Shown here in pieces: positions 1-64,000 of a stretch of DNA of 64,000 nt; the first letter of the stretch is position 1; each line of letters begins with the position of its first letter. The notes beneath the pieces were generated by a model. It made no database searches. It worked only from the letters and a program-made list of their open reading frames with translations, and was not told the origin of the DNA. The position numbers and the translations under genes were made by a program. The DNA is from Vulcanimicrobiota bacterium (GTDB taxonomy: Bacteria > Vulcanimicrobiota > Vulcanimicrobiia > Vulcanimicrobiales > Vulcanimicrobiaceae): positions 128,001-192,000 of the forward strand of contig CAWCIZ010000001.1 of assembly GCA_963795855.1 (NCBI GenBank), in the 5' to 3' direction.

Positions 1-1
1 G

Positions 2-1474
2 CGCGTCTCGCAAATGAAGGTTTCGCTCGCAGGACTTCCGGCGAACGCGGTGCCGTTCGTCGTGGCGCAAGCGCACAAGATGTGTCCGCCCGAAGATAAC
101 GGCGGCTTTGCCGCGCACAAACTTGTCGATGCGGTTGAAGCGGCATTCGAATTGCCGTTCCCGCGCGGCCTCGCGCGCGAAGCGCGTTTGTTCGAAGAAC
201 TCGCCCGCTCCGCACCGTCGCTTGCGTTGCGTCATCTCTTCTTTGCGGAACGCGAACTTTCGAAGATTCCGGGGCTGAATACGCTCAAAGACTCGGGCAC
301 CGGCGCCCGAGAGGTGCAGAAAGCCGGCGTCGTCGGCGGCGGCACCATGGGAACCGGTATCGCTATCGCGTTCGCGAGCGCCGGCATTCCGGTGACGGTG
401 ATCGAACCGAGTGCCGAGCAAGTCGAGAAGGCGCGGCAGATGGTCTTCGGCATGTTCATGTATCAAGTGCAGAAGGGCCGGATTACGCAAGAAGAAGCGT
501 GGAAGCGCGGCCAGTCCATCGCGTTCACCGAGGAGTACGGCGATCTCGCCGACGCCGACGTCGTCATTGAAGCAGTCTTTGAAAACATGGACGTCAAGAA
601 AGAGGTCTTCAGAAAACTCGACGCCGTCGTCAAACCGGAAGGCATCTTGGCCTCGAACACCTCGACGCTCGACATCGACGAGATGGCCGCCGTCACGAAG
701 CGCCCGGAGCAGTTTCTCGGCCTGCATTTCTTTGCGCCGGCGAACATCATGAAACTGCTCGAGATCGTGCGCGGAAAAGAAACGTCGCCCGAAACCCTTG
801 CGTCGGCGTTTCGGCTGGGAAAGAAATTGCGAAAAATTGCCGTGCTGTCGGCGAATGCGTTCGGATTTATCGGCAACCGGATGCTGTTCGACTACGCGCG
901 CGAAGCGGTCGGGCTGGCCGAAGAGGGCGTTCCGCCGTACCGCATCGACGCGGCGATGAAGAACTTCGGCATGGCGATGGGACCGTTCGCGATGTTCGAT
1001 CTCTCCGGCATCGACGTCTTCCGGCACATTCAGCAAGCGCGTCCCGACATGGGCGCGGCGCGCACGAAAATCGTCGAACGGTTGTACGAAGCAAAACGCC
1101 TCGGGCAAAAGACCGGCAAAGGGTTTTACAAGTACGATGCGGCGGTAGGCAAAGGGCGCGAGGCGATTCGCGACGAGGACGTTGAAAAACTATTCGCGCA
1201 GGTCGCAGCGGAAGCCGGAATTCCGCAGAATCCGAACGTGAGCGATGCGCAGATCGTCGAACGCCTCACGCATGCGCTCATCGACGCCGGCACGGAACTG
1301 CTGGAAAAGAAAGTCGCGCTGCGTCCGGGCGACATCGACATCGTATACGTTTTCGGATACGGCTTCGCTCCGCATCACGGCGGCCCGATGTGGTACGGGC
1401 ACGAGATCGGTTACAAAGACGTCTACGCACACCCCGCAGCGCTCGAAGGGCAGAAGGAGTTGACACATGCGTGA
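2..1474 (+). CDS. 3-hydroxyacyl-CoA dehydrogenase/enoyl-CoA hydratase multifunctional enzyme (5'-truncated by window)
   Basis: [11 protein letters not shown]ossmann motif, EAVFE, SNTSTL, GLHFF and GFIGNR motifs; frame is open back to the window edge. Confidence 0.9.
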
Positions 1475-2648
1475 AGCGGCGATAGTGTCGGCGGCGCGCA
1501 CGCCTATCGGAAAAGCATTTCGCGGCGCGTACAATCAAACGCACGGCGCAACGCTCGCCGGACACGTCATCAAAGCGGCGGTGGAACGCGCGAAGGCCGA
1601 TCCCGGCGAAATCGACGACGTCGTTTTGGGCGTAGGATTGCCGGAAGGCGCGACGGGCAACAATCTCGGCCGCGTCGCCGCTTTGCGCGCCGGGCTGCCC
1701 GTTACCGTTCCCGGAACGACGATCAACCGGTATTGCTCGTCGGGCCTTCAGTCGATTTCCGTCGCCGCGCAGCGCATCATCGTGGACGGCGCGAACGTCG
1801 TCGTCGCGGGCGGTGCGGAGTCGATCAGCATGGTGCAAAACACGATGAACGTGGAGTTTTTCACCGAGGATTGGATGCTGCGCCACGATCCCGACGTCTA
1901 CATGCCGATGCTGCAGACCGCCGATTTCGTCGCGACGAAGTACGGCGTTTCGCGCGAACGTCAGGACGAATACGCGCTGCAAAGCCAAAAGCGCACCGCT
2001 GCCGCTCAGGCCGCGGGAGCGTTTGACGACGAAATCGTTCCGCTCACGACGTGGAAGTACGTCGAGGACAAAGAGACCGGCGAAGTTCGCGAAGAGCAAG
2101 TCACGCTCACCCGCGACGAAGGCAATCGTCCCGATACCACGCTCGAAGGTCTCTCGAAACTCAAAGGCGTGCTCGATCCGCAATCCACGATTACCGCCGG
2201 AAACTCATCCCAACTCTCGGACGGCGCCGGTGCGGTCGTCGTGATGGACTCGAAACTTGCGGAGAAGCGCGGTCTGCAGCCGCTGGGCTTTTATCGCGGG
2301 CTGGTCGTCGTGGGCAACGAGCCCGGTGAAATGGGCATTGCGCCGGTGTACGCGATTCCGAAATTGCTCGAGCGGCATAACCTGACCATCGACGACATCG
2401 GCTTGTGGGAGTTGAACGAAGCCTTCGCGGTGCAAACGGTCTACGTGCGGGACACGCTCGGCATCCCGAACGAGCGGTTCAACGTCAGCGGCGGCGCCAT
2501 CTCCATCGGGCATCCGTACGGACTTTCGGGCACGCGGATGGTCATGCACGCGCTCGCGGAAGGGAAGAAGCGCGGCGCAAAACACGTCGTCGTCACGATG
2601 TGCGTCGGCGGCGGCATGGGCGCAGCGGGCCTGTTCGAAGTCGCCTAA
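1467..2648 (+). CDS. acetyl-CoA C-acyltransferase (thiolase)
   Basis: NRYCSSG, NEAFA, GHPYG and CVGGGMG thiolase motifs; overlaps the upstream stop. Confidence 0.95.
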
Positions 2649-2661
2649 ATCACGCGCCGGA

Positions 2662-3672
2662 TTAGTTCCGAAGCGGCGTCCCGTGCGCCAGCATGTGCTC
2701 CATGCGTTCTCTCGTTTGCGCATTGAAGACGAGCGCTTCGAAGCAGCGCGTTTCCAGGTCGAGCAGTTCTTGATGTGAAACGCGCCGCGCGGGTCCGCCG
2801 CCGCCGGTCATTACGCGTGCGATCGCCCGCGCCACCTCCGCATCGTACGCAGTCGCGGCGCCCGAGGCGACCGCCGCTTCTATGACGCGGTTGAGCGCCG
2901 CATAGCCGGCGTCTCCCAGCACCGGAATATTTTGCAGCAGTGCGGGCGTTGTGTATGCGTGTGCCAACTCCAAGACGAATGTTTTCGCCTGCGCAATCAG
3001 ACACTCCGGATCTTCGGTGATGCGGTCGTGCGCTTTTAGGAAATGCAAGCGGCGCGCGTCCTGCGCGTCCTTCGATGCGCGCATGAACGCGATCGTTTCA
3101 AATGCCTCACGCAGCGCCGCGGCTTCGTTGCCTTCGCCCGCGGCATCGACGCAGCGGATGTATAATTCGCTCGTCCCTCCAAGATCGGGCAGAATGCCCA
3201 CGGCGATCTCCGGCAGGCTCGCGCGCAGATCCGCGCGCGCTTGAACGCCGTCCGCGTACATCGTCAACTCGAGCGCTCCGCCGAGCGTTAGCGCGAAGGG
3301 AGCGGATACCGTCGGAAACGGCGCGGTGCGCATGCCGGTCGCTACCCGCTGAAAGCGTTTCGCTACCGCGCGAAACTTTTCGCGATCGTCGCCCATCTCC
3401 GCAAGCAGCGATAGCAGCCAGCGCAGGTTTGCGCCGAACGAAAAGTGCGCGCCTTGGTTGCCGATCACCAAACCTTTATAGCGGCTCGGAATCGTGTTGA
3501 ACGCACACTCTGCTATGGCGAGCGTGTCGCCGTCGAGCGTATTGCCTTTGGAATGAAATTGCAAGCACAGAACGCCGTCGTCGAGATCGAGCAGCGAAGC
3601 GCTTTGCGCCGATGCGAGCACTCGTCCGGAATCTTTGCGGATATCGTCGAGAACGATCGGCGTTTCACGCAT
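2662..3672 (-). CDS. enoyl-CoA hydratase/isomerase-family protein resembling the C-terminal half of FadN
   Basis: LDLDDGVLCLQFHSKGN, FSFGANL, TLGGALE and C-terminal ERMEHMLAHGTPLRN; start chosen at MRETPIV inside the longer computed ORF. Confidence 0.75.
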   Translation of the reverse strand: MRETPIVLDDIRKDSGRVLASAQSASLLDLDDGVLCLQFHSKGNTLDGDTLAIAECAFNTIPSRYKGLVIGNQGAHFSFGANLRWLLSLLAEMGDDREKFRAVAKRFQRVATGMRTAPFPTVSAPFALTLGGALELTMYADGVQARADLRASLPEIAVGILPDLGGTSELYIRCVDAAGEGNEAAALREAFETIAFMRASKDAQDARRLHFLKAHDRITEDPECLIAQAKTFVLELAHAYTTPALLQNIPVLGDAGYAALNRVIEAAVASGAATAYDAEVARAIARVMTGGGGPARRVSHQELLDLETRCFEALVFNAQTRERMEHMLAHGTPLRN

Positions 3673-3772
3673 CGCAAACCGTTCTCGAAAGCAACCGGCG
3701 GTCCCGTCGCTGTCGCACGAAGAGCGGGTAAGAAGCCCTGTGCAGGCACTGCTCAATAGGGAGATAGCACGT

Positions 3773-4132
3773 ATGAAAGATGCATTTGGCAGAGGCGCAG
3801 CCGGCCTCGTATTGGCCGCCGCTCTCGCCATGATGCCGGGAATAGCACTGGCACAGGCCTCCAGCCCGGCGGCGAGTCCCGCCGCGGGCGCGACGGCAGG
3901 CACATCCGCCACCACCACGACGACCACGACGAACGCGTCTCCGGCCGCGTCACCGATGGCCGGAACCACCACTACGACCGGCGGCACGACGACCACCGGA
4001 ACCACGACCGGCGGCGGCGGGGGATCGGGCTGGTGGGGTCTCATCGGCCTCGTCGGACTGCTCGGATTGTTCGGGATGGGCGGAAGGCGCACGACCAGCG
4101 TGGAGACGTACGACACGACTCGGCGGCCGTAG
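3773..4132 (+). CDS. small secreted Thr/Ala/Gly-rich protein with C-terminal WGxxGxxG transmembrane motif
   Basis: GGAG RBS, signal peptide ending ALA, low-complexity linker, WWGLIGLVGLLGLFG then basic RR; terminator follows. Confidence 0.8.
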   Translation: MKDAFGRGAAGLVLAAALAMMPGIALAQASSPAASPAAGATAGTSATTTTTTTNASPAASPMAGTTTTTGGTTTTGTTTGGGGGSGWWGLIGLVGLLGLFGMGGRRTTSVETYDTTRRP

Positions 4133-4148
4133 CCGGGCAAGAATGCGT

Positions 4149-4177
4149 AAGGTGGGGCTAAATGCCCCACCTTTTTG
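4149..4177 (+). terminator. Rho-independent terminator
   Basis: AAGGTGGGGC-TAAAT-GCCCCACCTT hairpin with T tract, just after the stop at 4132. Confidence 0.75.
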
Positions 4178-4228
4178 CGCTGAAAAGCACAAGCGATTTT
4201 CGCGCCGGAGAGCCAGAGTGTACGAAGG

Positions 4229-5323
4229 ATGCTAGCTCGGCGAAAAATGAAGCGCCGCATCGACGACGCGCTCGCAGTCGCCAGCCCCGTTGCGTTCGCC
4301 GACGCGATCGACGCGTACATGACGTCGCGCTCACCGCAGGACGCGCGCGCGCTGGCCGCGCGCAGTTTCGAACGCATGGACTCCGGCGAGCGTTCGCAAT
4401 TGGAATTCTATCTGAATCTGGACGATCCCGACGATCTGATCGGGCATCGCTTCAGCGCGTTTTTGCGCCAGAATCCGCGCGCGATGACCGCGCTCGACGC
4501 CGGCGCAGTCGAAGCCATTCTCCAAGACGTCGGCGAACTTCCGCCATTCGAGCGCGCACGCCGGCGTTTGCCGGCGCCGACGGCGGCACTCGTTGCGCTC
4601 ATCGTCGCCGTAACCGTTTTGCCTCTCGCCGCCCAGTATGCGCGCCAGCGGGGACTGCTTGCGGATTTGAGCGATCCCGTTTTGCCGGCGGCCATCGTGC
4701 CGTTCGTACAGCATTTCACGCTGCATAAGACGCCTCCGCCGGCAATCCGCCGGCAACCGCCGCGCGCGGTATATCATCCGGTGCAGCGCCGCGCCATTGC
4801 CCGCCGGCACCGAAGCATCCCGCGGCATTACGCGGTCGTCCGCAGGCCGGCGCCGAAAAAAACGCTCGCCTGGAAATTCGATCGCCTCAACAATCCGTAC
4901 TTCAATCGCGTGCGCTGGCGCCATCCCTTCGTCGAACGCTACGCCTGGGCGCCGCGTCCGCGCTTCGTCGATCAGGCACGCCTGAGCGTGCGGTCGTATC
5001 TGCGCGCTCTTGCGCTCGGCGATACGCATTCCGCGCTGGCGCACTTAGGATTGCCGCCGACCGCGGACACGAAAGCGCTCGCGGAAATGCCGATCGTTTC
5101 GCGCGCCAGCACCGTAGCGATCGTCGGCTCGAAAACGCAGGCGGACGGCAACGAGCAGGTGCAAGCCGAAATCAATACGGACGGCCGCGAATATTATGAA
5201 GTCTTTGCCGTAGCGCGCGACGGACCGGCGCTGCGCATCGTCGATCACTACTACATTCCGGTCAATCGCAGCGCGCAGGTCGCTGCGGCCGGTCGTCCCT
5301 TGAAAAAGACGAATCCTCGCTGA
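4229..5323 (+). CDS. hypothetical single-pass membrane protein with Arg/His/Pro-rich linker
   Basis: 364-aa ORF with one hydrophobic segment (AALVALIVAVTVLPLAA); abuts galK. Confidence 0.6.
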   Translation: MLARRKMKRRIDDALAVASPVAFADAIDAYMTSRSPQDARALAARSFERMDSGERSQLEFYLNLDDPDDLIGHRFSAFLRQNPRAMTALDAGAVEAILQDVGELPPFERARRRLPAPTAALVALIVAVTVLPLAAQYARQRGLLADLSDPVLPAAIVPFVQHFTLHKTPPPAIRRQPPRAVYHPVQRRAIARRHRSIPRHYAVVRRPAPKKTLAWKFDRLNNPYFNRVRWRHPFVERYAWAPRPRFVDQARLSVRSYLRALALGDTHSALAHLGLPPTADTKALAEMPIVSRASTVAIVGSKTQADGNEQVQAEINTDGREYYEVFAVARDGPALRIVDHYYIPVNRSAQVAAAGRPLKKTNPR

Positions 5324-6426
5324 AAACGGTTGAGGCCCGCGCACCCGGACGTGTGAACCTCATCGGAGAGCACACCGATTACAACGACGGCTTCGTGCTG
5401 CCGTGCGCGATTGCGTACGACACGCGCGTGCGCGCCGTAGCTCGCGATGACCGCATTCTTACGGCACGCTCCGCCTTCGCCGGCGAGGCGCGATTCGATC
5501 TCGAGCGGCTGCCGGCGCAACCTGCCGGAGGTTGGACCGACTATCTCGTCGGCATCTTGAGCGAACTGCGCCATGCCGGCGTCGCTTTACGCGGCGCGGA
5601 TTTGAACGTTACCGGCACAGTGCCCATCGGCGCCGGGCTCAGCGCCTCCGCTTCATTCGAAATCGCGATTGCGCTGGCGTTGCTCGGCATCGCCGACTCC
5701 GGAATGCCGTCCCCCGATCTCGCACGTTTGGCGCAGCGCGCGGAAATCGCGTACGCCGGAACGCGGTGCGGCATCATGGACCAGTTTACGGTTTTGCTGG
5801 GACGCGAAGGCTATGCGCTGTTCTTGGACACGCGCAGTTTGGAATACGATTTGATTCCGGTGCCGCGCGGCGCGGCGGTCGTGATCTGCAACTCGATGGT
5901 CAAGCACGAACTGGCGGCAAGCGCGTACAACGAGCGCCGCAGCGAATGCGAGCGCGCTGCGAATCTGCTTCGATCGCGCTACCCTGCAGTGCGCGCGCTG
6001 CGCGACGTGAGCAGTAAACAGCTGGCTGAAGCGGAGTCGCTGCTGCCGCCCCTGCTGTTTGCGCGCGCGAGGCATGTGGTGACTGAAAACGAACGGGTGC
6101 GGGAAGCGGCGCAGGCGCTGCGTTCGGGCGACTTGGCGCGCTTCGGAGCATTGATGTACGCATCGCACGAGAGCTTGCGCGTTGATTATGCGGTCAGTTG
6201 CTGGGAACTCGATTTGTTGGTGGAGATTGCAAAAACGTTCGACGGGACGATCGGCGCGCGTATGACGGGCGGCGGCTTCGGAGGCTGCACGGTCAACCTG
6301 GTGCGCGCCGATCGCGCGCGTGCTTTTCGCGAGCACGTTGCGGCGGCATATTCGCGCGAGGCCGGAATTGCGCCGGATCTCTTCGACGGCACGCCGTCGG
6401 CTGGAGCGTCGGTGATCGGTGAGTGA
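5320..6426 (+). CDS. galK: galactokinase
   Basis: APGRVNLIGEHTDYNDG, PIGAGLSAS, CGIMDQ and GARMTGGGFGG motifs; frame extends 5' of the computed GTG, exact start uncertain (CTG at 5320). Confidence 0.95.
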   Translation: MKTVEARAPGRVNLIGEHTDYNDGFVLPCAIAYDTRVRAVARDDRILTARSAFAGEARFDLERLPAQPAGGWTDYLVGILSELRHAGVALRGADLNVTGTVPIGAGLSASASFEIAIALALLGIADSGMPSPDLARLAQRAEIAYAGTRCGIMDQFTVLLGREGYALFLDTRSLEYDLIPVPRGAAVVICNSMVKHELAASAYNERRSECERAANLLRSRYPAVRALRDVSSKQLAEAESLLPPLLFARARHVVTENERVREAAQALRSGDLARFGALMYASHESLRVDYAVSCWELDLLVEIAKTFDGTIGARMTGGGFGGCTVNLVRADRARAFREHVAAAYSREAGIAPDLFDGTPSAGASVIGE

Positions 6427-7435
6427 CTGGAAAACCCAGCCGCACCGGCGTTTCAATCCGCTGACCGGCGAGTGGGTGCTCGTCTCGCCGCATCGCTTGG
6501 ATCGCCCGTGGCATGGTGAGACGAACGCCGCTTCGTCGACGTTGCGTCCGCGTTACGATCCGCAGTGCTCGCTGTGTCCGGGAAACGTGCGCGCCGGCGG
6601 TCAGCGTAATCCGGACTACGACGCGACGTTCGTCTTCGACAACGATTACGCCGCGTTGCTCCCCGGCACGCGCGCCGAATGCTTCAACGACGGACCGCTG
6701 CTTGCGCACGGCGAACCGGGAATCTGCCGCGTGCTGTGTTTTTCGCCGCGGCACGACCTCGACGTCGCGCAGATGTCGCCGGCGCAGATTCGCCTCATCG
6801 TCGATGCCTGGGCGGCGAACTCCAAGGACCTTGGCGATCGTCCTACGGTGAATGCGGTCACCATTTTCGAGAACCGCGGCGCCACGATGGGCGCGAGCAA
6901 TCCGCATCCGCATGGCCAAATCTGGGCGCAGCAGGCGCTGCCGAACGAACTGCTCGCCGAGTCGCGCGCCTTGTCTGAATACGTCGCGAAGAACGGCCGG
7001 TGCTTGCTATGCACGTACGCGGAATACGAAGTGCGGGCTGAAGAGCGCGCTCGTCTACGCTAATGCGCTCGTCGCAGTCGTCGTCCCGTTTTGGGCGATG
7101 TGGCCGTTCGAAGCGCTCGTTCTGCCGCGGCGCCACGCGGGCGCGCTCGACGAGATCTCCGGCGAAGAGCGCGACGCGCTCGCCGATGCCATTGCGCAGT
7201 CGACGGCACGTTACGATCGGCTGTTCGCGGCGCCGTTTCCGTACTCGATGGGGTTTCATCAGCAGCCCACCGACGGTGCTGCGCATCCGCAGTGGCACGT
7301 GCACGCGCACTACTATCCGCCGCTGTTGCGCTCCGCGACGGTGCGCAAGTTCATGGTCGGCTACGAGATGCTCGCCCAACCGCAGCGGGACATCACGCCC
7401 GAAGCACGCGGCGCGAGCGCCTGCGCGACGCATGA
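6419..7435 (+). CDS. galT: galactose-1-phosphate uridylyltransferase (two apparent frameshifts, near 7045 and 7405)
   Basis: [18 protein letters not shown], catalytic SNPHPHGQ, C-terminal [20 protein letters not shown] in another frame. Confidence 0.9.
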
Positions 7436-9141
7436 TTCCCGGAAAGCGCGTCATTTCGGGAGAGATGCACTATCCGCGCATTCCACGCGAATACTGGCGT
7501 GCGCGGTTGCAGATGGCTCGCGCAATGGGTTTGAACGCGATCTCGACGTACGTCTTTTGGAACCGGCACGAACCGCAGCGCGGAACCTATGACTTTGCCG
7601 GCGACAACGACGTCGCAACCTACGTACGCATGCGCGCAGGAAGAAGGGCTCGACGTTATTTTGCGCCCCGGCCCGTACGTCTGCGCCGAATGGGATTTCG
7701 GCGGGTTGCCGGCGTGGCTGCTTCGCGACGGCGTGCAGATTCGCACCGCGGACGAGTCGTATCATGGAGCCGGTGCGCGCGTGGCTGATGCGTTTGGGTG
7801 AAGAATTGGCGCCGCTTGCAGCAGTCGCTGCGGCGGCGCCGATCGTCGGCGGTGCAGTTGGAAAACGAGTACGGCGCGTTCGGCTCGCGATCGCGCCTAT
7901 CTCTGCGCGCTGCGCGACGCGCTTGCGCGATGCCGGCTTCGGCGAGTCGCCGCTTTTCACGATCGATCAGCCCGGCGATTTGGCCGCGGGATGCATCGAC
8001 GGCGTTTCGGTTGCGGCAACGTTTGCTCCGGGCGATCCGAACCGCCATTTCGAATCCGTGCGGTCGCTGCGCGCCGGCGCTCCGCTGCTGTGCGGCGAAT
8101 ACTGGGCCGGCTGGTTCGACCATTGGGGTGAGACGCATCACCGGCTCGACGACGCGCAGCAGGCGCGCGACTTGGAATGGATGCTCCACGAAGCGTGCTC
8201 GTTCAACATCTACATGTTTCACGGCGGGACGAATTTCGGATTTTGGAACGGCGCGAACTCGTCCGAAACCGAGCCGTATCAGCCGACCACGACGAGTTAC
8301 GACTACGACGCCGCATTGGACGAAGCGGGCAGGCCGACCGCGAAATACGCGCTGTTTCGCGAAGCGATCGCCGCGCATTCCGGTGTTGCGCCGCCGGCCG
8401 TTCCGCCCGCTCCGCAGACCGTTGCGATCCCGCCGTTCGCGCTGAGCGAAACGTGCGCACTGCTCGATGCGGATCTGGGTGAGCCGATTCTCCGGGATCG
8501 CCCCGAGCCGATGGAACTGCTGGGTCGGCATTTCGGCTACGTGCTGTACCGCACGTACGTGGACGGACCGCTTGACGGCGAACTCGAGATCGACGCCGTT
8601 CGCGACTACGCGGTCGTAAGTCTGGACGACGGCGTCGCCGGACGTCTCGACAGACGCCTGGGCGAATCGCGCTTGCGCGTTCGGTGCGATCGCGCGCGCA
8701 CGAGGCTCTCGATCCTCGTGGAAAACGGCGGGCGCATCAATTACGGTCCGGACTTTCCGCACGAGTGGAAGGGCGTGACGCGTGCCGTGCGGTTGGACGG
8801 ACGCGAGCTGCTCGGCTGGCAGATTCACTTACTGCCGCTGGATGAACTCGGGGCTTTTGCTTTTACGCCGTTTCACCGCGCGTGCCCGGCATTGCATCGC
8901 GGTAACATGCACGTGGATGCGCCGCACGACACGTTCGTCGACGTATCGGCGCTCGGAAAAGGCGCGCTGTGGATCAACGGACGCAACGTCGGACGTTTCT
9001 GGAACATCGGGCCCCAGCGTTGCGCTGTACGTACCCGGCGTTTGGATGCAGGCGGGCGCTAATGAGGTGGTTGCGCTCGATCTGTTCGCGCACGATACGC
9101 CTCCCGTGCTGTCCGGCGTGCGAGAACCCATCGTGATGTAG
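7432..9141 (+). CDS. GH35 beta-galactosidase (several apparent frameshifts)
   Basis: [65 protein letters not shown] motifs spread over three frames. Confidence 0.9.
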
Positions 9142-9193
9142 CCGCGATGCGCGAGCGAAGGAACTCCGGCAGTTTCCGGAGCACAGGCGCCCT

Positions 9194-9700
9194 ATGGCAG
9201 TAACCAAGGGCCGCACCTCCACGGCCGGCAAAACAGCGACATTGGAGGTCGGTGCGAAAGCGCCCGATTTCGAACTCGAAAGCCATCGCGGCGAGAAGTG
9301 GCGCCTTTCCGATCAGCGCGGAAAGAACCACGTAGTCATCGCATTCTATCCATTCGCTTTTACGCCGGTTTGAACCAGTCAAATGCCCGGCCTCGAGAAG
9401 AATCTCGGGCGCTTTAAAGGGCTCGATGCTCAAGTTGTGGGCATCTCAATCGATTCCACGCACAGTAACAAAGCGTGGGCGGAATCCATCGGCGGTCTGA
9501 GTTATCCGCTTCTGTGCGATTTTTGGCCGCACGGAGACGTGGCGCGCGCGTATGGCGTTTTGGACGAAAAGGCCGGTCGTGCCGAGCGCGCAGTGTTCAT
9601 CATCGACAAAGAAGGCGTCGTGCGCTACATCGACGTGCACGCCATCGGCGAACAGCCGGACGAGGAACAGATCCTCGAAGAACTCGGCAAACTGAAGTAG
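9194..9700 (+). CDS. peroxiredoxin (AhpC/TSA family), probable selenoprotein with TGA at 9371-9373
   Basis: LEVGAKAPDFEL...FYPFAFTPV-TGA-TSQ reads in frame into the computed ORF 9383..9700 (GISIDS, LLCDFWPHG, ERAVFIID). Confidence 0.85.
9385..9410 (+). promoter_or_regulatory. putative bacterial SECIS hairpin
   Basis: stem CTCGAGA/TCTCGGG (9392-9398/9403-9409) with AGAA loop starting 25 nt after the TGA. Confidence 0.6.
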
Positions 9701-9751
9701 CGCTCGCGGGCGCTCCGGGATTCAGCCGGAACGCCCGCGAACTCCACCCGC

Positions 9752-10675
9752 GTGGCGCGAGTGGTCTGCGTCGGCGGCGCATGCATCGATCGCAAGTACC
9801 GCGTACTTGAAGCGGCGCACCTCGCTACTTCCAATCCCGCACGCATCGGAACCGCATTCGGCGGTGTGGCCCGCAACGTCGCGGAAAACTTGGCGCGGCT
9901 CGGCGTGCACGTGTCGCTTCTCTCGGCGGCCGGTTGCGACGACGCCGGAGACGCACTCCTGAATCACGCAAAGCGGGCCGGTATAGACGTCGACCTTACC
10001 ATGCGCGATCGGAGTCACCGCACGCCGGAGTATGCGGCCGTCGTCGAGAGCACGGGAGATTTAGTGATTGGCGCGTCGGCGATGGATGCGGTCGAGGCGA
10101 TTCTGCCGAGCGATCTCGAGCGGCGTTGGGACGCGATCGGCAGCGCGGATTGGATCTTCGTCGATTGCAACGTGTCGAGCGACGTGCTCGCATGGTGCAT
10201 CGGTCGCGCGCGGGCCGCGAATTTTCGGCTTGCCGTCGATGCGGTGAGCGAGCGGAAAGTTTGCCGGCTGCCCGCGGATTTGTCGGGCATAGATCTGCTG
10301 GTCCTGAACGAAGATGAGGCAGCGGCCTATACCGGCGCAGATCGGGGCGCGGTACGCGCGCAAACGTTGCTGCAGCGTAACGCCGCTTGCGTGCTCCTGA
10401 CCGCGGGCGCTCGCGGACTCACTGTCGCGGCCGAGCGCGTCGTGACGTTACCGGCAGTCCGAGCGGCGTGCGTCGACGTCACCGGCGCGGGCGACGCTCT
10501 TATTGCGGCAACGCTGTGGCGGCTGCTCGCGGGGGACCATCTCGTCGAAGCGGCGCGCATCGGTTCCTTGTGCGCCGCACTGACGGTCGAAGATCCGCAA
10601 AGCGTTCGTTCCGATCTCTCGCCTTCGCTTGTCGAAGCGCGCAAGCATCGTCTGGAAGCATGCAACGCCATTTGA
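9752..10675 (+). CDS. psuK: PfkB-family kinase, probable pseudouridine kinase
   Basis: GGVARNVAENLARLG and DVTGAGDA PfkB signatures; adjacent to psuG. Confidence 0.8.
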   Translation: MARVVCVGGACIDRKYRVLEAAHLATSNPARIGTAFGGVARNVAENLARLGVHVSLLSAAGCDDAGDALLNHAKRAGIDVDLTMRDRSHRTPEYAAVVESTGDLVIGASAMDAVEAILPSDLERRWDAIGSADWIFVDCNVSSDVLAWCIGRARAANFRLAVDAVSERKVCRLPADLSGIDLLVLNEDEAAAYTGADRGAVRAQTLLQRNAACVLLTAGARGLTVAAERVVTLPAVRAACVDVTGAGDALIAATLWRLLAGDHLVEAARIGSLCAALTVEDPQSVRSDLSPSLVEARKHRLEACNAI

Positions 10676-11565
10676 GATGCGGCGAGGAGGTCGCGGAAGC
10701 GTTGCGCCGCGGTGCACCGGTCGTCGCGCTCGAGACTACGATTCTTTCCCACGGCATGCCGCATCCGCAAAACGTCGAGACCGCGCTCGCCGTCGAAGCG
10801 ATCGTTCGCGAAGAAGGCTGCATTCCGGCAACCATTGCCGTCGGCGGCGGCCAGATTCGCATCGGATTGTCGCGCGAAGAAATCGAACTGCTTGCAACGG
10901 CGAAGGACGTGTTGAAAGTCAGCCGCGCCGATTTGCCGTTTGCGCTCGCAACGGGACGAGATGGTGCGACCACCGTGGCGGCGACGATGCTGTGCGCGCA
11001 TCTGGCCGGCATATCGGTTTTTGCGACCGGCGGCGTCGGCGGCGTCCACCGCGGCGTCGAACAAACGATGGACGTTTCCGCCGACGTCGAGGAACTCGCG
11101 CGAACGCCGGTTGCGGTCGTTTGCGCGGGCGCGAAGGCGCTGCTCGACCTTCCGAAGACGCTCGAGGCGTTGGAAACGCGCGGCGTACCGGTGATCGGAT
11201 TTCAAACCGACGAATTCCCCGCCTTCTGGAGCCGGCGCAGCGGGCTTCCCGTGCCGCTTCGGTTCGACGCGCCGGAAGCGATCGCGAAGTTTCTTCAGGT
11301 GAAGCGTGACCTCAGGATGGACAGCGGAACGCTCGTCGCCAATCCGATACCGCGCGCGGATGAGATTCCCGCCGAAGAGATCGGCGGCTACATCGACGAG
11401 GCGGTGCGCGACGCGGCGCGCGCGCGTGTATCGGGTAAAGCGGTGACGCCGTGGCTGCTCGACCGGCTGCTGCACCTCACCGCGGGGCGAAGTTTGGCTG
11501 CGAACGTCGCGCTCGTGAAGAACAACGCGCGCCTCGCGGCGCGCATAGCGCGTTCACCCGTGTAA
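10660..11565 (+). CDS. psuG: pseudouridine-5'-phosphate glycosidase
   Basis: VVALETTILSHGMP, KVSRAD, ATTVAATM, FATGGVGGVHRG, GKAVTPWLL motifs. Confidence 0.95.
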   Translation: MQRHLRCGEEVAEALRRGAPVVALETTILSHGMPHPQNVETALAVEAIVREEGCIPATIAVGGGQIRIGLSREEIELLATAKDVLKVSRADLPFALATGRDGATTVAATMLCAHLAGISVFATGGVGGVHRGVEQTMDVSADVEELARTPVAVVCAGAKALLDLPKTLEALETRGVPVIGFQTDEFPAFWSRRSGLPVPLRFDAPEAIAKFLQVKRDLRMDSGTLVANPIPRADEIPAEEIGGYIDEAVRDAARARVSGKAVTPWLLDRLLHLTAGRSLAANVALVKNNARLAARIARSPV

Positions 11566-11799
11566 CGCGCGCTCGATCGTCGACCAAACCATCGCGCGCG
11601 GAACGAAGACCGGCAGTTCTTCGAGCGTCAGGGTGAGCGTCTTAGCGGCTTCGTCGTACGCGTAGCGGCCCTTCATGCCGTGACTCTCTATCGTTCCGTT
11701 GTCGCCCGGCGGCAACGTGACGAACGCGGCGATCTGCGATCGCAGATTGTCGGCTCGCGCGCGGTCCACGTTCGTGTACGTCTTGCTCTCTTCAGCCAT
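11554..11799 (-). CDS. hypothetical protein (81 aa)
   Basis: overlaps the ROK gene stop; plausible composition. Confidence 0.6.
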   Translation of the reverse strand: MAEESKTYTNVDRARADNLRSQIAAFVTLPPGDNGTIESHGMKGRYAYDEAAKTLTLTLEELPVFVPRAMVWSTIERALHG

Positions 11800-12665
11800 C
11801 GTACGCGCCTTGTTCCCAAAGCATGGCCGCGCCTCGCACGCCGCTGGAATCGCCGTGCGCCGCTTTTACGATGCGCGTGGTAACGGCGTCCGAGAAAACG
11901 TAGCGCGGCAGCAGCTTCGGCACGTTTGCATACAGACGATCCAAGTTCGACAGTCCGCCGCCGAGCACGATCGCGTCGGGATCGAGAATGTTGATGACGC
12001 TTGCGAGCGCGCGAGCCAAGCGATCCTCGTACATGTCGAGCGCGGGATCGTCACCGTGTTCGGTTTTTTCACGCGCGAGCGCGGGGCCGCTCAAAAACGT
12101 TTCGATGCAGCCGCGTTTGCCGCAATAGCACTCCGGACCAGGCAGCTCTGCCGGCGTTGGCCAGGGAAGCGGATCGTGGCCCCACTCGCCGGCGATCCCG
12201 TTCGCGCCTTCGAGTACCCCGCCGCGCACCGCGACGGCACCGCCGACGCCCGTGCCGAGAATGACGCCGAAAGCGACGCGCGCCTGCGCGGCGGCGCCGT
12301 CGCGCGCTTCGGAGAGCAGGAAGCAATTCGCGTCGTTGGCCATGCGAATGGGACGGCCGATCGCACGTGCGAGATCTTCTCGCAGCGGTCTGCCGATCAG
12401 CACGGTACTGTTCGCACCAATCATAACCCCGGTCATTTTTGAAACCGAGCCGGGTGTTCCAATCCCGACCGTCGCCGTTGCGCCGGCAATCGATTCTGCG
12501 CGGCGGACGAGCGAAGCAACGCGTTCGATCGTCGCCGAGTAATCGCCCACCGGAGTCGCCACCCGCTCGCGCAACGAGTTCGGCGCGTCCGGCATCCATC
12601 ACGACGACTTCGATCTTCGTGCCGCCCACGTCCACGCCGATGCGGCGCTTCTCTGTATTACGCAT
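11792..12665 (-). CDS. ROK family sugar kinase (fructokinase-like; frameshift near 12595)
   Basis: IGVDVGGTKIE, NDANCF, GTGVGG, EWGH, CYCGKRGCIE, HGDSSGVRGAA. Confidence 0.9.
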
Positions 12666-12733
12666 TACACTAAAAATTAAGGTGTGGTTTTGCCCCGCGC
12701 GTGGTATAAGGTGATGATTGATTCCGATAGGGA

Positions 12734-13531
12734 TTGGATTTTTTGACGCATTTCCTCGAGTTCCATCGTGCCGACGAGCGGCGCACCGGTGCGAACGCCG
12801 GTCGTTTTCTCGCAGAAGCGCTCAATGCGAACGGCATATGCGTCGCGATCGCTACGCCGCCGAGTGCGAACGCGATCGTCGGCGAGATCGCGCGCCTTGG
12901 GCTGGATCCGGTGCGGCGCATGCAAAGCGGCGAATTCGTGCTGTTCGATAGCACGGAGATGCTTTCGCGTTTCATGCGCGACGACGCTGTCGACGCCGAA
13001 CAGTTCGATCGCACGGTAGGCGCAGCAGTGCGCGCGGCGCACCGTCGCGCGGCCGGTGCTCCGCTGCATGCCTTCGGCGACATGGTCTCGGTGTTATGGG
13101 ATCGCAAGAACCGCGACGGCGCGATAGCGCTCGAACATCTGTGGTGCGCGCTGCAGCGCGAACTCGGCTTTTCGTTATTTTGCACGTACGACATCGACGT
13201 TTTCGGGCCGGACTTTGCCGACGAGTCCATCGAGGGCATTCTCCAAACGCATACCCATATGGTCGCGAGCGCCAATCCCTCGCGGCTTGCGCGAGTGCTG
13301 GAGCGCGCGATGGATGAAGTGCTCGGAGCGGACGCGATCGCGTTTCATGCGGCTCCTGTTGCAAAGAGCGGCGGCTCGCGCGCGGTCATGCCGAAACCGG
13401 AACAGCGCATTCTCTGGCTCAGAAGCAATTTGCCGGAATTTGCGGACGCCATACTCGAACGCGCGCGGCAACTGTACACGGCGGGCGGCGTAGAGCGCGT
13501 TTTTCTGCGTCAAGAACATTCGGCGAAATAG
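12734..13531 (+). CDS. MEDS-domain sensory protein
   Basis: HFLEFH, AFGDMVSVLW, ALEHLW, LFCTYD and THTH pattern typical of MEDS domains. Confidence 0.75.
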   Translation: MDFLTHFLEFHRADERRTGANAGRFLAEALNANGICVAIATPPSANAIVGEIARLGLDPVRRMQSGEFVLFDSTEMLSRFMRDDAVDAEQFDRTVGAAVRAAHRRAAGAPLHAFGDMVSVLWDRKNRDGAIALEHLWCALQRELGFSLFCTYDIDVFGPDFADESIEGILQTHTHMVASANPSRLARVLERAMDEVLGADAIAFHAAPVAKSGGSRAVMPKPEQRILWLRSNLPEFADAILERARQLYTAGGVERVFLRQEHSAK

Positions 13532-13535
13532 ATCT

Positions 13536-13925
13536 TCAGCCCGCGGCGGCTCGCGCGAGCACTTGTCCGGCGTATGCTGCGAAAAGGCCGCCGATAACGC
13601 TCGCGGCGGCGTAGAGCGCTGCTAGTACGGCCGGGCCGTCGCCGACGAGCACCAGCGTATCGAGCGAAAAGGTCGAGAACGTCGTATAGCCGCCAAGGAC
13701 CCCGGTGGCGGCGAAGATTCTTACCATGGGCGTGACGCCGAATGCGCGCGTGGCCGCGAGTTGCGCGACGATGCCAATCAAAAAACTCCCCGTGATGTTG
13801 ATCGTCAGCGTGCCCCATGGAAAACCGGGGCCGAAGCGCTGCAAAAATGCGGAGCCCACGGCATAGCGCAAGATTGCGCCTATCGCACCGCCTATGCCGA
13901 CGGCGAGCAACGCCCTTGCGTCCAT
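13536..13925 (-). CDS. crcB: fluoride efflux channel Fluc/CrcB
   Basis: GGAIGAILRY, FPWGTLTINITGSF, GVLGGYTTFSTF. Confidence 0.95.
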   Translation of the reverse strand: MDARALLAVGIGGAIGAILRYAVGSAFLQRFGPGFPWGTLTINITGSFLIGIVAQLAATRAFGVTPMVRIFAATGVLGGYTTFSTFSLDTLVLVGDGPAVLAALYAAASVIGGLFAAYAGQVLARAAAG

Positions 13926-13927
13926 GC

Positions 13928-14254
13928 CTACGCGCGATCTTTCGAATGGTGCAGCAGCTCGACGGTTTCCAACGTAATGAGGCCCTCGGCGATCATTGCG
14001 CGCAGGATCGGAATGAAATCGAGCACTTTCTCTTCCGTTTCAAGGACTTCGATGAGGACCGGCAGGTTCGTCGAAAAGTCGACGACGCGCGCGGAATGTA
14101 CGGCGTGATCACGTCCGTATCCCTCGATCCCCTTGAGCACCGTCGCGCCCGAAAAACCTGCGTCGCGCAGCGCTTCGACGATCGCAGCGTACAGCGGCTT
14201 CCCTTGCACGCGCTGGTCCTCGCCGACGAATACCCGCAACAACTGCCCGGTCAT
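13928..14254 (-). CDS. DUF190 PII-like protein
   Basis: LLRVFVGE, GATVLKGIEGYG, LPVLIEV; next to crcB. Confidence 0.9.
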   Translation of the reverse strand: MTGQLLRVFVGEDQRVQGKPLYAAIVEALRDAGFSGATVLKGIEGYGRDHAVHSARVVDFSTNLPVLIEVLETEEKVLDFIPILRAMIAEGLITLETVELLHHSKDRA

Positions 14255-14607
14255 TGCGTCTGCGCCCGCGTCTTCGTCAACCGCAGATACTGCGCCGCTT
14301 CGATCGTGATTAAGCCTTCCCTAACCATCGCTCGCAGTTCGGGCAGCAGAGCATCGATGACGCCGGAGTCCTCGACCACTTCGATGACGATGGGCAGGTT
14401 CGCGACCCACGAGAAGATTTTCGCAACGTGCACCTGATGCCGGCTTCCGAAACCTTCGATGCCGCGAAAGACCGTCGCGCCTGCAACTCCGCGTTTTCGC
14501 AAAAACTCGACGACCGCCGTGTACAGCGGCTGCGTTCCCGCGCGGTCCTCTTCGTCGACGAAGATGCGCAGCAGCTTGCCATCGCGGAACCCCGCTCCCG
14601 GTTGCAC
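14251..14607 (-). CDS. DUF190 PII-like protein (second copy)
   Basis: LLRIFVDE, GATVFRGIEGFG, LPIVIEVV. Confidence 0.9.
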   Translation of the reverse strand: MQPGAGFRDGKLLRIFVDEEDRAGTQPLYTAVVEFLRKRGVAGATVFRGIEGFGSRHQVHVAKIFSWVANLPIVIEVVEDSGVIDALLPELRAMVREGLITIEAAQYLRLTKTRAQTQ

Positions 14608-14613
14608 CGGAAG

Positions 14614-14622
14614 AGTATAGCA
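14614..14622 (-). promoter_or_regulatory. extended -10 promoter (TGcTATACT), leaderless start
   Basis: TATACT lies 6 nt upstream of the GTG at 14607; no SD. Confidence 0.55.
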
Positions 14623-14646
14623 TACGCCTCCCGGCGCCCGCCCGCG

Positions 14647-16566
14647 CTAGAAGCCCGAGTCGTGCAGGCGAATGATCTCGGAGACGGCGGCGCGCGGATT
14701 CATGCGGCGTATGCGTGCGGCATACGAGGCGGTGACGCCGTGATTCAGTAACCGCGTGACGTCCTGCCAACAGGTCACCACGACGCCGTTTTCGCGCAGC
14801 GAATCGATGAACGGCGCGCCGACGCCGTGGTCCGCCATGTAGATGAAGTCGTCGGATTCAGGACGGCGGGGTTGGAAATAATTCAGCGCGGCCCGAATGA
14901 GCGACAAACTCACGCCATGGTCCATCATCTGCGCCGTATCGTAGGGCGACACGCCGGTCAAGCCGGTCAGACTGAGCATGCCGATGTAGGAAGGGCCGAC
15001 GCCGCGATCCGCCAGCACCGTGAGATCGTGGGCGGTGACGTGCCCGTAATATGAAGCGGCGGCGAGAATCAGATCGTGGGTTACGCGGTGATCGCGTAGT
15101 GCTATCAACTCACTCGGCGGCACGTGCCGCATACCGGTGGCTTGGAGCGCGTTCACCAAGTCGGTGTTGTTGCTGTCGTTGGCGCCGACGTGCGCTTGCA
15201 TTGCCGACGTCGACGTGGTATCGGTGTCCCGATAGGTGTACGCATAAGCTACCTGTGCCGTCCCGGTGGCGATCGCTTCGTAGCGCGCGCGAGGCGCGAT
15301 CTGCGCGACCATGCGATGCCGCGTCACGGTCTTGCGATGGATTGCGTAGCGAACGGCCACGCGTTTAATGGTCGGCGCGCGATGCAGCGCAGGCGCCGCA
15401 TTACGCGCAACGACGCGCTTATGCGGTGCGGGCGACTTCGAGTGATGCACGTAATGCGTGCGATGCGCGTACTGCATATGATGGAACAGCGCAGTGGGCG
15501 TCACCGTCGCTTCTGCGATGACCGGAACTTGCACGCGCAGCACGACAAGGGACGCGACAAGCAGCGACGTTGCGGCGACGGCCGCGAAACGGCGATTCGT
15601 CGTCATCGAATGGCTCGCGGCGGAGTCGAGCAGCACTTCCAAGCGATGCAGCAAATGCTTGCGTTTGAAGAGCAGATTCGGAACCGGCGCGCCGCGGCCT
15701 TGCGCCCATTGCGCCAAACCGGTAAGCGTCATCGCATAGGAGATGCGATCGCCCGTGGCATTGATTGCCGCGTCGTCGCAGATTTGCTCGCGATAGAGCG
15801 CGAGTTCGCTCAGTGCGATGCGAACTCCGGGAGAGAAGAAGCCGATGGCTCCGATGAAGCGCTGAAAGACGTTTTGCACGTCGTCGAAGCGCCGAACGTG
15901 TTCGCGCTCGTGGAGAACGACGCTGGTGAGTTCCCCCTCCTTGCCGCTCAGCAGCGCATTGGGTAAGACGATCAGCGCGGGCGAAAAACCTAAGACGCAC
16001 GGCGACGAAAAGTCGTCGGACGCGGCGAAACGGAACGGTCGCGAGATCCTGCCGGCGAGCGCGAGCGGCGGATCGATCGGTCGAACTCGGCCGCGCGCGA
16101 CAAGCATGCGAATGATGTCGCGAACGAGCACGGCGACGCGTGCCAGCGCAGCCGCTGACAGTACGAGCAGGATGAGCCACGCATAACGGAAGACGGCGCG
16201 GAGCGCGGCGGAAGTCCACTCTCGTCCCCGCGCGAAAGGACTGGTCGCCGCTGGACCCGGCAGCGGCATATGCGTGAGCGCGATATTCGCCGCAGTTGCC
16301 GCAGGCGGCAGCGCGTGATTCGCGGGCATTGCTTGCAACGCATGAGGCATCGGCGAGACGACGTGCACCACGAACGGTTTGGGTGCAAACGTGTAATTCA
16401 GGACGGGCAGCACGACGACGATCGTGAGCAGCGCACTCCAGACGGTAAACATCGTGGTCGCATTCGGGCGCCTGAAAAAACGGAATGCGAAAAACGCGAG
16501 GGCGCATAAGACGACGCCCTGCCAGGCACCGTTGAACAGTGCCGCGAGAAGAAGGCCGGCGTTCAC
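14647..16566 (-). CDS. BlaR1/M56-family membrane metallopeptidase with C-terminal DHGV-type repeats
   Basis: N-terminal TM segments, HEREH zinc motif, REQICDD; follows blaI-like gene. Confidence 0.85.
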   Translation of the reverse strand: MNAGLLLAALFNGAWQGVVLCALAFFAFRFFRRPNATTMFTVWSALLTIVVVLPVLNYTFAPKPFVVHVVSPMPHALQAMPANHALPPAATAANIALTHMPLPGPAATSPFARGREWTSAALRAVFRYAWLILLVLSAAALARVAVLVRDIIRMLVARGRVRPIDPPLALAGRISRPFRFAASDDFSSPCVLGFSPALIVLPNALLSGKEGELTSVVLHEREHVRRFDDVQNVFQRFIGAIGFFSPGVRIALSELALYREQICDDAAINATGDRISYAMTLTGLAQWAQGRGAPVPNLLFKRKHLLHRLEVLLDSAASHSMTTNRRFAAVAATSLLVASLVVLRVQVPVIAEATVTPTALFHHMQYAHRTHYVHHSKSPAPHKRVVARNAAPALHRAPTIKRVAVRYAIHRKTVTRHRMVAQIAPRARYEAIATGTAQVAYAYTYRDTDTTSTSAMQAHVGANDSNNTDLVNALQATGMRHVPPSELIALRDHRVTHDLILAAASYYGHVTAHDLTVLADRGVGPSYIGMLSLTGLTGVSPYDTAQMMDHGVSLSLIRAALNYFQPRRPESDDFIYMADHGVGAPFIDSLRENGVVVTCWQDVTRLLNHGVTASYAARIRRMNPRAAVSEIIRLHDSGF

Positions 16567-16952
16567 GTCGGGTGCTCCTGTTCCGCGATCAACCTGCGGA
16601 TCCGCGCGAGCTCCTCGGGCGAAACGTCCTCGCTTTGCAGCAAATTCAACGCGAGCGCGCCCGGCGAACCGAAGAAGCGGCGTACGACGTTTTGAACGGC
16701 TTTACGCGAGGCGGTCGCGCGATCGACGATCGGAAAATAGCGGAACGCGCGTCCCTCTTCAGTGTGGCGGACGTAGCCTTTTTGCTCGAGGATACGCAGC
16801 ATGGTCTGCACGGTGTTGAACGCGAGCTGCTTTTGCGATTCGATCGCGGCGAGCACTTCGCTCACGGTGCCGCTTCCCGCGGACCAAAGCACCTCCATAA
16901 GGCGTTGCTCGACCTCGGTCAAACCTTCGGATTTAGGACGTGGCACCGGCAC
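16563..16952 (-). CDS. BlaI/MecI/CopY family repressor
   Basis: LTEVEQRLMEVLW, LAFNTVQTMLRILEQKGYV, GRAFRY. Confidence 0.92.
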   Translation of the reverse strand: MPVPRPKSEGLTEVEQRLMEVLWSAGSGTVSEVLAAIESQKQLAFNTVQTMLRILEQKGYVRHTEEGRAFRYFPIVDRATASRKAVQNVVRRFFGSPGALALNLLQSEDVSPEELARIRRLIAEQEHPT

Positions 16953-16965
16953 CTCCGCGTGCGTA

Positions 16966-17012
16966 ACCTAAAATTTTAGGTGAATCATACACCCGGTCCG
17001 TTAGGCTGTCTA
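16966..17012 (-). promoter_or_regulatory. blaI promoter (TAGACA-N17-TATGAT) with perfect 16-bp palindromic operator ACCTAAAATTTTAGGT (16966-16981)
   Basis: -35 at 17012-17007, -10 at 16989-16984; palindrome covers the expected transcription start. Confidence 0.7.
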
Positions 17013-17155
17013 GTATGCTCGTGAATCGGCATAATTCAGCGGGCGAGCGGCCGTTCGTTCGCGCATCGGTGGGCGTAAATACTCAAGGGCGAGCGTGCGT
17101 TTTCTCCAAAGCTCGCATCCGCGGCACTCTCGTGTGCTTCGCTTAAGGAGACGTT

Positions 17156-17656
17156 ATGAAGTTTCGTTCTTTTCCCGCACTAGCGCTTGTCGTGCTCTGC
17201 GCAATGGCAACCGCGTCGGCGGCATTGCTTCCGGGTTACACGGCAGCCGATCAGAAGATGTTCGACAAACTTTCCGCGCAGGTCGGAACGTGGCATTGCG
17301 TGGATACGCCTGCGAGCAAAAAACCCGACGTCGCGATCACAAAGCTTCAGGGGTCGTACTATGTGACGCGCGAAACCGGCGATTTTCCGAGCACTACGTA
17401 TATGCGCTGGAGTCATACGTTCCAACGCTATCTTGCGAATTCCGTCGCAGACGGCGGCGCGATGAGCGTCATGCAAACGATGTCGAAGGACCCGAACAAC
17501 GCGACGTGGACGTACGCATATCCCACGAGTTTGCCCAAGGGAAACCTGTTCCCGGCCAAGACCTCGATGTCCGGAAACACCACGACGACGACGCAGGCGT
17601 TCCGGGATAACAAAGGCAAGGTAATGATGTCGAAGTCGGTGTGCACGAAACAGTAA
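17156..17656 (+). CDS. secreted hypothetical protein
   Basis: AAGGAG RBS, signal peptide, Cys near each end of the mature chain. Confidence 0.75.
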   Translation: MKFRSFPALALVVLCAMATASAALLPGYTAADQKMFDKLSAQVGTWHCVDTPASKKPDVAITKLQGSYYVTRETGDFPSTTYMRWSHTFQRYLANSVADGGAMSVMQTMSKDPNNATWTYAYPTSLPKGNLFPAKTSMSGNTTTTTQAFRDNKGKVMMSKSVCTKQ

Positions 17657-17677
17657 AACCGCGTTCGGGAGGCGGGC

Positions 17678-18485
17678 ATGGTTTTGTACCACGTACCATC
17701 GCCGCTGCTGCTCGCAGCGGCGATCGTGTTCGGCGTCGCATTGGTGTGCGGCGCGCAACTGGCCATCCATGCACGCTATCGGGCGACGGATTGGGAAGAG
17801 CATAATCAGGTCGGCGGTTTCATCATCGCCATTGCCGGCACGCTCTACGCGGTGGTGCTCGGATTTCTCACCGTCGTCGTGTGGCAACAATACGAATCGG
17901 CCGCCGATCGCGTTTCGACGGAGGCTGCGGCAGTTTCCGACGCGTGGCATTCCGCCGTCGGATTTCCACCTGCTCTGCGTTCGAGGCTGCGCCGCGACAT
18001 GTCAGCGTATGCGAACGATATGGTCCGCAACGAGTGGCCGATGATGCAGGATGGGCGCTTCAGCATTGAAGGCGATCGGCTCATCATGGAAATGACCAGC
18101 CTTTACGGGTACGTACGTGCCCCGAAACGCCGCGCAATCTACCGCGCAAACGGCCACGATGCAATCGCTGGTGCAGCTGCATGACGAGCGCTTACGCCGC
18201 TTAGCCTCGAACGAACCGGCGATGTCGTGGATGGAGTGGGTGATGCTCGCCATCGGCGCGATCGTCGTCGTCGGGTTCTGCATGCTCTTCGGAATGCGAA
18301 ATATTCGGACCCACCTCGTCATGACTTCGGCGGTCGCGGTCCTCATCGTTACGATGATCGTGATGATCTTCGAATTGCAGTGTCCATTCCGCGGCGACAT
18401 GGGTATATCGCCCGCAGCATGGACGGGACTGCTGCAGCACATCCGCTACATGGATACGATGTCCCCGATGAACATGCGGATGTAA
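17678..18485 (+). CDS. DUF4239/bestrophin-like membrane protein (frameshift near 18110)
   Basis: GTLYAVVLGFLTVVVWQQY, EWPMM, R-R motif, PFRGDMGISP. Confidence 0.75.
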
Positions 18486-18559
18486 ATCCGCCGCAAGCAT
18501 GCGCCGTGCTGCCGGCCCGGCGGCCGGCTGAATTCTCTACTTTTGAAAGGAGCTAGTAC

Positions 18560-18883
18560 ATGTTCGACAACCTGAAAAATATGGTGGAGCAAGCCGCCTC
18601 GGGCGCTCTCGATTCGCAAAGCGTTGGCGGGGCGGCGAACGATCATGTGAACTCCATGGACAATAACGAACTGGCCGGACACGTTGAAACGGCCGCAAAC
18701 AATTTGCAGCAGAACGGTCAGAACGATTTAGCGCAGCAAGCGATGGGACTGGTCTCGCAATTGCGGTCGAACCCGAGCGGCGCAAAGGATGCAGTCGTGT
18801 CGTTCATTCAAAATAATCCGCAAGTGTTGCAGCATTTCGCACCGAACTTTGCGCAAGGCATACTCTCGAAGGTGGGGTTGTAA
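18560..18883 (+). CDS. hypothetical Asn/Gln-rich protein (107 aa)
   Basis: AAAGGAG RBS, clean ORF. Confidence 0.7.
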   Translation: MFDNLKNMVEQAASGALDSQSVGGAANDHVNSMDNNELAGHVETAANNLQQNGQNDLAQQAMGLVSQLRSNPSGAKDAVVSFIQNNPQVLQHFAPNFAQGILSKVGL

Positions 18884-18884
18884 C

Positions 18885-19532
18885 ATGATGTATCCTCGAA
18901 CGACGATTCGCGGAACCGCCGCGGTTGCCGCCGCATTGTTTGCTCTCGCGCTCAGCGCGTGCGGACATCGCTCCGACGTGACGACGCGCAGCGCGCAGTC
19001 ACCCGGTGCACCGGGCGGCGGTGGAACGCAAGTCGTTGCCGCCGGCACGGACTACTACGGTAAGTTGGATCACGCGATCGGCACGAAGATCAGCCATGAC
19101 GGCGACACGTTCGCGCTCGCGCAGACCGATACGTTCTTTCATAAAAATCCGGCTCTTCACGGCGCGGTCATCGACGGTCACGTCGAGGACGTCCGCGCAG
19201 CTGGACCGATGCGCAACCCTGCGATGACGCTGGTATTCGACGATATTCGCATGCCTGACGGAACGAAAGCGTCGGCGGACGTACATTTGGTGTCGATGAA
19301 GCAGTTCGAACCGAGGTCGCATCGTCTGCGGACAATCGGTTTGATGATCGGCGGCGCCGTCGCCGGACACGAAGTCGCCAAACGCACCGGCAAGAAGCAC
19401 GGCGGTCTCATCGGCGCGGCCGGCGGCTATGCGCTTTCGCAGACCTTGAAGACCGATATTACGGTTCCGGCGGGGACGGTTATTGAGGTAAAATTCGCAC
19501 AGCCGGCGACGACCAACGCAGGCGGTACGTAG
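18885..19532 (+). CDS. lipoprotein with glycine-zipper-like segment
   Basis: lipobox LSAC; GLMIGGAVAG...GGLIGAAGG; ITVPAGTVIEV. Confidence 0.7.
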   Translation: MMYPRTTIRGTAAVAAALFALALSACGHRSDVTTRSAQSPGAPGGGGTQVVAAGTDYYGKLDHAIGTKISHDGDTFALAQTDTFFHKNPALHGAVIDGHVEDVRAAGPMRNPAMTLVFDDIRMPDGTKASADVHLVSMKQFEPRSHRLRTIGLMIGGAVAGHEVAKRTGKKHGGLIGAAGGYALSQTLKTDITVPAGTVIEVKFAQPATTNAGGT

Positions 19533-19583
19533 CGGCGCAACATCGAACCGTAGCTGACGCAATCGTTTATGGAGGTGCGTTCT

Positions 19584-19829
19584 ATGAGCTGGAAAGGCTA
19601 TGCATTTTGCTTGGTCATGGCGCTGATTGCGGTGGTCTCCGCTTTGCGCCCGGTGTCCGTCGCCCACGCCGCAACGGTTCCGACGTATCATCTGTTGTCT
19701 GCCGACATCAACAACCTCGAAGGCGTGCTCAATGATGCAGCGCAGCACGGCTGGACGTATCGCGGCTCGTTCTGCCGGCCCGAAGGCACGAATGCGCCTT
19801 GCGAAGTGGTTATCGTTTTAGGGAAGTAG
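19584..19829 (+). CDS. small secreted hypothetical protein
   Basis: GGAGG RBS, hydrophobic N-terminus, LNDAAQHGW motif. Confidence 0.6.
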   Translation: MSWKGYAFCLVMALIAVVSALRPVSVAHAATVPTYHLLSADINNLEGVLNDAAQHGWTYRGSFCRPEGTNAPCEVVIVLGK

Positions 19830-20286
19830 GCTGAGCGGCGTGCGGTTTACCTGACGATGAGCGGAAACGCTCGACGCTGCAAGGCGGCGCGGGATCTCCC
19901 GGGTAAGCAAAGACGTACTGCACGTTAGTGATGTCGTGCGTGACAACTGCTGCGCGCGAAAAATATTGCGGTTCCTCGTCCGGCGGCATGATGATTATTT
20001 CTTTGGAAGTCTTTACGATCCGGGATTCTTCGGGGAAGTCTTCGTCGACTCGTCTACCGGGGTCGTGAACGTGAAAGAGATGAATGACGTACGTTCGCGT
20101 GCCGGTCGTACTTGCGACTTCGGTGCAGGAAGGCCCGATGTAGGCGAACCGTCTCCACGCCTCGCTCCCGTGCGCGCTCGCGGCCGTTGGTTTCGGACGA
20201 GTTGAAGATGTTTGCTGATAGTTTCTGCTGGTCTGATTTGGGCAACCGCTTAGGAGAACCACTAGCACTAGAGCCGCGCAACGCAC
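19810..20286 (-). CDS. hypothetical lipoprotein
   Basis: lipobox LSGC after hydrophobic stretch. Confidence 0.55.
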   Translation of the reverse strand: MRCAALVLVVLLSGCPNQTSRNYQQTSSTRPKPTAASAHGSEAWRRFAYIGPSCTEVASTTGTRTYVIHLFHVHDPGRRVDEDFPEESRIVKTSKEIIIMPPDEEPQYFSRAAVVTHDITNVQYVFAYPGDPAPPCSVERFRSSSGKPHAAQPTSLKR

Positions 20287-20429
20287 CTCTCGATGATATC
20301 ACGCAACGGTGACCATAAAATTGAATCGCCCGAGCGGACTCGGGCTCGATTCCTGTACAATCGAGTGACTTGCGCAGGGAGCACGCGTTGACCGAGTGCA
20401 ATAGGAACGTACGTTATGGAGGATCGCAC

Positions 20430-21596
20430 ATGCGCCGATTGCTGGCTGCCGTTGCCCTTGCGTTATTCACGCTGGCCGCGTCTCCATCGTCGTCCACCAC
20501 CACCGATCTCCAGCGCGTTCTATTTAATTACCTAACGGAGCGCGGCGCCAAAGAACATCTCTCCGCACTGTCACTGACGGTCAGCCCGAGCGCATCCCAG
20601 CCGGACATCAACATTGCTGCAGGCACGACGACGTACCAGGGCAGCACGCCGGTTACGCCGGCGAGTCTGTATCAAATCGGGAGCAACACCAAAGCCTTTA
20701 CCGCCGTCACTGTGTTGCAATTGGAAGCGCAAGGGCGCCTGTCCATCGACGCGCCGATTGGAAAATATCTTCCGCAATATCCGGCTTACCGCCGTCTCAC
20801 ATTGCGACGTCTCCTGAACATGACCAGCGGGCTCGAATCGTACGACAACACCGCCGCATGGGAGCGCAGTTACGCTGCACATCCGAACGCGAACGTTTCC
20901 GCCGATGCGCTCATTCGCATGGTCTACCCGCAGATTCGCTACGCGCCCGGTACGAAGTATCACTATTCGAATACAGGTTATTTACTCGCGCAAGAAATCG
21001 TCGATGCGCGAAGCAAAAGTCACAGTTTCGAAACTGAAATGGCGCGCATCATCGCGAGCGCGGGCTTGACAAACACGTTTTACACGTCGACGATCTATCC
21101 ATCATCGATTGCCGCACGGATCGTTGCCGGCTACTACGAGAACGACGAACCGGGTTTGCGTGCGCTGCTCGGAAAAGATGTGAGCCGCACGAGCCTTTCG
21201 TGGGCGCAGGGCGCTGGGTCGATGGTCTCGACGCCGCAAGACTTGGTCTCGTGGGCGCGCCAGTTATATACCGGAACGCACCTTTTGCCGGCAAAACAGA
21301 AACGCGAACTCATGAGTCTCGTTTCGACGAAAACCGGAAAACCAATAAGCGCGCCGACCGCAAGCGATCCCTCCGGCTTCGGCCTCGGCGTGGCGGAACG
21401 TTACGATCCGAAGATGGGGACGTTCTGGTTCTATCAAGGTGAAACGCTCGGGTTTCGCGCGGCGCATCTGTACTTTCCGCAGTCCGGTCTGGTGGTTGCG
21501 ATTTTCGCCAACAGCCGGCCGGTGGAAAGCCAGAGCCATCTGCCGCAATTGTTCGGTGCGCTTCAGAAGGTGATTCAGGCGCACACAACGCGGTAG
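20430..21596 (+). CDS. secreted serine hydrolase (beta-lactamase class C/D-Ala-D-Ala carboxypeptidase family)
   Basis: SxxK (GSNTK), LLNMTSG, YSN motifs; signal peptide; GGAGG RBS. Confidence 0.9.
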   Translation: MRRLLAAVALALFTLAASPSSSTTTDLQRVLFNYLTERGAKEHLSALSLTVSPSASQPDINIAAGTTTYQGSTPVTPASLYQIGSNTKAFTAVTVLQLEAQGRLSIDAPIGKYLPQYPAYRRLTLRRLLNMTSGLESYDNTAAWERSYAAHPNANVSADALIRMVYPQIRYAPGTKYHYSNTGYLLAQEIVDARSKSHSFETEMARIIASAGLTNTFYTSTIYPSSIAARIVAGYYENDEPGLRALLGKDVSRTSLSWAQGAGSMVSTPQDLVSWARQLYTGTHLLPAKQKRELMSLVSTKTGKPISAPTASDPSGFGLGVAERYDPKMGTFWFYQGETLGFRAAHLYFPQSGLVVAIFANSRPVESQSHLPQLFGALQKVIQAHTTR

Positions 21597-21663
21597 TCGC
21601 AAAGAACGGATCGCGCGCCTCGAGGGCCTACGAACAAAGATCGTATTCATGGTGCCATTCTCG

Positions 21664-22140
21664 CTATAATGAAATAGCGAGCTCCGAGCCTTTGGTCAAG
21701 GTCGCCGCTACATCGCCGTCCGCTTTCAAAACCACGAGTTGGGCATCGCCGCTCGGGGTTCGCGCCAGCCGGTACCGAACCGTCGCTTGCGGTTGCGGAC
21801 CTGCGGCATCAGGCTCGAGCGCGCGAATATAGTCGAACGACGGTTTCTTGACGGACTTCCCAACCTCACCGTACGCCGTGAACCTCCGAAGGATCGTGTT
21901 GCCGGTCGCGGCATACGTGCACTTCCAGTCGGAAAGTACGCGATAATCGACGCCCGCATCGGTAAACGTGTGCAGTGCTTCAACGTCGCACTTCGCGCCG
22001 GTCCGGTACACCACGGCGAACGTCCATCCGCCGGCGGGCGGAGGATTCCACGCGCCGATCAAGTGTGAAACGTCCGCGTTCGCTGACGACGGTGTTAGAC
22101 ATGACGCGAGCAGCGTCAATAATGCAAGAGTGTGTTTCAT
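21664..22140 (-). CDS. secreted hypothetical protein, last gene of operon copy A
   Basis: AGGA RBS, signal peptide ending ANA. Confidence 0.65.
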   Translation of the reverse strand: MKHTLALLTLLASCLTPSSANADVSHLIGAWNPPPAGGWTFAVVYRTGAKCDVEALHTFTDAGVDYRVLSDWKCTYAATGNTILRRFTAYGEVGKSVKKPSFDYIRALEPDAAGPQPQATVRYRLARTPSGDAQLVVLKADGDVAATLTKGSELAISL

Positions 22141-22168
22141 GATTTGCTTTCCTAAAAACGCCGGAGCG

Positions 22169-23351
22169 TCAACAATCGACGGTTAAGCCGATTAACCGCA
22201 GAGCGTCGTCAACGGAGCTGCCGCGATGGTCTTTGGCGAGGACGCCCTTCCACTTGTCGTTCACCACGAGCGTCGCTTTGAAGTCTGAGGCGACGTATTG
22301 AAACGTGGCCGGTTGATCGAAGGCCTCGTTCAGATTGGCGAAACGCAAGGCCGTGGTGCCGGTCGCCGACGAGTTTAGACCTGAAGGCCCACTATAGAAT
22401 TTGCTTTGTTCGTGCAATCGGTCCGGGCTACGAAGTCGCCCATTTTCGTCGTCAAAACGGGCGCAAAGCCGTGCGCCAGTCGACCGCTGACCGAAAACGC
22501 CTCGTTGAAGTGCCCCACGGTGACCGACTCGCCCGCACTGGGCTTTCTTCCAAAGTACACGCAATAGTCCCGCCGGCTGATTCGATATTGACGTGCATTG
22601 CACCGGTGGCATCGCCGCTCAGATTACCGTCGGAAGCCCCAAGTGGAACTTGTACGAAAGGGCTTTGGGCAATGGGAGTTTCGGCGCTCCGAACAACTGC
22701 CAGGCCTGGCGTTGGGTCTCGACCGGGAGTTGCGCGTCCAGCGAATCAGTCGCCTCGAGTTTGAGCGCGTAATAGTCGCAGTTGCAGATGAGGGTTTTCC
22801 GTTCGTCGGTCAGGAACTGTTGCTCCCGGGCATAGGCTTTGACTCTTCTGCGGGAGTCACTTGGTACACGTGATACTTCCCGCCGGCCTTTGCCCGCTCG
22901 CAGAATTCCCGGTGCATGTCTTCATGGATGGATAAGGCTTTTCGCATGCATGGCGTGTGCAGCGTTGCGAAATCTTTCGGCACACTAGTAAGGCACGATG
23001 TTTGGCCGAAGAGGAAGAACAGGTCTTCTCGCAATATCAACTTCACCGGTCCTGGGTTGCTCGCCGCGCGGGAATGGGCTGAGCAGTTTACTGCCGCGCG
23101 CAAAAGCATTCAGCCGGCCTTGAACATAAGGTTCCCAATCGCGTTGACGGAGATCCTCCGGATGCTCAGATTGAAGCATCCGCTGAAATGCATCGAATTG
23201 CCGCCGAGTCCTCCAGAATACGATATTGAATCTGCGCAAGGTCATCGCACGAACATTCAATACCGGTAGCGCCGCCCGCCGGAATTGCGAGCGTTACGAC
23301 GAGGCAGATCGCCGCGACTCCAACAATCGTTCTGACGGGCGCAAACTTCAT
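22169..23351 (-). CDS. secreted Cys-rich HExxH putative metallopeptidase, copy A (several frameshifts)
   Basis: signal peptide, IECSCDDLAQIQYRI, IHEDMHREFC, CNCDYY, C-terminal LIGLTVDC; paralog of 28109..29257. Confidence 0.65.
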
Positions 23352-23476
23352 GGCGTTCGGCCGTCAACGATGAAGTCCCAAACGGACGGCTGGAACATCT
23401 GCGTAATGCGTTCAACTTTTACGGGACCGCGATCGTCCCCAATCGCGCCGGTCGTGGTGAGCCTGAGTCGTGTCAT
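23348..23476 (-). CDS. 42-aa ORF, possible deletion remnant of the 220-aa gene at 29254..29916
   Basis: ATG 6 nt after TAGAAT; ends QMFQPSVWDFIV versus QIYQGWAWDFSV; ATGA overlap with next gene. Confidence 0.45.
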   Translation of the reverse strand: MTRLRLTTTGAIGDDRGPVKVERITQMFQPSVWDFIVDGRTP

Positions 23477-23482
23477 GTGCGG

Positions 23483-23527
23483 ATTCTAGACCAACTTCGT
23501 TGAGATACCGTCTAGACGTTGCGTAGA
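23483..23527 (-). promoter_or_regulatory. SARP/AfsR-type promoter A: 11-bp-phased direct repeats, N9, TAGAAT
   Basis: plus-strand CGTTGAGA 23498, CGTCTAGA 23509, TGCGTAGA 23520; ATTCTA 23483-23488. Confidence 0.6.
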
Positions 23528-23780
23528 CGGCGACTCCCGCATACTGCTCGCGTGGCACAAAAACGAACGGAACATGTGTTTCTCGTAAGACTTTGGAAGC
23601 CGAGGGCGGACGGATCAAGCACCTTGGCGGGGATCGGTTGACCATCTCGCGACCGGCGGACGGCAATACTTCACCGAATTACGAAGTCTGTCGCGGTACA
23701 TCAGCGCCCAGACGCGAGGCTCAACCGCCACCGATCCAAGCGAGAAGACGCTGAATCCGCTCGCCCGCCCGTGACCATGA

Positions 23781-26700
23781 ATGGTCGGTATGATAGGCTT
23801 TGACTATGGGACGGCCGCCGGGACGGGAGCGCGCAAGCGCCCCGGCTTGTTCATCGGGCTCTTCGGAAAGCCGCGATTCGCGTACGACGAACAGGCATGG
23901 CGTTTCGTTGCCCCGCCGCGCACGCTTCCGCTGCTCGCTTACCTGGTCTTGCATCGAGGAAAGGCCGTTGCCCGCGAGGCCGCCGCGTTTGCGCTCTGGC
24001 CGGACGAAACCGAGAGTGATGCGCGCTCGAATCTGCGGCGCCATTTGCACTATTTGCAGAACGCCTTGCCGCCGAGCGAACCTGACTGCCCGTGGGTTCT
24101 CGCGCACGGCCGCACCACATTGCAATGGAACGTGCGCGCCCGCTGCCGCGTCGACGTCGCCGAGTTCGAGCGTTCGGGCGAGGATGCAAAAGCGCTTGCG
24201 CAAGCCGTTGACCTCTACGCCGGCGATCTGCTGGAAGATGCACTTGACGAATGGCTCGTGTACGACCGCGAGCGCTTGCGCAACCTGCAGATTCGCTATC
24301 TCGAACGGCTGAGCGATTCGGCGCGCAGCGACGGCGAATTTGCGCGGGCGTTGAGCTACGCCCAGCGCCTGCTGGCGATGGATGCCGTCCGCGAGGATAC
24401 GATTCGGCAAGTCATGGAGCTGCGTTATGCGATGGGCGATCGCAGCGGAGCGCTTTCAGAGTTTGAACAATTCGCAAAACGCCTTCGCGCAGTCCTGGAC
24501 GTCGAACCGATGGCCGAAACCCGCGCTTGCTATGAATCGATTCTACGCAACGCGCCGGTGACGCGCTCCGCCGGCGAAATGAGCGCACAGACCGAGAACG
24601 CCCGGCAGCGTTGGATGCTCCCCTTCGTCGGTCGCGAAACGGAACTCGATCAGCTGCGAACGTGGTGGACGCGAGCGGCGCGCGGCTCGGGTAGCGTCGG
24701 ATTGATCGGCGGCGAGGCGGGAATCGGCAAAACTCGTTTGCTCTCCGAGTTTTCGCGCTTGGTGACCGCGGAGGGCGGGCGCGTTCTGCAGGGCGGCGCA
24801 ACCGTTAACGAGGCGGTTCCGTACGAACCGTTCATTCAGGCGCTGCGAAATGCGCTTCCGCTGATCGCTTCCGCAAAAATCGAGGGTATTTGGCTCTCGG
24901 TTCTCGCGACGCTGATCCCCGAATTGCGCGACCGATGCCCGAATCTGCAACCGCCGGCGCAAGTCGGCGCGGCCCAAGAGCGGGGCCGGCTTTTCGAGGC
25001 GCTCGTCCAAGTCGTCGGCGCATTGGCGCAACGAACGGCCGATGTTGCTCGTTCTCGAGGACCTGCACTGGGCAGGTTCCGCGACGATCGACTTCTTGGA
25101 ATATCTCTCGCACCGCACAAGTGCGATGCGGCTGATCGTGCTGGGATCGTATCGCGACGAAGAGGCGGGTCGGCGGCATCCGCTTCGAAAGCTGCGCCGC
25201 GCGCTGGCGCGCGATCCGCACTCGTTCCGTGTGACAGTTGGGCCGGTCTCAGAGTCCGCGGTCGCAGCAGCTGGTGAAAAAACTCTCCAAGAGACAACCG
25301 CATTTTCGCGAGCTCGCTTCGACGCTCTATGCGCGCAGCGAGGGCAGCCCGCTCTTCCTTACCGAGCTCATTCGCGACGTGCGCGAGTCGGGCACCGCAG
25401 CGGACCTGCGCAACGCCCTTCCCCTCGGGCTCAAAGAAATCGTCGCAAGCCGCCTTTCGCGCTTGTCCGAGAGCTCGCGATCCCTCGCCGAAATGGCTGC
25501 AATCGTTGGAAACGCGTTTGACGTCGATCTGCTGCGAGAGTTGAGCGGATGGAGCGAAGATCGCGTGATCGGCGGGCTGGACGAACTGCTCGATCGCCAT
25601 CTCATTCGTGAAGCCATCCCCGGCGAGCGGGGAGACTATACGTTTTCACATCAACTGATCGAGGGCGCCATTTATTCCGAAGCCGGCGAACGCAACCTCA
25701 AGCGACGGCATCGTCGCGTCGCTGTGGCGATGGAAGAGATGTACGGCGATCGCCTCGACGACTTCGCGCATCGAATCGCCTATCACTTTGAACGCGGCAC
25801 CGAGCCGAGCCGTGCCGCGCGCTACTTCGAGCACGCCGCATCCCTGGCGCTTGAAGTTTTTGCTTACGAAGAGGCCGTCGCTCGCGCTACACGCGGGCTC
25901 GAACTCACGACCGACGCGCCGGCCCGCGCGAACCTGTTGTTGCTTCGAGAACGCGCGCATGCCAGGCTTGGCAACGGCGAGGCTCGCCGTCGCGACGTCG
26001 ATGAAGTCTCGCGATCTGATTGAAATCTCAGCGATGCACCGTTACACATCGAAGTGCTCGCGCGGCGGATCGATCTGTATCACTATTTGGCTGAGCGCGA
26101 CGCAGAGGCTCGCGCAATCGCGGAGTACAAGGCGATGGCCGAATCTCTCGGTTCATCGTCTGAAACGGCAAACGCGCTTCTGGTCGAGGGTCGATACTTC
26201 ATGTTGACCGGCCGCTACGAGCAAGCCAAGGCGTCTTGCCGCCAAGCGCTCGAACTCGCACTGCAATCAGAGGATGCTTCGGCGAAAGTGGATAGCCATT
26301 GCAGGTTGGCGGAGGCATACGAACGCTGCGGTGAGTTCGAGAGCGCTGCGCAACACGTTGCGGCGGCAAGATCGCTTAGTATCGAAGCCGGCGATCCCGC
26401 ATTGCGCCTGCGCGTGCTCTACGCTTGGAGCCGGTATCTCAATATGCACAAGACCGGAGTCGAACTCCTCGCCGTTTCTCGCGAAATGCTCGAATTGGCA
26501 ACGCAGATCGGCGACCGGTACTACGAGGCTACGGCGCTGCAACGCGATGGGCATCGCGCTTTCCTTGCAGTTTCATCTCGATGACGCCGGGAAACAGTAC
26601 GAGCGCGCATTTGCTCTTTTCGAAGCAATGGCGCATCAGCAAGGTGTGATCGCGGCGCTGCACAACATGGCGGTGAACGAGCTGCGGCTGGGACGGTGCC

Positions 26701-27424
26701 GGAAGGCCCTCGCGATCTCCGACGAGGTCCGGCGGCGCTCGACCCAGACGAATGCGCCGCTGTTTCTGGAAACGGCTACGATCAACGCGAGCAGCGCGTG
26801 TCTGCGTTGCGGCGACTTCCCGCGGGCATACGAGCTCGCAAGTGAAGCAGTGATTCTAACGACGCGCACCAACTCGCAAAACCGCGCGGCGGCAATCGAC
26901 GTCCTCGGTCAGGCGGAGGTCGAGCTTGGCCATTACGATGCTGCGATCGCTCACTTTGAACAAGCGATCGCGTTGACGGAGGAATCCGGATTGGAAGCGC
27001 TCGCGAGCGATTCGTTAGCAAACTTGGCGAACGCCTATCTCCGCAATGGACGCATCGCGGAAGCTTGGCGGCCGTCGAACGATTCGCACCGCTGCTCCAG
27101 GAACGGTGCGACGAAGTCGAGGAGCCGGAGCGGCTCTTTTGGGTAGCGGCGCAGGTGTATCGCGCAGCGGGTAAGGATGCGGAAGCGCGGGCGAATCTGG
27201 AGCAGTCTTATGCAGTCTTTGGCAGCCGCTTGGAAACGATCCGCGCGACGTCTTCCTCGGACGCCTACGAAGCGATCGGCTTCCATCGGGAGATCGTCGA
27301 CGCGCACGAGCACGATCTTTGGCCCGCGGCTTGCGGCTATCGCACAAGCGTGAACGTTCTGCTGCTGCTCACGATCGTTGAACCGGCTTTCAAGACCAGG
27401 CGCGCCTTCATCGGCCCAAGGTAG
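23781..27424 (+). CDS. AfsR/SARP-like transcriptional regulator (winged HTH-BTAD-AAA ATPase-TPR), about five apparent frameshifts
   Basis: LLAYLVLH, NLRRHLHYL, VDVAEFE, LYAGDLL, FVGRETEL, Walker A GEAGIGKT, Walker B LEDLHWA, GSPLFL, FSHQLI, TPR-like helices; start uncertain. Confidence 0.85.
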
Positions 27425-28095
27425 CGCGCATCGCGCTCGCCCCAGACGATCTCCTGATACACGTAATCGACGTGGTTTGCGTCATGTCCGAGTTTAGCGG
27501 GGTAACTCGCGACCGTTTTTCCGCGACTTGACAGTTCAATTGTCGCCGAGATCGATTGCGCGTCGACTCCCGGAGCCCGGTATTGCGCCGAAAACATCGC
27601 GCGGGAGCCGAGCGGTAACGTAGTCGTGCTCGTGAAAGCGTTGCCGTTGACGACGGCTACGTTCACCACGGAAACGCCGGGTGGGTCGTGGCTATCGCCC
27701 GCGGTAACGATTGCCGCGGACCAATTACAATCGCTCGGCAGTGCAATGTGAATCCGATATGTCCCGCTCGGGAGCGTCACGGTAGGGGTGTAATGATACG
27801 GCATCATGTCGTTGGAGAGCGTGACTCCTTTTGCTATTGCGAAGCCTTCAGAGCTTCCCACGCGCTCGAGCACACCGCCGAATATGCATTCCGGATCGCT
27901 TGTGTTCGGCGGCATTCGCGCCCAAACGTCGATGAAGTACCGGCCGCCCAGCAGATAGAACGGGCCGCCCGTGCTGGGGCCGGCGCTGCCGTAGAAGTAG
28001 CCTTCGTCAGCGCTGGCGCTTCCCGCGGCAAAGACGAGCATGGAGCCGCAGAAGATCGATACCGCGAGCGCCCGAGCTGTTTGCATCAAGTTCAT
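27337..28095 (-). CDS. secreted hypothetical protein (predicted beta-rich), last gene of operon copy B
   Basis: signal peptide ending ASA; 252-aa intact ORF. Confidence 0.7.
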   Translation of the reverse strand: MNLMQTARALAVSIFCGSMLVFAAGSASADEGYFYGSAGPSTGGPFYLLGGRYFIDVWARMPPNTSDPECIFGGVLERVGSSEGFAIAKGVTLSNDMMPYHYTPTVTLPSGTYRIHIALPSDCNWSAAIVTAGDSHDPPGVSVVNVAVVNGNAFTSTTTLPLGSRAMFSAQYRAPGVDAQSISATIELSSRGKTVASYPAKLGHDANHVDYVYQEIVWGERDARYLGPMKARLVLKAGSTIVSSSRTFTLVR

Positions 28096-28108
28096 GACAT
28101 TCTTTCCG

Positions 28109-29257
28109 CTAGCAGTCTACTGCTAGACCGATGACGTGAAGTGCTTGTTCCACGGTACTTCCGCGATGATCGGCGGCCGTCACGTTTTTCCACTTGTCGT
28201 TGACGATGAGTGTCGTTTTAAAATCGCGAAAGCGTCGTTCTGATCGTTGTCGTGGTGCTTCACGGGATCGTCGAGCGCCGTGAATTGCCACAGGGTCGAT
28301 CCCGTAATATTCGGCTGCGCGCTGAACGAATGCGACGTCATGCCGCGAATCGTCGAGCATTGCCCGGATTCTTGAATGCGAATCGGTCGTCGTCGCGACG
28401 TTCAGCGCCGGACCACGCGAGAGTCACCGGCCACCTCAAACGAATCGCCGATCGTCCCTTTGCTCTCGCAGCTGCAATGCTGCACGTTTGCCCACGTTGG
28501 GGTCGTTCATGTACATTCGCGCCTTTGAGCCGTCCCCTGGAGCGTTCCGTTCTTGGCGCTGAAGCGGAATTGCACGATCGCGGGCTTGGGCAGTCGAGAG
28601 ACGTGACCGTCCACATGTCGTTCTGCTGCATGTTGCTCGTCGTCCAATGCCCGAGATAGCGGTTCCGCTGAATTTGAGCGCATAGTAGTCGCAGTTGCAG
28701 AGCAGTTGCTTTCGCTCGTCCAAAAGATACCGCTGCTCTTTGCCGTACGCCATGACTTCTTCACCGGCGGTCACCCGGTATACGTGATAACCGCCGTTTG
28801 CTTTCGCGCGCTCGCAGAATTGCCGGTGGATGTCCTCGTGGATGAGCAGCGCCCGACGCATGCAGGGCGTGTGAACTGTATTGAAATCCGGCGGCAGGGT
28901 CGTCAAGCACGACGTCGCGCCGGTTAGCCAAAAGATATCCGGCCGGAGATCGACTTCTCTCGTCTTGGCTTGCTCGCCGCCGATGAACGGCGATCTCAGT
29001 GGACTGCCCTGCGCAAACGCATCCAGCCGGCTTTGCACGAACTGCTCCCAGTCGCGCTGGTGCGCGCCCAGGATTGCGTGCGTCGATTTCAGCGAAGGTT
29101 TCAATGGCTTTTTGATCTTCCATGATGCGGTACTGGATCTGCGCAAGGTCGTCACACGTGCATTCAATGCCGCCTTGGGCCGGAGCGGGAATCGCCAAAC
29201 TCAGCAGCGAGCAGACTACTAACGCGGCCTTCGCAAAAAGGAGAGACGCTGTATCAT
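28109..29257 (-). CDS. secreted Cys-rich HExxH putative metallopeptidase, copy B (several frameshifts)
   Basis: IECTCDDLAQIQYRI, IHEDIHRQFC, TAGEEVMAY, LCNCDYY, C-terminal VIGLAVDC; ATGA overlap with upstream gene. Confidence 0.65.
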
Positions 29258-29916
29258 TGCGGCGCGGCGGAAACGCTGAAGTCCCAGGCCCAACCTTGAT
29301 AGATTTGTTGCTTCGAGGTCCGCTGCGCGCTCTGCCCCGTGCTTGAGTACGTGACAGGCTGCACGTCAGGGTCGCGCATTGCGACCGCGTATTCTCCGGG
29401 CGGCAGCGGCTGCGCCGGCGTTATGCGATAGCGGCCCGCTCCTAGGTTTTGGACCGTGCTCTGCGCGCGCTCGTCGGCGAGGGGATCGACGGTATTCATA
29501 CCGGTACGTATGTGCGATGTCGTCGTCTGCGTATCGATCAGCCGCCGGTTACCGTCGACGCGCAGCCGAATCAGGGCGGGTGTGAAGTGTGCCGGATCGA
29601 CGACGCCGCCGCTTGGGATCTTTATCTCGAAGACCGGCGACTGCGTGGTCACCGTTGTGGCGTGCGTCCCCTGCACGCCGAATTGCGTGTGGACTTTCAT
29701 GGTGGACGGCACGATGGGCAGGAACATGGAAAGCGCGTTGGGCTTGTCCGGGTTGACGGATTCGGCCGGCTGACCCTTAGTGATTTCGGTCTTGCCGTTC
29801 GAAGAGATCAGGTACACGTGCACTTGCCCGTCTGCCATTTGAGCCTGGGCAGGGAGCGCGGAGAGGACGACAGCGCAGGCCGCGGCCGCAAGAGTGACGA
29901 CGCCGAAGGTTTTCAT
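29254..29916 (-). CDS. secreted hypothetical protein (220 aa), first gene of operon copy B
   Basis: signal peptide ending AQA; YRITPAQPLPPGEYA and WDFSV. Confidence 0.75.
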   Translation of the reverse strand: MKTFGVVTLAAAACAVVLSALPAQAQMADGQVHVYLISSNGKTEITKGQPAESVNPDKPNALSMFLPIVPSTMKVHTQFGVQGTHATTVTTQSPVFEIKIPSGGVVDPAHFTPALIRLRVDGNRRLIDTQTTTSHIRTGMNTVDPLADERAQSTVQNLGAGRYRITPAQPLPPGEYAVAMRDPDVQPVTYSSTGQSAQRTSKQQIYQGWAWDFSVSAAPQ

Positions 29917-29923
29917 GGATCGA

Positions 29924-29957
29924 ATTCTAGGAGGCTATCGTCTAGGTAACGTCTAGG
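29924..29957 (-). promoter_or_regulatory. SARP/AfsR-type promoter B: CCTAGACG-N3-CCTAGACG-N9-TAGAAT-N7-ATG
   Basis: exact 8-bp direct repeat at 29939-29946 and 29950-29957; ATTCTA 29924-29929. Confidence 0.65.
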
Positions 29958-30231
29958 CACATCGACGCACGGATTCGAGATTCCGCAGAGCCGCACTAAC
30001 TAACGTTTGAAAGGTGCAATGGAGCAATGAACGACTTTGCAGCGATCCGCGCAAATGATAACGGTCGGGGGTGCTAGATCCTGTCGTGACCCGATGATGA
30101 TTCGAGCCGACATATGACAGTATCGATGAAAGAGTAACGCCCGAATCGTCGTCCCTGCAACCGATTCTTAAATCGGGAGGCTTGCGCAAAAAGAAGAGCG
30201 CAAGAATTTTCGGCATTTTTCTATTTGGAAT

Positions 30232-30307
30232 TGGTAGCCCCAACGGGATTCGAACCCGTGTTACCGCCGTGAGAGGGCGGCGTCCTAGGCCTCTAGACGA
30301 TAGGGCC
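30232..30307 (-). tRNA. tRNA-Glu (CTC)
   Basis: cloverleaf, anticodon arm CCGCC-CTCTCAC-GGCGG, GGTTCGAATCC, encoded CCA. Confidence 0.97.
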
Positions 30308-30313
30308 GCAACG

Positions 30314-30385
30314 CTCCCGGGGATGGACTCGAACCACCGGCATCCAGATTCAGAGTCTGGCGTTCTTCCACTGAACTACCCGGGA
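30314..30385 (-). tRNA. tRNA-Gln (CTG), CCA not encoded
   Basis: acceptor TCCCGGG/CCCGGGA, anticodon arm CCAGA-CTCTGAA-TCTGG, GGTTCGAGTCC. Confidence 0.95.
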
Positions 30386-30401
30386 ATGAGCAGCGACGGT
30401 T

Positions 30402-30431
30402 ATACTACACCGGGTGCCCCGGCCCTTGCAA
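30402..30431 (-). promoter_or_regulatory. putative sigma70 promoter of the tRNA operon (TTGCAA-N18-TAGTAT)
   Basis: boxes at 30431-30426 and 30407-30402; lies within the HNH gene 3' end. Confidence 0.55.
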
Positions 30432-31005
30432 GCGATTTACGCGCCGCTTTACGTTTCGACCACTATACGTCGGGGTCTGGCTATGGCAATTGGGGCAAAG
30501 CATGCGCAAGTTTTCAAGGCGATGATCGTTCCGAATGCCGTTGACGTGATCGAGATGCATAACTAGCGGTTCCCCAAGCCATTCGGTCACTCCGCCAAAC
30601 TTCGCAGCGATTCTCCAGCACTCCGGCGCGCAAAAGCCGCAATTTAACGTTGCGCCGGCTACCGCCCTGACTAAGCAGCTGATCGAGCGGCACTCCGGAT
30701 GGGCGCGTCTTTATTTCTCCACGCTGGCGCGCCTCGTGCCAAGACATCGAGTTAAAGCCAAATTTCGCTGCAGTGCTCGATACGAAGTGTCCCTCATCGT
30801 AATACGTCTGCACCGCCGCCCAATCGTAGCGCCGCCGACGATCGTCGCAAAGCCGGCGTCGGAGCGGTCCGCGTAGTCTCCACGCTTGATGGCCTTCACC
30901 CAAGCCGTGTGCGTAAAACCGAACTCGCCGCTGACATTCCGCAAATCCGTGTCCCTCATCGTGATACCGCTGAATCGCCGCCCAATCGTGCACCCGCCTG
31001 CCCAT
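30405..31005 (-). CDS. HNH endonuclease with two N-terminal 54-aa repeats (frameshifted)
   Basis: LDHVNGIRNDHRLENLRMLCPNCH HNH/zinc motif; repeats DWAAIQRYHDEGH and DWAAVQTYYDEGH. Confidence 0.85.
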
Positions 31006-31011
31006 ACTAAT

Positions 31012-31032
31012 ATTATATCGAACATGCGTTCG
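31012..31032 (-). promoter_or_regulatory. LexA (SOS) box CGAAC-N4-GTTCG adjacent to a TATAAT -10 box
   Basis: CGAACATGCGTTCG at 31019-31032; TATAAT 31017-31012, 6 nt before the ATG. Confidence 0.75.
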
Positions 31033-31186
31033 GTGTCTGTAGACAAGTTGTTGCCGCGATATTGCCGCAACACCACGACCCAGCAACCGTCCCCTAGCGT
31101 TTTTGTGCTCGCCGTGAAGGGAATACCCACGATGTGAGGCGCAAGACGCCTCCTTGTTTCCATTTTCCACCCGAGGGAGACGGCTC

Positions 31187-32270
31187 GTGCAGGCAATCGT
31201 GTTGGTCGGCGGTGAGGGAACGCGGCTTCGCCCGCTCACGTTCGGTACGCCGAAACCGATGGTGCCGATCATGAACGTGCCGTTTCTGGCGCGCACGCTC
31301 GAACGGTTGTACGATGCCGCCATTCGCGACGTCATTCTGCCCGCCGGCTACATGCCGCAGGCGATTACCGAATACTTCGGCGATGGTTCCGACTTCGGGA
31401 TGAAAATCACGTACGTCATCGAGGACGAGCCGCTCGGCACGGCCGGTGCCATCAAAAACGTCGAACAATACATCAACGGGCCGTTCTTCGTGCTCAATGG
31501 GGACGTGCTGACCAGCCTCGATCTCGAAGCGATGATCCGCTGCCATGAATCCAAAGGCGGATTGGGCGTACTGCATTTGATTCGAGCCGAAGATCCGTCG
31601 GCATTCGGCTGCGTCGTGCACGATGAAAACGGCCGCATCTCGCAGTTCGTCGAGAAACCGCCCAAAGGCACCGAGCCGACGAACGAAGTCAACGCCGGTA
31701 CGTACTTGCTCGAAAAGGCGGTGCTCGACCTCATTCCGCCGGGGCGTAACGTTTCGATCGAACGCGAAACGTTTCCGAAAATCCTCGCGGACGATCACGC
31801 GCTCTACGCGTATACGACGAACGATTATTGGATCGATCTGGGACGTCCGGAGCATTACCTGAACGCGCATCGCGACATTCTTTCCGGTGCAATGCCGCTG
31901 AAAATGGAACCCGGCGTGAACGGGCCCGGCTCGAGCACCGTTCATCCCGAAAACGTCATCGCGCCGGTGCACGTCGGCAACGGTGTCGAGATCGATCCGT
32001 CGGCCAAAGTCGGACCGAACGTCGTGCTGGGTCATGGATGCAAAATTGGTCCGCGTGCGCGCTTGACGGACTGCGTGTTATGGGACGCCGTAATCGTTGA
32101 AGACGGCGCGACAATCGACGAATCGATCGTCGCGAGCGGTGCGCGCATCGGCGTCGCGTGCAGTCGTCAGCCGCGGAAGCGTCATCGGTCACGACGCGGT
32201 CATCGAAGCAAACACTGTGCTGCCCGAAGGGGCTCGCGTCGGGCCTACGGCGCCTATCGCCGCGCGATAA
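31187..32270 (+). CDS. NDP-sugar pyrophosphorylase (mannose-1-phosphate guanylyltransferase-like; frameshift near 32155)
   Basis: LVGGEGTRLRPLT, PKPMVP, EPLGTAGA, FVEKP, WIDLGRP, hexapeptide repeats. Confidence 0.9.
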
Positions 32271-32452
32271 TAGTCAAGCGGGCGCAACCCTCGGTCGTTA
32301 TGCAAGGTTTATCCTTTAAGCCGCGACGGGTATAAAATGCTCGTCCGTTGCAGGGGGGTAGCCGCCAGCTTAGCCCGCTTGCTTGTGTAAAATTCTCTCC
32401 CGGCTGGCGTTTGGAGATCTTGGTGACAGGCAGACCCTCAGACACGCTCGCC

Positions 32453-33625
32453 GTGGTCTCTGTTCCGCGCACGCTGTTTTTGGGTTCGTTCCCGCCGCGC
32501 GAATGCGGAATTGCGACCTTTACGAAGGACGTGGTCGACTCGTTCGATCGCGCGTTTCATACCAGCAGCGAGATTATCGCGATCGACGAACCGGGCGGCG
32601 AAGTACGCGCCTACGGCCCGGAAGTCGTCGCGCGCCTGAGGCAAAACGCGCGCGAGTCGTATGCAGACGTCGCGGCAATCCTCAACGCGCATCCCGCGAG
32701 CGTGCTGAACATTCAGCACGAATACGGCTTGTTCGGTGGGGAGCGCGGCGAGTGGCTGATCGATTTGATGCGCGCGACCGAGAAGCCGGTCGTTCTGACG
32801 CTGCATACCGTGCTGCCGGAACCCGACGAAGTGATGCTGCGCGTAACGCGCGATCTTTGCCGTTTCGCAAGCAGCGTCGTGGTTCTGTCTGAAACCGGTC
32901 GCGATTTACTGAGCAACGTCTACCGCGTCGACACGACGCGCTTGCGCGTGATTCATCACGGCGTGCCGGATGTCGCGTTCCGCGAAACCGGGCCGTTCAA
33001 AGCCTCGTTCGGCATCGGCGAGCGCATGGTCATTTCCACGTTCGGCCTCATCAATCGCGGCAAAGGTTTGGAATTCGCGATCGACGCGATGCGCGACGTC
33101 GTGAAACGCCACCCCGAAGCGCTGTATCTCATTCTGGGCGAAACGCATCCGGTCGTGCGCCGGCAGGAAGGGGAGTCGTATCGCGAATCGCTGCAGCAGC
33201 TCGTGCGGCAGTATGGTCTGCAGCACAACGTGCAGTTGATCGACAAGTATCTGGATTTCGACGAACTGGTCAGTTACCTCGAAGCAACGGACATTTACCT
33301 CACCCCGTATTTGAACCCGACGCAAATCGTCAGCGGCACGCTCGCTTATGCGGTGGGCTGCGGCAAGGCGATTGTGTCGACGCCGTATCTGTACGCGCAG
33401 GAAGTGCTTGCGAATCATCGGGGCTTCTTGTGCAGCTTCCGCGACGCAAAATCGATCGCGCAGCTGGTGAGCGGCCTGCTCGACGATCCCGCGCTTCGCC
33501 GCGCCACCGAGCGCCGCGCGTACCGGTTCGGACGCCAGATGACATGGCCCCACGTGGCCGTTCAATACGGCAAACTGTTTGCGGAGCTGGCACCGCAAGA
33601 ATTGGAGCTGATCCATTCTGCCTGA
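32453..33625 (+). CDS. glycosyltransferase family 4
   Basis: PPRECGIATF, QHEYGLFGG, FGLINRGKG, SGTLAYA, STPY; start uncertain. Confidence 0.9.
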   Translation: MVSVPRTLFLGSFPPRECGIATFTKDVVDSFDRAFHTSSEIIAIDEPGGEVRAYGPEVVARLRQNARESYADVAAILNAHPASVLNIQHEYGLFGGERGEWLIDLMRATEKPVVLTLHTVLPEPDEVMLRVTRDLCRFASSVVVLSETGRDLLSNVYRVDTTRLRVIHHGVPDVAFRETGPFKASFGIGERMVISTFGLINRGKGLEFAIDAMRDVVKRHPEALYLILGETHPVVRRQEGESYRESLQQLVRQYGLQHNVQLIDKYLDFDELVSYLEATDIYLTPYLNPTQIVSGTLAYAVGCGKAIVSTPYLYAQEVLANHRGFLCSFRDAKSIAQLVSGLLDDPALRRATERRAYRFGRQMTWPHVAVQYGKLFAELAPQELELIHSA

Positions 33626-34665
33626 ACTCGATCACCTGATCGCACTCACCGACGACGTCGGTGTGATTCAGCACGCCGTCGAGGACGTGCCGAACCGCTC
33701 GACGGGCTATTGCACCGATGACGTGTCGCGCGCGTTCATGGTCGTGCTCGCAAAGCTCGACATCGATGCAAACGACGCGATGGCACAGCGCATGGCGGGC
33801 GTCTACCTCTCGTTCCTTCACGACGCGCAAATCGATGACGGCCGCTTCCATAACTTCATGAGTTACGAGCGCACATGGCTCGATGCGGTCGGTACGCACG
33901 ATTCGGTCGGGCGCGCACTGTGGTCGCTTGGTTACGGCATGCGTTACGCGCAGCGCGGCTCGTGGCGTCGCGTTGCGAAGAAACTTTTCGGCAAGGGCCT
34001 GCGCGCGATCGACTGGCTGCAATACCCGCGCGCGCAAGCGTATGCCGCAATCGGTCTGGCGCACGCGTGCGAAGCGACGATCGCCGACGGCGATATCGCG
34101 CAGTACCGCGCGCTATTGCGCGGCCTCGCAGATCAGCTGCAGCGAGCGCTATCGCGACGTGCGTTCCGCCGACTGGCAGTGGTTCGAGAACGTGATGACT
34201 TACGACAACGCGCGGTTATCCGAAGCCGTGCTGCGTGCCGGTTTGACGCTCGCTGACGACGAGCTGCTTGCCGTCGGCTTGCGCACGTTCGAATTCTATA
34301 AAAAGGTCACTCTCGAAGACGGCGTATTCGTCCCGATCGGCAACGATGGCTGGTATCACCGCGGCGGAAATCGCCCGCGCTATTGCCAGCAGCCGCTCGA
34401 GGCAGTCTCGCTGGTTGATGCCGCGCTCGTGGCACTAGATGCGACCGGCGATCCCGCATATCGCGCGACGGCTGAAATCGGGCTGGATTGGTATCACGGC
34501 CGCAATACGCGCGGCATCGTGATGGCGCGGAACGGCGGCTGCTTGGACGGGTTGAATGAAACCTCCGTAAACATGAACATGGGCGCCGAGTCGACGCTCG
34601 CGTATTTGGCGGCCGCATACGCGCTCGCGGCACGCCCTGCGAAAGCCCTTACGCTTGCGCGCTAG
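33618..34665 (+). CDS. glycoside hydrolase-like partner domain of the GT4 (frameshift near 34145; possibly fused to the upstream gene)
   Basis: GYCTDDVSRA, GRFHNF, WFENVMTYDNARL, QQPLEA, NMGAESTL. Confidence 0.75.
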
Positions 34666-34680
34666 CACGTAGGATTACGA

Positions 34681-34718
34681 CAAATATCGCCCTCTGCACG
34701 TCCAGGGGGCGATATTTG
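34681..34718. repeat. 16-bp inverted repeat (terminator or REP-like hairpin)
   Basis: CAAATATCGCCCTCTG-N6-CAGGGGGCGATATTTG, one G-T pair. Confidence 0.6.
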
Positions 34719-34741
34719 CTCTCATGGCGAAGTAACGCGGG

Positions 34742-36898
34742 ATGATCTTGGAGACCGAAACCCTTAACGACGTGCAAGCCGCCGCCGTTCGCCATGCGAA
34801 TGGACCCTGTCTGATTTTCGCAGGTGCGGGCAGCGGCAAGACGCGCGTGCTCACGCATCGCATCGCGTATTTGCTCGGCGAACTCGACGTTGCGCCCGAT
34901 CGTATCTTGGCCGTGACGTTCACGAACAAAGCCGCCGGCGAGATGAAATCGCGCCTGGAACGCATGGTGGGCGCGCAAGCGCGCGACCTGTGGGTCGGGA
35001 CGTTTCATTCGATGTGCGTCCGCATGCTGCGCCGCGACGGCGCGCGCGCAGGCATCTCCTCAAATTTCGCAATTATCGACGATACCGATCAGCGCAGCCT
35101 CGTCAAGGACATCATCGCGGATCTCGATTATGACGAGCGGCAGCTCACGCCCGGCGCATGCCTTGCGGAAATCAGCAAATCGAAGAACGCCCTGGTTTGG
35201 CCCGAGCAGTACCACGAGAAGAACACGTCCTTCCTCGGGGAGCGTTTCGGCAACGTTTACGCTGAGTACCAGCGCCGGCTCGCGGAGTCGAACAGTCTGG
35301 ACTTCGACGACCTGATCGTGCGCACGATCGACCTCTTCGAAAAAGACGAGGCGACGCGCACGAAGTGGCAGAAGAAATTCCAGTACATCCTGGTCGACGA
35401 ATATCAGGACGTCAACTTCGCGCAGTACCGGCTCATCGCACTGCTCGGCGAGAAGCACAAGAACGTCACGGTCGTCGGCGACGACGATCAGTCGATTTAC
35501 TCGTGGCGCGGCAGCGACTATCGCATGATCCTGCGCTTCGAGCAAGACTTCCGCGGCGCCAAAGTTTTCACGCTCGAAGAAAACTACCGTAGCACGCAAA
35601 CGATCCTGGACGCGGCGAATGCGCTCGTTTCCAACAACAAGCACCGCCAGGCGAAGAAACTCTTCACCAGCCGCGCGGAAGGCGAAAAAATCACGGCGTT
35701 CGGCGCGGATACCGAACGCTCCGAAGCGCGTTACGTGGTCGAGAAAGTCAAGGAACTCGTTCGTGAAGGCGCCGCTTACCGCGACTTCCTGGTGCTGTAC
35801 CGGACGAACGCGCAGTCGCGCGTGTTCGAGGAAGCGCTCATCGCCGAAGGCATTCCGTACCGCGTCGTCGGCGGCGTGGGCTTCTATGCGCGCACGGAAA
35901 TCAAAGACGTCATCGCCTACCTGCGTTACGTCGAAAATCCGTCGGACGCGCTGGCGTTCAAGCGCATCGTGAACGTTCCGCGACGCAGCATCGGTCAGCA
36001 GACGCTCGCGAGTCTCGTGACTGCCGCCAATCAGTCGCGCATGTCGGTCGGCGAAGCGATCTTCGACAAGGAACTGCTCAAGCGCGCGGTGCCGAAGAAA
36101 ACCAAAGAACTCGAACGGTTCGCGGAACTCATCGAGACCCTGCGCGCACGCGTCAAACAGTATTCCATAGCCGATCTGCTCATCGCCGTCATGGAAGAGT
36201 CCGGGTACGTGCGCGAGCTGCGCAACGAAGATACTGCCGATGCGCGCACGCGTCTGGAAAACCTTCAAGAACTCGTCGGCGTCGCGCGCGAATACCAGCA
36301 GAACGAACCGGAAGCGACACTCTCGTCGTTCCTCGCGAACATCGCGCTCATCAGCGATCTCGACGCGCTCGATCCGGAGTCGTCGTACGTCACGCTGATG
36401 ACGCTCCACGGCGCGAAGGGACTGGAGTTCTCGAACGTCTTTTTGACGGGTTTGGAAGAAGGCGTGTTTCCGCATTCGCGAGCGCTCGTCGACATGACGG
36501 AGCTCGAAGAAGAGCGCCGGCTCGCGTACGTCGGTGTGACGCGCGCGATGGACCGTCTCTACCTGTCCTATGCGGAGCGCCGCACGCTGTTCGGCAATAC
36601 GTTCGCGCATCCGAAATCGCGCTTCTTGGAAGAAATGCCCAACATCGAGATGCTCGGCGGCGTCGTACTTCCGCGTCCCGCCGGCGGGCGGTGGCGCGAA
36701 GTCTCGATCCACGAGACGGCAGGCGCCGGCATGTCGATGAACCTGAAGAAGGGCGACCGCGTGCGTCATCCCAAGTGGGGCGAGGGCACGATCGGTGACG
36801 TCGTCGGCGCGGGCGGAGACGGCTTGGTCACCATCGACTTCCCCAACGTCGGGCAGAAGATGGTCATGCTGAAATACGCCCCTCTAGAAAAAGTGTAG
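34742..36898 (+). CDS. pcrA: ATP-dependent DNA helicase PcrA/UvrD
   Basis: AGAGSGKT, VDEYQD, GDDDQSIY, NYRS, LHGAKGLEF, EEERRLAYVGVTRA, Tudor-like C-terminus. Confidence 0.95.
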   Translation: MILETETLNDVQAAAVRHANGPCLIFAGAGSGKTRVLTHRIAYLLGELDVAPDRILAVTFTNKAAGEMKSRLERMVGAQARDLWVGTFHSMCVRMLRRDGARAGISSNFAIIDDTDQRSLVKDIIADLDYDERQLTPGACLAEISKSKNALVWPEQYHEKNTSFLGERFGNVYAEYQRRLAESNSLDFDDLIVRTIDLFEKDEATRTKWQKKFQYILVDEYQDVNFAQYRLIALLGEKHKNVTVVGDDDQSIYSWRGSDYRMILRFEQDFRGAKVFTLEENYRSTQTILDAANALVSNNKHRQAKKLFTSRAEGEKITAFGADTERSEARYVVEKVKELVREGAAYRDFLVLYRTNAQSRVFEEALIAEGIPYRVVGGVGFYARTEIKDVIAYLRYVENPSDALAFKRIVNVPRRSIGQQTLASLVTAANQSRMSVGEAIFDKELLKRAVPKKTKELERFAELIETLRARVKQYSIADLLIAVMEESGYVRELRNEDTADARTRLENLQELVGVAREYQQNEPEATLSSFLANIALISDLDALDPESSYVTLMTLHGAKGLEFSNVFLTGLEEGVFPHSRALVDMTELEEERRLAYVGVTRAMDRLYLSYAERRTLFGNTFAHPKSRFLEEMPNIEMLGGVVLPRPAGGRWREVSIHETAGAGMSMNLKKGDRVRHPKWGEGTIGDVVGAGGDGLVTIDFPNVGQKMVMLKYAPLEKV

Positions 36899-36903
36899 AC
36901 TCC

Positions 36904-37623
36904 TTGAGAGTGGCCGTTTCCGGAGCGCTGGGACGCATGGGGCGGCTGGCGTGCGAAACGGTAAAATCCGCATCCGACCTTGCGTACGCCGGCGGCTTCG
37001 CGCGCACGCCCGTTCCCGAAGAACAGGTCGACGACGATCTCGGGCGCCTCATTGCAGAGCGCAAACCCGACGTCCTCGTCGACTTTACCGCGCGGCCGGG
37101 CACGCAAGAAGTCGCAAGAACCGCGCTCGAACACGGCGTCTACCCGGTCATCGGCTCGAGCGAATGGAACGCCGACGAACGCGAAAATCTGGCAGCGCTG
37201 TGCGACGCCGTTTCCATGGGCGGGCTGCTCGTACCGAACTTTGCAATCGGCGCCGTGCTGATGATGCGCTTCGCCGAGCAGGCGGCCCGCTATTTTCCGA
37301 CCATCGAAATCGTCGAACTGCATCGCGCCGAAAAACGCGACAAGCCGAGCGGTACCGCGGCGGCAACCGCCGCGCGCATCAAGGCGAACGGCGGGCCGGC
37401 CGACGTGCCGATTCACAGCGTTCGCCTGCACGGCCTGCTCGCGCATCAGGAAGTGCTCTGCGGCAGTGCCGGGGAGCTGCTCACCATTCGGCACGACTCA
37501 CTCTCGCGCGACTCGTTCGCAGCCGGTATACTGTTTGCAATTCGGCACGTTCGCGGGTTGAAGGGCTTACACGTGGGCTTAGATTCTATTTTGAGCGGCG
37601 GCAGTCAAGGAGAGCGGCCGTGA
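36904..37623 (+). CDS. dapB: 4-hydroxy-tetrahydrodipicolinate reductase
   Basis: GALGRMG, PNFAIG, ELHRAEKRDKPSGTA, HDSLSR. Confidence 0.93.
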   Translation: MRVAVSGALGRMGRLACETVKSASDLAYAGGFARTPVPEEQVDDDLGRLIAERKPDVLVDFTARPGTQEVARTALEHGVYPVIGSSEWNADERENLAALCDAVSMGGLLVPNFAIGAVLMMRFAEQAARYFPTIEIVELHRAEKRDKPSGTAAATAARIKANGGPADVPIHSVRLHGLLAHQEVLCGSAGELLTIRHDSLSRDSFAAGILFAIRHVRGLKGLHVGLDSILSGGSQGERP

Positions 37624-38558
37624 AAGTCGCGGTGGTCGGCGCGACAGGCGTGGTCGGCGAAACGATTTTGCGCGTGCTCGAAGAGCGCCGCCTGGCGGTC
37701 GACGGGGTCGGACGTTTTGCATCGCGCACTCGCGGCGACGTGCGGGAAACGACCGCGGAAGCGCTGGTGCAATACGATGCCGTGTTTTTCGCGAGTTCCG
37801 AAGATGCGAGCGAGAAATACGCGCCGCCGCTGCTGCAGCGCGGCGCAGTCGTCATCGACAACAGCTCGACGTTCCGCATGCGCGACGACGTCCCGCTCAT
37901 CGTGCCGGAAGTCAACGCGCACGCGCTTCGTCCGGAGCATCGCCTGTTTCCGGTCGGTAATTGCACCGCGATTATCTTGTGCGTGGCTCTCGCGCCTATT
38001 CGCGATTGTGCAGGCCTCGCATCGGTTCACGTCGCGACGTATCAGGCGATCAGCGGTGCGGGCCGCGCAGCGCTCGAGGAATTCGATCGCGGTGAAGGCA
38101 GCGTCGTGCGCAACGTCGTTCCGCAGATCGGCGGTTTCGGCGAAGGCGGATACACCGGTGAGGAATTGAAGGTCGCCGCCGAAACGCGCAAGATTCTCGA
38201 ACTGCCGGATCTGCCCATTTTCGCGACGTCGGTGCGCGTCCCGGTGCGCACCGCGCATTCCGAAGCGGTCTTCTTTCACACCGCGCGCCGCACCGGCGTG
38301 ACGGAACTCGCCGCCGCGTTCGAACGCGCGCCCGGCATTGTGTTTCACGGCGATGGAATCGTGACGCCGCGCGACGTGGAAGGCACCGACGCCGTTCACG
38401 TTGCTCGGCTTCGCGCGTGCGAGGGCGATTCCGGTGCGGACGGCCGCTCGTTTCAGATGTGGATCGTCGGCGACCAGCTGCGCAAAGGCGCCGCGACGAA
38501 CGGCGTGCAGATTCTCGAACTGCTCCTCAGCCGCCGCGCAAAAGCGGAACAGCCGTGA
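37620..38558 (+). CDS. asd: aspartate-semialdehyde dehydrogenase
   Basis: VVGATGVVG, VIDNSSTFRM, NCT, YQAISGAG, DQLRKGAATN. Confidence 0.93.
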   Translation: MKVAVVGATGVVGETILRVLEERRLAVDGVGRFASRTRGDVRETTAEALVQYDAVFFASSEDASEKYAPPLLQRGAVVIDNSSTFRMRDDVPLIVPEVNAHALRPEHRLFPVGNCTAIILCVALAPIRDCAGLASVHVATYQAISGAGRAALEEFDRGEGSVVRNVVPQIGGFGEGGYTGEELKVAAETRKILELPDLPIFATSVRVPVRTAHSEAVFFHTARRTGVTELAAAFERAPGIVFHGDGIVTPRDVEGTDAVHVARLRACEGDSGADGRSFQMWIVGDQLRKGAATNGVQILELLLSRRAKAEQP

Positions 38559-39786
38559 ATATCGTCGTCTTGAAATTCGGCGGAACGTCCCTTGCGACGG
38601 CGCGAGTTGCGAGAGATCGCCGTTCAGCGGCTGCGCGACGAACTCGAGCGCGGCTGCGCGCCTGTGGCCGTCGTTTCCGCGATAGGGCGGGCGCCCGAGC
38701 CATATGCGACGGATTCGTTTCTTTCGCTGGTCGGCGGCCGCGGCGCCACGCGCAACGCGGACGTGCTGCTCTCGTGCGCCGAGTTGATTTCCGCGGCGAT
38801 TTTTGCCGACACGCTCGAAGCGCAGGGCCTGCAGGCGTTTGCGCTGAGCGGCGCGCAAGCCGGCATCGTCACGACCGGAAAGCACGGCGACGCGAAGATC
38901 GTGCGCGTCGAAGCCGATCGCGTGCGCGAAATGTTGGAGTGCCGGCGCCATTCCGGTCGTCGCGGGCTTTCAAGGCGTAACGCAAGACGGCGAGGTGACG
39001 ACGCTCGGACGCGGCGGCAGCGACTTGACGGCGATCGCGCTCGGTCATGCACTCGGCGCCGTGCGAGTCGACATTTATACGGACGTAAGCGGCGCGATGA
39101 CGGGGGATCCTCGCCGCATCAGCGGAGCGCACACGATCGAACGCGCAAGTCTGGAAGAGATGACCGAACTCGCCGAGCACGGCGCGAAAGTCATGCACCA
39201 CAAGGCGGCGGACTTGGCTCAGCGCACCAATACGCCATACGCAATAAAGGGCCTCAGCACCGGACGCGGCACGCTGGTGGACGAAAACGTCGAACACGAG
39301 AAGCCCGTGACCGGCGTAACCACTTCGGGTCGCGTCACGTGGATTCGCGTGATTCGCGGGGATATCGAAGATCAGAAGCGTCGCATGGCGGTCGAACTCG
39401 AGATGTTTGGGCGCATCGCGGAAGCCGGTATCTCCATCGATCAGGTGACTATCAACCAAGCGGGTGTGATGTTCGTCGTAGAAGGAGACCGCGGCAGCGA
39501 GATACGCCAATTGCTCGGCGATCTCAATCTCGCGGTCCGCGTGCGCGAGGCCTGTTCGAAACTCTCCGTGGTCGGCGCCGCAATGCGCTACACGCCCGGC
39601 GTCATCACGGGTATCGTTCAGGCGCTTTCCGGCGCGAACGTCGAGATCATTCACTGCACGGACAGTAATATAACGGTTTCGATTCTCGTGCCGTCCGCCG
39701 ATGCGCACCGCGCCGAACAAGCCGTCCACGACAAGTTCCATCTGGAGGACGAAGCCGCGCTCAGCGGCCTGAAGGGAAGCGTTTGA
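38555..39786 (+). CDS. lysC: aspartate kinase (frameshifts near 38600 and 38940)
   Basis: [37 protein letters not shown] domains. Confidence 0.9.
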
Positions 39787-40677
39787 ATGAATCTCGGCAC
39801 GATCGTCACCGCCATGATTACGCCGTTCGACGACGGCGGCGAACTCGACGAACGTGAAGCAGCGCGGATCGCGTCATGGCTCGTCGATCGCGGCAACGAC
39901 GGATTGGTGGTCGCCGGTTCGACGGGCGAGGGCCAGACGCTGAACGCGCACGAGCGAGCGACGCTGATCTCCGCCGTTAAAGAGGCGGTCGGCGAGCGCG
40001 CCGCCGTGATTGCCAATGCCGGAACGAACGACACGCGCGGCTCGGTCGAAGCGGTGCGCGAAGCGGAACGCGCCGGAGCCGACGCTATTCTCGCCGTCGT
40101 GCCGTATTACAACAAGCCGACGCAGCGCGGCATGATCGCGCACTTTCGCGCCGTCGCGCAGACGACGCCGCTGCCGGTCGTCGTCTACAACATTCCCGGA
40201 CGCACCGGCGCGAACATGTTCCCGGAAACGCTGCTGGAAGCCGCGCGCGCCGAGAAGAACATCGCCGGCGTGAAAGAATCCAGCGGCGATTTACTGCAAA
40301 TCGGAACGATACTGGCGGACCGCGCACCGGAGTTTCGTGTGTTCAGCGGCGATGATCATTTGTTTTTGCCCTGTTTGGCAATGGGCGCCGACGGCGTCGT
40401 CGGCGTCGCCTCGCATCTATGTTCGCCGCAGTATCGCGCGATGTACGACGCGTTCGCGTCCGGAAAGGTGCGTGAAGCAGCGCGCCTTCATCGCTCGCTG
40501 CTGCCGCTGATTCGCGCACTGTTTGCAACGACGAACCCGATTCCGGTGAAATGGGCGATGCGCCGTCTGGGGTTCAAAACCGGCGAATGCCGTTTGCCGC
40601 TCGACTCGATGCCCCACGCGCTCGCGGAACAGTTGCTCTCACTGCTCGAGCCGTACCGGACGCTGGTGACTCCCTAA
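39787..40677 (+). CDS. dapA: 4-hydroxy-tetrahydrodipicolinate synthase
   Basis: TAMITPF, GSTGE, PYYNKP, YNIPGRT, KESSG, NPIPVK. Confidence 0.96.
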   Translation: MNLGTIVTAMITPFDDGGELDEREAARIASWLVDRGNDGLVVAGSTGEGQTLNAHERATLISAVKEAVGERAAVIANAGTNDTRGSVEAVREAERAGADAILAVVPYYNKPTQRGMIAHFRAVAQTTPLPVVVYNIPGRTGANMFPETLLEAARAEKNIAGVKESSGDLLQIGTILADRAPEFRVFSGDDHLFLPCLAMGADGVVGVASHLCSPQYRAMYDAFASGKVREAARLHRSLLPLIRALFATTNPIPVKWAMRRLGFKTGECRLPLDSMPHALAEQLLSLLEPYRTLVTP

Positions 40678-40679
40678 GC

Positions 40680-41432
40680 ATGCCCGCGCCCGTCACGATT
40701 CTCGGATGCCGGCTCGACCCCATGGATGCGGATGCTGCGACGGATGCAATTTTGCGTTTCGCTCGTGAAGGCGCCGCCGCGCAAATCGTGACGCTCGGTA
40801 CGGAGATGGTCGTACACGCGCAGCGCGACGAGCGCTATCGCGACGTCGTCAATCGCTGTGCGCTCTCGCTTTGCGATACTGTGGGACTGCTCGCCGTCGC
40901 GCGATCGCGCGGCGCGGATCTGCACGAGCGCGTTACCGGCGTCGAGTTGATCGAACACCTCTGCGCCCGCGCGGCAAGAGAAGGCGTAAACGTGTATCTT
41001 TTCGGCGGAGCGCCCGCCATCGCCGAACGGGCGGCGCAGGAACTTTCGCGGCGATATCCCGGCTTGCGCATAGCCGGAACGCGCAACGGTTACTTCAGCG
41101 AGGACGAATCAACGCATATCGCGCAAGAGATTCGGGAAAGCGGCGCTCAACTGCTGTTCGCCGGAATGGGATTTCCGAAGCAAGAGTTTTGGCTCGCCGA
41201 TCATTTGCGCGAAACCGGCTGTGGCGCCGGAATCGGAGTGGGCGGATCGTTCGACGTCATCAGCGGCAACGTCGAGCGCGCGCCGGAGCGCTGGCGAAAA
41301 CTCGGCCTCGAATGGCTTTATCGCCTGGTGAAAGAACCCCATCGCTGGCGCCGGCAGCTGGCATTGCCGCATTTCGTGCTGCTCGTCGCCGGTGAAAACG
41401 TTCGGTCGCGCTTCGCAAGGGGAAGAACCTAA
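40680..41432 (+). CDS. WecB/TagA/CpsF family glycosyltransferase
   Basis: RVTGVEL, GMGFPKQE, GVGGSFD, GLEWLYRL. Confidence 0.92.
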   Translation: MPAPVTILGCRLDPMDADAATDAILRFAREGAAAQIVTLGTEMVVHAQRDERYRDVVNRCALSLCDTVGLLAVARSRGADLHERVTGVELIEHLCARAAREGVNVYLFGGAPAIAERAAQELSRRYPGLRIAGTRNGYFSEDESTHIAQEIRESGAQLLFAGMGFPKQEFWLADHLRETGCGAGIGVGGSFDVISGNVERAPERWRKLGLEWLYRLVKEPHRWRRQLALPHFVLLVAGENVRSRFARGRT

Positions 41433-41435
41433 CCG

Positions 41436-42428
41436 ATGAAAGCCATGATTCTCGCGGGCGGCTTGAGTACGCGCCTCTATCCGCTTACCAAACAGGTGCC
41501 CAAACCGCTGGTTCCCGTTGCCGGCGAACCAAACGCCGTGCACCTCATCCGGTACTTGAAATCGTACGGCATCGATGAGATCGCGATCAACGTTCACTAC
41601 CTTGCCGAAATGATCGCGGAAACGCTCGGCGACGGATCGGCGTTCGGCGTGCGTCTCGAATATCTGTACGAAAAAGTGCTTTTGGGCAGTGCCGGTGCGG
41701 TCGAACAGATGAAGTATTTTCTTTCTGATGCGCCGTTCGTCGTCGTGGGATGCGACGATTTGACGGATCTCCCGCTGGATCGGCTGCTGCAGTTTCACGC
41801 GCAGAAGAAAGCCATAGCAACGATCGGCCTTGTCGAGCGTGACGAGGTCGACCAGTACGGCGTCGTCGTGACCGATTCCGACGGCAAGATCACCGGCTTT
41901 CAAGAAAAACCGCCAAAAGGAACGGAAAAGAGCAAACTCGTCAACACCGGCATTTACGCGTTCACGCCGGATATCTTCGATCGCATTCCGCCGGGCGAGT
42001 TTTACGACTTCGGCAAAAACGTGTTTCCGTCGCTGCAGGAAGCGGCAGAGCCGTTCTACGGTTTCGACGCGCGCGGCGCGTATTGGTGCGACATCGGCAC
42101 GCCCGGCGAATACCGGCGCGCCACGAGCGACGTGCTGCGCGGCATCTTTCGCATCCCGGGTCATCCGCCCATTACGAACGACGTGTGGATCGGCCGCGAC
42201 GCGCGCGTTGCGCCCGATGCCGCCATTACCGGACCTTCCGTCATCGGAAACAACGTCGAGGTGCGCAGCGGCGCGCGAGTCGAACGGTCGATCGTTTGGC
42301 AAGGTTCCTCGATCGGTGAAGGAGCAACGCTTCGCGATGCAATCGTCGGTATGAATTACGAAGTGCAGCCGGGCGCGACGCTCGACGGGGCGATCGTCGC
42401 AAACGAACCCGACGCCGCTAACGTCTAG
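41436..42428 (+). CDS. NDP-sugar pyrophosphorylase family protein
   Basis: ILAGGLSTRLYPLT, PKPLVP, FQEKP, WCDIGTP. Confidence 0.9.
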   Translation: MKAMILAGGLSTRLYPLTKQVPKPLVPVAGEPNAVHLIRYLKSYGIDEIAINVHYLAEMIAETLGDGSAFGVRLEYLYEKVLLGSAGAVEQMKYFLSDAPFVVVGCDDLTDLPLDRLLQFHAQKKAIATIGLVERDEVDQYGVVVTDSDGKITGFQEKPPKGTEKSKLVNTGIYAFTPDIFDRIPPGEFYDFGKNVFPSLQEAAEPFYGFDARGAYWCDIGTPGEYRRATSDVLRGIFRIPGHPPITNDVWIGRDARVAPDAAITGPSVIGNNVEVRSGARVERSIVWQGSSIGEGATLRDAIVGMNYEVQPGATLDGAIVANEPDAANV

Positions 42429-42463
42429 ACATAGCAGCATAGAAACCGCGCGTGCCGTCGTGA

Positions 42464-43060
42464 ATGACGGGCGTGACGCTGCAGAACGTGCTCGAGTTTC
42501 TGTTTCCGCCTCAATGCGGCGGGTGCGAAGCGCCCGGAAGGGGGATTTGCGCGCGTTGCTTGCCGCCCGACGCTGCTGCAACGGTTCGCTTGCCCACCCT
42601 CCGCGTTTTGAGCCTCGCACCATATGAAGGCAATCTGCGCCACGCCGTCCTTGCACTGAAAAACGGACGCCGCGACGTGGCTCGCGGATTTGCAACGCGC
42701 CTCTCCGAAATCGTCGAAGCGGGAAGTACGCTCGTACCGGTCCCGACCACGCCTGCGCGGCGCCGCGAACGCGGCTTCGACGGCTGCGAGCTGATCGCGC
42801 GAAGGGTCTGCGCGGAAAGCGGCGTCCGCGTCTGCGCGGGACTCGTGCAAATTGCAGGCGACCGGCAACGCGGCCGGAATCGCGAAGCGCGCCTTTCCGC
42901 GCGCGGACGTTTCGCGTGGCGAGGCGAGCCAATGCACGGCGTCGGGGCCGTTCTGCTGGATGACGTCGTGACGACCGGGGCGACGCTGGAGGATTGCGCG
43001 CACGTGCTCCGGTCGCACGGAGCGATCGTGGAAAGAGCGATTGTGATTGCGAGGGCGTAA
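42464..43060 (+). CDS. comF: ComF family phosphoribosyltransferase-domain protein
   Basis: CxxC..CxxC zinc ribbon, VPVP, ERGF, LLDDVVTTGAT. Confidence 0.88.
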   Translation: MTGVTLQNVLEFLFPPQCGGCEAPGRGICARCLPPDAAATVRLPTLRVLSLAPYEGNLRHAVLALKNGRRDVARGFATRLSEIVEAGSTLVPVPTTPARRRERGFDGCELIARRVCAESGVRVCAGLVQIAGDRQRGRNREARLSARGRFAWRGEPMHGVGAVLLDDVVTTGATLEDCAHVLRSHGAIVERAIVIARA

Positions 43061-43072
43061 TACGCCCTTTGA

Positions 43073-44164
43073 GTGGACGCACTAGACCGGCTTTTCTTGG
43101 AGCGCGCGAACGAACTCGCGCGCCGCGGCATCGGAAACACCTCTCCGAATCCTGCGGTGGGCGCCGTCGCGGTACGCGACGGTTCGATCGTAGGCGAGGG
43201 CTATCATCACCGCGCCGGCGAACCGCATGCGGAAGCGAACGCCCTGCGAGCCGCCGGAGAATCCTCGCGCGGCGCAACGCTGTACGTGTCATTAGAACCG
43301 TGCAATCACGCCGGCCGTACGCCGCCGTGCTCGCGCGCCGTCGTCGATGCGCACATCGCGCGTGTCGTGATCGGCGTCGCGGATCCGAATCCGCGAACTG
43401 CAGGCGGCGGCATCGCACATTTACGCGCGCACGGCATCGACGTCGAAATCGCGAACGACGCGGAATCGATCGCGATTGTCGAACCGTTTGCGCGCGCGAT
43501 TCGGGCGGATCGCCCATTCGTGACGCTGAAAATGGCGATGTCGCTCGACGGCTACGTCGCGTCGGGGCGAGGCGTGCAGCAGTGGCTGACCGGCCCGCAG
43601 GCGCGTGAATTCGTGCGCGAGCTTCGCATCGCGCATGACGCGGTTGCAGTGGGCGCCGGAACCGTGCGCGTGGACAACCCGCGCCTGACGGTCCGGCCCG
43701 AACATCACCGTCTTGTGCCGTACCGGCGTGTCGTCATGTGCGAAACGGATGCGGTCGAAAGCAAAAGCCTCGTCTTTTCGCCGCGTGAAGGTTACGCGCG
43801 CACCATCGTCGCGGCGCCGGCCGGCGCGCGCGAACGGTTTACGTCGCTCGAGCGTGTTGCCGACGTGCTCTACGTCGGGCCGGATGCTTCGCGCGACCTG
43901 GACGTCGCGCTGGCGCTGCGCGAATTGCGCGGCCTCGGCATCGCGTCACTTCTATGCGAGGGCGGCCCGACGCTTGCGGCGCGCCTGTTCGAAGCGGGAC
44001 TCGTCGATCGCTTTTACGGGCTGATTGCGCCGCGGTTCTTGCGTGCGCCCCAGGCCGTACCGGTGCTTGCGCGTGGCACACTGCCGCAGGTGCGGGGCCT
44101 TCGGTTCGACCGCGTCGAACGTGTGGGGCCGGATTTACTTATCGCAGGACTCGTGGATGTTTAG
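43073..44164 (+). CDS. ribD: riboflavin biosynthesis deaminase/reductase
   Basis: PNPAVG, HAE, LEPCNH..PPC, SLDG, CEGG. Confidence 0.95.
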   Translation: MDALDRLFLERANELARRGIGNTSPNPAVGAVAVRDGSIVGEGYHHRAGEPHAEANALRAAGESSRGATLYVSLEPCNHAGRTPPCSRAVVDAHIARVVIGVADPNPRTAGGGIAHLRAHGIDVEIANDAESIAIVEPFARAIRADRPFVTLKMAMSLDGYVASGRGVQQWLTGPQAREFVRELRIAHDAVAVGAGTVRVDNPRLTVRPEHHRLVPYRRVVMCETDAVESKSLVFSPREGYARTIVAAPAGARERFTSLERVADVLYVGPDASRDLDVALALRELRGLGIASLLCEGGPTLAARLFEAGLVDRFYGLIAPRFLRAPQAVPVLARGTLPQVRGLRFDRVERVGPDLLIAGLVDV

Positions 44165-44771
44165 CGGATTGATTTCATCGGGTGGCACCGTGCTGCAGGC
44201 GCAGCCGGAATCGGGCGGACTGCGGCTGCGCGTGCGCTGTGAGAACGCGTCCGACGAGGAAGTGGAAGCGAAGGACTCAATCGCAATCAATGGCGTCTGT
44301 CTGACCGCTACGCGCGTCGATCACAACGTCATCGACTTTGACGTGATTCCGGAGACGCTCGCGCGTTCGAATCTCGGGTCGCTGGCTGAAGGCGACGTCG
44401 TGAACGTCGAGTATTCGCTCCGCTTGGGCGATCGTATGGGCGGACATTTCGTCTACGGACACGTCGATGCGTCCGCGCAAGTCCTGGCGCGCGAACCCGA
44501 AGGCCAAGGCGAGCGCATGCGCATCGAACTTCCGGCGTCGCTGCAGCGGTACGTCTGTGAAAAGGCGTTCGTGAGCGTCGACGGCGTGAGCGTGACGGTC
44601 GCCGCGGTAGGCGAGGGATGGTTCGAACTCGGACTCATTCCCGAAACGCTGCGGCGCACCACGCTCGGACGCAGAAAACGCGGCGAACGCGTGAATCTCG
44701 AGATCGATCCGCTCGCGCGCTACGCGGCCGGCTACGCTTTGTCCGGCACTGCGGCCAATGGCGACGTTTAA
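44157..44771 (+). CDS. ribE: riboflavin synthase (alpha subunit)
   Basis: MFSGLI start, INGVCLT, GGHFVYGHVD, VNLEID. Confidence 0.93.
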   Translation: MFSGLISSGGTVLQAQPESGGLRLRVRCENASDEEVEAKDSIAINGVCLTATRVDHNVIDFDVIPETLARSNLGSLAEGDVVNVEYSLRLGDRMGGHFVYGHVDASAQVLAREPEGQGERMRIELPASLQRYVCEKAFVSVDGVSVTVAAVGEGWFELGLIPETLRRTTLGRRKRGERVNLEIDPLARYAAGYALSGTAANGDV

Positions 44772-45213
44772 AGACGACAAGCCCGCAAGCGCTCGAACGT
44801 TCGAGGCGCGCGTCATGGTGCAATGGGCGGACGTCGACATCGCCGGCATCATGTATTTCGCGGCATACCAGCGCGCGGCGGAGCGCGCCGAAATGGAGTT
44901 TTTCTCGGAAATCGGTTTTCCGTACCAGACGGTCTTCCAAGAGCACGACATTTGGCTTCCGCGTGTGCACGTCGAAGCGGACTATCACAAACCGGCGCTC
45001 ATGGGCGACTGGCTCCGTTTGCGCACGCACATCACGCACGTCGGCGCGTCGTCCGTCAAATGGGAGACGGTCGTGTTCAACGAGCGCACCAGCGAGGCCG
45101 GTGCGGTCATGCGGCTCACCGTCGCCTGCATGGATCGCCGAACGCTCAAGAGCCGGCCGCTTCCAGCCGCGATTCGTGCCGCGCTCGTCGCGTGCTTGGG
45201 AGATCCGCAGTGA
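44758..45213 (+). CDS. acyl-CoA thioesterase (YbgC/4HBT family)
   Basis: VQWADVDIAGIMYF hotdog-fold motif. Confidence 0.85.
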   Translation: MATFKDDKPASARTFEARVMVQWADVDIAGIMYFAAYQRAAERAEMEFFSEIGFPYQTVFQEHDIWLPRVHVEADYHKPALMGDWLRLRTHITHVGASSVKWETVVFNERTSEAGAVMRLTVACMDRRTLKSRPLPAAIRAALVACLGDPQ

Positions 45214-46253
45214 TCGTTCAGCGCACGACGATGCGGTCGGCAATTCTCGTCGAGCCGAAAAAGATCGAATTGCGCGGCGTAGCGATGCCGCAGCCGGCGC
45301 GCGGCGCAGTGGTGGTTCGCGTCCGCGCCGCACTCACGGATGGAACCGATCTCAAAGCGTATCGACGCGGACATCCGCAAATGCCCATGCCCACGCCGTT
45401 CGGGCACGAATTTTCCGGTGATGTCACTGCAGTCGGCGAAGGTGTGACGAAGTTTTCGCCCGGCGATGCGATCATGAGCGTTCACTCGGCGCCGTGCACG
45501 GTGTGCTATTGGTGCGAGCGCGGTGAAGAAGAGCTCTGCGAGTCGGTGATGGCCACGAAAATCTTGGGCGCGTACGCGGAATACATCGAGATTCCCGGAC
45601 ACATCGTCGAACGGAACTGCTACCGCAAACCGCCGGACCTCTCGTACGCCTGCGCCGCCTTTCTGGAACCGGTTTCATGCGTCGTGCATTCGCTCGATTT
45701 TCTTGCCGCCGCGAAGCGCTCCACGGTCGCCGTCATCGGGGACGGCGGGTTCGGCTTGCTGCATGCGGCGCTGCTCGCGCAGGGCGGTATGCGCGCAATT
45801 CTCGTGGGGCGCCATCAGGAGCGGATGCGCATCGGACGCGCTTTCGGCGTTCGGGAAACCATCGACGCGCGCAGCGAAGACGTCGCCCAACGCGTGCGTG
45901 AACTTACCGAAGGCCGCGGCGCGGATGCGCTCGTCGAGTGTACCGGCAAAGAAGAAATCTGGGAGGCAGCGCCGATGATGGTGCGGCGCGGCGGCACGGT
46001 TTCATTCTTCGGCGGCTTACCGTCGAGTGCGCGCGTGTCGTTCTTGGCGGGACGTCTCCATTACGATGAAGTGCGGCTCGTCAGCCCGTTTCATTTCACG
46101 CCGCGCGCGGTGAAGCGCGCATACGATCTGCTCGCGTCGCGCGAGCTGGATCCGGCGCCGCTGATCAGCGGCAGCGTGTCGTTAGAGAGCATCGGCGAGG
46201 TTTTCGCGCGCCTGGACGCGGGGGAAGGCATAAAATTCGCGATTCAGCCGTGA
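45210..46253 (+). CDS. zinc-binding alcohol dehydrogenase family protein
   Basis: GHE motif, CxxCxxCx7C structural zinc site, GDGGFG. Confidence 0.88.
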   Translation: MIVQRTTMRSAILVEPKKIELRGVAMPQPARGAVVVRVRAALTDGTDLKAYRRGHPQMPMPTPFGHEFSGDVTAVGEGVTKFSPGDAIMSVHSAPCTVCYWCERGEEELCESVMATKILGAYAEYIEIPGHIVERNCYRKPPDLSYACAAFLEPVSCVVHSLDFLAAAKRSTVAVIGDGGFGLLHAALLAQGGMRAILVGRHQERMRIGRAFGVRETIDARSEDVAQRVRELTEGRGADALVECTGKEEIWEAAPMMVRRGGTVSFFGGLPSSARVSFLAGRLHYDEVRLVSPFHFTPRAVKRAYDLLASRELDPAPLISGSVSLESIGEVFARLDAGEGIKFAIQP

Positions 46254-47257
46254 ACTCGAAGATGCGTGCCGCCGTTCTCTACGACGTCGACGATATTCGC
46301 ATCGAACAACGGGACGTTCCGCAGATCGGTGCCGGAGAATTGCTCGTGCAAACGCGCGCGAGCGGCATCTGCACCGGAGACGTGATGGGGTGGTACGTGC
46401 GGCGCAAGGCGCCGCTCGTGCTCGGACACGAACCCGCGGGCGTCGTCGCTGCAGTCGGCGAAGGCGTGCGAGGCTTTGCGCCGGGCGACCGCGTCTTCGT
46501 TCACCACCATGCGCCCTGTTTTGAGTGCGCCGCATGCGAGCGCGGCGATTACGTGCAATGCGCTACGTGGCGCCGAACGGCGATTCATCCCGGCGGCCTG
46601 GCCGAGTTCTTTCGCGTGCCGCGCGAGAACGTGCGCGATACGCTGCAGCTTCCGCAGAACGTGTCGTTCGTCGATGCGTCACTCGTCGAGCCGCTGGCAT
46701 GCGTCGTGAAATCGATAAAGCGCAGCGGGCTGCGCAGCGGCGAAACGATCTACGTCATCGGCCTGGGCGTCATGGGTCTCATGCACGCGCTTCTCGGGCA
46801 AGCACGCGGTGCGAATGTTGTCGGATCTGATTTTCTGGAGGAGCGCCGCGAGCATGCCGCCGCACTCGGCGTCCGCGCACTTCATCCGCGCGAGGGCTTT
46901 TCGGGTGCAAACGTGGTGATTTGCGGTCCCGGTTCGCCGGAAGCGCTGCGCGATGCGTTCGCCGCGGTCGCAGCCGGCGGAACGGTCGTCATGTTCACGC
47001 CGCTCGAACCGGGTGTGCCGTTCACCTTCGACGCGAATGACTTGTATTTTCGCGACGTAACGCTCGTGGCGAGTTATTCGTGCGGCCCGCGCGATACGCG
47101 CGAGGCGCTCGACTTCATCGCGCGCGGCGTCGTTACCGCGGAGCGGCTGGGCGCGACGCTCTTCCCGCTGGAAGAAGCGGCCGCCGCGTATGACGCGCTC
47201 CGCGGTTCGCGAATTCTCAAACCGATTGTGACGTTCGAACCGTCGCTGTTTCCCTAA
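46250..47257 (+). CDS. zinc-binding alcohol dehydrogenase family protein
   Basis: GICTGD, GHE, CxxCxxCx7C, GLGVMG. Confidence 0.88.
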   Translation: MNSKMRAAVLYDVDDIRIEQRDVPQIGAGELLVQTRASGICTGDVMGWYVRRKAPLVLGHEPAGVVAAVGEGVRGFAPGDRVFVHHHAPCFECAACERGDYVQCATWRRTAIHPGGLAEFFRVPRENVRDTLQLPQNVSFVDASLVEPLACVVKSIKRSGLRSGETIYVIGLGVMGLMHALLGQARGANVVGSDFLEERREHAAALGVRALHPREGFSGANVVICGPGSPEALRDAFAAVAAGGTVVMFTPLEPGVPFTFDANDLYFRDVTLVASYSCGPRDTREALDFIARGVVTAERLGATLFPLEEAAAAYDALRGSRILKPIVTFEPSLFP

Positions 47258-47898
47258 ACGGTGGGATAGCCCGGGCCGCCCGAAACGCGGTTCAGCGTTG
47301 CTTCCGATCCAATGGTTCCCGTCGTTGTCGTCTGCGTTTCGCCGCCGCGCCACGCTGCGCGCGCTTCGGCCTGCGATTGCTGAGCAACGGAGAGATCCAC
47401 CGGCATACCGATGTCGTTCAAATCCTGTACGACAACCGACGGAAGCAGGTCGCCGATTTCAACGATCGCCTGCGTGTAGTCTTCCAGATGACGGCGTGCG
47501 AGCGACGCGACGTCGGTGCTGCCGAACGCGTTGGCCGTCGTCAGCAGCATCGTGTAGCCCGCGGTACACAGCGCCAAAGCCGTGTACGAGTCGCGCAAGC
47601 CTTTCGCGACTTTCGTTTTTCGCATCTTGTCGATCGCGCTCGCCACCCACCCTTCGACGTTGGTGAACGCCGACTTCACCGGATGCGCCGGATGTCCGCC
47701 CAGCGAATCGAGCGCAGCGCGCAGCGTCTGTATGTGACTCTGCGAGAGCGACGAGATGCGCTGAGCGACTGCCGCGGCTTGCGGCATGTTGCGGAAATCG
47801 TCGTCGTTGCTTTGTGTCGTGAACGGTACGTTGACATGCTCTTCGAGGGCAAGCATGTCGCTTACGTACGTCGCTAAACTATGTTGTACGTCTGCCAT
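47254..47898 (-). CDS. ferritin-like (DUF892-like) stress protein
   Basis: YVSDMLALEEH, helical bundle pattern, LRDSYTAL, HLEDY. Confidence 0.6.
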   Translation of the reverse strand: MADVQHSLATYVSDMLALEEHVNVPFTTQSNDDDFRNMPQAAAVAQRISSLSQSHIQTLRAALDSLGGHPAHPVKSAFTNVEGWVASAIDKMRKTKVAKGLRDSYTALALCTAGYTMLLTTANAFGSTDVASLARRHLEDYTQAIVEIGDLLPSVVVQDLNDIGMPVDLSVAQQSQAEARAAWRGGETQTTTTGTIGSEATLNRVSGGPGYPTV

Positions 47899-48329
47899 GA
47901 TGGAGGCGGTGTACCCCTCGTTCCGCGTGTTCAAGTGCGGGGCGCTCCCTCGTGTGCTGCACGGCCCGGAGGCACAGGCGCTCCGTGCCATACGTCGGTC
48001 ACCGCATGAGGTGGTACTGAACCTATGGAGGTAGCATGACCCTCCTCATCATTGGTCCGGTGCTGTACTTCGGAGGAAGGTGGCTTGTTGAAATACCCGA
48101 TCCCTATGCCCCATCTGTGCCGAACTTGTGCGAGCAAATTATGGGATGATGGGTGCCCCCATTGCGCAGGCCGATAGGCCATTCCTCAGGGAGCAACCCG
48201 CGGCTTTGCCTACAACGCGCGAATGCGAGCGCTCTTTTTGCAATTTGAAGCCCGTTGGCGTTACCAACAAAAGCCCTAAGATCATTGAGATTCCCGTTTC
48301 TTTAGTTTGCTGCTCAACCAAGTTGGTTT

Positions 48330-49397
48330 TCAGTGCCGATTGTAACGCGCCTGATCGACGACTTCCTCAATTGCGGAGATAACGGCTGTCGGATGATCTA
48401 GCAAAATTGCGTGATGCGAGGCGGCAACAACAAAGTGAGCACCGACGGACGAGAGTCGTGCCAAGTGGTCTTCAGCCTTATCCTTCGCAAGCCACTCCGC
48501 TCGTTGCGCCGCCACGGATATTGGCCCCGGCGAGTAGTCGATGTCTCCCTCCTCCGAATCGGTGAGTACGATGAGAGGAAGCTTCCCGTAGGGGCGTGCC
48601 GCGCCGCGCACTTCGGAATGGCTCTTGTCTTCCGACTTCAGTTCGAGCATTTCGTCTTTCCAAAACGAAGGTTGGGCCAAGTGCTTTGCGCGCACTTCTG
48701 CAATCGCGCATTCCCTATCGGAGGGGTTTGGACACCCTTTTACGTGTAGATACGCGGCTGCGCCAGGAAAGAACGCACATGTTCCGCGTCCCACATTCTT
48801 TGCGCAATCAGCGAACTGGCCGTACCACTCTTGTTCTTGGTTGTCGTACCACGCAAGCGGCTTGTGCATAGCGGACGTGACGATCTTCGCGTAGTCGGTT
48901 AACGTAGCGAACTCGGTGTCCGGGTCAACCTCTACGAGACCGACAACCTCGCCCGGATAGGTGTACTGAAAGAGACGCGTGTACGGGCCCCCGCTCGACC
49001 ACCCGACGAGCACGTAGGGCGCGGTGATTCCCGCTTTCTGCAGAAGTGCGTGCAAATCGCTGACGATCGCGGCCGCATCCCGCGCATCATTTGCCGGATC
49101 GCTGAAACCTAAACCGGCTCTATCGTATGAGCAGACTCTCGTGTTTTGTGAAACGGCGGGTTGCACCAATCGCCACGCTGTCGAATCAGCCAGGAGCCCC
49201 GCCTCAAGAATCACCGTCGGTGAACCTTTACCAGTGCAAACGACGTTTAGCCGTCGTCCGCCGATATCAACAAGGTGAGCAGGATGCACGTACAAACTGA
49301 CATCATACGGTTGCGGTTTGATAGGCTTCGCCGCAACTTGTGTAAGAATCATCGTGCCAATAAGGGCAGCACGAAATAAGCATGTAAATGCTTTCAC
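48330..49397 (-). CDS. secreted alpha/beta hydrolase
   Basis: signal peptide, YDRAGLGFS, GWSSGG nucleophile elbow, C-terminal His. Confidence 0.85.
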   Translation of the reverse strand: MKAFTCLFRAALIGTMILTQVAAKPIKPQPYDVSLYVHPAHLVDIGGRRLNVVCTGKGSPTVILEAGLLADSTAWRLVQPAVSQNTRVCSYDRAGLGFSDPANDARDAAAIVSDLHALLQKAGITAPYVLVGWSSGGPYTRLFQYTYPGEVVGLVEVDPDTEFATLTDYAKIVTSAMHKPLAWYDNQEQEWYGQFADCAKNVGRGTCAFFPGAAAYLHVKGCPNPSDRECAIAEVRAKHLAQPSFWKDEMLELKSEDKSHSEVRGAARPYGKLPLIVLTDSEEGDIDYSPGPISVAAQRAEWLAKDKAEDHLARLSSVGAHFVVAASHHAILLDHPTAVISAIEEVVDQARYNRH

Positions 49398-49423
49398 GAA
49401 TTTCCTTCCTGGGTTAAACCCAG

Positions 49424-49984
49424 TTAGTTTACGCTATTTAACGTGCGCCTGATGGATTGGTACAGACCGGCGCCAAGGCACATTGCGGGAATAGCTCCGA
49501 AAAGACCAATCCAAGCTACAAGCGGCGCTTGAGATCCTGGGTGCCCTGCGAGCGCTGGAAGGATGAAGCACAAGACGAGAAATAGTGACGCGAAAAATGC
49601 AACCCGCAGGCCATCGGTCCCCACGAGTCGCCCAAGGACCGCACCGAAAAGCGCTGCATTGACGTAGTCCATCGAAATTGTTACCGCAAGTGGCAGAAAG
49701 CTCTCTGCAATGAATACATGCACGAGGAGCATCGCAGCAAGCACGGCGAGCGTGATGAGGGCGATCCTGACCTGTCCGAGTGCGGATGTATGTGATCGAG
49801 AATACGAGAGCAGCGAGGGTATTGAAAGCAGTGCCTGCGACCAATACCAGCGCGTTGCGTCCTTCGCCCCGCGTGAATGAAGAATGCGCAGATATTCCTC
49901 CTGCAAATCGCCAGCAACGATCTCATAATCTCCTGAAGGGGCAGCTGCGGCGACGAGCGCTTGAGCGAGGGCAGGCGGCCTCAC
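49424..49984 (-). CDS. membrane protein with permease-prefix-like N-terminus (PadR partner)
   Basis: GDLQEEY...WYWSQ motif followed by four hydrophobic segments. Confidence 0.7.
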   Translation of the reverse strand: MRPPALAQALVAAAAPSGDYEIVAGDLQEEYLRILHSRGAKDATRWYWSQALLSIPSLLSYSRSHTSALGQVRIALITLAVLAAMLLVHVFIAESFLPLAVTISMDYVNAALFGAVLGRLVGTDGLRVAFFASLFLVLCFILPALAGHPGSQAPLVAWIGLFGAIPAMCLGAGLYQSIRRTLNSVN

Positions 49985-50313
49985 GCGATCACGTTCCGTA
50001 GTGATACGCCTGCGTGAAGTCGTTCGAGGGTCTTTTGCGCGTTCTTGAGTGCCGCAACGCCATCTGCCTCAACTTTGAAATGCCGTTTTGCCTTGCCGCC
50101 GCGCTCGGCGGTCGGTTCGCCGGTCCACGACGACACGAGTCCTTTTCGTTCGAGACGGTCCAGGGTCGCGTGGACGGTACCAATTGCGGGAGAGCGACCT
50201 GTTACGCGCTCGATTTCAGCGCGAATCATTGCCCCGTACGCGCCCTCGCCGAGACGGAGGATTGTGAGCAGGACAATATGCTCGAACTCCCCGAGGTACT
50301 CGCCTTTCGCCAT
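49981..50313 (-). CDS. PadR family transcriptional regulator
   Basis: LGEFEHIVLL, YGAMIR, TLDRLERKG, ERGGKAKR. Confidence 0.92.
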   Translation of the reverse strand: MAKGEYLGEFEHIVLLTILRLGEGAYGAMIRAEIERVTGRSPAIGTVHATLDRLERKGLVSSWTGEPTAERGGKAKRHFKVEADGVAALKNAQKTLERLHAGVSLRNVIA

Positions 50314-50322
50314 AATTTCGAC

Positions 50323-50351
50323 ATAATAGACAATATGGCGTCCATTGTCAA
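50323..50351 (-). promoter_or_regulatory. padR promoter TTGACA-N17-TATTAT
   Basis: -35 at 50351-50346, -10 at 50328-50323, 9 nt before the ATG. Confidence 0.7.
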
Positions 50352-50558
50352 TGCGCGCCCGATCCCCACGCTTCTCGGTCGACCCAATGTCAACCAACGA
50401 GGCGGGACGACGGGCGAGTTTACGAGGAAATTCGCAAATTCATGCGGGCCTGCAGAAAGTTTGATTCGCGTTGGCGTCCCGGGCGCACGACGGTTCTGCC
50501 CCAAAAAGTGGTCCTTATGCCTTCTTAGGCGACCCCGCAGCCCCAGCCCGCTTGGCGG

Positions 50559-50588
50559 CTTGACAACTGTCAAGTCCGGCGATACGGT
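50559..50588 (+). promoter_or_regulatory. ribBA promoter TTGACA-N17-TACGGT with palindrome CTTGACA-AC-TGTCAAG over the -35
   Basis: palindrome 50559-50574; -10 at 50583-50588, 6 nt before the GTG start. Confidence 0.7.
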
Positions 50589-50594
50589 CGGTCT

Positions 50595-52013
50595 GTGAGT
50601 GTATTCGCCGACGAATTGAATGCCGCGATGGACGCCGCGGGGCTGAACGCCACCGAGCTCGCCCAGCGCTGCGGCCTGACCGAATCTGCCATCTCGTACC
50701 TGCGGTCCGGGCAACGGGAGCCCTCGTATCGCTCGCTGCAGCGGCTGACTCAGGTGCTGCCCGATCTGACCGGCACCCTGGAAAACGCATCGCCCTTCGA
50801 TTCCATCGAAGAGGCCGTCAAAGACGTTCGGGCCGGCAAGATGGTCATCGTGCTCGACGACGAGGATCGCGAAAACGAAGGCGATCTCGTGATGGCGGCG
50901 CAGATGGTCACGCCCGAAGCGATCAACTTCATGCGCAAGTACGCGGGCGGTCTTATCTGCGTGCCGATGATCGGCAAACGCCTGGACGAACTGCACCTGC
51001 CGCAAATGGTCTCCGAAAACAGCGCGGTGCATGAAACCGCCTTCACCGTTTCCGTTGAAGCGCGCGGTCGAACCACGACGGGCATTTCCGCGCACGATCG
51101 CGCGGCCACGATTCAAGCGCTGCTCGAACCGGCGACGAGGCCGTCCGATCTGCTGCGCCCGGGACACACGTTTCCGCTTCGCGCGCGCGACGGCGGCGTG
51201 CTCGTGCGTGCCGGTCAAACCGAAGCGTCCGTCGATCTCGCTCGACTCGCGGGTCTGTATCCCGCCGGCGTCATTTGCGAAATCATGGCCGAAGACGGAA
51301 CGATGGAGCGGCTCGATGGTTTGATCGAATTCGCGAAGCGCCACTCGTTGAAACTCATCACCGTGAAAGATCTCATCGCCTACCGGTGGCGCATGGAGAA
51401 ACTGCTGCATCGCATCGCCGAATTCAAACTCCCGACCGAAGTGGGAACGTGGACCGGCTATGCCTTTGAAAACACGATCGACGGCAACACGCACGTTGCG
51501 ATGGTTATGGGTGAAATCGGCGACGGCCGCGACTTGCTGGTGCGCGTACACTCGGAATGTTTGACCGGCGATGCCCTGCACTCGCTGCGTTGCGACTGCG
51601 CGGCGCAACGCGACGGCGCAATGCACATCATCGCAAAAGAAGGGCGCGGCATCTTTCTGTATTTACGGCAGGAAGGCCGCGGAATCGGCCTGGCCAACAA
51701 GCTTCGCGCCTACCAACTCCAAGACAACGGTGCGGACACGGTCGAAGCGAACATCGCGCTCGGCCTGCCCGTCGACAAACGCGACTACGGAATCGGCTCG
51801 CAGATTTTGGCCGATCTCGGCGTGAAAGAGATGCGTGTCATCACGAACAACCCGCGCAAAATTTTCGGTTTGGAAGGCTACGGCATCAAGATCGTCGGCC
51901 GCGTGCCGCTGCACACGGAACCTACGCAGTACAACAAGCGATATATCGCGACCAAACGCAGCAAACTCGGACACATGTTCGGCGAAACGCTGCCGCACGG
52001 CGGCCACGCATGA
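50595..52013 (+). CDS. ribBA: XRE-HTH fused DHBP synthase/GTP cyclohydrolase II
   Basis: N-terminal HTH (LNATELAQRCGLTESAISYLRSGQREPS), DDEDRENEGD, RVHSECLTGD, CDC, QEGRGIG, TNNP. Confidence 0.95.
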   Translation: MSVFADELNAAMDAAGLNATELAQRCGLTESAISYLRSGQREPSYRSLQRLTQVLPDLTGTLENASPFDSIEEAVKDVRAGKMVIVLDDEDRENEGDLVMAAQMVTPEAINFMRKYAGGLICVPMIGKRLDELHLPQMVSENSAVHETAFTVSVEARGRTTTGISAHDRAATIQALLEPATRPSDLLRPGHTFPLRARDGGVLVRAGQTEASVDLARLAGLYPAGVICEIMAEDGTMERLDGLIEFAKRHSLKLITVKDLIAYRWRMEKLLHRIAEFKLPTEVGTWTGYAFENTIDGNTHVAMVMGEIGDGRDLLVRVHSECLTGDALHSLRCDCAAQRDGAMHIIAKEGRGIFLYLRQEGRGIGLANKLRAYQLQDNGADTVEANIALGLPVDKRDYGIGSQILADLGVKEMRVITNNPRKIFGLEGYGIKIVGRVPLHTEPTQYNKRYIATKRSKLGHMFGETLPHGGHA

Positions 52014-52555
52014 AAACCGCAAAAGACACCGCGCCCAAACCCGATTGCTCGGGAAAACGCTTCACGATTATCGCCGCGCGTTTCTACGAAGATCTCGCAG
52101 GCTGGCTTGAAGACGGCGCGCGCCGCGCGCTTCACGATTGCGGCGTCAAAGACGAACACATCTCGGTATATCACGTGCCGGGCTGCTTTGAATTGCCGCT
52201 CGCGGCCAAGCGGCTCATCGCGGCAGACGAACGGCTCGATGCCATTGTCGCGCTAGGTGCCGTGGTGCGCGGCGAAACGCCGCATTTTGACTACGTCGCG
52301 GGCGAATGCGCGCGGGGCTTGATGACGGTCCAGCTCGCCACCGGCGTCCCCATCGGGTTCGGCGTGCTCACGACCGAGAATCTCCAGCAGGCGCGTGATC
52401 GTGCGAACCCTGAAAAAGGTGACAAGGGTTATGATGCCGCGATCGCGGCGGCATCGTTGCTGCACATTCCCGAGGAAACGGGAAAAGAGGTCGTCGGTTT
52501 TCGGGCAGGCCGCAACGCCCTTCAACCAAGCGAGGAATCCTTGCGACACAAGTAG
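52010..52555 (+). CDS. ribH: 6,7-dimethyl-8-ribityllumazine synthase
   Basis: VPGCFELP, GAVVRGETPHFDYV, FGVLT. Confidence 0.95.
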   Translation: MKTAKDTAPKPDCSGKRFTIIAARFYEDLAGWLEDGARRALHDCGVKDEHISVYHVPGCFELPLAAKRLIAADERLDAIVALGAVVRGETPHFDYVAGECARGLMTVQLATGVPIGFGVLTTENLQQARDRANPEKGDKGYDAAIAAASLLHIPEETGKEVVGFRAGRNALQPSEESLRHK

Positions 52556-52592
52556 CATAAATTGGCTCGCTACTTTTGTGGAGGCTCGACCC

Positions 52593-52889
52593 TTGGAAGA
52601 CAAGAGCATTACCTGTAAAGAATGCGGGCAACCGTTTATTTTTACGGTCCGCGACCAGCAATTCTATGCCGAAAAAGGCTTTCAAAACGAGCCGCAACGG
52701 TGCCGGGACTGTCGTCAGGCTCGCAAAGGCCAGGGGGGCGGTTCGTCTTCGGGCAGCTCAGCGCGGCCGAGTTACGAAGCCGTGTGCGCCGAATGCGGAA
52801 CGTCGACGACGGTGCCGTTCCGGCCGCGCGGTGATCGGCCGGTTTACTGCCGGGCTTGCTTTGCCGCGCATCAGCCCGCGGCGGTGTAG
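52593..52889 (+). CDS. zinc-ribbon/CxxC-x17-CxxC domain protein
   Basis: GGAGG RBS, TTG start, CKECG..FYAEKGF..PQRCRDC, CAECG..VPFRP..PVYCRAC. Confidence 0.9.
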   Translation: MEDKSITCKECGQPFIFTVRDQQFYAEKGFQNEPQRCRDCRQARKGQGGGSSSGSSARPSYEAVCAECGTSTTVPFRPRGDRPVYCRACFAAHQPAAV

Positions 52890-52917
52890 CCTCCACTCCG
52901 TTCTTTCAGCACAAAGC

Positions 52918-52950
52918 AAAGCCGCGCGAATGGTTCGCGCGGCTTTTTGT
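52918..52950 (+). terminator. Rho-independent terminator
   Basis: AAAGCCGCGCGAA-TGG-TTCGCGCGGCTTT then TTGT. Confidence 0.85.
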
Positions 52951-52976
52951 ATGGGCGCGTTGAACAGTGCGTGCCG

Positions 52977-53990
52977 ATGACCGAACCACTTGAAGCCGTG
53001 CGTTGGGCCGGCGACGCGGTCGAGTACGTCGATCAGCGCTTGCTGCCGCACGAGATACGCATCTGCCGCGCATGCACGGTCGACCAACTCGAAGAAGCGA
53101 TTCGGAGCCTCGCGGTGCGCGGCGCGCCCTGCATCGGCGTGTTCGGCGCCTACGGCGTCGCGCTGCTGCGCGATCACATCGGCGACGACGAGGAGTTTGC
53201 AAAGGCGGCGAATCGCATCCGTAACGCTCGCCCGACTGCAGTGAATCTCATGTGGGCCGTGGATCGCGTCACCAATGCAAGCGACATGCTCGCTGAAGCG
53301 CACGCGATCCATGCGGAGCAGCGCAGCATGGACGAGCGAATCGCGCAAGCGGGGGCGCAGCTCGTTCCGCGCGACGCGACCATTCTCACGCATTGCAACA
53401 CCGGCCCCATTGCGACCGCCGGCGGCGGTACGGCGCTGGGCGTCATTCTCGCGGCGCACCGTGCCGGGAAACGTCCGCACGTCTTCGTCGACGAGACGCG
53501 CCCGCTGCTTCAAGGCGCCCGGTTGACCTACTACGAATTGCAGCGCGCCGGCGTGGATGCCACGCTGCTGGTCGACGCCGCGGCGGCGATCGCAATGCAG
53601 CGTAAATCCATCGATCTCGTCATCGTCGGCGCCGATCGCATCGCGCGCAACGGCGATACGGCGAACAAGATAGGCACGTACGGTCTTGCGATAACGGCGG
53701 CGCACCATCGCATTCCGCTGTACGTAGCGGCACCGCGCTCGACGTTCGATTTCTCACTCGACGACGGTGCCGGAATTCCAATCGAAGAGCGCCCGGCAAG
53801 CGAGGTCGTATCCTTCGGCGGCACGCGCGTCGCCCAGGAAGACGCGCACGCGTATAATCCTGCGTTCGACGTGACGCCCGGGCATTTGATCGCAGCGTTC
53901 GTCACCGAATACGGCGTGCTTCGGCCGCCGTACGCCGACGCCATCGGCGATCTGGAAATGCGTCCCAATTTGAGTGCCGTAGGCGCGTGA
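52977..53990 (+). CDS. mtnA: S-methyl-5-thioribose-1-phosphate isomerase
   Basis: DQRLLP, VRGAP, RPTAVNL, THCNTG, ETRP, ANKIGT, NPAFDVTP. Confidence 0.95.
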   Translation: MTEPLEAVRWAGDAVEYVDQRLLPHEIRICRACTVDQLEEAIRSLAVRGAPCIGVFGAYGVALLRDHIGDDEEFAKAANRIRNARPTAVNLMWAVDRVTNASDMLAEAHAIHAEQRSMDERIAQAGAQLVPRDATILTHCNTGPIATAGGGTALGVILAAHRAGKRPHVFVDETRPLLQGARLTYYELQRAGVDATLLVDAAAAIAMQRKSIDLVIVGADRIARNGDTANKIGTYGLAITAAHHRIPLYVAAPRSTFDFSLDDGAGIPIEERPASEVVSFGGTRVAQEDAHAYNPAFDVTPGHLIAAFVTEYGVLRPPYADAIGDLEMRPNLSAVGA

Positions 53991-54961
53991 AGTTTTACGA
54001 CTTCCTCGACAAGCAGCCGTCGATCGGAAAACTGGTTATTATCGAGGGGACGGAACGGGTGCTCGCCGATCGCGCGCTCGAAGCCGTCATCGATCGCGTC
54101 CTTCCGCCCGATATGCGCGACATGAATCTCGAGCGATTCGCCGCATCGCAGCTGGACGGCATGGGGCGCGTTCGGGAAGCGGTGCAGGCGATGCCGTTTC
54201 TGGCGAGCTCGCGTGTGGTGGCGATCGCCGATGCGCAGACCATGAAAGCGGCCATGCGGCGCGAGTTGTGGGACGTCGCGGAAAGCGTGCCCGAAGGTAA
54301 CACGCTGGTCATCTCCGATTTACTCTCGCCTCGATCCCAGCGTCCGCAACCGTTCGGGACAATGGCGGGACGAAGCGCCTTGCGCATCGACACGACGGCC
54401 AACGAGGACCTCCGCGCGCGCTTCATTCAGGAAACGCTCGAGCAGCTGGGTGCGAGTGCCGACGCGCGAGTCGTGGATACGCTTGCGCGCAGCGAAGCCG
54501 ACCTTGCGTCGGTGCGCAACGATCTCCAGAAACTCGCGATTGCCGGCAAGAAAATCACCTACAAAGACCTTGAAAGCGAAAGTTTGAGCGTTGAGGATCC
54601 CAAGGCGTACCAATATGCCGCAGCTCTGGTCGAAGGGCGCGTGGACGACGCGCTCGGAATAGCGCGCGAACTATTTTCCAGCGACCGGAACGCGGCCGTT
54701 CCGCTGATCTACGCGCTCGCAACGGAATGCCAGATGCTTTGGGAACTGGCGCGTGAAGGCGGCCGGATTCCGGCGCGCGTGCGCTGGCGCGAGCGCGCGC
54801 TTCGCCCGGTTGCGGCACGAGTCGGTGAATCGCGCGCGCGGCGAGCCTACGAACGCGCGGTCGCCGCGTTCGATTCCATCGTTACCGGAAAGATCGACGA
54901 CCCGGAATTGGCCGTCGACTTGCTGACTGCCGAAGTGTCCGCCGTCACTGCCCGCCGCTGA
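53987..54961 (+). CDS. holA: DNA polymerase III delta subunit
   Basis: MPFLASSRVV motif, length and layout typical of HolA. Confidence 0.7.
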   Translation: MKFYDFLDKQPSIGKLVIIEGTERVLADRALEAVIDRVLPPDMRDMNLERFAASQLDGMGRVREAVQAMPFLASSRVVAIADAQTMKAAMRRELWDVAESVPEGNTLVISDLLSPRSQRPQPFGTMAGRSALRIDTTANEDLRARFIQETLEQLGASADARVVDTLARSEADLASVRNDLQKLAIAGKKITYKDLESESLSVEDPKAYQYAAALVEGRVDDALGIARELFSSDRNAAVPLIYALATECQMLWELAREGGRIPARVRWRERALRPVAARVGESRARRAYERAVAAFDSIVTGKIDDPELAVDLLTAEVSAVTARR

Positions 54962-56780
54962 AACTCGCCGCAAGCCGGTGCACGGAGCGATCGATACGCT
55001 CCAGGTGCATGATCGCGGTGCTGTCGCTCTTGCCTTCCGGCTGCTCGAACGGCACGACATCCGCGCTGCCGTCGTTCAAGCGTTCGAGTGCGATGCGAAT
55101 TTGCGCTTGTACGTGGCGTTCCATCGCTCGAATCGAATCGGCGGAACAGTCGGCAGGCGCTTCATACGCCAGACTCGCCAGACCGCGCAGCGAGTACGCG
55201 CACGCGGCGAGCATCAGCATGCGCGAGCGCAGCAGTTCATCGGGCCGCATGCGCAAAGTGTAAATGAGGGGAAGCAACTGTGCGCGTACGCTTTGAAACG
55301 CTTCGTCGTACAAACGCGCTGCCTGGAGCGGGTCCGCATTCAGATCGCCTGACAATCGCAAGGTGGCTGCTTCGATTGCTTTGCTCAGGCGGTTCAATGC
55401 CTCCGCGATCACGCTTTTCACCACTCGTTCGGTGTGAATCGGCAACACCAGCGTCGCAGCAATGCCGCCGCACGCGGCGCCGATCGCCGTCTCTATCAGT
55501 CGCAGCAACAGCAGCTGATCCGTAAAGTAGCCGAGTAAGACGTAAAGCAGCGAAAGCACGGCAGTGATGCCGAACGTCATGAGCGCGTACGAAAGCCGCA
55601 AACCGTACACCGCCACGAACAGAAAGAGAAAGAGTAGAATCATCGCCGCAGGTTGGCTCGATCGCACGAACTGCGCGGCGATGACGCCCGCGGCGACGCC
55701 GAGCGCGGTTCCCGCTACGCGCGACCAGGCTTTGCGCATCGTGTCACCCGCGGACGTCGTTCCGCTGAACACGACGAACGCCGTCAGCACGGCCCAGTAC
55801 CAGCGCTGCGTGGACAAGAACTCGCCCGCAATCATGGATGCGATTGCCGCCAGCGCCAATTGAATGCCTTGACGCGTCGTCGGGTCGAGTCTGCCCATTT
55901 CGATCTGCGTTCCGACTTTGAAGACGCCGCGCGGCGTCCAATCCGTCGGTGCGGAGGAGGGCGCGGAAACGCGCAGCGCGGGAATATCGACGCGCGACGT
56001 TGGGCTACGCAGTGCGCGTTCCGCAATATCTTCCGTCGCCAATTCTGCGTCCAATACTGCTGCCCGTAGTTCCGGCTCGTCGATATCGCGCAGCACGTCG
56101 TCGAGCGAGATCGCCGTTTCGTTCAGCCGGAACAGGTGGTGATTCAACCGGCGGCGCAGCCGGCGCGTCCACTCTCCTTGGGCTGCGGCTTGCGCGATCG
56201 TTTCGGCAATGAGCCGTTGACGCGCGCGAAACGCCGCCGTGCCGTTGTAAAATGCGTGCTCCGGCCGATCCGGAAAGACGTAGAAGCGCAGCAGGTACGT
56301 GCAGATGGTCGTTACGGCAAGCGCGAAAAGCAGCCACGGCAATTGCGCGAACGTTGCGCGCAGAAATAACGCGAAAAAGAACGAGAGCACGGCGACCATT
56401 CCGATCGCGAAGCCGCGCGGCCCGTAGCGGCGGACGTACACCGAGCAGAAGAGTGTTATCGCGAAAATCGCATCTGAGAGGATGTGATGCGGCGCGGTGA
56501 ACGTACCGAGCGTCAACATGGCTGCGGCGGGCAGCCACAACAACGCCGTCGTGATGCGCTGATCGCGCGGCGACGGGTCGTTGACGGAAATAGCCCACGT
56601 CATTCCGAGAGCCGCGCCTAAGAGCGGCACGGTAAGCGGCAAATGCTGCCAGCGAGCCACGGCGAGCAGCACTGCGAGTGCCAACCCGACTGCGCCCGTT
56701 GCGCGCATCGCCATGAAGAGACGCGTTAAGCCCGGGTCGGCCGCGACCAGGCGGTCCCGGAACGTGCCGGACAACTGCAT
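54945..56780 (-). CDS. FUSC family (aromatic acid exporter-like) membrane protein
   Basis: DPGLTRL, RRYGPRG, RWYWAVLTAFVV, RVAGTALG, RLIETAIG. Confidence 0.85.
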   Translation of the reverse strand: MQLSGTFRDRLVAADPGLTRLFMAMRATGAVGLALAVLLAVARWQHLPLTVPLLGAALGMTWAISVNDPSPRDQRITTALLWLPAAAMLTLGTFTAPHHILSDAIFAITLFCSVYVRRYGPRGFAIGMVAVLSFFFALFLRATFAQLPWLLFALAVTTICTYLLRFYVFPDRPEHAFYNGTAAFRARQRLIAETIAQAAAQGEWTRRLRRRLNHHLFRLNETAISLDDVLRDIDEPELRAAVLDAELATEDIAERALRSPTSRVDIPALRVSAPSSAPTDWTPRGVFKVGTQIEMGRLDPTTRQGIQLALAAIASMIAGEFLSTQRWYWAVLTAFVVFSGTTSAGDTMRKAWSRVAGTALGVAAGVIAAQFVRSSQPAAMILLFLFLFVAVYGLRLSYALMTFGITAVLSLLYVLLGYFTDQLLLLRLIETAIGAACGGIAATLVLPIHTERVVKSVIAEALNRLSKAIEAATLRLSGDLNADPLQAARLYDEAFQSVRAQLLPLIYTLRMRPDELLRSRMLMLAACAYSLRGLASLAYEAPADCSADSIRAMERHVQAQIRIALERLNDGSADVVPFEQPEGKSDSTAIMHLERIDRSVHRLAASFSGGQ

Positions 56781-56871
56781 CGGGCCTTCTCATACCCGCC
56801 CTCGCTTGGGGCCCCATCAGACAAAAGCCGACGAGGGTGCCCGATACTGAACGCGAAAGGCCAGCTACCCC

Positions 56872-58299
56872 ATGAGTTACAGCACTTACGCCTCTCCGTT
56901 TTCGTGGAGATACGGCCGCGCTGAACTACGCTCGCTCTTTTCGGAAGAGCGGCGCCGCAAACTCTGGCGCCAAGTGTGGGTCGCGCTTGCGGAAGCGCAG
57001 TCGCAGCGAGGCCTCGTCTCATCCGCGGAACTCGACGATATTCGCGCGCACGCCGATTGCGTCGACATCGATGCCGCGCTCGAAATCGAACGAGAGATTC
57101 ATCACGATCTCATGGCTGAAATTCGAGTGTTCGCATCGCAGGCTAAAGTCGGCGGCGGAAAATTGCACCTCGGCTCGACCTCCATGGACGTCGAGGACAC
57201 CGTCGAAACGTATCGGCTGCGGCTCGCTCTCTCGCTTATCGGATCGGCCATCGGCGACGTCTTACGCGCGCTCGCGGAAAAAATTCGCGAGTACGCGGAG
57301 CTCGTCTGTATGGCGTTCACGCATTTACAGCCCGCCGAACCGACCACGCTCGGGTATCGCTTCGCGGTGTACGCGCAAGATCTGTTGATCGACGAAAGCA
57401 ACCTTCGCTTCGTGTTCGCGAATCTCACGGCAAAGGGATTGCGCGGCGCCGTCGGCACCTCCGCATCGTACGAGCAGTTGCTCAGCGGCGGCGGCGCTTC
57501 GGTGGAAATGGAATCGGCGGTGCTCGAGCGTTTCGGGTTGGAAGCGCGCGAAATCAGCACGCAAACCTACCCGCGCAAACTCGATTATCTGCTGCTTTCC
57601 GCGCTCGCCGGCGTCGGCGCTTCGCTCTCGAAATTTGCCGCGGATATTCGCATCTTGAGTTCGCCCGAGTTCGGCGAAGTGTTCGAGCCGTTCGGGAAAT
57701 CGCAAGTGGGAAGTTCCGCGATGCCGTTCAAACGCAATCCGATCTTGTGCGAGCGCATCAATTCGCTCGCGCGCTTGCTGCCTTCGTTTGCGGACGTCGC
57801 ATGGCAGAACGCGGCAACGAATTATCTGGAGCGCACGCTCGACGACAGCGCCAATCGCCGAACCATTCTGCCCGAAGCGCTGCTCTGCGTCGATGAAATC
57901 GTGCAACTGGCCCAGCGCATCGTCACGGGCCTTCGCGTCGACGCGCACCGGATTGCCGAGAACCTGCGTACGTACGGACCATTTGCGGGGACGGAATCGG
58001 TACTGATGGAAGCGGTGCGAGCCGGCGGCGACCGGCAAGAGCTGCATGAAGTGCTGCGCTCGGCAGCGATGCAGTCGTGGAATGCAATCGCGCAAGGGCA
58101 AGCGAATCCGCTCGGGCATCTGCTTACGGAAGAACAGGAACTCACCAGCCGCGTCGACCCGGCCGAAATTCGCCGCATGCTCGATCCCGGAAAACACATC
58201 GGGACCGCAGCCGAGCGCGCACGCCTACTCGCGGATCGAATCGACGCGCTCGAGCCGTTCCCGCAGCAAAAACACATTTCGAGCGACGGAAAGAGCTGA
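56872..58299 (+). CDS. purB: adenylosuccinate lyase
   Basis: HDLMA, THLQPA, GSSAMPFKRNP, ERTLDDS. Confidence 0.95.
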   Translation: MSYSTYASPFSWRYGRAELRSLFSEERRRKLWRQVWVALAEAQSQRGLVSSAELDDIRAHADCVDIDAALEIEREIHHDLMAEIRVFASQAKVGGGKLHLGSTSMDVEDTVETYRLRLALSLIGSAIGDVLRALAEKIREYAELVCMAFTHLQPAEPTTLGYRFAVYAQDLLIDESNLRFVFANLTAKGLRGAVGTSASYEQLLSGGGASVEMESAVLERFGLEAREISTQTYPRKLDYLLLSALAGVGASLSKFAADIRILSSPEFGEVFEPFGKSQVGSSAMPFKRNPILCERINSLARLLPSFADVAWQNAATNYLERTLDDSANRRTILPEALLCVDEIVQLAQRIVTGLRVDAHRIAENLRTYGPFAGTESVLMEAVRAGGDRQELHEVLRSAAMQSWNAIAQGQANPLGHLLTEEQELTSRVDPAEIRRMLDPGKHIGTAAERARLLADRIDALEPFPQQKHISSDGKS

Positions 58300-58301
58300 C
58301 C

Positions 58302-59501
58302 GTGCTAAAAGGCATAGAAATTGCGCGCGGCAAGACCAAAGTGCTGTATGAAGCGGCGGGGCAGCCGGACATGCTCGTCGTGCAGCAGACGGACTCCATC
58401 TCTGCCGGCGACGGTGCGCGGCGCAATGAGATTGGCGGCAAAGGTCGTTTAGCGGCGCAGACGACGGCGCGCGTCTTTCGGCTGCTCAACTTGTGCGGTC
58501 TTCCGACGCATTATCTGAACGGCGGCGAGGACGACGACGACAACGAGATGCTCGTGCGCCGCTGCAACATGATTCCGCTCGAAGTGGTCGTGCGCGGCGT
58601 CGCGGCGGGATCGCTCGTGCGACGCAACCCCGGATTGCAGCGCGGGTCGCTGCTGGTGCCGCGCATGGTCGAGTTCTTCCAGAAGGACGACGCCCGCCAC
58701 GATCCGCTGATCGCGCCGGACGCAATCGCGAGCGAGAACATTGCGAACCCCGCCGAAATCTCCGCGATGACGGAAATCGCGCGCCTGACGTTCGAAATCC
58801 TCGCGCATGCGTGGCGCAAACGCGACGTGCTGCTCGTGGACCTCAAGATCGAGTTCGGGCGCCTCGCGGGCGGTGAAAACAAAGGCCAACTCGTCATCGC
58901 GGACGTCGTAGACAACGATTCCTGGCGCATTTGGCCGCAAGGGCGCGAAGATCGCATGCTCGACAAGCAGATCTACCGGAATCTGGACACCGTCGACGAC
59001 GCAGCCCTCGCGCGCGTAAAAAGCGCTTATGAAGAAGTCGCTGACCTCGCCGGGTCGTTTCCGGTGATGCGTCCGGGCATGATCGGACTGTTCGCGGAGT
59101 CCAACGATTTCGTTCCGCAGCTCAACGGCGTCGCTCAAGCGCTGGGCCAACTCGGGCTGCCGGTGGTGCGCCACGTTGCGAGTGCGTCGAAAACGCCGGG
59201 ATTCGTTCTGCAATTGCTGCAGCAGCACGATGCCACATTCGCGCGTCTGATGTACGTCACGTTTTCCGGCCTCGACGGCGCCCTGTACGCCCTCATCGAC
59301 AACGCAACCAGCAATCCCGTCGTCGACGGCGGCGGAGATCCGAGCGCGGTCGCTTTGCACTGCGCGAAAGTGCTTGCGCTCGAAGACACCGTGCTGTTCG
59401 GACGCACGCTGCTCGTGCAGACCAATGCGCGCTCGGCGGTTTTGCAAGCGGATGCGCAGGTGAACGCGCAGCAGATTCCCGCACCCGGCAGCCTTGGATA
59501 G
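58302..59501 (+). CDS. purC: SAICAR synthetase fused to a degenerate PurE-like domain (PAICS-like)
   Basis: GKTK, IPLEVVVR, KDD..HDP, DLKIEFG, DNDSWRIWP; C-terminal flavodoxin-like PurE pattern. Confidence 0.9.
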   Translation: MLKGIEIARGKTKVLYEAAGQPDMLVVQQTDSISAGDGARRNEIGGKGRLAAQTTARVFRLLNLCGLPTHYLNGGEDDDDNEMLVRRCNMIPLEVVVRGVAAGSLVRRNPGLQRGSLLVPRMVEFFQKDDARHDPLIAPDAIASENIANPAEISAMTEIARLTFEILAHAWRKRDVLLVDLKIEFGRLAGGENKGQLVIADVVDNDSWRIWPQGREDRMLDKQIYRNLDTVDDAALARVKSAYEEVADLAGSFPVMRPGMIGLFAESNDFVPQLNGVAQALGQLGLPVVRHVASASKTPGFVLQLLQQHDATFARLMYVTFSGLDGALYALIDNATSNPVVDGGGDPSAVALHCAKVLALEDTVLFGRTLLVQTNARSAVLQADAQVNAQQIPAPGSLG

Positions 59502-61812
59502 TTTTCACGTCAACGGACGAAGCGACGACGACCTGCGCGCGCAAGCCGCGAAAACCGGCCTGGCGCTGCGGGTTGACGAACTGCGGCGGATCGCCCACGA
59601 GTTAGGGCGCGACCCGAGCATCGTCGAGGTGCATGCGTTCGACGCGCAATGGAGCGAGCATTGCTCGTATAAAAGCAGCCGCCATTTGCTGCGCAAGCTT
59701 CCTACCGAAGGCCCGACGGTGATGCAAGGTCCCGCGGAAGACGCGGGCATTTTGCACTTGGGCGAAGCGCACGGCTCGCGCTGGGGCGTCGTCATCGCGC
59801 ACGAGTCACACAATCACCCTTCGCAAGTCGTGCCGTTCGAAGGTGCCGCGACGGGCGTCGGCGGCATCGTGCGCGACGTCCTGTGCATGGGCGCGGAAGT
59901 CATCGCGGTCGCGGATCCCCTGCGTTTCGGCCGCGTTGAAAATGCGGAGTCGCATCAGCGATACGTCGCGCAGGGCGTCGTTGATGGAATCGCCGCGTAC
60001 GGCAACGCCATCGGCATCCCGAACATCGCGGGCGATGCCTATTTCGACGAGCGTTTCGACGACAATTGTTTGGTCAACGTCGTCGCACTCGGCCTAATCA
60101 AGGAAGAAGACGTCATTCACTCCGCCGCTCCGGCCGGTTCGGAAGGCTGGGATATCGTGCTGGTCGGAAAGGCCACGGACACGAGCGGTTTCGGCGGCGC
60201 CGCATTCTCGTCGGTCACGCTCGACGAAGCGGACGAAGATGCAAACAAGGGCGCGGTTCAAGTTCCCGATCCGTTTTTGAAGAACGTGATCATGCGCGCG
60301 ACGTACCGCGTGTTCGAACATTTACGCGAGCGCAAGATTACGGCCGGCTTTAAAGATTTGGGCGCGGGCGGCATCATGGGCTGCAGCGCGGAACTGTGCA
60401 GCAGCGGCGGGTTCGGCGCGATCGTCGATCTCGACGACGTCAACACCGCGGTGAAGAACATGCCGCCGGAAGTCATTGCCGTCGGCGAAACGCAGGAGCG
60501 GTTGTGCTGGGTGCTGCCCGGCGACGTCACGCCTGACGTGCTGCGGATCTACAACGAAGAGTTTTCGCTGCCGCAGATCGCGCGCGGCGCCTGCGCGAGC
60601 GTCATCGGCGTCGTGCAAGGAGAGAAGCGCTACGTGCTGCGGTACGGCGGCGACATCGTGATGGACGTACCGATCGACTTCTTGACCGGATCGATACGCG
60701 ACGAATTGCCGGCCCGTCCGATGAGCGAGCGAAAAGTGTCCGTTCCCTCGCATCGCTACATCGCCGGCGAACACGACGCGGCCGGCCTGCTGCCGCGCGT
60801 GCTCGCGCACCGGGACGTCTGCTCGCGCGAACCGCTCTACGTGCGCTACGACGGCGTGGTTCGCGGCACGACCGTCATTCCGCGCGGATTCGCAAGCGCC
60901 GGCGTCATCGCGCCCGTCCCGGGTTCGCCTCTCGGCGTTGCGCTCGCGGTCGCAGGCAACCCCCGCATGAGCAAAGTCGATCCGTATTTAGCGGCGCAGT
61001 ACGCGGTGTTGGAAGCGGTGCGCAAAGTGGTGTCGGTCGGCGCGCGTCCGCTCGGCCTGACCGATTGTTTGAACTTCGGCAATCCGCAAAACATCGAGCA
61101 TTACTCGGAGTTGGTGCATTGCATCGACGGGCTTGAAGCTGCGGCAAGGCGTTTGGGAACGCCGTACGTCTCGGGCAACGTCAGTTTGTATAACGAGTCA
61201 AGGACCGGAAACGCGATTCCCGCCTCGCCGATCGTCGCCTGCGTCGGTGCGCTCGACGACGTCTCGAACGTGATCACCGCTCCGTTCAAGCGTTCCGGGT
61301 CCAAAGTGTTTCTCTTGGGACGTCCGCAAAATGCCGTCGGCGGCGCCGCGTTTGCCGAATTGCTCGAACAGATCGGCGGCCCGGCTCCTCCTATCGATTA
61401 CGAGCGCGCAATTGCGGAGATCGCGTTCTTTCGCGCGGCCGCGGACGCCGGCTTCATTCTTTCCGCGAGCAGCATCGGAAACGGAGGCGTTCTCGCGACG
61501 ATCGCTCGCATGGCTTTCCCCTCGCTGAGACGCGGCCGAACGCCGATCGGCGTAAATATCGCGCCGGCCCGCACGTGGACGAACGGCGTCACCGGTTCGT
61601 TGGAATCGTATTTCGGCGAGTGCGGCGGATTCGTGCTCGAAGCCGCGATCGACGAAGCCGAAGCACTGACGTCGATTGCGTCCGAGCACGTGCAGCTCAT
61701 TCCGATCGGAGAAACGATCCATGAAGCGGTGCTGCGCGTGGAGCGGCGTTCGCTCGATTTGCGCCGCTTGTTCGACTGCTGGCATCGGCCGCTGGCCGAG
61801 GTCTATCCATGA
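59494..61812 (+). CDS. purL: FGAM synthase large subunit
   Basis: WSEHCSYKSS, ESHNHPS, GAATGVGG, DLGAGG, ETQER, DCLNFGNP, GNVSLYN. Confidence 0.96.
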   Translation: MDSFHVNGRSDDDLRAQAAKTGLALRVDELRRIAHELGRDPSIVEVHAFDAQWSEHCSYKSSRHLLRKLPTEGPTVMQGPAEDAGILHLGEAHGSRWGVVIAHESHNHPSQVVPFEGAATGVGGIVRDVLCMGAEVIAVADPLRFGRVENAESHQRYVAQGVVDGIAAYGNAIGIPNIAGDAYFDERFDDNCLVNVVALGLIKEEDVIHSAAPAGSEGWDIVLVGKATDTSGFGGAAFSSVTLDEADEDANKGAVQVPDPFLKNVIMRATYRVFEHLRERKITAGFKDLGAGGIMGCSAELCSSGGFGAIVDLDDVNTAVKNMPPEVIAVGETQERLCWVLPGDVTPDVLRIYNEEFSLPQIARGACASVIGVVQGEKRYVLRYGGDIVMDVPIDFLTGSIRDELPARPMSERKVSVPSHRYIAGEHDAAGLLPRVLAHRDVCSREPLYVRYDGVVRGTTVIPRGFASAGVIAPVPGSPLGVALAVAGNPRMSKVDPYLAAQYAVLEAVRKVVSVGARPLGLTDCLNFGNPQNIEHYSELVHCIDGLEAAARRLGTPYVSGNVSLYNESRTGNAIPASPIVACVGALDDVSNVITAPFKRSGSKVFLLGRPQNAVGGAAFAELLEQIGGPAPPIDYERAIAEIAFFRAAADAGFILSASSIGNGGVLATIARMAFPSLRRGRTPIGVNIAPARTWTNGVTGSLESYFGECGGFVLEAAIDEAEALTSIASEHVQLIPIGETIHEAVLRVERRSLDLRRLFDCWHRPLAEVYP

Positions 61813-62579
61813 GTGCGAAAACAGCCGTGCTCGTTTTTCCCGGCACGAACAGCGAAATCGAAACGTGGCGCATTTGCAGGGACGTCGGCCTGGATGCGGA
61901 CGTGATTCACTGGAGCCGCGCCGAGCGATTGACGAACTACGATGCGTACGTGCTGCCGGGCGGCTTCGCTTACGAGGATCGCGTCCGTGCGGGGGCGATT
62001 CCGGCACACGATCCAATGATGGATTACGTCATCGACGGCGCTCAGCGCGGCAAACTCGTGCTCGGCGTATGCAACGGCGCGCAAATTCTTTTGGAAGCAG
62101 GCCTCGTGCCGGGCACCGGCGCTGTTCGCAAACCGACGGCGGCGTTCACGCGAAACGGGCCCGTGCCGCACTTCGTCTGCAAACACGTGCACATCAAACT
62201 CGCGGTTTCGCCGAAACGCTGCGCGATCACCGCCGCACTCTCGCCGGACGCGCTCATTCCGGCGTGGGCGGCTCACGGTGAGGGGCGCTTAGCGGCAACG
62301 CCGGAACACTTGCGCGAAATCGTCGACGGCGGCCATATGGCGTTCGTGTACGCGCATGCGGACGGATCGGTAGACGCCGGCGCAGTGCCGAACGATTCCG
62401 CGCTCGGCTGCGCGGGGCTTACGAACCGCGAAGGCAACGTGCTCGCCATCATGCCGCATCCCGAGCGCGACGCATGGAATTACAATCATCCGGACGACGT
62501 GCGGAAGGGCGACGTTCTCTCACCCTCCGGCGGAGCGGTGCTCTTTCAAGCGCTTGCGGACGCAGTCAGACGCGCATGA
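61809..62579 (+). CDS. purQ: FGAM synthase glutaminase subunit
   Basis: FPGTN, PGGF, GVCNG, HGEGR, MPHPER. Confidence 0.95.
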   Translation: MSAKTAVLVFPGTNSEIETWRICRDVGLDADVIHWSRAERLTNYDAYVLPGGFAYEDRVRAGAIPAHDPMMDYVIDGAQRGKLVLGVCNGAQILLEAGLVPGTGAVRKPTAAFTRNGPVPHFVCKHVHIKLAVSPKRCAITAALSPDALIPAWAAHGEGRLAATPEHLREIVDGGHMAFVYAHADGSVDAGAVPNDSALGCAGLTNREGNVLAIMPHPERDAWNYNHPDDVRKGDVLSPSGGAVLFQALADAVRRA

Positions 62580-63004
62580 CGCTTCGCACGATCGCGATCA
62601 AGCTCAAAATTCCCGACAACGAGGCCTATACGGCGCTGACGGCTTTGCGGCGTCTGGGCGTCGATGCCGCGCGGCTCGAGCGGGCGGAGATCTGGCAACT
62701 CGAAGACGGCGGCAGCCCCGGGGATTTCCCCGAACGCGTCGAGCGCAACGAAACGTTGTTCAATCAAAACAAACACGAACTCGAACTGTTGGAGAACCAA
62801 ACGCCTCGCCCCGGTGAGGTGTGGGTCGAGCAGCTCGACGCGAAAGACGTTCAGCCGCGCATCGCCGGGGTGACGCGGGCTCGGCGCTACGTCGGGTGGA
62901 GGTTATTCGCGCAAAGTCACACGCCGGCAGACAAAGAGACCGTGCTCGCTGCGGTAGACCTTTTATTGTGTAATCCCGCGATCGAGAAAGCAATCACCGC
63001 ATGA
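62576..63004 (+). CDS. PurS-like protein (extended)
   Basis: position after purQ, IKLKIPDNEA, C-terminal LLCNPAIE resembling PurS LLANPVIE. Confidence 0.6.
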   Translation: MTLRTIAIKLKIPDNEAYTALTALRRLGVDAARLERAEIWQLEDGGSPGDFPERVERNETLFNQNKHELELLENQTPRPGEVWVEQLDAKDVQPRIAGVTRARRYVGWRLFAQSHTPADKETVLAAVDLLLCNPAIEKAITA

Positions 63005-64000
63005 ACCGACCCTACACCATCGCGACGCTCGGATCGCACTCCGCGCTGCAGATCCTCAAGGGCGCGCACGATGAGGGTTTCCGAACCCTTGCCATCGCCA
63101 ATCGCGACACGGAGCGCTTGTACCGGTCGTTCAAGTTCGTCGATGAAGTCATCGGCATCGAACGCTATCAGGATTTCTGGCAACTCGTTCCCGAACTCGA
63201 AAAGCGCAAACTCATCGTGGTACCGCACGGATCGTTCGTCGCGTACCTATCGCTCGACGAGCACAAGCGCATGACGGTCCCGTATTTTGGGAACAAAGCG
63301 GTGCTCGACTGGGAGGCGAGCCGCGAAATGCAGCGGGAGTGGCTTTCTCGTGCGAATCTCAAACTGCCGCGCCAGTTCAGGAACCCCAGCGAAATCGACC
63401 GCCCGGTCATCGTGAAACTCTACGGCGCCGCCGGCGGCAAAGGGTACATGTTCATCCAAGACGCTGCGGATTTCGAGCACCGCGCCGCTCACTTGAAAGA
63501 AGCGCACATCATTCAGGAATATATCGTCGGCGTGCCGCTGTACATTCATTACTTCTATTCGCCGCTGGAAGACAAACTCGAAATCATGAGCATGGACCGG
63601 CGCTACGAAACGAACGTCGACTCGCTCGGACGCATACCGGCCGCCGCGCAGGAAGGCATGGACGTCAGCCCATCCTATGTGGTGGTCGGGAATTCGCCCG
63701 TTTCGCTGCGCGAGTCGATGCTCGCCGAGGCGTACCGCATGGGCGAGGACGTCGTGCGGGTGAGCAAGGAGATCTGCGGACCGAAGGGCCTCTTCGGCGC
63801 GTTCTGCATCGAAACGATCATCACGCCGGATATGCAGTTCTACATCATGGAGATCTCCGCCCGGATCGTCGCGGGCACCAATCTGTTCATCGACGGATCC
63901 GCATATTCGTACCTGAATTACTCCGAGCCGATGTCGACCGGCAGGCGGATCGCGCGGGAAATCAAAAACGCACTTTTGACCAACAATCTGCGTTTCGTAT
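63001..64000 (+). CDS. purP: formate-dependent AICAR formyltransferase (FAICAR synthetase), archaeal type; 3'-truncated by window
   Basis: IATLGSHSALQILKGAHDEGF, VPHGSF, GGKGY, DRRYETNVD, LRES, EISARIVAGTN, MSTGRRIAREI. Confidence 0.9.
   Translation, partial: MNRPYTIATLGSHSALQILKGAHDEGFRTLAIANRDTERLYRSFKFVDEVIGIERYQDFWQLVPELEKRKLIVVPHGSFVAYLSLDEHKRMTVPYFGNKAVLDWEASREMQREWLSRANLKLPRQFRNPSEIDRPVIVKLYGAAGGKGYMFIQDAADFEHRAAHLKEAHIIQEYIVGVPLYIHYFYSPLEDKLEIMSMDRRYETNVDSLGRIPAAAQEGMDVSPSYVVVGNSPVSLRESMLAEAYRMGEDVVRVSKEICGPKGLFGAFCIETIITPDMQFYIMEISARIVAGTNLFIDGSAYSYLNYSEPMSTGRRIAREIKNALLTNNLRFV

Follow-up and report, generated by a model that had tools for sequence, protein, structure and literature searches.

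The ribBA gene of this genome encodes, in a single chain, a DNA-binding domain and a complete RibBA, and its product is very probably both the enzyme that starts riboflavin synthesis and the autorepressor of ribBA-ribH. Autorepression is likely because a palindrome on the predicted promoter of the gene is conserved together with the helix-turn-helix (HTH) domain, vanishes with it and differs with each different HTH. In these respects the repression of ribBA-ribH proposed in the initial annotation has gained comparative support, and the regulation itself stays a prediction from sequence.

The fusion gene lies at 50595..52013 on the + strand of the window (the whole stretch of 64,000 nucleotides that was analysed), and it is an open reading frame of 472 aa with a GTG start and without internal stop. 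The XRE/Cro-type HTH domain (aa 4-58; 50604..50768, + strand), with the recognition helix TESAISYLRSGQREP, was delimited by Pfam HTH_3 and by fold superposition. It is followed by a variable linker (aa 59-67; 50769..50795, +), by the RibB (DHBP synthase) domain with intact catalytic motifs (50808..51383, +) and by the RibA (GTP cyclohydrolase II) domain with its zinc cysteines C322/C333/C335 (51411..51908, +), the last two assigned by Pfam and by a motif check. Pfam places HTH_3 at aa 10-55 (E 5e-7, 30 bits against a cut-off of 23), DHBP_synthase at aa 72-263 and GTP_cyclohydro2 at aa 273-438, whereas NCBIfam PRK09311 (RibBA) scores 617 bits against a cut-off of 569 and both TIGR00506 and TIGR00505 are above their cut-offs. 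The in-frame HTH and complete RibBA described in the initial annotation are thus confirmed. Furthermore, the in-frame junction between HTH and RibB recurs in dozens of other genomes, and therefore an assembly artefact is excluded.

Both catalytic activities are probably retained in the fusion, since no other RibB or RibA was found: its RibB and RibA domains are the only ones detected in this 86%-complete genome. The chain carries DDEDRENEGD, C122, TTGISAxDR, H191 and E229 in RibB, and the zinc ligands named above, Y373 and R396 in the cyclohydrolase, all of which we take to have their usual catalytic and zinc-binding roles. The acidic, Cys, His, Tyr and Arg residues among them are unchanged in 38/38 aligned fusion proteins, and in the same 38 the positions of TTGISAxDR are 95-100% conserved except x. 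Q208 stands at the usual position of a His, and Q is also found there in 7/7 unfused proteins of the sister order and in 30/77 unrelated loci.

Regarding the structure, an AlphaFold model (mean pLDDT 71) has five N-terminal helices (2-15, 19-26, 30-38, 45-54 and 56-65) followed by the RibBA part, which matches PDB 4I14. The HTH model superposes on C.AhdI, C.BclI, SinR and P22 c2 at about 0.9 A over about 52 residues, with E values of 0.01-0.05 and none at or below 0.001; C.Esp1396I and the epoxidase HppE are also among its fold matches. Column conservation is 0.91 in the recognition-helix region (aa 27-44), 0.89 and 0.87 in the enzyme domains and 0.49 in the linker, which varies among relatives in length as well as in sequence.

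Directly upstream of the gene, the arrangement TTGACA-N17-TACGGT-N6-GTG and the palindrome CTTGACA-AC-TGTCAAG at 50559..50574 are exactly as they had been described. The palindrome (unstranded, core 50560-50573) is the predicted operator, so considered from its sequence and its order-wide conservation, and its left arm is also the predicted -35 box TTGACA (50560..50565, +). After a 17-nt spacer comes the predicted -10 box TACGGT, of the TAnnnT type (50583..50588, +), and the fact that it lies only 6 nt before the start codon implies that the mRNA of ribBA would be leaderless. A sigma-70 scanner called no promoter at the ribBA start, because TACGGT matches TATAAT at only 3/6 positions. A perfect 7-bp inverted repeat was also obtained in 208/2000 dinucleotide shuffles of the 197-nt intergenic stretch (about 10%), and therefore the significance of the palindrome rests on its conservation. 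The genome scan for further copies proposed in the initial annotation showed that this is the only copy of TTGACANNTGTCAA within 1 mismatch in the genome. Among 21 leaderless-like promoters of the same genome, only one, that of ribBA, carries the right operator arm.

Conservation of the palindrome among orthologs of the fusion, which had been set as a check, was clear. We examined 64 fused loci, namely all the fetched ones with upstream sequence, picked for genus spread and not for the motif, and these loci are kin rather than independent cases. The operator consensus TTDAC-R-NN-Y-GTNAA (TTDACRNNYGTNAA) was present in 61/64, and the other 3 were one-base variants. The standard -35/-10/leaderless layout was seen in 53/64 loci and was missing in 11/64; an SD-like word (4-mer) was found in just 3/64. 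Positions G10, A13 and A14 of the right arm were invariant, both central bases varied, as did the later part of the spacer, and flanking spacer positions remained below 0.7 bit. Some lineages have altered the -35 arm and yet stay symmetric (TTAAC..GTTAA, TTTAC..GTAAA). Moreover, residue 42 of the HTH appears to covary with operator positions 6/9: proteins with E/Q at this residue had the standard site in 48 cases and a variant in 3, and those with another residue had a variant in 9 and the standard site in 4. This covariation is suggestive, and we did not count it as evidence because on a quick tree it falls mostly within few related lineages.

The fusion is order-wide, not phylum-wide. In an even draw of 151 genomes of the phylum, with a fusion defined as a match reaching the N-terminus (48 of the 151 had no match to this query at all), it was found in 77/80 genomes of family f1 and in 2/2 of family f2, that is, in 79/82 of the order, and in 0/10 genomes of the sister order and 0/10 matched genomes of other classes. 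The sister-order tallies include genome G036, on which no claim depends by itself. The sources of the homologous fusions name their organisms Ca. Eremiobacterota or Vulcanimicrobiota. Two apparently unfused genomes, G056 and G029, were rejected as such, their appearance being due to contig ends. We did not find a free-standing donor of the HTH: 7 shorter matches were fragments of the fusion, and the donor search among representatives returned solely multi-HTH repeat proteins and fusions.

Three losses of the HTH, two of them within one subclade, provide natural controls; the weak matches G291, G358 and G366 were left out of this set. The RibB tree places these three HTH-less genomes (G106, G155 and G302) within the fused clade, and the AU test of the Vulcanimicrobiota HTH-only clade gave a p-AU of 0.04; the full palindrome is absent from 3/3 HTH-less genomes. 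G106 retains TTGACA-17-TAGCCT-6-ATG, with the right arm degenerated to CGTTTG; in G155 a vestige of the palindrome (CTGACAACCGATCT) is left, and G302 has no trace of it and carries an SD-like GAGGA. In the congeners of G155, both the HTH and TTGACAACTGTTAA are kept in 5/5. No relative of the HTH was found elsewhere in the genomes G106 and G155.

When 1.84 billion representatives were searched with a profile, further HTH::RibB proteins came up whose heads are unrelated to the Vulcanimicrobiota HTH, and the design has likely arisen separately in two other bacterial groups. The first is an alphaproteobacterial family, which includes the cultured carrier Aestuariivirga litoralis; HTH_3 and DHBP_synthase were present in all of the at least 120 alphaproteobacterial matches listed. 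In these HTH::RibBX proteins the cyclohydrolase domain is devoid of the zinc cysteines. The palindrome TATTAG-N5-CTAATA covers their -10 region, exactly in 22/29 and within 1 mismatch in 25/29 loci, these 29 being the full-length ones with upstream DNA among 68 metagenome loci after near-duplicates and a diverged type had been dropped, and it ends 6-8 nt 5' of the ATG in 28/29. The diverged type (4 loci) differs in its recognition helix and carries TTTCAGTA-W-TACTGAAA in the place of that palindrome; Pfam made no domain call on its head. The second group is the Dehalococcoidia, where the fusion was clearly present in 2/121 genomes; in both, RTGTGAG-N6-TAACAT occurs twice, once at the -10 box and once at the start codon. 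AU tests on the RibB domain (quick tree, LG+G4) rejected a single origin of the three fusions (p 0.0014) and also a shared origin of the Vulcanimicrobiota and Dehalococcoidia fusions (p 0.0018). In all three groups the HTH is attached directly to RibB, and each kind of head goes with a different palindrome at the predicted promoter of its gene. What looked like fusions in Pseudomonas and in other phyla (13 checked) was discarded, because there the matched frame merely happened to extend 5' of the start codon, in many cases through stops. P0098, a protein with TetR and RibB parts, seems to be an artefact of read-through or of a frameshift.

The predicted regulon seems to be ribBA-ribH only. The gene ribH, for lumazine synthase (52010..52555, +), overlaps the ribBA stop by ATGA and follows the fusion in nearly all loci, and the two genes are likely co-transcribed. 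The genes ribD and ribE (riboflavin synthase; 43073..44771, +, from Pfam and NCBIfam), which made up the 5' half of the ancestral rib operon, sit 5.8-7.5 kb upstream of ribBA in the window and apparently lie outside the regulon. In the sister order the operon runs ribD-ribE-ribBA-ribH, with ribBA straight after ribE and no operator. Upstream of ribD we did not find the operator in 24/25 fused loci, and the remaining one had a weak site. The next-best matrix match in the genome scored 17.0 versus 28.4 for the ribBA site and was intragenic. A loose operator pattern occurred 0-7 times per genome, unfused genomes included, and of 16 extra sites fetched the assignable ones were IS ends, ArsR promoters or intragenic. 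No wider regulon was found in this way; extra matches were about equally frequent in unfused genomes.

The initial annotation had also implied that the fusion substitutes for an FMN riboswitch, and this did not hold. The Rfam scan for FMN elements that it had suggested returned 2 tRNAs and nothing else in the 64-kb window; RF00050 was found in 0/41 genomes, fused and unfused, with a control that was positive in 7/14, and in none of 18 loci which included the alphaproteobacterial and Dehalococcoidia fusions. Replacement of a riboswitch at this node is therefore rejected, and the fusion appears to have added control rather than replaced a riboswitch, because its unfused relatives do not have RF00050 either.

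In the mechanism that we propose, dimerisation through RibB would likely bring two HTH heads together, one on each half of TTGAC-N4-GTCAA; so bound, they would mask the -35 box and the spacer and block sigma-70 RNA polymerase. Repression rather than activation is suggested because the operator is positioned on the -35 box of the gene's own promoter. The resulting negative feedback loop would steady the levels of RibBA and RibH, whose outputs would both be coupled to it by leaderless translation and the ATGA overlap. The input of the loop would most likely be the concentration of the assembled oligomer, and tuning by a RibB ligand is possible.

This last point leads to a sub-case of the autorepressor reading, compatible with it, in which the fusion would be a genuine trigger enzyme: the dimer would change in stability or geometry when RibB meets a ligand (ribulose-5-phosphate, DHBP, a metal or FMN), and this would switch operator binding. 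We hold this as a tentative idea, somewhat less probable than its negation. The active sites of RibB are located at the dimer interface, and all three independent fusions join the HTH straight to RibB. In excerpts of PMC5397151, ribB is the commonest target of the archaeal regulator RbkR (80/94 archaeal genomes) and the only riboswitch-controlled rib gene of E. coli, and it is the enzyme domains of RbkR, BirA, NadR and PutA that do the sensing. Against it, the linker of the fusion is variable in sequence and length, and no coupling residue was found, since enzyme positions do not track the loss of the HTH: 12 of them differ between fused and sister-order proteins, but they look like clade differences because the HTH-less G155 keeps the fused residue at 11. 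Sensing of GTP, which the initial annotation had listed beside ribulose-5-phosphate and flavin, cannot be general, as the alphaproteobacterial form has no cyclohydrolase zinc cysteines, and the position of ribD and ribE outside the predicted control is odd for a feedback loop on flavin level. In the work of Wang et al. 2019 an interaction between FMN and RibBX was reportedly proposed, which we do not use as evidence here. RibBX is also mentioned in the consulted sections of PMC12458113, and a 2026 review (PMC13151069, in excerpts) states that riboflavin enzymes are not under direct regulation by riboflavin levels. With the same reserve, RibB could be a reusable sensor, at least three grafts of XRE domains onto DHBP synthase having perhaps given ligand-controlled repressors that read ribulose-5-phosphate, DHBP or flavin at the RibB dimer and hold back riboflavin synthesis. 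If true, the riboflavin pathway would thereby have its first dedicated protein-based feedback regulator in riboswitch-free bacteria.

It is improbable that the fusion activates as well as represses, in the manner of restriction-modification C proteins, at least where there are two operators. Its HTH model matches C.AhdI, C.BclI and C.Esp1396I, a second operator lies 28-29 bp upstream in 7/64 loci, with two more loci having one at -54 and -93, and most of these two-operator loci do not have the standard -35/-10 spacing; RbkR is also a proposed activator (PMC5397151, in excerpts). Nevertheless, the window and most loci have a single operator, which coincides with a consensus -35 box; a protein bound there would block the polymerase.

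Slightly less probable still is that the palindrome is bound by another regulator, either one of the ArsR family or the divergently encoded PadR, and that the HTH is structural or inert, as may be the case for the XRE-like domain of HppE, one of the fold matches. The ArsR genes of G020, G033 and G037 have sites like TATTGAC-N4-GTCAATA, which share the core TTGAC-N4-GTCAA, and padR is divergent to the fusion at 49981-50331. However, padR adjoins the fusion only in the locus of this genome, whose ArsR orthologue is preceded by another site (TATTGACTATCTTCGATGT), and ArsR sites are present in the sister order, where ribBA has none. The palindrome is also gone together with the HTH in 3/3 cases, and the other HTH::RibB families carry other palindromes.

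It is very improbable that, instead of being an operator, the palindrome was left by a transposon or serves as its target, and this reading is largely refuted by IS-free loci: ends of the IS1595 family abut it within 2 mismatches in 9/64 loci (16/64 within 4), and 13/14 exact IS ends in 201 genomes continue with ACA-NN-TGT, but no IS end is present in the window or in 48/64 loci, the right arm is host sequence, each promoter insertion restores the palindrome, and an insertion could not keep its target conserved throughout an order. As a separate observation, IS1595-family elements insert repeatedly into the ribBA operator.

Many bacteria synthesise riboflavin without an FMN riboswitch, and how the pathway is controlled in them is the question addressed here, for which the autorepressor reading offers a named protein, an exact predicted operator and natural loss controls. 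The same solution appears three times and always on RibB, which marks the level of DHBP synthase as a control point. The cultured A. litoralis makes the system directly testable, and a compact self-limiting RibB(A) would be relevant to the engineering of flavin overproduction. The predicted regulatory role is hidden because databases label HTH::RibB(A) proteins as plain enzymes. In the literature searched, which lay mostly outside subscription journals and regulon databases, no account of an HTH::RibB(A) regulator came to light; such a protein may have been mentioned before, the alphaproteobacterial form in particular. The consulted sections of reviews from 2025-2026 (PMC13151069, PMC12542839, PMC13028884) treat riboswitches and general or fungal regulators, and contain no bacterial enzyme-repressor of this type.

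Among known systems, ordinary RibBA proteins (PRK09311; PDB 4I14, M. tuberculosis RibA2) share both domains and the catalytic motifs with the fusion, which adds the 60-aa N-terminal HTH; actually, 0/17 matches to solved structures at E<=1e-40 align before its residue 63. XRE/Cro repressors and C proteins (434 cI, P22 c2, SinR, C.AhdI) have the same five-helix fold and a 14-bp palindromic operator on their own promoter, and lambda cI and C proteins also have a leaderless message. Where these proteins have a peptidase or dimerisation domain, the fusion instead has a metabolic enzyme; it also differs in being chromosomal and vertically inherited. The head of NadR is also of the XRE type. According to excerpts of PMC5397151, NadR, BirA and PutA likewise combine a repressor domain with an enzyme of the regulated pathway, although enzyme and pathway are others and their ligand-controlled binding is proven, whereas for the fusion it is a tentative idea. 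The Wolbachia proteins wBmxR1 and wBmxR2 are also bacterial transcription factors that bind the promoter of a (bifunctional) ribA, but in the consulted part of PMC3518464 they are stand-alone activators tied to a type IV secretion operon, unfused and not autoregulatory. The closest known system is the archaeal RbkR, a winged HTH joined to a CTP-dependent riboflavin kinase and a proposed activator (PMC5397151, in excerpts), whereas here an XRE/Cro HTH is joined to RibBA, the first biosynthetic enzyme, in bacteria, with a site position that implies repression and a regulon that is apparently its own operon. The fusion does not belong to the RbkR family, as Pfam gives HTH_3, DHBP_synthase and GTP_cyclohydro2 only. 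Since a single polypeptide combines a DNA-binding domain with an enzyme, predicted to be active, of the pathway that it would regulate, it has the architecture of a trigger enzyme, and HTH::RibBA is a new variety of enzyme-regulator fusion, itself a known class.

The predicted operator on the ribBA promoter is also the insertion site of IS1595-family elements in several genera (L164:2995-5167, L171:3037-5065, L157:4996 and loci L279-L292), a family assignment that follows from the DDE_Tnp_IS1595 and Zn ribbon Pfam domains of the element proteins. Both ends of the element were visible in genomes G158 and G125. The operator core appears to be duplicated there over 8 bp, although the sequence can also be read as a 2-bp duplication, and in these two insertions the IS end restored the -35 arm. 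Exact matches to the IS end were found 14 times, in 10 of the 201 genomes; ACA-NN-TGT directly followed the IS end in 13 of them and 7 were located at the ribBA promoter. Judged from these sequences, this looks like a site-preferring IS for which the ribBA operator would be a self-repairing safe site.

We found no IS1595-family insertion in the window. Such insertions may account for part of the variable cargo that precedes ribBA. In the window this cargo lies on the minus strand (47254-50331) and comprises genes for a DUF-like protein, an alpha/beta hydrolase, a membrane protein and a PadR regulator; padR was found beside the fusion in no other genome. Next to ribE, on its 3' side (44758-47257), are genes for one thioesterase and two zinc alcohol dehydrogenases. 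Many genomes of the order keep these genes in the interval from ribE to the fusion, whereas the sister order lacks them at the corresponding place. On the other side, ribH is followed in most fused loci by a small gene (52590-52889 in the window) that encodes a double zinc finger of the treble-clef type; a terminator-like hairpin (52918-52946) comes next, and then an mtnA-like gene of the IF-2B family.

Two observations concern coding regions. The aspartokinase-like gene at 38417-39786 is apparently in two frames, with a break near 38.95-39.0 kb, a split that we attribute to a frameshift or sequencing error. Among the proteins with RibB domains, P0107, P0153 and P0118 have the reversed order, with DHBP synthase after GTP cyclohydrolase II.

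Palindromes on a gene's own promoter also occur elsewhere. ArsR-family genes in the class carry TATTGAC-N4-GTCAATA-like sites (L264:2049, L276:2054, L277:2084), and the site of the orthologue in the window's genome (G000, contig C3 near 441,000) is TATTGACTATCTTCGATGT. A further leaderless-like promoter, TTGACAAGTACTTGACTAGTCAAGTATGTT, is found at C3:253,127 (minus-strand index) with its own palindrome, CTTGACTAGTCAAG, and probably belongs to a different autoregulated gene.

Finally, a second, weaker predicted operator was seen 28-29 bp 5' of the first in seven loci (L017, L018, L020, L021, L148, L162 and L163). In all of these, and also in L016 and L166, HTH position 42 of the fusion is S/T/K and not E/Q, and the promoter layout is shifted in most of the nine. 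The arrangement of the two-operator loci may reflect cooperative or controller-like regulation.
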